Of a DNA stretch of 64,000 nt, positions 1 to 64,000 are shown piece by piece. A model generated the notes under the pieces. That model made no database searches, was not told where the DNA came from, and saw only the letters and a list, made by a program, of their open reading frames with translations. Position 1 is the stretch's first letter. Each line of letters starts with the position of its first letter. The DNA is from Eledone cirrhosa (lineage: Eukaryota): positions 396,676,001 through 396,740,000 of the forward strand of contig OZ024741.1 of NCBI GenBank assembly GCA_964016885.1, given 5' to 3'. Made by a program: the position numbers and the translations under genes.

Positions 1-346
1 AAATCCAACTTTGTTATGGTCTAAGGCTCGCATTAGGTGAAAAACTTCATTTTTTTTTCAGCTTTTTAGGGCCATTTTGAGGCGTTACGTCTAGCCGATT
101 TCCCGAAACAACGCATATTATGCACATAAAAAAAATTCATTTTCTTGATCCCTTAGGGCCCGCATTAGGTGAAAACCTGCCTTCTACCTCCTTCACCAAG
201 GAAAATCTTAGATTATCCCGCCATCAGAGTATTCGGTTTATTTTCTTTACATATTGTGCAGGCATGCAGTTTTTCCACGATTAGGTCTGTTGGCGGCCCA
301 CGTTCCAAAATACCTTGTCCCGTGCAACACCGGGTACCACTGCTAG
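1..346 (+). mobile_element. 3' end of a probable non-autonomous Helitron
   Basis: Ends CCCGTGCAACACCGGG (319-334, GC hairpin), then 8 nt, then CTAG (343-346) followed by T of a (TA)n tract: the canonical Helitron 3' terminus. Internal repeat CGCATTAGGTGAAAA near 29 and 161. 5' end not visible. Confidence 0.6.
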
Positions 347-632
347 TATATATATATATATTTAATTAGAAATTGAACAACACAAAATATAACTAATCCA
401 TTACCAAAGGTTTCTGGATCACAGACGATATGTATCATCATCATTGTTTAATGTCCGTCCGTGTGTGTGTGTATATCTTCATTAGTCAGTCAAAGTAGCT
501 GGTGAATGAATGGAGCTTACTTCATTTTTTCTAGGCATATGCCTATCTTCACTCAAGTAACTTGAAATATTTTATAGTTCACATGACCAACAGAGTGAGA
601 AGATCAAAGACATACTTTCTTTCTAGTACACA

Positions 633-1216
633 GAATTGTTTCTACTTTTGGCACAAGGCCAGCAATTACCCAGTGCATTACTGGTACTTTATTTTATCGA
701 CCCTGTAAGGATGAAAGGCAAAGTTAACCTTATGACAGGAGACTAGGTTGTATATACAATCTTTATTTAACAAAGTTGAGTTATGTAGAGCAGAATAGTT
801 GACATGCCAAGAGAGATGAAAGGATGAATTAAAGTTAGTTGTTTACCGTTTTGAAGTCAGCGCGCAAGAGACCAAGAGGTCTTTACATTACCATGTTCAG
901 GTTGCCAGAGAGTATACCCTCGACGGAACGCGCCTGGCCGAAGGGCCAGGCAGGTTAACAGAGAGGGAGATAGCTTTCAGCTCTCTCCTTTATAGTTCCC
1001 TGGTGACGGAAGTCACAAAGAAGGTTCTGCAACCTCAACGGGAAGTAACTCCAGCTACTTCCTGTCTAGAGAGCGCTACTGGTGATGTGATCGTCATAAC
1101 AAGGGAGACAACTCTTGCTACAACCTCGACAGGATTTGAACTCAGACCGTAAAGGGACGTAACTATGCTGGAAAGCATGGCGTCCGACCCTCTACCGATA
1201 CTGCCAATTCACCGCC
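633..1216 (-). mobile_element. tRNA-derived SINE, split by a nested insertion
   Basis: 633-730 joined to 1127-1216 is the reverse complement of the SINE copy at 38500-38677. Flanked by a 14-bp target-site duplication CTTTCTAGTACACA (619-632 and 1217-1230). Confidence 0.9.
731..1122 (-). mobile_element. Probable solo LTR (392 bp) nested in the SINE
   Basis: ACCT duplicated at 727-730 and 1123-1126. On the minus strand it starts TGTAG and ends GTCATA (near TG...CA), with TATAAA at 994-989 and AATAAA at 767-762 in LTR order. Confidence 0.7.
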
Positions 1217-1595
1217 CTTTCTAGTACACATAATGGCCAAATAGTCTAGCTGTCTTATCAAGTGTGTGTATGTTGATGTTCTCTCTCACTGCCCCATCTC
1301 TTTCACTCTCCCCATCTCTCAAATGGGAGCTCACTCACGGACAGAATAGAGAAGGTATTTCCCTGGATGATGGTGAAGGAGTTGCATTGGAAGAGCCATT
1401 CCTGCTCAGGAGGCTCACACATGTGGATCGCCAACTCCCCGGCATAAGTAGAGAGGTGATCCTAGAGCCAAGGATAGGAGTAGTCTCTATTGCTATGGTC
1501 TCGTCCACAAACTTGTCGGAGAGCGACCGATATTTGGAGGGTTAACCCTCCAAGAGAAGGAAACTTCCACAAAATCACCTGACATCAACTTCCCG

Positions 1596-4500
1596 TTGTC
1601 ACTTCCACTCTCCTATCACAACCTATTACAGTACTTACAGTTACCTCCCCTGTCACTTCTACTCTCCTATCACAACCTATTACAGTACATTACAGTTACC
1701 TCCCCTTTCACTTCTACTCTCCTATCACAACCTATTACAGTACATTACAGTTACCACCGCTGTCACTTCTACTTTTCGGTCACAACCTATTACATTATAT
1801 TACAGTTACTTCCCCTGTCACAGCCTATTACATTACAGTTACTTCCACTGAACTTCTACTCTCCTCTCACAACCTATTACATTACAGTTACTTCCCCTGC
1901 CACTTCTACTCTCCTCTCACAACATTACATTACAGTTACTTCCCCTGTCACTTCTACTCTCCTGTCACAACCTATTACATTACAGTTACTTCCCCTGTCA
2001 CAACCTATTACATTACAGTTACTTCCCCTGTCACTTCTACTCTCCTCTCACAACCTATTACTTTACAGTTACTTCCCCTGTCACTTCTACTCTCCTGTCA
2101 CAACCTATTACTTTACAGTTACTTACCCTGTCACTTCTACTCTCCTCTCACAACCTATTACATTACAGTTACTTACCCTGTCACAACCTATTACATTACA
2201 GTTACTTCCCCTGTCACAACCTATTACATTACAGTTACTTACCCTGTCACTTCTACTCTCCTCTCACAACCTATTACTTTACAGTTACTTACCCTGTCAC
2301 TTCTACTCTCCTCTCACAATCTATTACATTACAGTTACTTACCCTGTCACAACCTATTGCATTACAGTTACTTCCCCTGTCAATTCTACTCTCCTCTCAC
2401 AACCTATTACTTTACAGTTACTTACCCTGTCACAACCTATTACATTACAGTTACTTCCCCTGTCACTTCTACTCTCCTCTCACAACCTATTACTTTACAG
2501 TTACTTCCCCTGTCACTTCTACTCTCCTCTCACAACCTATTACTTTACAGTTACTTCCCCAGTCACTTCTACTCTCCTCTCACAACCTATTACTTTACAG
2601 TTACTTCCCCTGTCAATTCTACTCTCCTCTCACAACCTAATACATTACAGTTACTTCCCCTGTCACAACCTATTACTTTAGAGTTACTTCCCCTGTCACT
2701 TCTACTCTCCTCTCACAACCTATTACATTACAGTTACTACCCCTGTCAATTCTACTCTCCTCTCAAAACCTATTACTTTACAGTTACTTCCCCTGTCACT
2801 TCTACTCTCCTCTCACAACCTATTACTTTACAGTTACTTCCCCTGTCACTGCTACTCTCCTCTCACAACCTATTATATTACAGTTACTTCCCCTGTCAAT
2901 TCTACTCTCCTCTCACAACCTATTACTTTACAGTTACTTCCCCTGTCACTTCTACTCTCCTCTCACAACATATTACATTACAGTTACTTCCCCTGTCACT
3001 TCTACTCTCCTGTCACAACCTATTACTTTACAGTTACTTACCCTGTCACTTCTACTCTCCTCTCACAACCTATTACATTACAGTTACTTACCCTGTCACA
3101 ACCTATTACATTACAGTTACTTCCCCTGTCACAACCTATTACATTACAGTTACTTACCCTGTCACTTCTACTCTCCTCTCACAACCTATTACTTTACAGT
3201 TACTTACCCTGTCACTTCTACTCTCCTCTCACAATCTATTACATTACAGTTACTTACCCTGTCACAACCTATTGCATTACAGTTACTTCCCCTGTCAATT
3301 CTACTCTCTTCTCACAACATATTACTTTACAGTTACTTACTCTGTCACAACCTATTACATTACAGGTACTTCCCCTGCCACTTCTACTCTCCTCTCACAA
3401 CATTACATTACAGTTACTTCCCCTGTCACTTCTACTCTCCTGTCACAACCTATTACATTACAGTTACTTCCCCTGTCACAACCTATTACATTACAGTTAC
3501 TTCCCCTGTCACAACCTATTACATTACAGTTACTTCCCCTGTCACTTCTACTCTCCTCTCACAACCTATTACTTTACAGTTACTTCCCCTGTCACTTCTA
3601 CTCTCCTGTCACAACCGATTACTTTACAGTTACTTACCCTGTCACTTCTACTCTCCTCTCACAACCTATTACATTACAGTTACTTAACCTGTCACAACCT
3701 ATTACATTACAGTTACTTCCCCTGTCACAACCTATTACATTACAGTTACTTACCCTGTCACTTCTACTCTCCTCTCACAACCTATTACTTTACAGTTACT
3801 TACCCTGTCACTTCTACTCTCCTCTCACAATCTATTACATTACAGTTACTTACCCTGTCACAACCTATTGCATTACAGTTACTTCCCCTGTCAATTCTAC
3901 TCTCCTCTCACAACCTATTACTTTACAGTTACTTACCCTGTCACAACCTATTACATTACAGTTACTTCCCCTGTCACTTCTACTCTCCTCTCACAACCTA
4001 TTACTTTACAGTTACTTCCCCTGTCACTTCTACTCTCCTCTCACAACCTATTACTTTACAGTTACTTCCCCTGTCAATTCTACTCTCCTCTCACAACCTA
4101 ATACATTACAGTTACTTCCCCTGTCACAACCTATTACTTTAGAGTTACTTCCCCTGTCACTTCTACTCTCCTCTCACAACCTATTACATTACAGTTACTA
4201 CCCCTGTCAATTCTACTCTCCTCTCAAAACCTATTACTTTACAGTTACTTCCCCTGTCACTTCTACTCTCCTCTCACAACCTATTACTTTACAGTTACTT
4301 CCCCTGTCACTGCTACTCTCCTCTCACAACCTATTATATTACAGTTACTTCCCCTGTCAATTCTACTCTCCTCTCACAACTTATTACTTTACAGTTACTT
4401 CCCCTGTCACTTCTACTCTCCTCTCACAACATATTACATTACAGTTACTTCCCCTGTCACTTATACTCTCCTCTCACAACCTATTACATTACAGTTACTT

Positions 4501-7500
4501 ACCCTGTCACTTCTACTCTCCTCTCACAACCTATTACTTTACAGTTACTTCCCCTGTCACTTCTACTCTCCTCTCACAACCTATTACATTACAGTTACTT
4601 ACCCTGTCACAACCTATTACATTACAGTTACTTCCCCTGTCAATTCTACTCTCCTGTCACAACCTATTACTTTACAGTTACTTACCCTGTCACAACCTAT
4701 TACATTACAGTTACTTCCCCTGTCACTTCTACTCTCCTATCACAACCTATTACTTTACAGTTACTTCCCCTGTCACTTCTACTCTCCTCTCACTACCTAT
4801 TACATTACAGTTACTTCCCCTGTCACTTCTACTCTCCTCTCACAACCTATTACTATACAGTTACTTCCCCTGTCACTTCTACTCTCCTCTCACAACCTAT
4901 TACATTACAGTTACTTCCCCTGTCACTTCTACTCTCCTCTCACAAGCTATTACTTTACAGTTACTTCCCCTGTCACTTCTACTCTCCTATCACAACCTAT
5001 TACTTTACAGTTACTTCCCCTGTCACTTCTACTCTACTCTCACAACCTATTACATTACAGTTACTTCCCCTGTCACTTCTACTCTCCTCTCACAACCTAT
5101 TACATTACAGTTACTTCCCTGTCACTTCTACTCTCCTCTCACAACCTATTACATTACAGTTACTTCCCCTGTCACTTCTACTCTTCTCTCACAACCTATT
5201 ACTTTACAGTTACTTCCCCTGTCACTTCTACTCTCCTCTCACAACCTATTACATTACAGTTACTTCCCCTGTCACTTCTACTCTCCTCTCACAACCTATT
5301 ACATTACAGTTACTTCCCCTGTCACAACCTATTACATTACAGTTACTTCCCCTGTCACTTCTACCCTCCTCTCACAACCTATTACTTTACAGTTACTTAC
5401 CCTGTCACAGCCTATTACATTACAGTTACTTCCCCTGTCACTTCTACTCTCCTCTCACAACCTATTACTTTACAGTTACTTACCCTGTCACAACCTATTA
5501 CATTACAGTTACTTCCCCTGTCACTTCTACTCTCCTCTCACAACCTACTACTTTACAGTTACTTACCCTGTCACAGCCTATTACATTACAGTTACTTCCC
5601 CTGTCACTTCTACTCTCCTCTCACAACATTACATTACAGTTACTTCCCCTGTCACTTCTACTCTCCTCTCACAACCTATTACAATACAGTTACTTACCCT
5701 GTCACAACCTATTACATTACAGTTACTTCCCCTGTCACATCTACTCTCCTCTCACAACCTATTACATTACAGTTACTTCCCCTGTCACTTCTACTCTCCT
5801 GTCACAACCTATTACTTTACAGTTACTTCCCCTGTCACTTCTACTCTCCTCTCACAACCTATTACTTTACAGTTACTTCCCCTGTCACTTCTACTCTCCT
5901 CTCACAACCTATTACATTACAGTTACTTCCCCTGTCACTTCTACTCTCCTCTCACAACCTATTACTTTACAGTTAGTTCCCCTGTCACTTCTACTCTCCT
6001 CTCACAACCTATTACTTTACAGTTACTTACCCTGTCACAGCCTATTACATTACAGTTACTTCCCCTGTCACTTCTACTCTCCTCTCACAACCTATTACTT
6101 TACAGTTACTTACCCTGTCACAACCTATTACATTACAGTTACTTCCCCTGTCACTTCTATTCTCCTCTCACAACCTATTACTTTACAGTTACTTACCCTG
6201 TCACAGCCTATTACATTACAGTTACTTCCCCTGTCACTTCTACTCTCCTCTCACAACATTACATTACAGTTACTTCCCCTGTCACTTCTACTCTCCTCTC
6301 ACAACCTATTACAATACAGTTACTTACCCTGTCACAACCTATTACATTACAATTACTTCCCCTGTCACTTCTACTCTCCTCTCACAACCTATTACATTAC
6401 AGTTACTTCCCCTGTCACTTCTACTCTCCTGTCACAACCTATTACTTTACAGTTACTTCCCCTGTCACTTCTACTCTCCTCTCACAACCTATTACTTTAC
6501 AGTTACTTCCCCTGTCACTTCTACTCTCCTCTCACAACCTATTACATTACAGTTACTTCCCCTGTCACTTCTACTCTCCTCTCACAACCTATTACTTTAC
6601 AGTTACTTACCCTGTCACAACCTATTACTTTACAGTTACTTCCCCTGTCACTTCTACTCTCCTTTCACAACCTATTACTTTACAGTTACTTACCCTGTCA
6701 CAACCTATTACTTTACAATTACTTCCCCTGTCACTTCTACTCTCCTCTCACAACCTATTACATTACAGTTACTTCCCCTGTCACTTCTACTCTCCTCTCA
6801 CAACCTATTACATTACAGTTACTTCCCCTGTCACAACCTATTACATTACAGTTACTTCCCCTGTCACTTCTACCCTCCTCTCACAACCTATTACTTTACA
6901 GTTACTTACCCTGTCACAGCCTATTACATTACAGTTACTTCCCCTGTCACTTCTACTCTCCTCTCACAACCTATTACTTTACAGTTACTTACCCTGTCAC
7001 AACCTATTACATTACAGTTACTTCCCCTGTCACTTCTACTCTCCTCTCACAACCTACTACTTTACAGTTACTTACCCTGTCACAGCCTATTACATTACAG
7101 TTACTTCCCCTGTCACTTCTACTCTCCTCTCACAACATTACATTACAGTTACTTCCCCTGTCACTTCTACTCTCCTCTCACAACCTATTACAATACAGTT
7201 ACTTACCCTGTCACAACCTATTACATTACAGTTACTTCCCCTGTCACATCTACTCTCCTCTCACAACCTATTACATTACAGTTACTTCCCCTGTCACTTC
7301 TACTCTCCTGTCACAACCTATTACTTTACAGTTACTTCCCCTGTCACTTCTACTCTCCTCTCACAACCTATTACTTTACAGTTACTTCCCCTGTCACTTC
7401 TACTCTCCTCTCACAACCTATTACATTACAGTTACTTCCCCTGTCACTTCTACTCTCCTCTCACAACCTATTACTTTACAGTTACTTCCCCTGTCACTTC

Positions 7501-10500
7501 TACTCTCCTCTCACAACCTATTACTTTACAGTTACTTACCCTGTCACAGCCTATTACATTACAGTTACTTCCCCTGTCACTTCTACTCTCCTCTCACAAC
7601 CTATTACTTTACAGTTACTTACCCTGTCACAACCTATTACATTACAGTTACTTCCCCTGTCACTTCTATTCTCCTCTCACAACCTATTACTTTACAGTTA
7701 CTTACCCTGTCACAGCCTATTACATTACAGTTACTTCCCCTGTCACTTCTACTCTCCTCTCACAACATTACATTACAGTTACTTCCCCTGTCACTTCTAC
7801 TCTCCTCTCACAACCTATTACAATACAGTTACTTACCCTGTCACAACCTATTACATTACAATTACTTCCCCTGTCACTTCTACTCTCCTCTCACAACCTA
7901 TTACATTACAGTTACTTCCCCTGTCACTTCTACTCTCCTCTCACAACCTATTACTTTACAGTTACTTCCCCTGTCACTTCTACTCTCCTCTCACAACCTA
8001 TTACATTACAGTTACTTCCCCTGTCACTTCTACTCTCCTCTCACAACCTATTACTTTACAGTTACTTACCCTGTCACAACCTATTACTTTACAGTTACTT
8101 CCCCTGTCACTTCTACTCTCCTTTCACAACCTATTACTTTACAGTTACTTACCCTGTCACAACCTATTACTTTACAATTACTTCCCCTGTCACTTCTACT
8201 CTCCTCTCACAACCTATTACTTTACAGTTACTTACCCTGTCACAACCTATTACTTTACAGTTACTTACCCTGTCACTTCTACTCTCCTCTCACAACCTAT
8301 TACATTACAGTTACTTCCCCTGTCACTTCTACTCTCCTCTCACAACCTATTACTTTACAGTTACTTACCCTGTCACAACCTATTACTTTACAGTTACTTA
8401 CCCTGTCACAACCTATTACTTTACAGTTACTTACCCTGTCACTTCTACTCTCCTCTCACAACCTATTACATTACAGTTACTTCCCCTGTCACTTCTACTC
8501 TCCTCTCACAACCTATTACTTTACAGTTACTTACCCTGTCACAACCTATAACTTTACAGTTACTTCCCCTGTCACTTCTACTCTCCTCTCACAACCTATT
8601 ACTTTACAGTTACTTACCCTGTCACAACCTATTACTTTACAGTTACTTCCCCTGTCACTTCTACTCTCCTCTCACAACCTATTACTTTACAGTTACTTCC
8701 CCTGTCACTTCTACTCTCCTCTCACAACCTATTACTTTACAGTTACTTCCCCAGTCACTTCTACTCTCCTCTCACAACCTATTACTTTACAGTTACTTCC
8801 CCTGTCAATTCTACTCTCCTCTCACAACCTAATACATTACAGTTACTTCCCCTGTCACAACCTATTACTTTAGAGTTACTTCCCCTGTCACTTCTACTCT
8901 CCTCTCACAACCTATTACATTACAGTTACTACCCCTGTCAATTCTACTCTCCTCTCAAAACCTATTACTTTACAGTTACTTCCCCTGTCACTTCTACTCT
9001 CCTCTCACAACCTATTACTTTACAGTTACTTCCCCTGTCACTGCTACTCTCCTCTCACAACCTATTATATTACAGTTACTTCCCCTGTCAATTCTACTCT
9101 CCTCTCACAACCTATTACTTTACAGTTACTTCCCCTGTCACTTCTACTCTCCTCTCACAACATATTACATTACAGTTACTTCCCCTGTCACTTATACTCT
9201 CCTCTCACAACCTATTACATTACAGTTACTTACCCTGTCACTTCTACTCTCCTCTCACAACCTATTACTTTACAGTTACTTCCCCTGTCACTTCTACTCT
9301 CCTCTCACAACCTATTACATTACAGTTACTTACCCTGTCACAACCTATTACATTACAGTTACTTCCCCTGTCAATTCTACTCTCCTGTCACAACCTATTA
9401 CTTTACAGTTACTTACCCTGTCACAACCTATTACATTACAGTTACTTCCCCTGTCACTTCTACTCTCCTATCACAACCTATTACTTTACAGTTACTTCCC
9501 CTGTCACTTCTACTCTCCTCTCACTACCTATTACATTACAGTTACTTCCCCTGTCACTTCTACTCTCCTCTCACAACCTATTACTTTACAGTTACTTCCC
9601 CTGTCACTTCTACTCCCCTCTCACAACCTATTACATTACAGTTACTTCCCCTGTCACTTCTACTCTCCTCTCACAAGCTATTACTTTACAGTTACTTCCC
9701 CTGTCACTTCTACTCTCCTATCACAACCTATTACTTTACAATTACTTCCCCTGTCACTTCTACTCTACTCTCACAACCTATTACATTACAGTTACTTCCC
9801 CTGTCACTTCTACTCTCCTCTCACAACCTATTACATTACAGTTACTTCCCTGTCACTTCTACTCTCCTCTCACAACCTATTACATTACAGTTACTTCCCC
9901 TGTCACTTCTACTCTCCTCTCACAACCTATTACTTTACAGTTACTTCCCCTGTCACTTCTACTCTCCTCTCACAACCTATTACATTACAGTTACTTCCCC
10001 TGTCACTTCTACTCTCCTCTCACAACCTATTACATTACAGTTACTTCCCCTGTCACTTCTACCCTCCTCTCACAACCTATTACTTTACAGTTACTTACCC
10101 TGTCACAGCCTATTACATTACAGTTACTTCCCCTGTCACTTCTACTCTCCTCTCACAACCTATTACTTTACAGTTACTTACCCTGTCACAACCTATTACA
10201 TTACAGTTACTTCCCCTGTCACTTCTACTCTCCTCTCACAACCTACTACTTTACAGTTACTTACCCTGTCACAGCCTATTACATTACAGTTACTTCCCCT
10301 GTCACTTCTACTCTCCTCTCACAACATTACATTACAGTTACTTCCCCTGTCACTTCTACTCTCCTCTCACAACCTATTACAATACAGTTACTTACCCTGT
10401 CACAACCTATTACATTACAGTTACTTCCCCTGTCACATCTACTCTCCTCTCACAACCTATTACATTACAGTTACTTCCCCTGTCACTTCTACTCTCCTGT

Positions 10501-13500
10501 CACAACCTATTACTTTACAGTTACTTCCCCTGTCACTTCTACTCTCCTCTCACAACCTATTACTTTACAGTTACTTCCCCTGTCACTTCTACTCTCCTCT
10601 CACAACCTATTACATTACAGTTACTTCCCCTGTCACTTCTACTCTCCTCGCACAACCTATTACTTTACAGTTACTTCCCCTGTCACTTCTACTCTCCTCT
10701 CACAACCTATTACTTTACAGTTACTTACCCTGTCACAGCCTATTACATTACAGTTACTTCCCCTGTCACTTCTACTCTCCTCTCACAACCTATTACTTTA
10801 CAGTTACTTACCCTGTCACAACCTATTACATTACAGTTACTTCCCCTGTCACTTCTATTCTCCTCTCACAACCTATTACTTTACAGTTACTTACCCTGTC
10901 ACAGCCTATTACATTACAGTTACTTCCCCTGTCACTTCTACTCTCCTCTCACAACATTACATTACAGTTACTACCCCTGTCACTTCTACTCTCCTCTCAC
11001 AACCTATTACAATACAGTTACTTACCCTGTCACAACCTATTACATTACAATTACTTCCCCTGTCACTTCTACTCTCCTCTCACAACCTATTACATTACAG
11101 TTACTTCCCCTGTCACTTCTACTCTCCTGTCACAACCTATTACTTTACAGTTACTTCCCCTGTCACTTCTACTCTCCTCTCACAACCTATTACTTTACAG
11201 TTACTTCCCCTGTCACTTCTACTCTCCTCTCACAACCTATTACATTACAGTTACTTCCCCTGTCACTTCTACTCTCCTCTCACAACCTATTACTTTACAG
11301 TTACTTACCCTGTCACAACCTATTACTTTACAGTTACTTCCCCTGTCACTTCTACTCTCCTTTCACAACCTATTACTTTACAGTTACTTACCCTGTCACA
11401 ACCTATTACTTTACAATTACTTCCCCTGTCACTTCTACTCTCCTCTCACAACCTATTACTTTACAGTTACTTACCCTGTCACTTCTACTCTCCTCTCACA
11501 ACCTATTACATTACAGTTACTTCCCCTGTCACTTCTACTCTCCTCTCACAACCTATTACTTTACAGTTACTTACCCTGTCACAACCTATTACTTTACAGT
11601 TACTTACCCTGTCACAACCTATTACTTTACAGTTACTTACCCTGTCACTTCTACTCTCCTCTCACAACCTATTACATTACAGTTACTTCCCCTGTCACTT
11701 CTACTCTCCTCTCACAACCTATTACTTTACAGTTACTTACCCTGTCACAACCTATAACTTTACAGTTACTTCCCCTGTCACTTCTACTCTCCTCTCACAA
11801 CCTATTACTTTACAGTTACTTACCCTGTCACAACCTATTACTTTACAGTTACTTCCCCTGTCAATTCTACTCTCCTCTCACAACCTATTACTTTACAGTT
11901 ACTTACCCTGTCACAACCTATTACTTTACAGTTACTTCCCCTGTCACTTCTACTCTCCTCTCACAACCTATTACTTTACAGTTATTTACCCTGTCACAAC
12001 CTATTACTTTACAGTTACTTACCCTGTCACAACCTATTACTTTACAGTTACTTCCCCTGTCACTTCTACTCTCCTCTCACAACCTATTACATTACAGTTA
12101 CTTCCCCTGTCACTTCTACTCTCCTCTCACAACCTATTACTTTACAGTTACATACCCTGTCACAACCTATTACTTTACAGTTACTTACCCTGTCACAACC
12201 TATTACTTTACAGTTACTTACCCTGTCACTTCTACTCTCCTCTCACAACCTATTACATTACTGTTACTTCCCCTGTCACTTCTACTCTCCTCTCACAACC
12301 TATTACTTTACAGTTACTTACCCTGTCACAACCTATTACTTTACAGTTACTTCCCCTGTCACTTCTACTCTCCTCTCACAAGCTATTACATTACAGTTAC
12401 TTCCCCTGTCACTTCTACTCTCCTCTCACAACCTATTACTTTACAGTTACTTACCCTGTCACAACCTATTACTTTACAGTTACTTCCCCTGTCACTTCTA
12501 CTCTCCTCTCTCAACCTATTACTTTACAGTTACTTACCCTGTCACAACCTATTACTTTACAGTTACTTCCCCTGTCACTTCTACTCTCCTCTCACAAGCT
12601 ATTACATTACAGTTACTTCCCCTGTCACTTCTCCTCTCCTCTCACAACCTATTATTTACAGTTACTTACCCTGTCACAACCTATTACTTTACAGTTACTT
12701 CCCCTGTCACTTCTACTCTCCTCTCACAACCTATTACTTTACAGTTACTTACCCTGTCACAACCTATTACTTTACAGTTACTTCCCCTGTCACTTCTACT
12801 CTCCTCTCACAACCTATTACATTACAGTTACTTCCCCTGTCATTCTACTCTCCTCTCACAAGCTATTACTTTACAGTTACTTCCCCTGTCACTTCTACTC
12901 TCCTATCACAACCTATTACTTTACAGTTACTTCCCCTGTCACTTCTACTCTCCTCTCACAACCTATTACATTACAGTTACTTCCCCTGTCACTTCTACTC
13001 TCCTCTCACAACCTATTACATTACAGTTACTTCCCCTGTCACTTCTACTCTCCTCTCACAACCTATTACATTACAGTTACTTCCCCTGTCACTTCTACTC
13101 TCCTCTCACAACCTATTACATTACAGTTACTTCCCCTGTCACTTCTACTCTCCTCTCACAACCAATTACATTACAGTTACTTCCCCTGTCACAACCTATT
13201 ACATTACAGTTACTTCCCCTGTCACTTCTACCCTCCTCTCACAACCTATTACTTTACAGTTACTTACCCTGTCACAGCCTATTACATTACAGTTACTTCC
13301 CCTGTCACTTCTACTCTCCTCTCACAACCTATTACTTTACAGTTAATTACCCTGTCACAACCTATTACATTACAGTTACTTCCCCTGTCACTTCTACGCT
13401 CCTCTCACAACCTATTACTTTACAGTTACTTACCCTGTCACAGCCTATTACATTACAGTTACTTCCCCTGTCACTTCTACTCTCCTCTCACAACATTACA

Positions 13501-16500
13501 TTACAGTTACTTCCCCTGTCACTTCTACTCTCCTCTCACAACCTATTACAATACAGTTACTTACCCTGTCACAACCTATTACATTACAGTTACTTCCCCT
13601 GTCACTTCTACTCTCCTCTCACAACCTATTACATTACAGTTACTTCCCCTGTCACTTCTACTCTCCTGTCACAACCTATTACTTTACAGTTACTTCCCCT
13701 GTCACTTCTACTCTCCTCTCACAACCTATTACTTTACAGTTACTTCCCCTGTCACTTCTACTCTCCTCTCACAACCTATTACATTACAGTTACTTCCCCT
13801 GTCACTTCTACTCTCCTCTCACAACCTATTACTTTACAGTTACTTCCCCTGTCACTTCTACTCTCCTCTCACAACCTATTACTTTACAGTTACTTACCCT
13901 GTCACAGCCTATTACATTACAGTTACTTCCCCTGTCACTTCTACTCTCCTCTCACAACATTACATTACAGTTACTTCCCCTGTCACTTCTACTCTCCTCT
14001 CACAACCTATTACAATACAGTTACTTCCCCTGTCACAACCTATTACATTACAGTTACTTCCCCTGTCACTTCTACTCTCCTCTCACAACCTATTACATTA
14101 CAGTTACTTCCCCTGTCACTTCTACTCTCCTCTCACAACCTATTACTTTACAGTTACTTACCCTGTCACAACCTATTACTTTACAGTTACTTCCCCTGTC
14201 ACTTCTACTCTCCTCTCACAACCTTTTACTTTACAGTTACTTACCCTGTCACAACCTATTACTTTACAGTTACTTCCCCTGTCACTTCTACTCTCCTCTC
14301 ACAACCTATTACATTACAGTTACTTCCCCTGTCACTTCTACTCTCCTCTCACAACCTATGACTTTACAGTTACTTACCCTGTCACAACCTATTACTTTAC
14401 AGTTACTTCCCCTGTCACTTGTACTCTCCTCTCACAACCTATTACTATACAGTTACTTCCCCTGTCACTTCTACTCTCCTCTCACAACCTATTACATTAC
14501 AGTTACTTCCCCTGTCACAACCTATTACATTACAGTTACTTCCCCTCTCACAACCTATTACTTTACAGTTACTTACCCTGTCATTCTACTCTCCTATCAC
14601 AACCTATTACTTTACAGTTACTTCCCCTGTCACTTCTACTCTCCTATCACAACCTATTACTTTACAGTTACTTACCCTGTCACCTCTACTCTCCTGTCAC
14701 AACCTATTACATTACAGTTACTTCCCCTGTCACTTCTACTCTCCTCTCACAACCTATTACTTTACAGTTACTTACCCTGTCACAACCTATTACTTTACAG
14801 TTACTTCCCCTGTCACTTCTACTCTCCTCTCACAACCTATTACATTACAGTTACTTACCCTGTCACAACCTATTACATTACAGTTACTTCCCCTGTCACT
14901 TCTACTCTCCTCTCACAACCTATTACTTTACAGTTACTTCCCCTGTCACTTCTACTCTCCTCTCACAACCTATTACTTTACAGTTACTTCCCCTGTCACT
15001 TCTACTCTCCTCTCACAACATAATAAATTACAGTTACTTCCCCTGTCACTTCTACTCTCCTCTCACAACCTAATACATTACAGTTACTTCCCCTGTCACT
15101 TCTACTCTCCTCTCACAACCTATTACTTTACAGTTACTTCCCCTGTCACTTCTACTCTCCTCTCACAACCTATTACATTACAGTTACTTCCCCTGTCACA
15201 ACCTATTACATTACAGTTACTTACCCTGTCACTTCTACTCTCCTCTCAGAACCTATTACTTTACAGTTACTTACCCTGTCACTTCTACTCTCCTCTCACA
15301 ATCTATTACATTACAGTTACTTACCCTGTCACAACCTATTGCATTACAGTTACTTCCCCTGTCAATTCTACTCTCCTCTCACAACCTATTACTTTACAGT
15401 TACTTACCCTGTCACAACCTATTACATTACAGTTACTTCCCCTGTCACTTCTACTCTCCTCTCACAACCTATTACTTTACAGTTACTTCCCCTGTCACTT
15501 CTACTCTCCTCTCACAACCTATTACTTTACAGTTACTTCCCCAGTCACTTCTACTCTCCTCTCACAACCTATTACTTTACAGTTACTTCCCCTGTCAATT
15601 CTACTCTCCTCTCACAACCTAATACATTACAGTTACTTCCCCTGTCACAACCTATTACTTTAGAGTTACTTCCCCTGTCACTTCTACTCTCCTCTCACAA
15701 CCTATTACATTACAGTTACTACCCCTGTCAATTCTACTCTCCTCTCAAAACCTATTACTTTACAGTTACTTCCCCTGTCACTTCTACTCTCCTCTCACAA
15801 CCTATTACTTTACAGTTACTTCCCCTGTCACTGCTACTCTCCTCTCACAACCTATTATATTACAGTTACTTCCCCTGTCAATTCTACTCTCCTCTCACAA
15901 CCTATTACTTTACAGTTACTTCCCCTGTCACTTCTACTCTCCTCTCACAACATATTACATTACAGTTACTTCCCCTGTCACTTCTACTCTCCTGTCACAA
16001 CCTATTACTTTACAGTTACTTACCCTGTCACTTCTACTCTCCTCTCACAACCTATTACATTACAGTTACTTACCCTGTCACAACCTATTACATTACAGTT
16101 ACTTCCCCTGTCACAACCTATTACATTACAGTTACTTACCCTGTCACTTCTACTCTCCTCTCACAACCTATTACTTTACAGTTACTTACCCTGTCACTTC
16201 TACTCTCCTCTCACAATCTATTACATTACAGTTACTTACCCTGTCACAACCTATTGCATTACAGTTACTTCCCCTGTCAATTCTACTCTCTTCTCACAAC
16301 CTATTACTTTACAGTTACTTACTCTGTCACAACCTATTACATTACAGTTACTTCCCCTGCCACTTCTACTCTCCTCTCACAACATTACATTACAGTTACT
16401 TCCCCTGTCAATTCTACTCTCCTGTCACAACCTATTACATTACAGTTACTTCCCCTGTCACAACCTATTACATTACAGTTACTTCCCCTGTCACAACCTA

Positions 16501-19500
16501 TTACATTACAGTTACTTCCCCTGTCACTTCTACTCTCCTCTCACAACCTATTACTTTACAGTTACTTCCCCTGTCACTTCTACTCTCCTGTCACAACCGA
16601 TTACTTTACAGTTACTTACCCTGTCACTTCTACTCTCCTCTCACAACCTATTATATTACAGTTACTTACCCTGTCACAACCTATTACATTACAGTTACTT
16701 CCCCTGTCACAACCTATTACATTACAGTTACTTACCCTGTCACTTCTACTCTCCTCTCACAACCTATTACTTTACAGTTACTTACCCTGTCACTTCTACT
16801 CTCCTCTCACAATCTATTACATTACAGTTACTTACCCTGTCACAACCTATTGCATTACAGTTACTTCCCCTGTCAATTCTACTCTCCTCTCACAACCTAT
16901 TACTTTACAGTTACTTACCCTGTCACAACCTATTACATTACAGTTACTTCCCCTGTCACTTCTACTCTCCTCTCACAACCTATTACTTTACAGTTACTTC
17001 CCCTGTCACTTCTACTCTCCTCTCACAACCTATTACTTTACAGTTACTTCCCCAGTCACTTCTACTCTCCTCTCACAACCTATTACTTTACAGTTACTTC
17101 CCCTGTCAATTCTACTCTCCTCTCACAACCTAATACATTACAGTTACTTCCCCTGTCACAACCTATTACTTTAGAGTTACTTCCCCTGTCACTTCTACTC
17201 TCCTCTCACAACCTATTACATTACAGTTACTACCCCTGTAAATTCTACTCTCCTCTCAAAACCTATTACTTTACAGTTACTTCCCCTGTCACTTCTACTC
17301 TCCTCTCACAACCTATTACTTTACAGTTACTTCCCCTGTCACTGCTACTCTCCTCTCACAACCTATTATATTACAGTTACTTCCCCTGTCAATTCTACTC
17401 TCCTCTCACAACTTATTACTTTACAGTTACTTCCCCTGTCACTTCTACTCTCCTCTCACAACATATTACATTACAGTTACTTCCCCTGTCACTTATACTC
17501 TCCTCTCACAACCTATTACATTACAGTTACTTACCCTGTCACTTCTACTCTCCTCTCACAACCTATTACTTTACAGTTACTTCCCCTGTCACTTCTACTC
17601 TCCTCTCACAACCTATTACATTACAGTTACTTACCCTGTCACAACCTATTACATTACAGTTACTTCCCCTGTCAATTCTACTCTCCTGTCACAACCTATT
17701 ACTTTACAGTTACTTACCCTGTCACAACCTATTACATTACAGTTACTTCCCCTGTCACTTCTACTCTCCTATCACAACCTATTACTTTACAGTTACTTCC
17801 CCTGTCACTTCTACTCTCCTCTCACTACCTATTACATTACAGTTACTTCCCCTGTCACTTCTACTCTCCTCTCACAACCTATTACTATACAGTTACTTCC
17901 CCTGTCACTTCTACTCTCCTCTCACAACCTATTACATTACAGTTACTTCCCCTGTCACTTCTACTCTCCTCTCACAAGCTATTACTTTACAGTTACTTCC
18001 CCTGTCACTTCTACTCTCCTATCACAACCTATTACTTTACAGTTACTTCCCCTGTCACTTCTACTCTACTCTCACAACCTATTACATTACAGTTACTTCC
18101 CCTGTCACTTCTACTCTCCTCTCACAACCTATTACATTACAGTTACTTCCCCTGTCACTTCTACTCTTCTCTCACAACCTATTACTTTACAGTTACTTCC
18201 CCTGTCACTTCTACTCTCCTCTCACAACCTATTACATTACAGTTACTTCCCCTGTCACTTCTACTCTCCTCTCACAACCTATTACATTACAGTTACTTCC
18301 CCTGTCACAACCTATTACATTACAGTTACTTCCCCTGTCACTTCTACCCTCCTCTCACAACCTATTACTTTACAGTTACTTACCCTGTCACAGCCTATTA
18401 CATTACAGTTACTTCCCCTGTCACTTCTACTCTCCTCTCACAACCTATTACTTTACAGTTACTTACCCTGTCACAACCTATTACATTACAGTTACTTCCC
18501 CTGTCACTTCTACTCTCCTCTCACAACCTACTACTTTACAGTTACTTACCCTGTCACAGCCTATTACATTACAGTTACTTCCCCTGTCACTTCTACTCTC
18601 CTCTCACAACATTACATTACAGTTACTTCCCCTGTCACTTCTACTCTCCTCTCACAACCTATTACAATACAGTTACTTACCCTGTCACAACCTATTACAT
18701 TACAGTTACTTCCCCTGTCACATCTACTCTCCTCTCACAACCTATTACATTACAGTTACTTCCCCTGTCACTTCTACTCTCCTGTCACAACCTATTACTT
18801 TACAGTTACTTCCCCTGTCACTTCTACTCTCCTCTCACAACCTATTACTTTACAGTTACTTCCCCTGTCACTTCTACTCTCCTCTCACAACCTATTACAT
18901 TACAGTTACTTCCCCTGTCACTTCTACTCTCCTCTCACAACCTATTACTTTACAGTTACTTCCCCTGTCACTTCTACTCTCCTCTCACAACCTATTACTT
19001 TACAGTTACTTACCCTGTCACAGCCTATTACATTACAGTTACTTCCCCTGTCACTTCTACTCTCCTCTCACAACCTATTACTTTACAGTTACTTACCCTG
19101 TCACAACCTATTACATTACAGTTACTTCCCCTGTCACTTCTATTCTCCTCTCACAACCTATTACTTTACAGTTACTTACCCTGTCACAGCCTATTACATT
19201 ACAGTTACTTCCCCTGTCACTTCTACTCTCCTCTCACAACCTATTACAATACAGTTACTTACCCTGTCACAACCTATTACATTACAATTACTTCCCCTGT
19301 CACTTCTACTCTCCTCTCACAACCTATTACATTACAGTTACTTCCCCTGTCACTTCTACTCTCCTCTCACAACCTATTACTTTACAGTTACTTACCCTGT
19401 CACAACCTATTACTTTACAGTTACTTCCCCTGTCAATTCTACTCTCCTCTCACAACCTATTACTTTACAGTTACTTACCCTGTCACAACCTATTACTTTA

Positions 19501-22500
19501 CAGTTACTTCCCCTGTCACTTCTACTCTCCTCTCACAACCTATTACTTTACAGTTATTTACCCTGTCACAACCTATTACTTTACAGTTACTTACCCTGTC
19601 ACAACCTATTACTTTACAGTTACTTCCCCTGTCACTTCTACTCTCCTCTCACAACCTATTACATTACAGTTACTTCCCCTGTCACTTCTACTCTCCTCTC
19701 ACAACCTATTACTTTACAGTTACATACCCTGTCACAACCTATTACTTTACAGTTACTTACCCTGTCACAACCTATTACTTTACAGTTACTTACCCTGTCA
19801 CTTCTACTCTCCTCTCACAACCTATTACATTACTGTTACTTCCCCTGTCACTTCTACTCTCCTCTCACAACCTATTACTTTACAGTTACTTACCCTGTCA
19901 CAACCTATTACTTTACAGTTACTTCCCCTGTCACTTCTACTCTCCTCTCACAACCTATTACATTACAGTTACTTCCCCTGTCACTTCTACTCTCCTCTCA
20001 CAACCTATTACTTTACAGTTACTTACCCTGTCACAACCTATTACTTTACAGTTACTTCCCCTGTCACTTCTACTCTCCTCTCTCAACCTATTACTTTACA
20101 GTTACTTACCCTGTCACAACCTATTACTTTACAGTTACTTCCCCTGTCACTTCTACTCTCCTCTCACAAGCTATTACATTACAGTTACTTCCCCTGTCAC
20201 TTCTCCTCTCCTCTCACAACCTATTATTTACAGTTACTTACCCTGTCACAACCTATTACTTTACAGTTACTTCCCCTGTCACTTCTACTCTCCTCTCACA
20301 ACCTATTACTTTACAGTTACTTACCCTGTCACAACCTATTACTTTACAGTTACTTCCCCTGTCACTTCTACTCTCCTCTCACAACCTATTACATTACAGT
20401 TACTTCCCCTGTCATTCTACTCTCCTCTCACAAGCTATTACTTTACAGTTACTTCCCCTGTCACTTCTACTCTCCTATCACAACCTATTACTTTACAGTT
20501 ACTTCCCCTGTCACTTCTACTCTCCTCTCACAACCTATTACATTACAGTTACTTCCCCTGTCACTTCTACTCTCCTCTCACAACCTATTACATTACAGTT
20601 ACTTCCCCTGTCACTTCTACTCTCCTCTCACAACCTATTACATTACAGTTACTTCCCCTGTCACTTCTACTCTCCTCTCACAACCTATTACATTACAGTT
20701 ACTTCCCCTGTCACTTCTACTCTCCTCTCACAACCAATTACATTACAGTTACTTCCCCTGTCACAACCTATTACATTACAGTTACTTCCCCTGTCACTTC
20801 TACCCTCCTCTCACAACCTATTACTTTACAGTTACTTACCCTGTCACAGCCTATTACATTACAGTTACTTCCCCTGTCACTTCTACTCTCCTCTCACAAC
20901 CTATTACTTTACAGTTAATTACCCTGTCACAACCTATTACATTACAGTTACTTCCCCTGTCACTTCTACTCTCCTCTCACAACCTATTACTTTACAGTTA
21001 CTTACCCTGTCACAGCCTATTACATTACAGTTACTTCCCCTGTCACTTCTACTCTCCTCTCACAACATTACATTACAGTTACTTCCCCTGTCACTTCTAC
21101 TCTCCTCTCACAACCTATTACAATACAGTTACTTACCCTGTCACAACCTATTACATTACAGTTACTTCCCCTGTCACTTCTACTCTCCTCTCACAACCTA
21201 TTACATTACAGTTACTTCCCCTGTCACTTCTACTCTCCTGTCACAACCTATTACTTTACAGTTACTTCCCCTGTCACTTCTACTCTCCTCTCACAACCTA
21301 TTACTTTACAGTTACTTCCCCTGTCACTTCTACTCTCCTCTCACAACCTATTACATTACAGTTACTTCCCCTGTCACTTCTACTCTCCTCTCACAACCTA
21401 TTACTTTACAGTTACTTCCCCTGTCACTTCTACTCTCCTCTCACAACCTATTACTTTACAGTTACTTACCCTGTCACAGCCTATTACATTACAGTTACTT
21501 CCCCTGTCACTTCTACTCTCCTCTCACAACATTACATTACAGTTACTTCCCCTGTCACTTCTACTCTCCTCTCACAACCTATTACTTTACAGTTACTTAC
21601 CCTGTCACAACCTATTACATTACAGTTACTTCCCCTGTCACTTCTATTCTCCTCTCACAACCTATTACTTTACAGTTACTTACCCTGTCACAGCCTATTA
21701 CATTACAGTTACTTCCCCTGTCACTTCTACTCTCCTCTCACAACATTACATTACAGTTACTTCCCCTGTCACTTCTACTCTCCTCTCACAACCTATTACA
21801 ATACAGTTACTTACCCTGTCACAACCTATTACATTACAATTACTTCCCCTGTCACTTCTACTCTCCTCTCACAACCTATTACATTACAGTTACTTCCCCT
21901 GTCACTTCTACTCTCCTGTCACAACCTATTACTTTACAGTTACTTCCCCTGTCACTTCTACTCTCCTCTCACAACCTATTACTTTACAGTTACTTCCCCT
22001 GTCACTTCTACTCTCCTCTCACAACCTATTACATTACAGTTACTTCCCCTGTCACTTCTACTCTCCTCTCACAACCTATTACTTTACAGTTACTTACCCT
22101 GTCACAACCTATTACTTTACAGTTACTTCCCCTGTCACTTCTACTCTCCTTTCACAACCTATTACTTTACAGTTACTTACCCTGTCACAACCTATTACTT
22201 TACAATTACTTCCCCTGTCACTTCTACTCTCCTCTCACAACCTATTACTTTACAGTTACTTACCCTGTCACTTCTACTCTCCTCTCACAACCTATTACAT
22301 TACAGTTACTTCCCCTGTCACTTCTACTCTCCTCTCACAACCTATTACTTTACAGTTACTTACCCTGTCACAACCTATTACTTTACAGTTACTTACCCTG
22401 TCACAACCTATTACTTTACAGTTACTTACCCTGTCACTTCTACTCTCCTCTCACAACCTATTACATTACAGTTACTTCCCCTGTCACTTCTACTCTCCTC

Positions 22501-25500
22501 TCACAACCTATTACTTTACAGTTACTTACCCTGTCACAACCTATAACTTTACAGTTACTTCCCCTGTCACTTCTACTCTCCTCTCACAACCTATTACTTT
22601 ACAGTTACTTACCCTGTCACAACCTATTACTTTACAGTTACTTCCCCTGTCAATTCTACTCTCCTCTCACAACCTATTACTTTACAGTTACTTACCCTGT
22701 CACAACCTATTACTTTACAGTTACTTCCCCTGTCACTTCTACTCTCCTCTCACAACCTATTACTTTACAGTTATTTACCCTGTCACAACCTATTACTTTA
22801 CAGTTACTTACCCTGTCACAACCTATTACTTTACAGTTACTTCCCCTGTCACTTCTACTCTCCTCTCACAACCTATTACATTACAGTTACTTCCCCTGTC
22901 ACTTCTACTCTCCTCTCACAACCTATTACTTTACAGTTACATACCCTGTCACAACCTATTACTTTACAGTTACTTACCCTGTCACAACCTATTACTTTAC
23001 AGTTACTTACCCTGTCACTTCTACTCTCCTCTCACAACCTATTACATTACTGTTACTTCCCCTGTCACTTCTACTCTCCTCTCACAACCTATTACTTTAC
23101 AGTTACTTACCCTGTCACAACCTATTACTTTACAGTTACTTCCCCTGTCACTTCTACTCTCCTCTCACAACCTATTACATTACAGTTACTTCCCCTGTCA
23201 CTTCTACTCTCCTCTCACAACCTATTACTTTACAGTTACTTACCCTGTCACAACCTATTACTTTACAGTTACTTCCCCTGTCACTTCTACTCTCCTCTCT
23301 CAACCTATTACTTTACAGTTACTTACCCTGTCACAACCTATTACTTTACAGTTACTTCCCCTGTCACTTCTACTCTCCTCTCACAAGCTATTACATTACA
23401 GTTACTTCCCCTGTCACTTCTCCTCTCCTCTCACAACCTATTATTTACAGTTACTTACCCTGTCACAACCTATTACTTTACAGTTACTTCCCCTGTCACT
23501 TCTACTCTCCTCTCACAACCTATTACTTTACAGTTACTTACCCTGTCACAACCTATTACTTTACAGTTACTTCCCCTGTCACTTCTACTCTCCTCTCACA
23601 ACCTATTACATTACAGTTACTTCCCCTGTCATTCTACTATCCTCTCACAAGCTATTACTTTACAGTTACTTCCCCTGTCACTTCTACTCTCCTATCACAA
23701 CCTATTACTTTACAGTTACTTCCCCTGTCACTTCTACTCTCCTCTCACAACCTATTACATTACAGTTACTTCCCCTGTCACTTCTACTCTCCTCTCACAA
23801 CCTATTACATTACAGTTACTTCCCCTGTCACTTCTACTCTCCTCTCACAACCTATTACATTACAGTTACTTCCCCTGTCACTTCTACTCTCCTCTCACAA
23901 CCTATTACATTACAGTTACTTCCCCTGTCACTTCTACTCTCCTCTCACAACCAATTACATTACAGTTACTTCCCCTGTCACAACCTATTACATTACAGTT
24001 ACTTCCCCTGTCACTTCTACCCTCCTCTCACAACCTATTACTTTACAGTTACTTACCCTGTCACAGCCTATTACATTACAGTTACTTCCCCTGTCACTTC
24101 TACTCTCCTCTCACAACCTATTACTTTACAGTTAATTACCCTGTCACAACCTATTACATTACAGTTACTTCCCCTGTCACTTCTACTCTCCTCTCACAAC
24201 CTATTACTTTACAGTTACTTACCCTGTCACAGCCTATTACATTACAGTTACTTCCCCTGTCACTTCTACTCTCCTCTCACAACATTACATTACAGTTACT
24301 TCCCCTGTCACTTCTACTCTCCTCTCACAACCTATTACAATACAGTTACTTACCCTGTCACAACCTATTACATTACAGTTACTTCCCCTGTCACTTCTAC
24401 TCTCCTCTCACAACCTATTACATTACAGTTACTTCCCCTGTCACTTCTACTCTCCTGTCACAACCTATTACTTTACAGTTACTTCCCCTGTCACTTCTAC
24501 TCTCCTCTCACAACCTATTACTTTACAGTTACTTCCCCTGTCACTTCTACTCTCCTCTCACAACCTATTACATTACAGTTACTTCCCCTGTCACTTCTAC
24601 TCTCCTCTCACAACCTATTACTTTACAGTTACTTCCCCTGTCACTTCTACTCTCCTCTCACAACCTATTACTTTACAGTTACTTACCCTGTCACAGCCTA
24701 TTACATTACAGTTACTTCCCCTGTCACTTCTACTCTCCTCTCACAACATTACATTACAGTTACTTCCCCTGTCACTTCTACTCTCCTCTCACAACCTATT
24801 ACAATACAGTTACTTCCCCTGTCACAACCTATTACATTACAGTTACTTCCCCTGTCACTTCTACTCTCCTCTCACAACCTATTACATTACAGTTACTTCC
24901 CCTGTCACTTCTACTCTCCTCTCACAACCTATTACTTTACAGTTACTTACCCTGTCACAACCTATTACTTTACAGTTACTTCCCCTGTCACTTCTACTCT
25001 CCTCTCACAACCTTTTACTTTACAGTTACTTACCCTGTCACAACCTATTACTTTACAGTTACTTCCCCTGTCACTTCTACTCTCCTCTCACAACCTATTA
25101 CATTACAGTTACTTCCCCTGTCACTTCTACTCTCCTCTCACAACCTATGACTTTACAGTTACTTACCCTGTCACAACCTATTACTTTACAGTTACTTCCC
25201 CTGTCACTTGTACTCTCCTCTCACAACCTATTACTATACAGTTACTTCCCCTGTCACTTCTACTCTCCTCTCACAACCTATTACATTACAGTTACTTCCC
25301 CTGTCACAACCTATTACATTACAGTTACTTCCCCTCTCACAACCTATTACTTTACAGTTACTTACCCTGTCATTCTACTCTCCTATCACAACCTATTACT
25401 TTACAGTTACTTCCCCTGTCACTTCTACTCTCCTATGACAACCTATTACTTTACAGTTACTTACCCTGTCACCTCTACTCTCCTGTCACAACCTATTACA

Positions 25501-26651
25501 TTACAGTTACTTCCCCTGTCACTTCTACTCTCCTCTCACAACCTATTACTTTACAGTTACTTACCCTGTCACAACCTATTACTTTACAGTTACTTCCCCT
25601 GTCACTTCTACTCTCCTCTCACAACCTATTACATTACAGTTACTTACCCTGTCACAACCTATTACATTACAGTTACTTCCCCTGTCACTTCTACTCTCCT
25701 CTCACAACCTATTACTTTACAGTTACTTCCCCTGTCACTTCTACTCTCCTCTCACAACCTATTACTTTACAGTTACTTCCCCTGTCACTTCTACTCTCCT
25801 CTCACAACATAATAAATTACAGTTACTTCCCCTGTCACTTCTACTCTCCTCTCACAACCTAATACATTACAGTTACTTCCCCTGTCACTTCTACTCTCCT
25901 CTCACAACCTATTACTTTACAGTTACTTCCCCTGTCACTTCTACTCTCCTCTCACAACCTATTACATTACAGTTACTTCCCCTGTCACAACCTATTACAT
26001 TACAGTTACTTACCCTGTCACTTCTACTCTCCTCTCAGAACCTATTACTTTACAGTTACTTACCCTGTCACTTCTACTCTCCTCTCACAATCTATTACAT
26101 TACAGTTACTTACCCTGTCACAACCTATTGCATTACAGTTACTTCCCCTGTCAATTCTACTCTCCTCTCACAACCTATTACTTTACAGTTACTTACCCTG
26201 TCACAACCTATTACATTACAGTTACTTCCCCTGTCACTTCTACTCTCCTCTCACAACCTATTACTTTACAGTTACTTCCCCTGTCACTTCTACTCTCCTC
26301 TCACAACCTATTACTTTACAGTTACTTCCCCAGTCACTTCTACTCTCCTCTCACAACCTATTACTTTACAGTTACTTCCCCTGTCAATTCTACTCTCCTC
26401 TCACAACCTAATACATTACAGTTACTTCCCCTGTCACAACCTATTACTTTAGAGTTACTTCCCCTGTCACTTCTACTCTCCTCTCACAACCTATTACATT
26501 ACAGTTACTACCCCTGTCAATTCTACTCTCCTCTCAAAACCTATTACTTTACAGTTACTTCCCCTGTCACTTCTACTCTCCTCTCACAACCTATTACTTT
26601 ACAGTTACTTCCCCTGTCACTGCTACTCTCCTCTCACAACCTATTATATTA
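1596..26651. repeat. 25-kb satellite of mixed 50-bp and 33-bp monomers with higher-order duplications
   Basis: 50-mer TTACAGTTACTTCCCCTGTCACTTCTACTCTCCTCTCACAACCTATTAC(A/T); the 33-mer lacks 17 bp between two TCAC motifs. Runs into the gap, so true length is unknown. Confidence 0.98.
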
Positions 26652-26851
26652 NNNNNNNNNNNNNNNNNNNNNNNNNNNNNNNNNNNNNNNNNNNNNNNNN
26701 NNNNNNNNNNNNNNNNNNNNNNNNNNNNNNNNNNNNNNNNNNNNNNNNNNNNNNNNNNNNNNNNNNNNNNNNNNNNNNNNNNNNNNNNNNNNNNNNNNNN
26801 NNNNNNNNNNNNNNNNNNNNNNNNNNNNNNNNNNNNNNNNNNNNNNNNNNN
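26652..26851. other. Assembly gap (200 N)
   Basis: Exactly 200 N, likely a fixed-size scaffolding placeholder. Confidence 0.99.
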
Positions 26852-26913
26852 CATAAACTCGCATAGCTGGAAAATAAATTGATATTAGATTCATTTATCA
26901 AAATGCAAGTGTG

Positions 26914-27025
26914 GAGGCGTGTAGTCTAATGGTAAGGGTGCTGGACTTATTATCATAATGTCGTGAGTTCGATTCCTGAACTGGATTGCGTGTTGTGTTC
27001 TTGAGCAAAACTTTTCATTTAACGT
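26914..27025 (+). mobile_element. 5' part of a tRNA-derived SINE (second family)
   Basis: A-box-like TAGTCTAATGG, B-box GAGTTCGATTCC, then GTTGTGTTCTTGAGCAA; similar to the inverted copy at 27020-27265. Confidence 0.75.
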
Positions 27026-27265
27026 GTACGTGGCTAAGCATTCCATTGATACGTGTACTCTTAACGTAGCTCTCAGGGAGATTCAGCGTGACACAGTGTG
27101 TGTCAAGGCTGGCTCCTTGAATTACAGGTAAAACTCATTTTTGCCAGCTTGATGAACTGGAGCAATGTGAAATAGAGTGACTTGCTTAAGGATACAACGC
27201 GCCACCAGGAAACGAACTCACAACCTTACGATCGTGAGCCGAATACTCTTACTAATAAGCCACGC
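27020..27265 (-). mobile_element. tRNA-derived SINE (second family), near full length
   Basis: Minus strand reads GCGTGGCTTATTAGTAAG...GTGAGTTCGTTTCC...GTTGTATCCTTAAGCAAG (A box, B box, core). Confidence 0.75.
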
Positions 27266-27284
27266 TCGTTAATTTAACGTGCAA

Positions 27285-28303
27285 GAACAACTACTACCAG
27301 CACAACCACCACAACAACAACAATAATCTTCACCTCAACAACTTTCACCACACAACAACTAACTACCACTACTCACCCCCACCACCTCAGCAACCTTCAC
27401 CACCACCACTACCACCACAACCTTCACCACCACCACAACCACCACCACTACAACCACCACCACAACCTTCACCACCACCACTACTACCACCACCACAACA
27501 ACCATCTCAACCGCCACCACAACCACCTTCACCACCACTACCACCACCACTACTACCACCACAACAACCATCACAACCACCACCACAAACTTCACCACCA
27601 CCACCACCACAAACACCACAACCACCACCACCACAACAACAACCATCAACACAACAACCATCACAACCACAACCACCACAACCTTCACCTCCACCACCAC
27701 CACCACAAACACCACCACAACAACCATCACAACCACCACTACAACCTTCACCACCACCACCACCACCACAACCACCACCACCACCAGAACCACCACAACC
27801 ACCACCACCACAACCACCACAACCACCATCACAACCACCACCACAACCTTCACCACCACCACAACCACCACAACCACCACCACAACAACCATCACAACCA
27901 CCACCACAACCACCACAACCACCACCACCACCACCATCACAACTACCACAACCACCATCACAACTACCACCACAACCTTCACCACCACCACCACAACCAC
28001 CATCACAACCACCACCACAACAACCATCACAACAACCTTCCACACCACCGCAACCACCACCACAACAACCACAACCACCATCAAAACCACCACCACAACA
28101 ACCATCACAATCACCACCACAACAACGTTCACCACCACCACCTCAATCACCACCTCAACAACCATCACAACCACCACCACAACCACCACAACAACCTTCA
28201 CCACCACCACAACCACCACCACAACCACCACCACAACCACCCCATAACAACCATCACAACCACCACCACCACCACCACCACAACCTTCACCACCACCACC
28301 ACT

Positions 28304-28337
<34 letters not shown>

Positions 28338-31300
28338 CCATCACAACCACCACCACAACCTTCACCACAACCACCACCACCACAACCACTACCACCACCA
28401 CAACAACAACCATCACAACCACCACCACAGCCACTACAACAACCTTCCGCACCACCACCACCACAACAACCACCGCAACCACCACCACAACCACCACAAC
28501 AACCTTCCACACCACCGCGACCAAAACAACCATCACAACCACCATCACAACCACCACAACAAGCTTCACCACCACCACAACCACCACCACAACCACCCCA
28601 TAACAACCATCACAACCACCACCACCACCACCACCACCACAACCTTCACCACCACCACCACCACCACCACCACCACAACAACAACAACAACAACCATCAC
28701 AACCACCACCACAACCTTCACCACAACCACCACCACCGCAACCACCACCACAACCACCATCACCACAACCACCACCACAACAACCATCACAACGACCACA
28801 ACAACCTTCACCACCACCACCACCACCACCACCACCACAACAACAACAAAAACCATCACAACCACCACCACAACCTTCACCACAACCACCACCACCACAA
28901 CCACCACCACAACCACCACAACAACCTTCACCACCACCATCACCACAACCACCACCACAACAACCATCACAACGACCACAACAACCTTCACCACCACCAC
29001 CACCACCACCACCACCACCACAACAACAACCATCACAACCACATCCACAACCTTCACCACCACCACCACCACCACAACAACCATCACAACCACCACCACC
29101 ACAAACTTCACCACCACCACTACCACCACCACCACCACAACAACAACCATCACAACCACCACCACACACCCATCAAAACCACTACCACAACTACCACCAC
29201 AACCACCACAACCACCACCACAACAACCATCACAACCACCACCACAACTGCCACCACCACCACCACAACCACCACCACAACCACCACCACAACCACCACC
29301 ACAACAACCATCACAACCACCACCACAACCACCACAACAACCTTCACCACCACCATTATCACCACCACCACCACAACCACCACCACAACCACCACCATAA
29401 CAACCATCACAACCACCACCACAACCTTCACCACCACCACAACCACCACCACAACAACCATCAGAACCACCACCACAACCTTCACCACCACCACCACCAC
29501 AACCACCATCACAACCACTACAACAACCTTCACCACAACCACCACCACAACCACCACCTCAACTACCATCACAACCACCACCACAACCTTCACCACCACC
29601 ACCACTACCACAACCACCATCACAACCACCACAACAACCTTCACCACAACCACCACAACAACCTTCACCACAACCTTCACCACCACCACCACCACCACAA
29701 CCACCATCACAACCACCACAACAACCTTCACCACAACCACCACCACAACCACCACCACAACCTTCACCACCACCACCACCACAACCACCACCTCAACTAC
29801 CATCACAACCACCACCACAACCTTCACCACCACCACCACCACCACAACCACCATCACAACCACCACAACAACCTTCACCACAACCACCACCACAACCACC
29901 ATCACAACCACCACACAACCTTCACCACCACCACCACCACCACAACCACCATCACAACCACCACAACAACCTTCACCACAACCACCACCACAACCACCAC
30001 CTCAACTACCATCACAACCACCACCACAACCTTCACCACCACCACCACCACAACCACCATCACAACCACCACAACAACCTTCACCACCACCACCACCACA
30101 ACCAGCACCTCAACTACCATCACAACCACCACCACAACCTTCACCACCACCACCACCACCACAACCACCATCACAACCACCACAACAACCTTCACCACCA
30201 CCACCACCACAACCACCACCTCAACTACCATCACAACCACCACCACAACCTTCACCACCACCACCACCACCACCACCACAACCACTACCACCACAACAAC
30301 CTTCACCACAACCACCACCACAACCACCACCTCAACAACCATCACAACCACCACACAACCTTCACCACCACCACCACCACCACAACCACCATCACAACCA
30401 CCACAACAACCTTCACCACAACCACCACCACAACCACCACCACAACCTTCACCACCACCACCACCACAACCACCACACAACCTTCACCACCACCACCACC
30501 ACCACCACAACCACCATCACAACCACCACAACAACCTTCACCACAACCACCACCACAACCACCACCACAACCTTCACCACCACCACCACCACCACAACCA
30601 CCACCACAACCTTCACCACCACCACCACCACCACAACCACCATCACAACCACCACAACAACCTTCACCACAACCACCACCACAACCACCACCTCAACAAC
30701 TATCACAACCACCACCACAACCTTCACCACCATCACCACCACCACAAACTTCACCACCACCACAATAACCATCACAACCACCACCACAGCCACCACAACA
30801 ACCGTCCACACCAGCGCAACCACCACCACAACAACCATCACAACCACCACCACAACAACAACCTTCACCACCACCACTACCACCACTACCACCACTACAA
30901 CCACAACCATCACCACAACAACCATCACAACCACCACCACAACCACCACACCAAACTTCACCACCACTACCACCATCACCACCACTACTACCACCATCAC
31001 CACTACTACAACCATCACCACCACTCCCACCATCAGAACACCAACAACAACAAACTACAACAACGTTTACCATCACCACCACCACTACCCCCACAACAAC
31101 CTTCACCACCACCACTACCCCACAACACCCATCCCCACCACTACCCCCACAACACCCATCACCACCACAACACCACCACCACTACCACAACAACCATCAC
31201 CACCAACCCCCACAATAACCTTCACCACCATAACCACCACCACAACACCCATCACCACCACAACACCACCAACCCCCACAACAACCATCATCATCACCAC

Positions 31301-31627
31301 CACCACCACAACACCACCATAACAACCACAAAAACCTTCACCATCATAACCACAACAACCATCACCACCATCACCACCACCACTACCACAACAACCACAA
31401 CAACCTTCACCAGCATAACCACCACCACCACCACCACCACCACCAATCACCACAACCACCATCACTACCACAACCCCCACAACAACCATCACCACCACCA
31501 CCACCACCAATCCCCACCACCACCATCACTACCACAACCCCCACAACAACCATCACCACCACCACCACCACCACCACCACTACCACAATACCACCACCAA
31601 CAACACCAACAACCACAACAAACTACA
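27285..31627. repeat. 4.3-kb imperfect (ACC/ACA)n trinucleotide tract
   Basis: Almost pure A/C on + with recurring ACCTTCACC and ACCATCACA sub-motifs; the triplet register shifts several times. Confidence 0.95.
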
Positions 31628-31650
31628 GTAAGTAAGACACTATTACTTAC

Positions 31651-31992
31651 CTCCATCCCATTGAACTGTCAGACCAATATTTGTCATGATATGATAGAAG
31701 AATCCACTTTTCGAGATAACTATATCACCTTCTTTTAGAAAGTCACTAGTTATGACTTTCTCGTTTAATTGTAATCCAATTCCTCGAGTCATGAAAATCT
31801 TTTCCTTTTTAATTACTACTTCAATAGCTTTTGTACAAGTGACGTTACCAAGGCCGCATTTCACGTTTCTAACGACAATTGCGAAGGTTCTGTCAAAAGA
31901 CCTGGCCAGAACGTACATACACGAGCCCATAAAAGTATAAGATGTCCCGTCAAATGTAGTATAATGAGGATCACCAGAGGCCCAACAGGTTG
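31651..31992 (-). CDS. vWF/mucin-like protein, exon encoding the N-terminal part of a VWD domain
   Basis: (A)TCWASGDPHYTTFDGTSYTFMGSCMYVLA...VTCTKAIEV...GLTVQWDG(G) matches the VWD signature. Acceptor tttacag, donor gtaagt; 342 nt, phase 1 to 1. Confidence 0.95.
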
Positions 31993-32096
31993 CTGTAAAG
32001 GAAACAAAGAAATGAAAACAAAAATTAAAATATAAGAAAAAAAATGAGAACATATCGTTGCCAGACTCTTATGTAATAGGTTGAGTATTTTGAAAG

Positions 32097-32240
32097 ACAA
32101 GGTGGTGAGCTGGTAGAGTTGTTAGACCGTCGGATAGAATGGTTTGTTGTATTCGATTCTCTAATCCCACCAAGGTCAACTTTGCCTTTCATTCATTTAA
32201 AATCGATAAAGAAGTACCAGTCAAGAACTGAGGTCGATTC
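32097..32240 (+). mobile_element. Degenerate, internally deleted tRNA-SINE
   Basis: GGTGGTGAGCTGGTAGAGTTGTTAGA head and GGTCAACTTTGCCTTTCAT...TCGATAAA...AAGTACCAG core shared with other copies in the window. Confidence 0.75.
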
Positions 32241-32265
32241 TTCCTTTAAATCCCTTTCTCACTTC

Positions 32266-32378
<113 letters not shown>

Positions 32379-32382
32379 AAAA

Positions 32383-32480
32383 AGTATGACCCCGACGGCA
32401 GAGCTTAAGCCGTTTCGACGGCTATTTCTGGACTGAAATAGCTGTCGAAACGGCTTGAGCTCTGCCGTCGGGGTCATACT
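32383..32480. repeat. 98-bp near-perfect palindrome (46-bp arms, 6-nt loop)
   Basis: 32383-32428 is the reverse complement of 32435-32480 with 2 mismatches; loop TGGACT. Confidence 0.95.
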
Positions 32481-32593
32481 CGTTTCTATTACCAACTCTA
32501 CTACCCTAAGTATTGAGTACTCTGGCGCGTTATGGTCCATCTGGTTCCTTACCACAACTCCTTCGTTATATATATATATATATATATATATAT

Positions 32594-32806
32594 GCTCACC
32601 GACATCCAGAGTTGACACTGCACTCAATGCTCCTGTGGGAGCCCCTGCATGGACACATTGGAAGGGGAAGACCGAGGTTAACATATGTTGATGTGCTAAG
32701 GACAGACACTGGTCTGTTGGAGATGCAGGACATGGCAGCGATAATGAGGGACAGAGGCGGCTGGAGAGAACTCATCCATGGATCTCGGGAATTTTACCCG
32801 CCCTAG
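32594..32806 (+). mobile_element. 3' fragment of an RTE-clade LINE (different family from the adjacent long copy)
   Basis: Translates LLWEPLHGHIGRGRPRLTYVDVLRTDTG...MRDRGGWRELI, the RGRP...DR..W C-terminus typical of RTE ORFs. Confidence 0.8.
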
Positions 32807-32812
32807 ATATAT

Positions 32813-35800
32813 GTGTATATAAACAACTGCGTAAACAGCAATAACACTAACCATGTTAGGGCTGCGCGCGGTAGTGGGGTGGCTAGTGAGGCCATGTGTG
32901 AGAACCACACGACCATCAGCAAGCAATCGCACAACAGGAAAAAGAACAAGACATCGCATCTCAGAGTTGCCACACTTAATGTTGGCACTCTAACAGGTAG
33001 ATCTGGTGAGATAGCGGAGATGCTGGAGAGAAGGAAGGTGGATGTGTGCTGTGTGCAAGAGGTGAGATGGAGAGGTACCTCTGCAAGACTAATCGCAGGC
33101 AAACATCGTAGTTATAAGCTTTTCTGGGTGGGTAATGATGATGAGTTAGGTGGGGTAGGCATATTACTGGCTCAAATTTGGATCAATTAGACAATAGAGG
33201 TAGTTAGAGATAGTGATAGAATAATTAAGCTTAGATTAGTTGTAGGCAAGAGACTACTGACAATCATCTCTGCCCATGCTCCCCAGGCAGGCCTAGGTAA
33301 AGAAGAGAAAGACTGCTTTTACGAGCAACTTTTACAAACAGACTCAATGACAGAGGACAGGGACATCGTTATGCTAGCGGGGGACTTCAATGGACATGTT
33401 GGACAGCTCCAGGATGGATATACTGGGGTACATGGTGGGCACGGTTACGGCTCAAGAAATGAAGAAGGAGTGAGGCTTCTTGAATTTTGTGATGCAAATG
33501 CACTAACCATTTGTAACACTAACTTCCAGAAGCCTACCAACCACCTAATAACCTACAAATCAGGCGAGCACATAAGCCAGATTGACTTCCTGCTAGTTAG
33601 GCAGCGAGACAGACATATGGTGTCAAATACTAAGGCATACCCTGGGGAAGAATGTACCCCACAGCATAGGTTAGTCGTTAGTGATATCTCAGTAAGCATG
33701 AGAAAGAATGAGACATACAGGAAGGTGTGGAAAAGAAAGCTCTGGAAGCTAAAAGACCTTTAATTAAAATATAAATTTAGCAAAGCCCTTCAAGACGTGT
33801 ATGACGAAAAAGAAGACGATTTAGAGTTGTATGACATAGATGATAACTGGACTTTCTTACGTGGCAACTTACTGCAGGCTACTGATGAAACTTGTAGTTG
33901 GGGGAGAGCTTCAACCAGACAGAGAGTGACCTGGTGGTGGAACAGCACGTAGATAGGGCCATTAGAGACAAACGACTGGCATGGAAGGCTTGGAAAAATG
34001 GTGGGAGTAGGGAAGGATACACAGCTGTTAGGAGAGACGCTAGACGTCAGGTGTACTTAGCACGCAGGGACGCTGAGAGTAGGAGGTTTGCCAATGTTCT
34101 GCGACGGGAAGATCAGAGACGTGCGGTCTTCCGCATTGCAAAGCAGTGTGTCAGTACAAATCAGGATGTTGTTGGAGATAAGTGTGTCTGGAATGATGCC
34201 GGTGTACTTAGTGTCACGAATGATAAAAAAGAGGAAGCCTGGAAATATCACTATGAGAGACTGATGAATGTGGAGAACGAATGGGAGAGAGAGAAATTAC
34301 CCTCAGTAGATCCGACAGAGGGGCCAGCTATTGAGATTGACGAATATAGGGTACAAGAGGCAATTAAAGAAATGAAGAATGGTAAGGCTGCTGGACTGTC
34401 GGGGATATTTGCTGAGATGCTGAAGGTATCAGGTGAAGTAGGCATTAAACTGGTTGCACGCATCATTAATCAAGCTATATATGGTGGTGTCATACCCAAA
34501 GACTGGTGCAGCAATATTCTCATAAATTGCTACAAAGGTAAAGGGGATGCTCTAGAGAGGAGCAATTATAGGGGCATAAAGCTGATGGATCAGGTTATGA
34601 AAGTGGCAGAGAGAATATTAGCGCAACTGATTAGAGAAAGGGTCAAATTAGATGAGATGCAGTTTGGTTTTGTGTCTTGGAAAAGTACAACAGATACTCT
34701 CTTCTTAGTGAGGCAACTACAAGAGAGGTTCTTAGAGAAGAATAAGCCACTATACTTAGCTTTTGTTGACCTAGAGAAGGCCTTTGATAGGGTACCCCGA
34801 TCTGTCATCTGGTGGTTATTAAGGAAACTAGGCGTGGAGGAATGGCTTGTGAGGGCAGTGCAAGCTATATACAGGGGTGCTGTCAGTAAAGTGAGAGTAG
34901 GTATGGAGTTTAATGAGGAATTCCAGATACAAGTAGGTGTATATCAGGGTTCGGTCCTCAGCCCGCTCTTGTTCATTATAGTCCTCCAAGCCATAACAGA
35001 GGAGTTTAAGACTGGATGCTCATGGGAACTTCTCTATGCTGATGATCTGGCACTTATAGCAGAATCAGTAGAGGAGCTAGAGAATAAATTTTGGCTATGG
35101 AAACAGCAGTTGGAATCAAGAGAACTCAGAGTGAATATAGCTAAGACAAAAGTGTTGATAAGTAGAAGAGAGGACAATACTCCGATTTCATCAGGGAAAT
35201 GGCCATGTTCGATATGTAGGAAAGGAACTGACATAAATTCCATAAAATGTACGCAATACAGATCTTGGTTACACACGAGATGTAGTGGGATAGCAGGCAA
35301 ACTAACAGGTAGGGAAAACTACGTATGCAGTAGATGTACAGGGAAAGTTGGCAGTATTAATCGCAGTGATAGACACATTTTTCCAATCGAGGTGAGTTCT
35401 ATAGAAGTGGTTGATAGCTTCCGGTACCTAGGAGATCAGATTAGCATGGTAGGGGGTGTTCCGATGCCATAGTATCTAGAATAATGACGGGTTGGAAGAA
35501 GTTTAGGGAGCTGCTTCCTTTGTTGACAAAGAAGGGTTTTTCCCTGCATACGAAAGGCCAGTTATATGATGCCTGTGTGAGATGCGCGATGCTGCATGGA
35601 AGTGAGACATGGGCGGCAACTGCAGAGGATATGCGACGGCTCGAGAGAAATGAAGCAAGTATGCTCCGTTGGATGTGCAATGTCAATGTGCGTGAACGAC
35701 CAAGCATGGACGAGTTGAGAAAGAAACTGGGTATAAGAGGGATAAGTTGTGGTGTGCAGGAGAGAAGGCTGAGATGGTATGGGCATGTGATGCGCATGGA

Positions 35801-36036
35801 GGATGACCGCTGGGTAAAGAAGTGCCAAGAAATCCCAGTAGAAGGAAGACGCAGTAGAGGAAGGCCACGTAAAACATGGGCGGAGGTGGTGAGAGCAGAC
35901 CTCAGATCGCTGAAACTCACCGAGGAGATGACGAAGGACCGTGACAAGTGGAGAGATGCCGTGCTGAATAGGACCCGTCCAACCCTTGCAAGCAGGGAAA
36001 AGCGGACGTAAAATGATGATATGATGATGATGATGA

Positions 36037-36040
<4 letters not shown>
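32813..36040 (+). mobile_element. Near full-length, inactivated RTE-clade LINE (APE endonuclease, RT, PHD-like finger)
   Basis: APE motifs ATLNVGTL, CVQEVRW, AGDFNGHVG, QIDF, QHRLV; RT motifs FVDLEKAFD, QGSVLSPLLF, LYADD; C-terminal RGRPRKTW; (ATG)n tail. Stops at 33188 and 33761 and frameshifts near 33900-33950 and 35460. Confidence 0.95.
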
Positions 36041-36070
<30 letters not shown>

Positions 36071-36195
36071 TCTGGAAGAAATCTGCTGTATTCAGACCTA
36101 GAGAGGAGATGAGCTCCGCTAGGTTTTTAAAAAAGGCCAAAGAAACGCCATATGTTAATATGGCATCCTTACGCCTCCCTCGGAAATTACGGGTC

Positions 36196-36227
<32 letters not shown>

Positions 36228-36330
36228 TGCACACACACACACACACATTATATATATATATATATATATATAATGGAAAAATTTGAACAGGGACAAAACA
36301 GAGAGGCAGTACAACGAATGTTTATTAATT

Positions 36331-36396
36331 TCACGCTCTGGGGAGTGGGGTGTTGGTGGGGGACGACGTTTCGGGCATAAGCCCTTCCTCAGGTGA
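36331..36396 (-). ncRNA. Degenerate minimal hammerhead-like motif
   Basis: Minus strand: TCAC-CTGAGGA-A-GGGC TTAT GCCC-GAAACGTC; the stem I partner GTGA is displaced by about 30 nt; AATAAA (36326-36321) and a (TA)n tract follow. Confidence 0.45.
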
Positions 36397-36584
36397 GAAG
36401 TGTGTGGGAACAGAGTTCAAAGGGTGTGTAGGGGAGTGGTGGAGAGACATATAGCGAAAGGAAACGGTGCGAATGAAAAAATAAAAAATAAAGATAAAAA
36501 TAAAAATAAAGCATGATCAAAATACAAGGAATGAGATAAATTTAAATATAAAGGCATGATCAAAATAAACTGAAATTAAAAGGG

Positions 36585-37790
36585 GGGTAAACAGGTGGTG
36601 GAAGGGTGTGGGGTGTGTAGGGGTGGTGGCGGGTGGAGTGGAGAGAGGGAGACGGGGTGTCCGAGCGGGGAGGGCTGAAGGTGGTGTGTGTGTGTAGGTG
36701 TGCGTGTGTGTGTGTGTGTGTGTGTATGTGAAAGTAAGGGTTGGGGGAAGAACGGGGTTGCATGTTCAGGAAGAGGTGTGTGTGTGTGGGGGGGGGGGGG
36801 TCGGAGTGTCTGTGCGTGTGTGGATAGAGGGGTGGGGGGAGAGGAATCAGGAGGCTGAGGGTGTAAATATGTGGTGGAAAGCACGTGTGTGTGGGGTTTA
36901 AGCGTGTTGTGGGTGTAGGTGGCGTGTGGAGAAAAACATTTTTTGGGGGTGTGTGTGTGTGGGTGAGTTATATAGGTGATTACGTAAGAGGATGGTTGAA
37001 AAGTAGGTAAATTCCGAAGATGTTTAGTGGATTCGTTGTTGGTCAATTTCTGCGTGAGGGTATTCCATGAAGCGATGGTCGGAAGAGGAGAGATGTGGGG
37101 TGCGCGCGCAACAGGAAGTGGTCAAGCAGTGGGAGTGCTGTGTGTCTGTTTGTGTTGGGAGGTGGTCAGAGGGCATAGCAGCAGTCGGTGGAATGGTAAA
37201 GGGGCGAGGATGGGTAGGTGTGAAAGTTGGAGTGAGGAGGGTGTGTGTGTGTGTATTAGTAGAGGTGTTAATGGGATGAGTGAGTGTGGAGCGAGGGTGT
37301 GGGTGGAGCGGGGAGAGAAGGGTGTGTGTGGTTCTATGGAGGGAGTGTGGTGTACTGGTGTGTGTGTAGTTTGATGAAGAGGTGTTAGTGGGTGTTAGTA
37401 TACGGGAGGTGGGGAGGGGTTGAATGCAGGTGTGAGTGGGGGTTAATGGTGGTAGGGTGTGTAGGGTTGGTGGTGTACGAAGGTGTGTGGGTACGTGTGC
37501 GTGGGTGCGTGTGTTCGTGTGCTTGGGGTTAGGGGGTGTTAGTGAGGTTAGTTGCGGGGTGGAGGGATGGAGGTGTGGGGGTGAGAGGTGTGGGGGTGAG
37601 GGTTAGTGGTGGTAGTAGGGTGTGTGTTTAGTGTGAGCGCGTGTATATATGTGCCGGTGGGTGTGTGCGTGTGATAAGGAGGGGGAGGAGGAGAAGAGGG
37701 GAGGGATGTTAGTATGTTAGTTGGGGAAGGGTGGTCAGATGAGGGGGTGGAGTGAAGGTGTTAGTATTGTTAGTTGTGGGGTGGGCGGTG
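36585..37790. repeat. G/T-rich low-complexity region
   Basis: Strong G+T bias with (GT)n and G runs. Confidence 0.85.
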
Positions 37791-37864
37791 AAATTAGAAG
37801 TTCAAGATATTATCTACTAGGCTATTTTAATGATACTTACTCCACAGGACAAGATAAAGAACTC

Positions 37865-38680
37865 TGCAGTATCGGTAGAGGGTCGGACGCCATGCTTTGC
37901 AGCAAAGAGTTACGGCCCTTTATAGTCTGAGTTCAAATCCCGCCTAGGTTAACTTTGCCTTTCATCCTTACGGGGTCGATAAAATAAAGTACCAGTAATA
38001 CACTGAGATAATTGCTGGCCTTGTGCCAAAAGTAGAAACAATTATTACTAGTACAAGGGCAGTGGATTGACTAAGTTGGTAGAGTGTCGGACAACATGCT
38101 TTGCGGCATATAGTTACGGCCTTTAACTTTCTGAGTTCAAAGTCCGCCGAGTTTATGATTAGTAACACACTGGGGTCGATTCAATCGACTTTCCCTCCCC
38201 CAAATTGTTGGCCTTGTGCTAAAATCAGAAACCATTATTAGAGGGCGGTGATTTGACAGTTTTGGCAGAGCATCAGACAAGCTTTGCAGCATAGAGTGAT
38301 GTCCCTTTACGTCCTGAGTTCAAATCCCGCCGATGTTAACTTTGGCTTTCATCGCTACAGCATCGATGAAATAAAGTACCGGTTGACTTTGCCTTTCATC
38401 CTTACGGGGTCGATAAAATAAAGTACCAGTAATGCACTGGGTAATTGCTGGCCTTGTGCCTAAAAGTAGAAACAATTATTTATTTGTTTATTGGGTGGAT
38501 TGGCAGTATCGGTAGAGGGTCGGACACCATGCTTTCCAGTATAGTTACGTCCCTTTACGATCTGAGTTCAAATCCCGCCGAGGTTGACTTTGCCTTTCAT
38601 CCTTACAGGATTGATAAAATAAAGTACCAGTAATGCACTGGGTAATTGCGGGCCTTGTGCCTAAAGTAGAAACAATTATT
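37865..38680 (+). mobile_element. Cluster of about 4-5 head-to-tail tRNA-SINE copies
   Basis: Repeated GGTAGAG.GTCGGAC head, CTGAGTTCAAATCCCGCCGA B box, CTTTGCCTTTCATCCTTACGGGGTCGATAAAATAAAGTACCAG core and GGCCTTGTGCC.AAAGTAGAAACAATTATT tail. The core resembles Meta/MESC-type SINE domains from memory (unverified). Confidence 0.9.
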
Positions 38681-38698
38681 TAATTGTTTATTTCTTAC

Positions 38699-38748
38699 CT
38701 GAGCATTTTGTTTTTGAAACTGTTTTCCAAATATGCTTCTCGCAAATT
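38699..38748 (-). CDS. vWF/mucin-like protein, 50-nt exon (end of E' module)
   Basis: tgtttcag|A ATT TGC GAG AAG CAT ATT TGG ... TGC TCA G|gtaaga = (L)ICEKHIWKTVSKTKCS(A); phase 2 to 1, fitting both neighbouring exons. Confidence 0.88.
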
Positions 38749-39029
38749 CTGAAACATAAAACAAAATTCAGCTTTCAATATGTTAAACAATAAATTAGAA
38801 CATGAAATATTTGGGAATTGAGGGGTCTTAACAAAATGTCTAAATTCTATTTTGAGACCAGTGGCTTCTCAGGCCGATGCTTATCCTGGTTTTTGTGGCG
38901 TGAAGTGATAGTACAGTCTACGTTCGAAACTTTATGCAGGAAAGTTTACTGTGATGGTATGGGGTCCTATTTAGAGAAAGATTTGTCTCTAATATCTACT
39001 GAACGCAAGAGAAAACTGAATTTTAAATT

Positions 39030-39262
39030 GGTAATCGACTTTCCTCTTCCCCCAAAATTGTTGGCCTTGTGTCTAAAGTAGATTGGCAGAATCGGTAGAG
39101 CGTCGGACGCCATGTTTTGCAGCATAGAGTTACGGCCCTTTAAGGTCTGAGTTCAAATCCCACCGAGTTTAACTTTGCCTTTCATCCTTACGAGATTGAT
39201 AAAATAAAGTACCAGTAATGTACTGGGTAATTACTGGCCTTGTGCCAAAAATAAAAACCATT
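39030..39262 (+). mobile_element. tRNA-SINE: tail fragment plus a near complete copy
   Basis: Same head, B box, core and tail as the 37865-38680 copies. Confidence 0.88.
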
Positions 39263-39617
39263 ATTATATTGTTTAGTTTCCGTTGTGGATTTTTCAGAAA
39301 AAGAAGGAGCGGCGCCTTTAACCCTACTCAAAGCCTTGAAATCTGTTGGAAGTTGGGGAGGAAGAGATCACGACTGACGGAGTTTCAGCTGCTGGAGGCT
39401 GTTGTACTCGGGTCACATATCAAATCCCCACTTGGAATGGCTCTTTCAACGCGTCTCCCTCACCTCCAGGGAACGCCTTCTCTATTATGTCCGGCGTGGG
39501 CCACAGGGCAGCCACGGCGTGGGCCACAGGGCAGCCACCGCATGGGCCTCTATTTACATACAATAGTTGGAGATGAAAAAGGGTGAGAGAGACGGAGGAA
39601 GTGAGTTTTCAATGGCA

Positions 39618-39718
39618 AAGGACCGTGACAAGTGGAGAGATGCTGTGCTGAATAGGACCTGTTTCACCCTTGCAAGCAGGGAAAAGCGGACGTAAAATGA
39701 TGATGATGATGATGATGA
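39618..39718 (+). mobile_element. Severely 5'-truncated RTE copy (same family as 32813-36040)
   Basis: AAGGACCGTGACAAGTGGAGAGATG...GCGGACGTAAAATGATG nearly identical to 35934-36020, with an (ATG)n tail. Confidence 0.92.
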
Positions 39719-39997
39719 TAAAAGGTGCCTGAAACTGCTCGTTTCTAAAATACAAAGCTGTCTATTTTAAAATGAATATATTTATATATATCTATATTGT
39801 ACCTTATTTCATTATATCTTTTAGTCCTTGTGTGCCTTTCGTAGAGTGCACTCTGTTGCAAGCATTCAGATAAGGTCTCTGGTTTGACGATACTATGATC
39901 ACCCTACCCATAGTCTCAAATGCCAGGGAAAACGATAATGGGTATTGTCCCTCCCTGTTTAAACAGTAAAAATATTATAACATAAAAAGGCACTTAC

Positions 39998-40089
39998 AAT
40001 TCTTTACAACCAACTTTAATTTTCTGCCCTCGTTTATACCACTTATCGTCATATCTACACGGGCAATCATCTAAATTGATGCATGCACC
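39998..40089 (-). CDS. vWF/mucin-like protein, 92-nt exon (TIL' end, E' start)
   Basis: gaaacag|GACINLDDCPCRYDDKWYKRGQKIKVGCKE(L)|gtaagt; phase 0 to 2; matches the GxCVxxxxCPC...YxxG...C pattern. Confidence 0.92.
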
Positions 40090-40141
40090 CTGTTTCAAGA
40101 AACAAAAATATATTAAGTATATATAACGTATACACATATAC

Positions 40142-40320
40142 AAGGCGGTGAATTGGCAGAGTCGTTAGAGCGTCGGATAGAATACTTTGTGGCATTTGTT
40201 CAGACTTTCTGCCCTCTCAGTTCAAACCTACCTTGATCAACTTTACCTTTCATCCATTCGATGTCGATAAAAGAGTACCAGTCCAGTACTTGGATCGATC
40301 TTTCCTCTGTATACCTTCCT
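40142..40320 (+). mobile_element. Degenerate tRNA-SINE
   Basis: AAGGCGGTGAATTGGCAGAGTCGTTAGAGCGTCGGA head, CAGTTCAAACC B box, CCTTTCATCC...GTCGATAAA core. Confidence 0.8.
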
Positions 40321-40786
40321 CCCTTCCATCCCCGGACTCTCTATCCCTCTCTGGAAGAAATCTGCTATATTCAAATCTGGAGAGGAGATGAGCTCTGCCA
40401 GGTTTAATAAAATGGCACCCCTGAATCCCTTTGGAGTTACAAGACGATACATACGTATATGATTTATGTATTCACTAAGACTAATAACTTCGTAACTCGG
40501 AGTTTCACCAAATGGTTACATCATATGTAAAAATTATCAATGATAGTATATAGCGACATCCTAAATATACATATGTAGTCACTTAAATGACTACTTTGGA
40601 AGTGTTAGTTTGGTGCCATTCCTAACAGATTGCGGGGGGATAATTTACTTGTCATTGAGCGGTTTCCTTTGAATCGATCTTATTGGTAGAAAATTTCGGA
40701 GCTAATCTATATATCAATAAAATGTGAAAAATTAAGATTTCTAATTTGGCAGGTGATATAGGAAGAATGCAATGAGGATGACAATT

Positions 40787-40850
40787 CCTTGTCTCTCTTT
40801 TTGAAAGTTGGGATTATCACTCCCGATTGCCATTGCAGACGAATGCGACA
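40787..40850 (-). mobile_element. Short LINE reverse-transcriptase fragment
   Basis: LQWQSGVIIPTFKKRDK resembles the W...IIPxxKKGD motif at the start of non-LTR RT domains. Confidence 0.55.
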
Positions 40851-41022
40851 TGGTGTGGTGACGGTTGGCAGGAGGACGCCTGGGTTCAATCAAGAGGTCA
40901 AAGGTACTGTCCGACCAAAGAAGGAAGCTTAGAAACCTTGACTTAGAAATAAGTCCTCTTTCTTGTACTTGAGGCAAGCAGATGTGAAAAGTTACAGCAG
41001 AGACAGTAAATCACGTACTTAA

Positions 41023-41242
41023 CCCTTTAGCATTTACGTTATTCTATATATACTATTATATTATCACGGTAAAGGTTTTACCTTCCATAATTATTACACG
41101 TAATATTGAATGAATGAGATGTTGATATTATTTATTTCGATAACAATACCTTAACATCAGTATGAGTGACCAAATATGGCTGGTTTTAACAGAAAGAGGT
41201 GAGAGAATTCTGCCGGATATGTCCGGTTTAAATGCTAAAGGG
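41023..41242. mobile_element. piggyBac-type MITE (220 bp)
   Basis: TTAA|CCCTTTAGCATTTA...TAAATGCTAAAGGG|TTAA: perfect 14-bp TIRs starting CCC, TTAA target-site duplication at 41019-41022 and 41243-41246. Confidence 0.9.
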
Positions 41243-41269
41243 TTAAGTCTAAAGTTTGTCTCAAGCCAG

Positions 41270-41368
41270 AAGGTCCGTTAGGCCAGTGCTTATCATGGTT
41301 TCGTGGCATGAAGTGACTGAGAGTACAAGACTCCTCCTTGGACAGGACGCCAGTCCATCGCAGGGTTA
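41270..41368 (-). mobile_element. SINE 3' fragment (V-SINE-like)
   Basis: Minus strand CCTGCGATGGACTGGCGTCCTGTCCAAGG resembles the V-SINE/HE1 segment (from memory); related piece at about 38860-38910. Confidence 0.55.
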
Positions 41369-41547
41369 AATCGCTTATCTACTCAAGAATATATGAGTTG
41401 ATAGTTTTTTTCTGTGGGTACCCTATAGCACCTGCAGCAGTTTACGTGGCTGGGTCAACTGATCACTAAAACTACACAGCTAAAAACCTCTTTATAATTA
41501 TTGTATACTCCACTCCTTCAATATGTATATAAAATAAATCTACTTAC

Positions 41548-41746
41548 GTTGTGAGACAAAATCTTTCCATTGGCACAGCCACACCGGTCAATAAATTGAT
41601 TGATGTCTTCACATTTAATCACTTGGTCAAAGTTCCTACATGTCTTTTGACACACGGATGTGTTTGTGATATACACTTGATTTTTCGGACATATAACAGC
41701 ATCACATGATGTTTTCTCACAATCCCATGCTCCATATTGGCATTTA
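41548..41746 (-). CDS. vWF/mucin-like protein, exon (E end and TIL')
   Basis: ttgcag|(C)KCQYGAWDCEKTSCDAVICPKNQVY...CQKTCRN...CGCANGKILSHN|gtaagt; 199 nt, phase 2 to 0. Confidence 0.93.
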
Positions 41747-42107
41747 CTGCAATGAAGAATAATATGCATATAAACCTCCACACACGCTTTCTCCTCTGCT
41801 TTTATTAGACTATCTAGGATGTAGGTATACCTCACAGATAATGGAAACAGCACCTCGAAAGTTTCTCTTAGTGACAAGCGTTCACTCAAGCTAAGAGCAA
41901 ATTTTCGTTCCTGATGCCAATGATATTGTTTAAGAGAGAGAGAGAGGTGATGGTCGATAGAATTTGGCACTAGTGTCATTACAGACGAAGTCAGAACACA
42001 TAAGACTGACAGAGATGTTCCTAGTTACCCTATCTGATTCTCTATTCCACTAACTTATCACCTTGGATGGGATCATTATTTATTGACGCACAAATTATGA
42101 AAAGCGG

Positions 42108-45100
42108 AGTGGATGTCGGTGATATTAGAACAGAGTGGATGTCGGTGATATTAGAACAGAGTGGATGTTGGTGATATTAGAACAGAGTGGATGTCGGTGA
42201 TATTAGAATAGAGTGGATGTTGGTGATATTAGAATAGAGTGGATGTTGGTGATATTAGAATAGAGTGGATGTCGGTGATATTAGAATAGAGTGGATGTCG
42301 GTGATATTAGAATAGAGTGGATGTTGGTGATATTAGAATAGAGTGGATGTTGGTGATATTAGAATAGAGTGGATGTCGGTGATATTAGAACAGAGTGGAT
42401 GTTGGTGATATTAGAATAGAGTGGATGTCGGTGATATTAGAACAGAGTGGATGTTGGTGATATTAGAATAGAGTGGATGTTGGTGATATTAGAACAGAGT
42501 GGATGTTGGTGATATTAGAACAGAGTGGATGTCGGTGATATTAGAATAGAGTGGATGTTGGTGATATTAGAATAGAGTGGATGTTGGTGATATTAGAACA
42601 GAGTGGATGTTGGTGATATTAGAACAGAGTGGATGTTGGTGATATTAGAATAGAGTGGATGTTGGTGATATTAGAATAGAGTGGATGTTGGTGATATTAG
42701 AACAGAGTGGATGTTGGTGATATTAGAATAGAGTGGATGTTGGTGATATTAGAATAGAGTGGATGTTGGTGATATTAGAACAGAGTGGATGTTGGTGATA
42801 TTAGAATAGAGTGGATGTCGGTGATATTAGAATAGAGTGGATGTCGGTGATATTAGAACAGAGTGGATGTTGGTGATATTAGAATAGAGTGGATGTCGGT
42901 GATATTAGAATAGAGTGGATGTCGGTGATATTAGAATAGAGTGCATGTTGGTGATATTAGAATAGAGTGGATGTTGGTGATATTAGAGTAGTGTGGATGT
43001 TGGTGATATTAGAATAGAGTGGATGTCGGTGATATTAGAACAGAGTGGATGTTGGTGATATTAGAACAGTGTGGATGTTGGTGATATTAGAATTGAGTGG
43101 ATGTTGGTGATATTAGAATAGAGTGGATGTCGGTGATATTAGAATAGAGTGGATGTTGGTGATATTAGAACAGAGTGGATGTTGGTGGTATTAGAATAGA
43201 GTGGATGTTGGTGATATTAGAATAGAGTGGATGTTGGTGATATTAGAATAGAGTGGATGTTGGTGGTATTAGAACAGAGCGGATGTTGGTGATATTAGAA
43301 TAGAGTGGATGTTGGTGGTATCAGAACAGAGTGGATGTTGGTGATATTAGAACAGACTGGATGTTGGTGATATTAGAACAGAGTGGATGTTGGTGATATT
43401 AGAACAGAGTGGATGTCGGTGATATTAGAATAGAGTGGATGTTGGTGATATTAAAATAGTGTGGATGTTGGTGATATTAGAATAGAGTGGATGTTGGTGA
43501 TATTAGAACAGAGTGGATGTTGGTGATATTAGAATAGAGTGGATGTTGGTGATATTAGAATTGAGTGGATGTTGGTGATATTAGAATAGAGTGGATGTCG
43601 GTGATATTAGAATAGAGTGGATGTTGGTGATATTAGAACAGAGTGGATGTTGGTGGTATTAGAATAGAGTGGATGTTGGTGATATTAGAATAGAGTGGAT
43701 GTTGGTGATATTAGAATAGAGTGGATGTTGGTGGTATTAGAACAGAGCGGATGTTGGTGATATTAGAATAGAGTGGATGTTGGTGGTATCAGAACAGAGT
43801 GGATGTTGGTGATATTAGAACAGACTGGATGTTGGTGATATTAGAACAGAGTGGATGTTGGTGATATTAGAACAGAGTGGATGTCGGTGATATTAGAATA
43901 GAGTGGATGTTGGTGATATTAAAATAGTGTGGATGATTGTTTATATGCTTCAGCATGTACCCATGGGAGGTCGGGTACCCTGTATTACTGCGTGACGCCA
44001 GAAGTCACGGTCGTGTGTCATTGACTTTGAGAGGTGTAGTTGGGTAAGGTCGGCTTTTATCACCTCATCCCAAGTCATCTTGGGTCTCCCCACTCCGCGG
44101 TTTCCATCAACTTCTAGTGCTCTGCACCTTTTTATGCAGCTGTCATCCTTCATACGCATCACATGTCCATACCAGCGTAACCGCCTCTCCTGCACGCAGC
44201 ATTTGATTCCTCTTATGCTCAGTCTCTCTCTCAATTCATTTATGCTTTGTCGTTCACGTATATTACTGTTACACATCCATCGGAGCATGCAGGCTTCGTT
44301 TCTCTCTAATCTACGTAAGTCTTCCACCTTCAGCGCCCAGGTCTCACTACCATGCAACATCGCTGTTCGGATACACGCATCATACAGTCTGCCTTTCATT
44401 CTGAGGGAGAAGCCTTTTGCAGCTAGCAGTGGTAGTAGTTCCCTAAACTTCTTCCATCCCGTTCTTACCCTAGTTATTGTACTTTCTGAGCACCCACCTC
44501 CGTTGCTAATTCGGTCACCTAGGTAGCAGAAGCTGTCTACTGTTTCTACAGGGCCCTCCCAGAGATTGGTGGTACTTGTTTCCTGTGGCTGTTTGCTTGC
44601 TGTTTCAGCACAGCTGCTGCATGTGAATCCTACATTCTTAATTAAGCTTCCTGAGATCCCGCTACATCTCTTGTGTACCCATTGTTTGCATTTGGGGCAA
44701 AGAATGGAGTTCCTACCTACACCTTTCCTACATACTGAGCAAGGCCATTTCCCTGAGGGGATCTGGGTTCTGTTTTCTCGTCTACTTATAAGGACCTTAG
44801 TCTTTGTCATGTTGACTTTGAGGCCCTTTCTCTCTAGTCCCTGCTTCCAGGTTTGGAATCCAGGATGTCGGTGATATTAGAATAGAGTGGATGTTGGTGA
44901 TATTAGAATAGAGTGGATGTTGGTGATATTAGAATAGAGTGGATGTTGGTGATATTAGAATAGAGTGGATGTCGGTGATATTAGATTAGAGTGGACGTTG
45001 GTGATATTAGAACAGAGAGGACGTTGCTGATATTAGAATAGAGTGGATGTTGGTGATATTAGAATAGAGTGGATGTTGGTGATATTAGAACAGAGTGGAT

Positions 45101-48100
45101 GTTGGTGATATTAGAATAGAGTGGATGTTGGTGATATTAGAATAGAGTGGATGTTGGTGATATTAGAACAGAGAGGATGTTGGTGATATTAGAACAGAGT
45201 GGATGTTGGTGATATTAGAATAGAGTGGATGTTGGTGATATTAGAACAGAGAGGATGTTGGTGATATTAGAACAGAGTGGATGTTGGTGATATTAGAATA
45301 GAGTGGATGTTGGTGATATTAGAACAGAGTGGATGTTGGTGATATTAGAATAGAGAGGATGTCGGTGATATTAGAACAGAGTGGATGTTGGTGATATTAG
45401 AACAGAGTGGATGTCGGTGATATTAGAACAGAGTGGATGTTGGTGATATTAGAATAGAGTGGATGTTGGTGATATTAGAATAGAGTGGATGTCGGTGATA
45501 TTAGAATAGAGAGGGTGTTGGTGATATTAGAACAGTGTGGATGTTGGTGATATTAGAATAGAGTGGATGTTGGTGATAGTAGAATAGAGTGGATGTCGGT
45601 GATATTAGAACAGAGTGGATGTTGGTGATATTAGAATAGAGTGGATGTTGGTGATATTAGAATAGAGAGGATGTTGGTGATATTAGAACAGTGTGGATGT
45701 TGGTGATATTATAACAGAGTGGATGTTGGTGATATTAGAATAGAGTGGATGTTGGTGATATTAGAATAGAGTGGATGTTGGTGATATTAGAATAGAGAGG
45801 ATGTTGGTGATATTAGAACAGTGTGGATGTTGGTGATATTAGAATAGAGTGGATGTTGGTGATATTAGAATAGAGAGGATGTTGGTGATATTAGAACAGT
45901 GTGGATGTTGGTGATATTAGAACAGTGTGGATGTTGGTGATATTAGAATAGAGTGGATGTTGGTGATATTAGAATAGAGAGGATGTTGGTGATATTAGAA
46001 CAGTGTGGATGTTGGTGATATTAGAACAGAGTGGATGTTGGTGATATTAGAATAGAGTGGATGTTGGTGATATTAGAATAGAGTGGATGTTGGTGATATT
46101 AGAATAGAGAGGATGTTGGTGATATTAGAACAGAGTGGATGTCGGTGATATTAGAACAGAGTGGATGTTGGTGATATTAGAATAGAGTGCATGTTGGTGA
46201 TATTAGAATAGAGTGGATGTTGGTGATATTAGAACAGAGTGGATGTTGGTGATATTAGAACAGAGTGGATGTCGGTGATATTAGAACAGAGTGGATGTTG
46301 GTGATATCAGAACAGAGTGGATGTTGGTGATATTAGAACAGACTGGATGTTGGTGATATTAGAACAGAGTGGATGTTGGTGATATTAGAACAGAGTGGAT
46401 GTCGGTGATATTAGAATAGAGTGGATGTTGGTGATATTAGAACAGAGTGGACGTTGGTGATATTAGAATAGAGTGGATGTCGGTGATATTAGAACAGTGT
46501 GGATGTTGGTGATATTAGAACAGAGTGGATGTTGGTGATATTAGAATAGAGTGGATGTTGGTGATATTAGAATAGAGTGGATGTTGGTGATATTAGAATA
46601 GAGTGGATGTTGGTGATATTAGAATAGAGTGGATGTTGGTGATATTAGAACAGAGAAGATGTCGGTGATATTAGAATAGAGTGGATGTTGGTGATATTAG
46701 AATAGAGTGGATGTTGGTGATATTAGAATAGAGTGGATGTTGGTGATATTAGAATAGAGTGGATGTCGGTGATATTAGAATAGAGTGGACGTTGGTGATA
46801 TTAGAACAGAGAGGACGTTGGTGATATTAGAATAGAGTGGATGTTGGTGATATTAGAATAGAGTGGATGTTGGTGATATTAGAACAGAGTGGATGTTGGT
46901 GATATTAGAATAGAGTGGATGTTGGTGATATTAGAATAGAGTGGATGTTGGTGATATTAGAACAGAGAGGATGTTGGTGATATTAGAACAGAGTGGATGT
47001 TGGTGATATTAGAATAGAGTGGATGTTGGTGATATTAGAACAGAGAGGATGTTGGTGATATTAGAACAGTGTGGATGTTGGTGATATTATAACAGAGTGG
47101 ATGTTGGTGATATTAGAATAGAGTGGATGTTGATGATATTAGAATAGAGTGGATGTTGGTGATATTAGAATAGAGAGGATGTTGGTGATATTAGAACAGT
47201 GTGGATGTTGGTGATATTAGAATAGAGTGGATGTTGGTGATATTAGAATAGAGTGGATGTTGGTGATATTAGAATAGAGTAGATGTTGGTGATATTAGAA
47301 TAGAGAGGATGTTGGTGATATTAGAACAGTGTGGATGTTGGTGATATTAGAATAGAGTGGATGTTGGTGATATTAGAACAGAGTGGATGTTGGTGATATT
47401 AGAACAGAGTGGATGTTGGTGATATTAGAACAGAGTGGATGTTGGTGATATTAGAATAGAGTGCATGTTGGTGATATTAGAATAGAGTGGATGTTGGTGA
47501 TATTAGAACAGAGTGGATGTTGGTGATATTAGAACAGAGTGGATGTCGGTGATATTAGAACAGAGTGGATGTTGGTGATATTAGAACAGAGTGGATGTTG
47601 GTGATATTAGAATAGAGTGGATGTTGGTGATATTAGAATAGAGTGGATGTTGGTGATATTAGAACAGAGTGGATGTTGGTGATATTAGAATAGAGTGGAT
47701 GTTGGTGATATTAGAATAGAGAGGATGTTGGTGATATTAGAACAGTGTGGATGTTGGTGATATTATAACAGAGTGGATGTTGGTGATATTAGAATAGAGT
47801 GGATGTTGGTGATATTAGAATAGAGTGGATGTTGGTGATATTAGAATAGAGAGGATGTTGGTGATATTAGAACAGTGTGGATGTTGGTGATATTAGAATA
47901 GAGTGGATGTTGGTGATATTAGAATAGAGAGGATGTTGGTGATATTAGAACAGTGTGGATGTTGGTGATATTAGAACAGTGTGGATGTTGGTGATATTAG
48001 AATAGAGTGGATGTTGGTGATATTAGAATAGAGAGGATGTTGGTGATATTAGAACAGTGTGGATGTTGGTGATATTAGAACAGAGTGGATGTTGGTGATA

Positions 48101-50395
48101 TTAGAATAGAGTGGATGTTGGTGATATTAGAATAGAGTGGATGTTGGTGATATTAGAATAGAGAGGATGTTGGTGATATTAGAACAGAGTGGATGTCGGT
48201 GATATTAGAACAGAGTGGATGTTGGTGATATTAGAATAGAGTGCATGTTGGTGATATTAGAATAGAGTGGATGTTGGTGATATTAGAACAGAGTGGATGT
48301 TGGTGATATTAGAACAGAGTGGATGTCGGTGATATTAGAACAGAGTGGATGTTGGTGATATCAGAACAGAGTGGATGTTGGTGATATTAGAACAGACTGG
48401 ATGTTGGTGATATTAGAACAGAGTGGATGTTGGTGATATTAGAACAGAGTGGATGTCGGTGATATTAGAATAGAGTGGATGTTGGTGATATTAGAACAGA
48501 GTGGACGTTGGTGATATTAGAATAGAGTGGATGTCGGTGATATTAGAACAGTGTGGATGTTGGTGATATTAGAACAGAGTGGATGTTGGTGATATTAGAA
48601 TAGAGTGGATGTTGGTGATATTAGAATAGAGTGGATGTTGGTGATATTAGAATAGAGTGGATGTTGGTGATATTAGAATAGAGTGGATGTTGGTGATATT
48701 AGAACAGAGAAGATGTCGGTGATATTAGAATAGAGTGGATGTTGGTGATATTAGAATAGAGTGGATGTTAGTGATATTAGAATAGAGTGGATGTTGGTGA
48801 TATTAGAATAGAGTGGATGTCGGTGATATTAGAATAGAGTGGACGTTGGTGATATTAGAACAGAGAGGACGTTGGTGATATTAGAATAGAGTGGATGTTG
48901 GTGATATTAGAATAGAGTGGATGTTGGTGATATTAGAACAGAGTGGATGTTGGTGATATTAGAATAGAGTGGATGTTGGTGATATTAGAATAGAGTGGAT
49001 GTTGGTGATATTAGAACAGAGAGGATGTTGGTGATATTAGAACAGAGTGGATGTTGGTGATATTAGAATAGAGTGGATGTTGGTGATATTAGAACAGAGA
49101 GGATGTTGGTGATATTAGAACAGTGTGGATGTTGGTGATATTATAACAGAGTGGATGTTGGTGATATTAGAATAGAGTGGATGTTGATGATATTAGAATA
49201 GAGTGGATGTTGGTGATATTAGAATAGAGAGGATGTTGGTGATATTAGAACAGTGTGGATGTTGGTGATATTAGAATAGAGTGGATGTTGGTGATATTAG
49301 AATAGAGTGGATGTTGGTGATATTAGAATAGAGTAGATGTTGGTGATATTAGAATAGAGAGGATGTTGGTGATATTAGAACAGTGTGGATGTTGGTGATA
49401 TTAGAATAGAGTGGATGTTGGTGATATTAGAACAGAGTGGATGTTGGTGATATTAGAACAGAGTGGATGTTGGTGATATTAGAACAGAGTGGATGTTGGT
49501 GATATTAGAATAGAGTGCATGTTGGTGATATTAGAATAGAGTGGATGTTGGTGATATTAGAACAGAGTGGATGTTGGTGATATTAGAACAGAGTGGATGT
49601 CGGTGATATTAGAACAGAGTGGATGTTGGTGATATTAGAACAGAGTGGATGTTGGTGATATTAGAATAGAGTGGATGTTGGTGATATTAGAATAGAGTGG
49701 ATGTTGGTGATATTAGAACAGAGTGGATGTTGGTGATATTAGAATAGAGTGGATGTTGGTGATATTAGAATAGAGTGGATGTTGGTGATATTTGAACAGA
49801 GTGGATGTTGGTGATATTAGAATAGAGTGGATGTTGGTGATATTAAAATAGTGTGGATGTTGGTGATATTAGAACAGAGTGGATGTTGGTGGTATTAGAA
49901 TAGAGTGGATGTTGGTGATATTAGAACAGAGTGGATGTTGGTGATATTAGAACAGAGTGGATGTTGGTGATATTAGAATAGAGTGGATGTTGGTGATATT
50001 AGAATAGAGTGGATGTTGGTGATATTAGAACAGAGTGGATGTTGGTGGTATTAGAATAGAGTGGATGTTGGTGATATTAGAACAGAGTGGATGTTGGTGA
50101 TATTAGAACAGAGTGGATGTTGGTGATATTAGAATAGAGTGGATGTTGGTGATATTAGAACAGAGTGGATGTTGGTGATATTAGAATAGAGTGGATGTTG
50201 GTGATATTAGAATAGAGTGGATGTTGGTGATATTAGAATAGAGTGGATGTTGGTGATATTAGAATAGAGTGGATGTTGGTGATATTAGAACAGAGTGGAC
50301 GTTGGTGATATTAGAATAGAGTGGATGTTGGTGCTATTAGAATAGAGTGGACGTTGGTGATATTAGAACAGAGAGGACGTTGGTGATATTAGAAC
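42108..50395. repeat. 26-bp satellite (about 280 copies), interrupted at 43936-44862
   Basis: Unit AGAGTGGATGT(T/C)GGTGATATTAGAA(T/C); higher-order duplications of 468 bp (18 units) and 2054 bp (79 units) read from rare variants. Confidence 0.98.
43936..44862 (-). mobile_element. 5'-truncated RTE LINE inserted in the 26-bp satellite
   Basis: Open frame of about 300 aa homologous to the C-terminus of the 32.8-36 kb RTE (FCYLGD, AMLHGSETW, RRLRWYGH, GRPKMTW); GGATG duplicated at 43931-43935 and 44863-44867. Confidence 0.95.
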
Positions 50396-50645
50396 TTAGA
50401 GTTCAGAGAACCAGCTAAAATACTGCAACCCAACACCCTAACACTCTTCTAATTCACCATACACATTTAATCATATTCCATTTCATTATGATCAATTTTC
50501 ATCAACAGGTAATAAGCCGTTATTGACTAATAAATGAGAATCAGTAGAACGGTAAGACCCCGTCTTCTCGCAGTACATGAAACATGAGTTAAGAGTATTC
50601 ATACAAGTGATTATTTCCAGCTGTAAACCAGTCCATAACAGAATA

Positions 50646-51021
50646 CATAGTGTTAAGGTTAAGGGCACAGCTCACTCGGGACTATGAAGCAGGCGATGGT
50701 GTGGTACATAGTGTTAAGGTTAAGTAGAGGGCCCCTTGCGGAGTGTAAACTAGACTCTAGTGTGGTACATGTTGTTTTTGTTAAGAAGGCAGCATCTTAG
50801 GGACTGTGTACCAGATCATAGCATGGTAGATATTGTTATGGTAAAGAAGAAGGCACCTTATGTAGTGTGAACTAGACCATAGCGTGGTACATAATGTTAC
50901 AGTTAAGAAGAGGGCATTTTCAGGAGTGTGAAACAGGCCATCGTGTGAAACATAGTGTTAAGGTTAAGAAGAGGGCCCTTAGATAATGTGAACTAGGCCA
51001 TCGTGTGATACAAAGTGTTAA
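50646..51021. repeat. Old divergent 61-bp tandem repeat (6+ copies; resumes at 52910)
   Basis: CATAGTGTTAAGGTTAAG-like starts at 50646, 50707, 50768, 50829, 50890, 50951, 51011. Confidence 0.85.
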
Positions 51022-52909
51022 TAATAATAATAATGAAATTATTGTGTACAGTTCTCAGGTGCACTACAACTCATCAATGGTGCATGTATAGTACATAGAA
51101 TAATATACAAATGTCAGGGAAATTAATAGTGTATGAGTCATCATATACATGTGTGCATGTGTATGGAGGAGGGATATTAGGTCTAGTGTTGGCGAATCTC
51201 AGGAAGCATGGAGGTTTTAAAGGATGCAGAGTCTCAACAGCTAACAACTGATGCAGGTAGTTTGTTCCATGAAGGTTTTAAAGGATGCAGAGTCTCAACA
51301 GCTAACAACTGATGCAGGTAGTTTGTTCCATGGAGGTTTTAAAGGATGCAGAGTCTCAACAGCTAACAACTGATGCAGGTAGTTTGTTCCATGGAGGTTT
51401 TAAAGGATGCAGTGTCTTGACAGCTAATAACTGATGCGGGTAGTTTGTTCCATGGAGGTTTTAAAGGATGCAGTGTCACAACAACTAACAACTGATGCAG
51501 GTAGTTTGTTCCATGGAGGTTTTAAAGGATGCAGAGTCTCAACAGCTAACAACTGATGCAGGTAGTTTGTTCCATGGAGGTTTTAAAGGATGCAGTGTCA
51601 CGACAACTAACAACTGATGCAGGTAGTTTGTTCCATGGAGGTTTTAAAGGATGCAGTGTCTCAACAGCTAACAACTGATGCAGGTAGTTTGTTCCATGGA
51701 GGTTTCAAAGGATGCAGTGTCACGACAACTAACAACTGATGCAGGTAGTTTGTTCCATGGAGGTTTTAAAGGATGCAGAGTCTCAACAGCTAACAACTGA
51801 TGCAGGTAGTTTGTTCCATGGAGGTTTTAAAGGATGCAGTGTCACGACAACTAACAACTGATGCAGGTAGTTTGTTCCATGGAGGTTTTAAAGGATGTAG
51901 TGTCTCAACAGCTAACTACTGATGCAGGTAGTTTGTTCCATGGAGGTTTTAAAGGATGCAGTGTCACGACAACTAACAACTGATGCAGGTAGTTTGTTCC
52001 ATGGAGGTTTTAAAGGATGCAGTGTCTTGACAGCTAACAACTGATGCAGGTAGTTTGTTCCATGGAGGTTTTAAAGGGTGCAGTGTCTCGACAGCTAACA
52101 ACTGATGCAGGTAGTTTGTTCCATGGAGGTTTTAAAGGATGCAGTGTCTCGACAGCTAACAACTGATGTAGGTAGTTTGTTCCATGGAGGTTTTAAAGGA
52201 TGCAGTGTCTCGACAGCTAACAACTGATGCAGGTAGTTTGTTCCATGGAGGTTTTAAAGGATGCAGTGTCTCGACAGCTAACAACTGATGCAGGTAGTTT
52301 GTTCCATGGAGGTTTTAAAGGATGCAGTGTCTCGACAGCTAACAACTGATGCAGGTAGTTTGTTCCATGGAGGTTTTAAAGGATGCAGTGCCTCGACAGC
52401 TAACAACTGATGCAGGTAGTTTGTTCCATGGAGGTTTTAAAGGATGCAGAGTCACGACAGCTAATAACTGATGCAGATAGTTTGTTCCATGGAGGTTTTA
52501 AAGGATGCAGAGTCACAACAGCTAACAACTGATGCAGGTAGTTTGTTCCATGGAGGTTTTAAAGGATGCAGTGTCTCAACAGCTAACAACTGATGCAGGT
52601 AGTTTGTTCCATGGAGGTTTTAAAGGATGCAGAGTTACGACAGCTAACAACTGATGCAGGTAGTTTGTTCCATGGAGGTTTTAAAGGATGCAGAGTCACA
52701 ACAGCTAACAACTGATGCAGGTAGTTTGTTCCATGGAGGTTTTAAAGGATGCAGAGTCACGACAGCTAACAACTGATGCAGGTAGTTTGTTCCATGCTTC
52801 AGCAACTCTGAGCGTGAAAAAATGAAAGTCATGGGACTGTGCTGTTTTCTTACTTTGTTGGCATGCCCACGTGTGTTAGACACATGGAAATCAAAAAGGT
52901 ACTCAGGGT
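51022..52909 (-). mobile_element. 5'-truncated CR1-like LINE 3' end containing an internal tandem expansion
   Basis: Minus strand encodes FDFHVSNTRGHANKVRKQH...FFTLRVAEAWNKLPASVVSC...SFK (TRGH / FF..R....WN.LP...V motif of CR1-group ORF2 ends), then a 3' UTR and (TTA)n tail; TGTTAA duplicated at 51016-51021 and 52910-52915. Confidence 0.85.
51207..52796. repeat. 26 x 61-bp minisatellite derived from the LINE ORF2 C-terminus
   Basis: Unit CATGGAGGTTTTAAAGGATGCAG(A/T)GTC...GGTAGTTTGTTC; (52793-51207)/61 = 26. Confidence 0.97.
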
Positions 52910-53662
52910 TGTTAAGGTTAAGAAGATAGCACCTACGACTGTAGGTGTGCTTTCCATAGGCAAAGAACAATAGCAGTATTATAATACAAACCGCTGACTT
53001 GCAAGCTAGGAGTGTTTGGGAGTCGAATGCTATATTAACTCAACAATTCACACACTTAAAATTAAACAAAATACTGGTAGCATTTATTTCTCTCAGCTCA
53101 TCAAACTCCAACATTCTTAACATCACACTTAAAAAAACTGAAACCATGAATAAATATTTCAACTATAACTCTCTTATTGAGTTCACTAAATTTTGTTCAC
53201 CCGAAGCTAGGCACAATTTTCTTTGTAAGTGCCAACATGGAAATCTTTATGTGGTCTTTCAAATTACTAGAAGTAGCAGTTAAACTTCTCTCAAATCCCA
53301 TCCCACTACTTAGATGTAAACAGGAGTGTTGGGATAATTCCATTCTAGGGTCCCTGTCCACAGAAGAAATAGAAACATGATGATGAGGGGGCTGTTGTTT
53401 GTAAAATTCGAAAGACATTGGAAATAATTGATATAGCTACAACACAACAAAATTGCGAGACACCACCACTCAAAAAATAACAACAACAAAAACAAACAAG
53501 GCTTGCTCACTTCCGAACCCACTTTGGGGTCTCGGAATAGGCAATCTTTGGAACATAGCCGGATCAGTTGATTTTGGCAGGACGCTGGATGGAGTGTGTT
53601 TGAGGACTATGCCCCACGACCCTCTCAGGAACATGTGGGCGGAGAATAAGATTAAGAAGACA

Positions 53663-53722
53663 GAAGAAGAAGAAGAAGAAGAAGAAGAAGAAGAAGAAGA
53701 AGAAGAAGAAGAAGAAGAAGAA
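53663..53722. repeat. (GAA)n microsatellite
   Basis: Direct reading. Confidence 0.97.
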
Positions 53723-53930
53723 AGAAAAAGAAAAGAAAACAAAGACGAAATGGTGATAACTTGCACGAATTTGATCATTGATGAAAGCATACTTAGATAT
53801 CACCACGATCATCATCACCATCATCATCGTCAATAACAAACAACACAAAACGAAAGAACCAGAAAGCCTGCTTCTATCCACCAACAAATAAAAAGAGAGA
53901 ATTGTATAAAAATTAGGAGATAAATCTTAC

Positions 53931-54183
53931 CATTTCATACAACGTTTAATCAGCTCTTGTCCAGACTTGAATATTTCGTTGGGATGATTTTTATCAAAAC
54001 ATGAGCAATCTTTCAGAGGTACACATTTACCTGTGCTGTCATAATATGTTCCGTTTGGACAACCGCAACCAGGAAGACATTCATCTGAACAAGTACCCAT
54101 AATTGTAGTATCTATGCAATGACTGTGGCACATGGAATGGCAGACAGAGTAAGATTCTAATTTACCAACATGACACTGGTATG
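53931..54183 (-). CDS. vWF/mucin-like protein, exon (TIL domain and E start)
   Basis: ttgacag|YQCHVGKLESYSVCHSMCHSHC...CSDECLPGCGCPNGTYYDSTGKCVPLKDCSC...KRCMK(C)|gtaaga; 10-Cys TIL pattern; 253 nt, phase 1 to 2, joining 41746 as TG+T = Cys. Confidence 0.95.
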
Positions 54184-54371
54184 CTGTCAAGGAAATAAAA
54201 CAAAACATGTATGACATTCATATATACATATAAATTCACATGTATACACACACTCACATATATATATACACACACATATACATACATATATATATACATA
54301 CACATATACATATATATATATACATACACATATACATACATATATATATATACATACATACATATATATAC

Positions 54372-54405
<34 letters not shown>

Positions 54406-54406
54406 A

Positions 54407-54466
<60 letters not shown>

Positions 54467-54572
54467 CATACATATATATACATACATACATATATATATA
54501 TATACATACATACATATATATATACATACATATATATATACATACATACATATACATATATATATATATATA

Positions 54573-54983
54573 TGGTGGCTGCCAACTCGTTTTCGAGTAC
54601 GGCCACTACTTTATATCCATGTAGGAGAACCCCTACCGATGCGTTGAATAAGTATGACTTTTTAGTCCAGCCAGCAACTTGAAAACTCTGGTACAAACAC
54701 TATACCTGTAACAATTATTGACACATAGTGCTGGGCCCATGGTACCATGTGACTACAAGTGCAGAGAGATCTCCAGATATAAAGCAAGGCCTGTGTTGTG
54801 AAGCTTTTATAGTGAGCAAAGGCACTGCACAAAGCCAGTCCCACTCTCTTAACCAAGATGATATTTACCAAAAAGAAGAACAAGTCAACATCATTGGATA
54901 CCATCAGGGTTGCAGGTGTTATATCAGAGTTTTCCTTCTCCTAGAATTCTGCCTTGACAAAGGCTAATGGGTCATCTCTCCCG
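54573..54983 (-). mobile_element. 410-bp insert in (TA)n, possibly an RTE 5'-UTR derivative
   Basis: Minus strand begins ...AAGGCAGAATTCTAGGAGAAGGAAACTCTGA..., recalling a motif of RTE 5' UTRs (from memory); no coding motif seen. Confidence 0.4.
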
Positions 54984-55009
54984 GATATATATATATATAC
55001 ATATATACA

Positions 55010-55045
<36 letters not shown>

Positions 55046-55336
55046 TACATACACACATATATATATATACATATACATACATATATATATATACATATAC
55101 ATACATATATATATACATATACATACATATACATACATACATATATATATACATACATACATATATATATACATACATACATATATATATATATACATAC
55201 ATATATATATATACATACATATATATATATACATACATATATATATATACATACATATATATATACATACATATATATATACATACATACATACATACAT
55301 ACATACATACATACATACATACATACATACATACAT

Positions 55337-55417
<81 letters not shown>

Positions 55418-56914
55418 CAATATTTACGAATGGTTGTAACTGTAGAATCAAAAGAAGTTGCCCATTAAAGGGAAATTGTCTTATTAATAACATAGTCTAT
55501 AAATGTGTAATTAGTACTAAGGACTCCACTCAATCCTATATAGGAGCGACGTCTAACCAATTTAAAGTAAGATTTAATGCCCACAAACATAGTTTTAAAA
55601 ATGCCGCATTAGCTAATACAACCTCTTTGGCTGAAGCAATTAATAATTATAGAAAGAGGGATATTCATTACAACCTGACCTGGAGCGTGCTCAAAATAGC
55701 AGATATGAGTGTAGGTTATGCTCCCAAGAACTATTTGAAATCATGAAATCTAATGATATCCTATTAAATAAGCGACAGGAGTTAATTATATCATGCAATC
55801 ATAGAATTAGAAAAACCTTCAAATATTATAAACTTAATTAGTATATACCCCACTCTTATATTTTACAAATCATTATGATTAATTTAAAAAAAATTTTTTA
55901 ATTTAGTTAACCTATAATTAGAAATTTACTACAGAGAATTTCATAATTTTATTTACATCTTAAAAGTTATCTTTAACCTCACTACTTCTTTTAACCGCAT
56001 CCCCTATTTATCACACTTAATACCTAGGATTATTAAATATAATTAATATCTTTAATATTATGGATGTTTAGATAGATACACTGCTTTTTATAAAATTTTA
56101 TCTATTTCAGTTTTTCTATATATATTTTTTATTTTTTAATTTTTTAACTTCTTTATGTATTACTTTCATAAGAATGAATATAATTTTAACTCTGTAAGTA
56201 TACCTTTCAATTAATTTAATTTCCTTTTATGTATCTAGGTTCCTTGAAATTTAAATAAGATTAGTATTTCTCACTAACACCCTCATCCCACAAATTTCTT
56301 TCCCTTCGCTTTTAATAGCATTTTTTAATAACATCAAATTTTTGGGGACTCCTTCACTATCTCCTTGATTTGACTTCATTTTAACCCCTATTTTTCTCTT
56401 CCTCATCATATTCTTTTCATTCAAAGCATAAATTTACATTCCTCCACTCCTAGCATCAAGTTCTACTACTGTTATTCTATCAACTTGACCTCTAACTCTT
56501 TTCTATTGGTCAATTCAAAACCTGTTCCCAAACAGACCTTATATATTAAAACTTTGTTTCTTTCAATAAACATACTTCATCATTTCTGAAGATGGCATGT
56601 ATAGGTGAAGGTAAGTATATCTCCTCTGATAATTTGTAATATTTTTTTTACATAGATCTTTAACATGATATACATACCAACACACATATATATATCTCAG
56701 AAACGATCGTAAAATGATGAATTTTTCAATATAAGGAACCTGTTCTTTGTTTTTATTTTATTGTTTTTATTAATTTATCTTGACACTGTTTTCCTGTGAT
56801 TTTTATCGTTAATTTTTGAATGCATTTTCTCTTTTCATGATAACTTCTATATTTGGATTACATTGAGTTCTTCATATGGATTGACACTACCATTTATTTT
56901 GGTAGATTTATCTA
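55418..56914 (+). mobile_element. 5'-truncated Penelope-like element: GIY-YIG endonuclease remnant plus 3' pLTR region
   Basis: [24 protein letters not shown]...[20 protein letters not shown]...W, a frameshift near 55705, then [11 protein letters not shown]...LLNKRQELIISCNH ending at TAG 55839-55841. The Cys-rich GIY-YIG pattern recalls Naiad-type PLEs. Hammerhead downstream; (TA)n on both sides. Confidence 0.85.
56576..56721 (+). ncRNA. Type I hammerhead ribozyme with long stem II
   Basis: TTCATCATTT-CTGAAGA-(107 nt)-GAAA-CGATCG-TA-AAATGATGAA: perfect 10-bp stem I, palindromic stem III, GUA site. Confidence 0.75.
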
Positions 56915-56915
56915 C

Positions 56916-57006
<91 letters not shown>

Positions 57007-57015
57007 TATATATAT

Positions 57016-57089
<74 letters not shown>

Positions 57090-57765
57090 ATATACATATA
57101 CATATATATATATATACATATATATATATGTATATGTACATACACACTTCCGGGTAGTATTCAATGTCGTTTCTCGAAACGTAACAGCCTCCTGTATTGA
57201 ACTAAAGAACATCAGACTATGATTCTCTAACTGGATTGTCAAACGCTCAATATCGAATTGTCATGGATTATGTGAGAGGCATATAATCTGAAAAATACAC
57301 TCCCCTGACTATGAAAATGTCGAAGTACATGAAGTCCATAACATCCCTTCGCTGTGCATTTCCAATACTTTTAATATTTTTAATGCTTGCACTATTTTTA
57401 ATGCTTATATCATTTCTCCACACACAGACTATAACAATCATATAAAGAATTTGCCACCAGATCAACCAACCTAACACTCTTGTTTACCTACCTAAGTCCT
57501 TCTACTACACGTAACTCTCTGCCACACTATATAAACAAGACGCACGTGCTTGCCACACATATAACATTTGCACTATATAACCGCTTATTTTCATGTTGTA
57601 TTTTAACCTGTATTTTTGATTGTACCTTTTAATATGAATGTAAACTCTAAGTGTGTACTGACACTCTAAATGCTGTAATGAATGTTGACCCACAATATTT
57701 GCATATGTATCTGTATGTCTCTTGGGTGAAAAGGAGGTCATATAACTGTTCATTCATTAATAAAT

Positions 57766-57812
57766 TGCTCCGAAGAATCCAAACCTCGGTTTGGAGCAAA
57801 CAGTTGTAAGCA
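57766..57812 (+). ncRNA. Degenerate type I hammerhead ribozyme
   Basis: TGCT-CCGAAGA-A-TCCAAACC TC GGTTTGGA-GCAAA-CAGTTG-TA-AGCA: all three stems present but both core boxes altered. Confidence 0.5.
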
Positions 57813-57870
57813 CAAAAATGTTTTGAACAGTTCTTTGATTCTTATATTTCATATATATACATATATATAC

Positions 57871-58045
<175 letters not shown>

Positions 58046-58046
58046 C

Positions 58047-58113
<67 letters not shown>

Positions 58114-58174
58114 CATATATATATATATACATATATATATATACATATATATATATATACATATATATATATAC

Positions 58175-58370
<196 letters not shown>

Positions 58371-58391
58371 GTATATACATATATATATATG

Positions 58392-58432
<41 letters not shown>

Positions 58433-58498
58433 ACATATCCATATATATATATATATATATCTACATATCCATATATATATATATATATATCTACATAT

Positions 58499-58585
<87 letters not shown>

Positions 58586-58586
58586 C

Positions 58587-58665
<79 letters not shown>

Positions 58666-58673
58666 TATATATA

Positions 58674-59398
58674 TAAGTTAAAAATGTACATCCACATATG
58701 TATACTGAAATACTAGTATGCATATGAATACACACACGTGTACATATGTAGATGTACCGAGTTTTTCACTGGACACTTTACTGTGAGTGTTCAGCTAGTC
58801 TGTATGTAAACACACAGACAAACCGGTTTTTAGAGTCATACTGGTTTTCGAGGAAACACCTTTCCTCTATTCTCCAGAAAGCCAGACAGGAATATTGGAC
58901 TAGTTTCGATGTTGTTACATCTCATCAGCAATATTTACCTATCCTCCGGCCTTTCTAGAGAATCGTAAAAGCACATATCGTTATATGCTTTTTCTATGAA
59001 AATTAGTAGTGGGCAGACTAATTTGCATAGAGCGTGAGTACGTACCGGTTCAGCGGAGACGATAAAAACAAATAACGAAACGAAATTAAACCTCGTTTCG
59101 TTTGTAACTCACTTTTGTATGACTGACGCTTAAACAATTAAGTTAAAAATGTACATCCACATATCCAAAAACCGGTTTGTCTGTGTGTTTACATACAGAC
59201 TAGCTGAACACTCACAGTAAAGTGTCCAGTGAAAAACTCGGTACATCTACATATGTACACGTGTATGTATTCATATGCATACTAGTATTTCAGTATACAT
59301 ATGTGGATGTACATTTTTAACTTAATTGTTTAAGCGTCAGTCATACAAAAGTGAGTTACAAACGAAACGAGGTTTAATTTCGTTTCGTTATTTGTTTT
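58674..59398 (-). mobile_element. Non-autonomous pLTR/retrozyme-like element with terminal redundancy and inverted 5' segment
   Basis: 465-bp unit with 26 bp repeated (58674 and 59139); inverted repeats 58674-58831 / 59167-59324 and 59065-59164 / 59299-59398; internal hammerhead; (TA)n flanks. Confidence 0.8.
58891..58935 (-). ncRNA. Minimal type I hammerhead ribozyme (45 nt)
   Basis: Minus strand: AATATTG-CTGATGA-GATGT AACA ACATC-GAAA-CTAG-TC-CAATATT; intact core, 7-bp stem I, 5-bp stem II, palindromic ACTAGT stem III, GUC site. Confidence 0.9.
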
Positions 59399-59431
59399 CA
59401 TATATATATATATATACATACATATATATAC

Positions 59432-59540
<109 letters not shown>

Positions 59541-59541
59541 C

Positions 59542-59590
<49 letters not shown>

Positions 59591-59591
59591 C

Positions 59592-59667
<76 letters not shown>

Positions 59668-59708
59668 ATATACATATATATATAAACATATACATATATA
59701 TCTACATA

Positions 59709-59891
<183 letters not shown>

Positions 59892-59918
59892 ATCTACATA
59901 TACATATATATATATATC

Positions 59919-59964
<46 letters not shown>

Positions 59965-59980
59965 CATATATACATAAATA

Positions 59981-60012
<32 letters not shown>

Positions 60013-60021
60013 CATATATAC

Positions 60022-60069
<48 letters not shown>

Positions 60070-60108
60070 CTACATATATATATATATCTACATATATATA
60101 TATATATC

Positions 60109-60190
<82 letters not shown>

Positions 60191-60244
60191 CATATATATA
60201 TATACATATACATATATATATATCTACATATATATATATATATC

Positions 60245-60324
<80 letters not shown>

Positions 60325-60345
60325 CATATATATATATACATATAC

Positions 60346-60550
<205 letters not shown>

Positions 60551-60573
60551 CATATATATACATATATATATAT

Positions 60574-60963
60574 AAAATATTAAAAAAATAATGAATAAAA
60601 CAATGAAACAGTTCCTTATATTAAACAAAAAAAGTTCATTATTTAACGATCGTTTCTAGGATATATATGTGTTAGAATTGGCATGCATATTCAACAGATC
60701 TATGTACAAAATTATACAAAATTATACAAACTATCAAAATTAAATATACATACCAAACACATATATATGCCGTCTTCAGAAATAATGAAATATATTTATT
60801 GATAATAACAACAATTCAAAATTTCAGGTCCGTTTGGGAACAGAGTTCAAATTGACCAATGAAAATACAAAAAATTTTATGCAGTTAGGTGTGTGTATAT
60901 ACATGTAATTAACTTCGTACACATATTTACACACTACCGTAAACTCTTGGTAGATTTAACTAC
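60574..60963 (-). mobile_element. pLTR-like element homologous to 56500-56770, copy 1
   Basis: Shares ATTGGTCAATT...CTGTTCCCAAAC.GACCT, the hammerhead and AATATAAGGAAC with the + strand element. Confidence 0.8.
60635..60789 (-). ncRNA. Type I hammerhead ribozyme with long stem II (copy 1 of tandem pair)
   Basis: Minus strand: TTCATTATTT-CTGAAGA-(116 nt)-GAAA-CGATCG-TT-AAATAATGAA. Confidence 0.75.
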
Positions 60964-60964
60964 A

Positions 60965-61010
<46 letters not shown>

Positions 61011-61015
61011 GATAT

Positions 61016-61210
<195 letters not shown>

Positions 61211-61213
61211 CAC

Positions 61214-61292
<79 letters not shown>

Positions 61293-61332
61293 CATATATA
61301 TATACATATATATATATACACATATATACATA

Positions 61333-61456
<124 letters not shown>

Positions 61457-61515
61457 CATATAGATATATACATATATATATATATATATATACATATATA
61501 TACATATATATATAT

Positions 61516-61905
61516 AAAATATTAAAAAAATAATGAATAAAACAATGAAACAGTTCCTTATATTAAACAAAAAAAGTTCATTATTTAACGATCGTTTCTA
61601 GGATATATATGTGTTAGAATTGGCATGCATATTCAACAGATCTATGTACAAAATTATACAAAATTATACAAACTATCAAAATTAAATATACATACCAAAC
61701 ACATATATATGCCGTCTTCAGAAATAATGAAATATATTTATTGATAATAACAACAATTCAAAATTTCAGGTCCGTTTGGGAACAGAGTTCAAATTGACCA
61801 ATGAAAATACAAAAAATTTTATGCAGTTAGGTGTGTGTATATACATGTAATTAACTTCGTACACATATTTACACACTACCGTAAACTCTTGGTAGATTTA
61901 TCTAC
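61516..61905 (-). mobile_element. pLTR-like element, copy 2 (942-bp offset, nearly identical)
   Basis: Matches 60574-60963 except near the right end (TTTAACTAC vs TTTATCTAC). Confidence 0.8.
61577..61731 (-). ncRNA. Type I hammerhead ribozyme with long stem II (copy 2 of tandem pair)
   Basis: Same sequence as 60635-60789. Confidence 0.75.
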
Positions 61906-61906
61906 A

Positions 61907-62116
<210 letters not shown>

Positions 62117-62133
62117 GATATACATATATATAT

Positions 62134-62180
<47 letters not shown>

Positions 62181-62183
62181 CAC

Positions 62184-62232
<49 letters not shown>

Positions 62233-62255
62233 TATACATATATATATATATATAC

Positions 62256-62288
<33 letters not shown>

Positions 62289-62407
62289 CATATATATATA
62301 CATATATATATATACACATATATACATATATATATATATACATATATATATACATATATATATATATACACATATATACATATATATATACATATATATA
62401 TATACAC

Positions 62408-62472
<65 letters not shown>

Positions 62473-62497
62473 CACATATATATACATATATATATAT

Positions 62498-62548
<51 letters not shown>

Positions 62549-62571
62549 TATATACATATATATATATACAC

Positions 62572-62604
<33 letters not shown>

Positions 62605-62645
62605 TATATATACATATATATATATATACATATATATATATACAC

Positions 62646-62756
<111 letters not shown>

Positions 62757-62891
62757 TTTATATATATATATATACATATATATATAGCGGCGATGAATTA
62801 GTTTTGCGAAGTTTTTTATATGAAATCGTGTGTCGAAACAGATATTAATTCTGGCAATATTACGCAAATATGACCCTCCCCAAATATAACC

Positions 62892-62964
<73 letters not shown>

Positions 62965-63067
62965 CATGTATATATATATATATATATATACATATATATA
63001 TACATGTATATATATATATATACATATATATATATACATGTATATATATATATACATATATATATAT

Positions 63068-63106
<39 letters not shown>

Positions 63107-63147
63107 TATATACATGTATATATATATATACATATATATATATATAC

Positions 63148-63180
<33 letters not shown>

Positions 63181-63214
63181 CATATATATACATATATATA
63201 TACATATATACATA

Positions 63215-64000
63215 TATGGTCTCCGTTTATTTTTGGGATTCGAAACCGATCGGTAAAGGTAACTATAGTAGGTAAAGTCAATTTTTTAAAATTTATTTTG
63301 AAACTTTTTCATTATTTGCTAAACCTTGTTTATATATGTTCTGGCTCGTTAATTTATTAACCTGCCATTGAACCACATTGGCATTTGGTTGGACAATACA
63401 TGCGTCCCTTAGCGCCTTGTGCGTGAAGGAACACATATCCTATTATTACTACTCTCCTCTATTGTTGAGAGACAAATTGGGTCGTTCCGACTGCTGCTAG
63501 TGATAGTTGCGGCCGGTTTGACCTACCTCCCTCTGCCTCTATCTTTACTTCGGCCCTTGAAAAAATTGATTCCACTTCATTCACTCTCATCTCAGGAACA
63601 GTTTTGGATAGCGCTAGTTCGTAATTTAAATTCAAGAATTTTATATTCTTCGAATGAAAAGAACCTTCTGACGAGAATCTTTCTTTGCAACGAAGGCCGT
63701 ATGGTCTCCGTTTATTTTTGGGATTCGAAACCGATCGGTAAAGGTAACTATAGTAGGTAAAGTCAATTTTTTAAAATTTATTTTGAAACTTTTTCATTAT
63801 TTGCTAAACCTTGTTTATATATGTTCTGGCTCGTTAATTTATTAACCTGCCATTGAACCACATTGGCATTTGGTTGGACAATACATGCGTCCCTTAGCGC
63901 CTTGTGCGTGAAGGAACACATATCCTATTATTACTACTCTCCTCTATTGTTGAGAGACAAATTGGGTCGTTCCGACTGCTGCTAGTGATAGTTGCGGCCG
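63215..64000 (+). mobile_element. 485-bp tandem repeat with one hammerhead per unit (retrozyme/pLTR-like); runs off the window
   Basis: 63215-63515 equals 63700-64000; the first unit starts inside hammerhead stem II at a (TA)n junction. Confidence 0.85.
63663..63745 (+). ncRNA. Type I hammerhead ribozyme
   Basis: ACCTT-CTGACGA-GAATCTT...GGGATTC-GAAA-CCGATCGG-TA-AAGGT; intact core, palindromic ACCGATCGGT stem III, predicted cut after 63740. Confidence 0.9.

What the first reader, a model, noticed from the sequence alone, without database searches (positions are those of the whole stretch)
58674..59398. Minimal 45-nt hammerhead in a circularly permuted 465-bp unit capped by an inverted copy
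Seen: layout Y-Z-X-Y' followed by reverse-complement(X-Y), giving a 26-bp terminal redundancy and overlapping inverted repeats of 158 bp (1 mismatch) and 100 bp. The X-Y junction occurs twice, implying a circular or tandem template. Established: a pLTR plus short tail with an inverted 5' segment is typical of PLE integration. Inference: a recent insertion of a non-coding element by PLE machinery.
Basis: partly seen in the sequence, partly recalled or inferred. Interest (0 to 1): 0.8.

Follow-up and report, generated by a model that had tools for sequence, protein, structure and literature searches.

The report
Two-armed retrozyme copied from edited RNA
This is one young copy of a roughly 7,800-copy non-coding repeat that carries a self-cutting-RNA motif, and the ends and RNA-editing-like marks of its copies suggest that a Penelope-type jumping-gene enzyme likely wrote it into DNA from both sides of a break by running round one small RNA circle.

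Summary
The layout is confirmed to the base: 465-bp unit, 26-bp redundancy, inverted repeats of 158 bp (one mismatch) and 100 bp, and a 45-nt type I hammerhead. It is one copy of a non-LTR retrozyme family (at least 7,800 hammerheads) inserted in (TA)n. The permutation is not random. Outer ends fall at two sites about 70 nt apart, and two-ended insertions have one of each (67 of 68; 12 of 12). A young autonomous Penelope-like element in this genome shows the same pattern (7 of 7). Both arms share rare variants; locus-fixed changes are enriched for A>G on the ribozyme strand (36 vs 13); arms cross the cut site without scars. Best reading: two target-primed reverse transcriptions on one edited, probably circular RNA. 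Expression, cleavage, circles and the partner enzyme are untested. The element class is known; this genomic evidence was not found in the papers searched. The scan reported the same pattern earlier on other DNA of this genome.

The parts
58664..58675 (+). Left copy of a 12-bp flanking direct repeat (candidate target-site duplication; last 2 nt overlap the element)
   Evidence: weak alone, 12-mer common in the array; family-level duplications
58674..59164 (+). Tail-less arm ('B' arm): 1.06 units starting at initiation site B; + strand is the inferred cDNA strand
58674..59138 (-). One full 465-nt retrozyme unit, ribozyme-sense on the minus strand; folds at z = -9.99 against shuffles; no ORF above 68 aa wholly inside the insert
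58891..58935 (-). Type I hammerhead, 45 nt; predicted cut after C at 58898; helix I extends to about 58884-58946
   Evidence: helix I and II covary across three related families
58834..58841 (-). 3' strand of a long-range helix that pairs with 59117-59124; kept through compensatory changes in related families
   Evidence: helix 1
59021..59028 (-). Octamer motif, kept in 8 of 9 aligned units of three families about 61% alike; possible internal promoter element (untested)
59062..59138 (-). 'Tail' between initiation sites A (about 59062) and B (about 59131-59141), with a 13-bp hairpin at 59074-59102
59091..59092 (-). Two adjacent A>G changes (ribozyme sense) in the tail hairpin; editing-like; 32 genomic matches against 7,145 for the common form
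59139..59164 (+). 26-bp terminal redundancy (Y'): the arm runs past one full unit
59165..59166 (.). Two extra bases at the inner junction of the arms
59167..59398 (-). Tail-bearing arm ('A' arm): 0.5 unit, outer end at site A; carries the same rare doublet at 59371-59372
59399..59410 (+). Right copy of the 12-bp flanking direct repeat
57851..60575 (.). Host (TA)n/TACA microsatellite array that holds the insertion

Best explanation
This is one young insertion of a non-coding hammerhead repeat (a non-LTR retrozyme) that was likely written into a (TA)n microsatellite by a Penelope-like retrotransposon protein acting in trans, with both nicked DNA ends likely priming reverse transcription on the same, probably circular, RNA. 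Shown: two head-to-head arms whose outer ends lie at two fixed sites flanking a 70-nt tail, one site per arm; variable inner junction; shared variants across arms. Inferred steps: (1) tandem arrays are transcribed on the ribozyme strand; (2) dimeric hammerheads cut the transcript to monomers that are ligated to circles, as shown for other animal retrozymes; (3) the structured RNA is sometimes A-to-I edited; (4) a PLE protein dimer binds the tail, nicks both strands of (TA)n about 8-13 nt apart, and each 3' end starts cDNA, one at site A and one at site B; (5) each RT runs round the template for a fraction of a turn to many turns; (6) the two cDNAs are joined by short microhomology and the gaps filled, giving the target duplication.
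For: End rule: 67 of 68 insertions with both ends typed have one A and one B end (after three corrections by eye; p 2e-19), plus 12 of 12 in a further set (read by eye). A young RT/GIY-YIG family with open frames of 775 aa in many copies shows a 63-nt tail on exactly one arm in 7 of 7 two-armed copies with both ends seen. PLE tail = sequence between two RT start sites, both strands nicked and extended, dimer predicted (PMC11167929). (TA)3 within 14 nt of 51 and 52 of 55 left and right ends; interrupted target words duplicated in 9 of 23 testable loci, shuffled mean 0.39, max 4; 28 of 51 inner junctions overlap by 1-4 nt. One template: divergence 0.657% within an arm, 0.668% between arms, 1.1-5.9% between loci; 46 rare variants fixed in both arms against 7 in one multi-unit arm. 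RNA, ribozyme sense: locus-fixed A>G 36 vs U>C 13, p 0.0008, unit-private 35 vs 33; 31 vs 13, p 0.006, without the two sites I selected on. The window's doublet recurs on four haplotype backgrounds and is in both arms. Circle: whole arrays with no difference among units but distinct from the nearest locus (L074, L181, L186, L191: 4-17 full units); inner ends uniform (chi-square p 0.50), 5 of 110 near the cut site against 5.0 expected; 2 indel starts in at least 415 crossings of positions 221-228, none at the cut; rank-matched units of opposite arms no closer than unmatched ones (26 loci, p 0.88).
Against: No RNA, cleavage or circle was observed. The partner PLE was not identified: the one autonomous family examined shares no significant sequence with the tail, ribozyme or octamer regions and showed no hammerhead. 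In vitro the PLE used uncut RNA and did not need the ribozyme (PMC11167929), which allows a linear multimer. About 6,113 of 7,819 counted hammerheads have GUU, not GUC, at the cut, so cleavage may be slow in most copies. L185 has several haplotypes in one array, and L189 has variants shared by 5-6 of 30 units: some arrays had mixed templates or grew after insertion; L076 is an array of more than 28 kb with 2.6% internal divergence. One insertion is B/B (L108) and 21 of 89 have at most one typed end. The opposite arm was the strictly nearest sequence in only 17 of 60 loci (16 ties, 27 not). A first, cruder cut gave A>G 19 vs U>C 12. Five of the nine doublet loci share one background and may be one lineage. 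The sample is not random and under-represents the GUU majority (19 of 107 loci).
Confidence: 0.7

Rival explanations
1. Same PLE-driven two-ended priming, but the template is an uncut linear multimeric transcript of a homogeneous parent array, not a circle.
For: Uncut RNA was the main substrate in vitro (PMC11167929); most hammerheads carry GUU; perfectly homogeneous arrays exist that could be parents; no end pile-up or scar at the cut site is also expected here; L185 is mixed.
Against: New locus-specific changes are fixed in every unit of both arms (for example three A>G changes in all units of L191/L192, absent from sisters L194 and L200 of the same background), which needs a one-unit bottleneck; rank-matched units are not closer than unmatched ones.
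Confidence: 0.17
2. The template is cut linear monomers and the RT jumps from end to end to build arrays.
Against: No excess of inner ends at the cut (5 of 110, 5.0 expected); no indels at the cut in at least 415 crossings; units within young arrays are identical.
Confidence: 0.05
3. The inversion comes from fold-back or self-priming (as proposed in PMC3846280, on an antisense template), or from a later local inversion.
For: The unit is rich in hairpins; three inner junctions overlap by 13-42 nt.
Against: A fold-back copy cannot be longer than its template arm or hold sequence outside it: the tail-less arm is the longer in 32 of 55 loci and the other arm holds the tail; both arms exceed one unit in 23 of 55; the A>G bias points to the ribozyme-sense strand as template.
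Confidence: 0.04
4. A MITE-like DNA transposon with terminal inverted repeats, or a satellite spread by DNA recombination.
For: Inverted ends and TA context at this locus; some very long arrays grew locally.
Against: The two outer ends differ (A vs B), size and inner junction vary freely, duplications are longer than 2 nt, and strand-biased A>G needs an RNA step.
Confidence: 0.02
5. Assembly or library artefact (palindromic chimera in a TA-rich array).
For: This junction is not bridged in the listed contigs or reads.
Against: Dozens of loci with different junctions obey one end rule and have target duplications; two raw-read DNA runs of another study show an opposite-strand joint of a sister copy in 5 and 6 reads.
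Confidence: 0.02

Closest known systems
Metazoan non-LTR retrozymes (Cervera and de la Pena 2020, PMC7229834: abstract, passages, sections 14 and 17 read; Li, Clavereau and Pollet 2026, 10.64898/2026.07.22.740005: parts 1-3 of 5 read)
   Same: Non-coding tandem units of a few hundred bases, one type I hammerhead each, AT-rich, target duplications longer than 4 bp, co-occurring with PLEs; one-pair helix III with palindromic tetraloop as in axolotl HHR_Amex1.
   Different: 465 nt is above the 150-450 range of the 2020 paper though inside the 51-972 range of the 2026 preprint. Neither text as read describes two-armed insertions, two fixed ends or editing marks in genomic copies ('inverted' 0 times in the 2020 main text). 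They propose PLE mobilisation and circular templates; the 2020 paper shows circles in RNA, which I could not.
EN+ Penelope-like elements: pLTR, tail and inverted 5' copy (PMC8557442 passages; PMC3846280 passages)
   Same: Head-to-head inverted arrangement, tail at one end only, (TA)n bias, 8-10 bp duplications, partial tandems.
   Different: No RT or endonuclease ORF; tail about 70 nt rather than 30-40; both arms can be multi-unit arrays; no sequence link to an autonomous family was found.
Poseidon element PAc in vitro (Frangieh et al. 2024, PMC11167929, parts 1-2 of 4 read)
   Same: Two internal RT start sites that bound the tail; AT-rich target; both strands cut and extended.
   Different: That work saw no difference in start site between strands and did not address pairing within one insertion or circular templates; here the two ends of one insertion take different sites in 79 of 80 cases.
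PLE min-HHR (Cervera and de la Pena 2014, PMC4209133 passages)
   Same: Type I topology, weak palindromic helix III, expected to work as a dimer.
   Different: Helix I is 7 bp with an extension and helix II 5 bp with no extra base before it: the canonical metazoan form, not the minimal variant.
LINE-1 twin priming (recalled, from no call)
   Same: Inversion made by second-strand priming during target-primed reverse transcription.
   Different: There the second primer lands at a variable internal site and the pieces do not overlap; here both starts are fixed and the arms overlap in template.

Membership tests
Non-LTR retrozyme | Type I hammerhead in each unit | tested here: met
   Core and three helices present; helices I and II covary across three families; below Rfam gathering score
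Non-LTR retrozyme | Short units in tandem, many dispersed copies | tested here: met
   Period 463-470; 1,633 + 73 + 6,113 exact hammerhead matches
Non-LTR retrozyme | Non-coding, no LTR | tested here: met
   Longest ATG ORF wholly inside the insert 68 aa; no long direct terminal repeats; PBS and PPT not searched
Non-LTR retrozyme | Target-site duplication longer than 4 bp | tested here: met
   9 of 23 testable loci, shuffled mean 0.39; a looser test was not significant (16 vs 8.9, max 19); weak at this locus
Non-LTR retrozyme | Expressed as linear and circular RNA; self-cleaves | not testable with these tools
   No RNA data were available to lay; only indirect genomic signs
Non-autonomous PLE-mobilised element | Two alternative 3' ends bounding a tail; tail on one end of inverted insertions | tested here: met
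   67 of 68 and 12 of 12; same pattern in an autonomous family, 7 of 7
Non-autonomous PLE-mobilised element | Microsatellite or AT-rich target | tested here: met
   51 and 52 of 55 ends
Non-autonomous PLE-mobilised element | Sequence homology to the pLTR of an autonomous PLE | tested here: inconclusive
   None in the fetched flanks or in the one autonomous family examined; other families not searched in full
Autonomous PLE | ORF with RT and GIY-YIG | tested here: not met
PLE min-HHR variant | Short helix I (4-5 bp), long helix II (7-8 bp), extra base before helix II | tested here: not met
   7-bp helix I, 5-bp helix II, no extra base
MITE / TIR DNA transposon | Matching terminal inverted repeats and fixed length | tested here: not met
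   Ends differ (A vs B); arm lengths 67-7,294 bp
Newt satellite 2-type self-promoted repeat (recalled; named in note e1-8804837) | Internal snRNA-type promoter (octamer plus proximal element) | tested here: inconclusive
   Octamer conserved in 8 of 9 units; no octamer in 320 nt upstream of 3 U2 genes and best match to their -80..-35 region reached by 6, 15 and 183 of 200 shuffles

The most novel reading that the evidence does not exclude
Genomic copies of this family record a Penelope integration intermediate: one protein dimer on one edited RNA circle, its two reverse transcriptases starting on either side of the tail hairpin from the two strands of one staggered cut and both rolling round the same molecule. 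That would explain at once the PLE inverted structure, the one-sided tail and retrozyme tandem arrays, and would mean RNA edits are written into the germ line and amplified.
Probability: 0.5. Interest if true: 0.78.

Novelty: new member of a known kind. Interest (0 to 1): 0.57.

Why it matters
How Penelope-like elements make their inverted, one-tailed insertions is called undefined in PMC8557442, and copying of retrozyme circles by a PLE enzyme is proposed, not shown, in PMC7229834 and the 2026 preprint. This family gives thousands of near-identical natural products with a strict end rule and editing-like marks, so both questions become testable by a census and by one in vitro reaction. As an element it is an ordinary member of a known class.

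Tried and rejected
Expression: no RNA holder listed; no evidence either way. The laying of contigs of related organisms gave no result, so conservation in other species is open; the small word shares are not used. Partner PLE: weak-similarity searches of fetched flanks, inspection of other pLTR hammerheads and tails, a search for stem-II variants of the hammerhead (which returned subfamily copies; L105 gave no hit to the unit and was dropped) and one autonomous family found no sequence link; the 5.8-kb gap in L080 holds two separate insertions and a LINE-like RT frame, not a PLE. A recalled Pfam accession was not in the library. Promoter: U2 upstream comparison inconclusive. Loose duplication test not significant. 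Nearest-neighbour test of arms weak. Rfam microRNA hits are hairpin and TA noise below gathering score. Earlier-findings look-up by sequence returned nothing. Rows dropped before the end count: duplicates (L003, L013, L015, L019, L025, L109, L115), short loci replaced by longer fetches, L105, and the L076/L146/L147 array whose ends were not reached; L076 was also left out of the variant spectra. Literature searches that returned no description of two-armed retrozymes, the paired-end rule or editing marks in retrozyme copies: (listings only, except the papers named); PMC13282606 has 0 occurrences of retrozyme, hammerhead or ribozyme. Supplements were not seen (Figure S9 of PMC7229834; the preprint's tables are closed) and may bear on novelty; subscription papers are not in the library.

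Full report
1. Observation. The insert sits in a (TA)n/TACA array. A 45-nt type I hammerhead lies on the minus strand at 58891-58935 (Rfam HH9 34.2 bits, below gathering score 52), with a one-pair helix III and a palindromic loop. The unit folds far better than shuffles (z -9.99) and has no ORF above 68 aa wholly inside the insert.

2. Family. The window lies in a 3.0-Gb genome; earlier AI notes call it octopus-type, which I did not test. A DNA search gave 894 candidates, 40 scored, at 98-100% identity and in tandem with a 465-bp period. Exact patterns count 1,633 hammerheads of the window's form, 73 with a changed helix II and GUC, and 6,113 with GUU; the tail hairpin has 7,145 matches. Two related families about 61% alike turned up in flanks. 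Across nine units, helices I and II, the tail hairpin and a long-range helix are kept: 96.5% of cells paired, 24 cells with changes on both sides, 32-43% paired when slid; the structure was derived from these sequences and they form three clades, so this is support, not a probability. An octamer is kept in 8 of 9; a comparison with three U2 upstream regions was inconclusive.

3. Ends. I mapped 89 insertions from three non-random sets: best matches to the window, the first 100 exact hammerhead matches along contig C1, and the helix II variant. Outer ends fall at site A (unit position about 389) or site B (about 457-465/1-12), both on the 3' side of the ribozyme-sense RNA. The script typed 35 A/B, 29 B/A, one ambiguous, one B/B; reading L014, L069 and L132 by eye gives 67 of 68 with one end of each kind, and 21 with at most one typed end. 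Several apparently single-armed copies have a partner arm of only 8-18 nt of the other kind. Eighteen further insertions gave 12 of 12. Ends abut (TA)n in 51 and 52 of 55; where the target is interrupted, a duplication is seen in 9 of 23 against 0.39 in shuffles. Inner junctions vary; 28 of 51 overlap by 1-4 nt, 5 are blunt, 15 have extra bases, 3 overlap more. As a control, a young RT/GIY-YIG element with many 775-aa open frames has a 63-nt tail on one arm only in 7 of 7 two-armed copies (four of these I chose for having opposite-strand hits). Its sequence does not match the retrozyme, so it shows the signature, not the partnership. A tail at one end of inverted insertions is a known PLE trait (PMC8557442; PMC3846280), and the tail is the span between two RT start sites in vitro (PMC11167929).

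4. One template, RNA, ribozyme sense. Units differ by 0.657% within an arm, 0.668% between arms and 1.1-5.9% between loci; 46 rare variants are fixed in both arms, 7 in one multi-unit arm only. Against this, the opposite arm was strictly nearest in only 17 of 60 loci. In the window both arms carry two adjacent changes in the tail hairpin that read A>G on the ribozyme strand; this form has 32 matches in 9 loci, on four backgrounds, five loci sharing one, and one unit of L187 has only one of the two. Among 106 loci, changes fixed in a locus and absent from its three nearest neighbours are A>G 36, U>C 13 (p 0.0008), while changes private to one unit are 35 and 33; without the two selected sites 31 and 13 (p 0.006). 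An earlier, cruder cut gave 19 and 12. I ran these tests after note e1-8803865 mentioned editing marks. That A>G in duplex RNA reflects A-to-I editing is established knowledge, applied here by inference.

5. Circle or multimer. Arms run up to 15 units and past the cut site in 46 and 54 of 55 loci. Inner ends are uniform round the unit and not enriched at the cut, and crossings of the cut carry no scars, which disfavours jumping between cut monomers. Arrays such as L074, L181, L186 and L191 have no differences among units yet differ from their nearest locus, and three A>G changes fill all units of L191/L192 but not its sisters: each needs a one-unit bottleneck, most simply one circle. Rank-matched units of the two arms are no closer than unmatched ones. 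Exceptions are L185 (mixed), L189 (partly shared variants) and L076 (over 28 kb), and a homogeneous uncut multimer is not excluded. Fold-back is excluded for most loci because the tail-less arm is the longer in 32 of 55.

6. Artefact. This junction is not bridged, but the family rule, the duplications and an opposite-strand joint of a sister copy in two raw-read runs of another study (5 and 6 reads) make an artefact unlikely.

7. Comparison and novelty. The element meets the sequence-level features of non-LTR retrozymes (PMC7229834; preprint 10.64898/2026.07.22.740005) and the end features of PLE-mobilised DNA; expression and cleavage could not be tested. Those papers propose PLE mobilisation and circular templates. 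Eight searches listed no paper on two-armed retrozyme insertions or editing marks in their copies; supplements and subscription papers were not seen. Earlier notes of this scan report the same pattern for this and other families in this genome; they are not independent support. Verdict: a real feature, a new member of a known kind, useful because it makes two open mechanistic questions testable. Interest 0.57.

Noticed in passing
G000: About 78% of counted hammerheads of this family have GUU at the cleavage triplet and related families have GUA; the GUU subfamilies are young and spreading, so fast cleavage may not be needed.
   Followed up: partly
L185:1574-8993: One two-armed array holds several unit haplotypes; the tail-bearing arm alternates two of them, as a dimeric template would give.
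   Followed up: partly
L076, L146, L147 (G000:C1 about 95.64-95.67 Mb): Array of the same unit longer than 28 kb, about 90% to the window, 2.6% internal divergence: a retrozyme turned satellite.
   Followed up: no
L090:1675-2277, L011:2901-3358, L094:821-1601, L072:9062-9564; L027:142-700, L070, L116:1956-3002: Two related retrozyme families about 61% alike, with homologous end sites, octamer and fold; L072 has one A and one B end.
   Followed up: partly
L221-L257: Very young autonomous PLE family (RT plus C-terminal GIY-YIG, open frames of 775 aa, copies 98-100% alike in protein), TA-targeted, two-armed, 63-nt tail on one arm, no hammerhead seen in the part examined.
   Followed up: partly
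L063, L071, L075, L082, L008, L012, L016, L024, L066, L070, L096 flanks: Several other pLTR hammerhead families with palindromic helix III and two alternative 3' ends; L082 has an inverted pair with the tail on one arm.
   Followed up: no
window 32381-32482: GC-richer hairpin (Rfam MIR7723 55 bits, far below its cut-off); similar hairpins recur beside (TA)n in L011, L015, L070, L077, L096: probably a TA-flanked MITE-like repeat.
   Followed up: no
window 1597-26651, 27365-31616, 42107-50394, 50679-52796: Large satellites: 33/50/83/133-bp composite with strong GC skew, (ACC)n, a 26-bp unit and a 61-bp unit.
   Followed up: no
L191:1110-5990 and L192: The three fixed A>G changes fall in and beside the conserved octamer and destroy it in all units.
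   Followed up: no
window 58687-58695 (minus strand): A 9-nt word just upstream of site B also lies about 55 nt upstream of two U2 genes; not significant after several comparisons.
   Followed up: partly
G000:C3 about 307.35-307.45 Mb: Tandem array of U2 snRNA genes with a period of about 2.2 kb.
   Followed up: no
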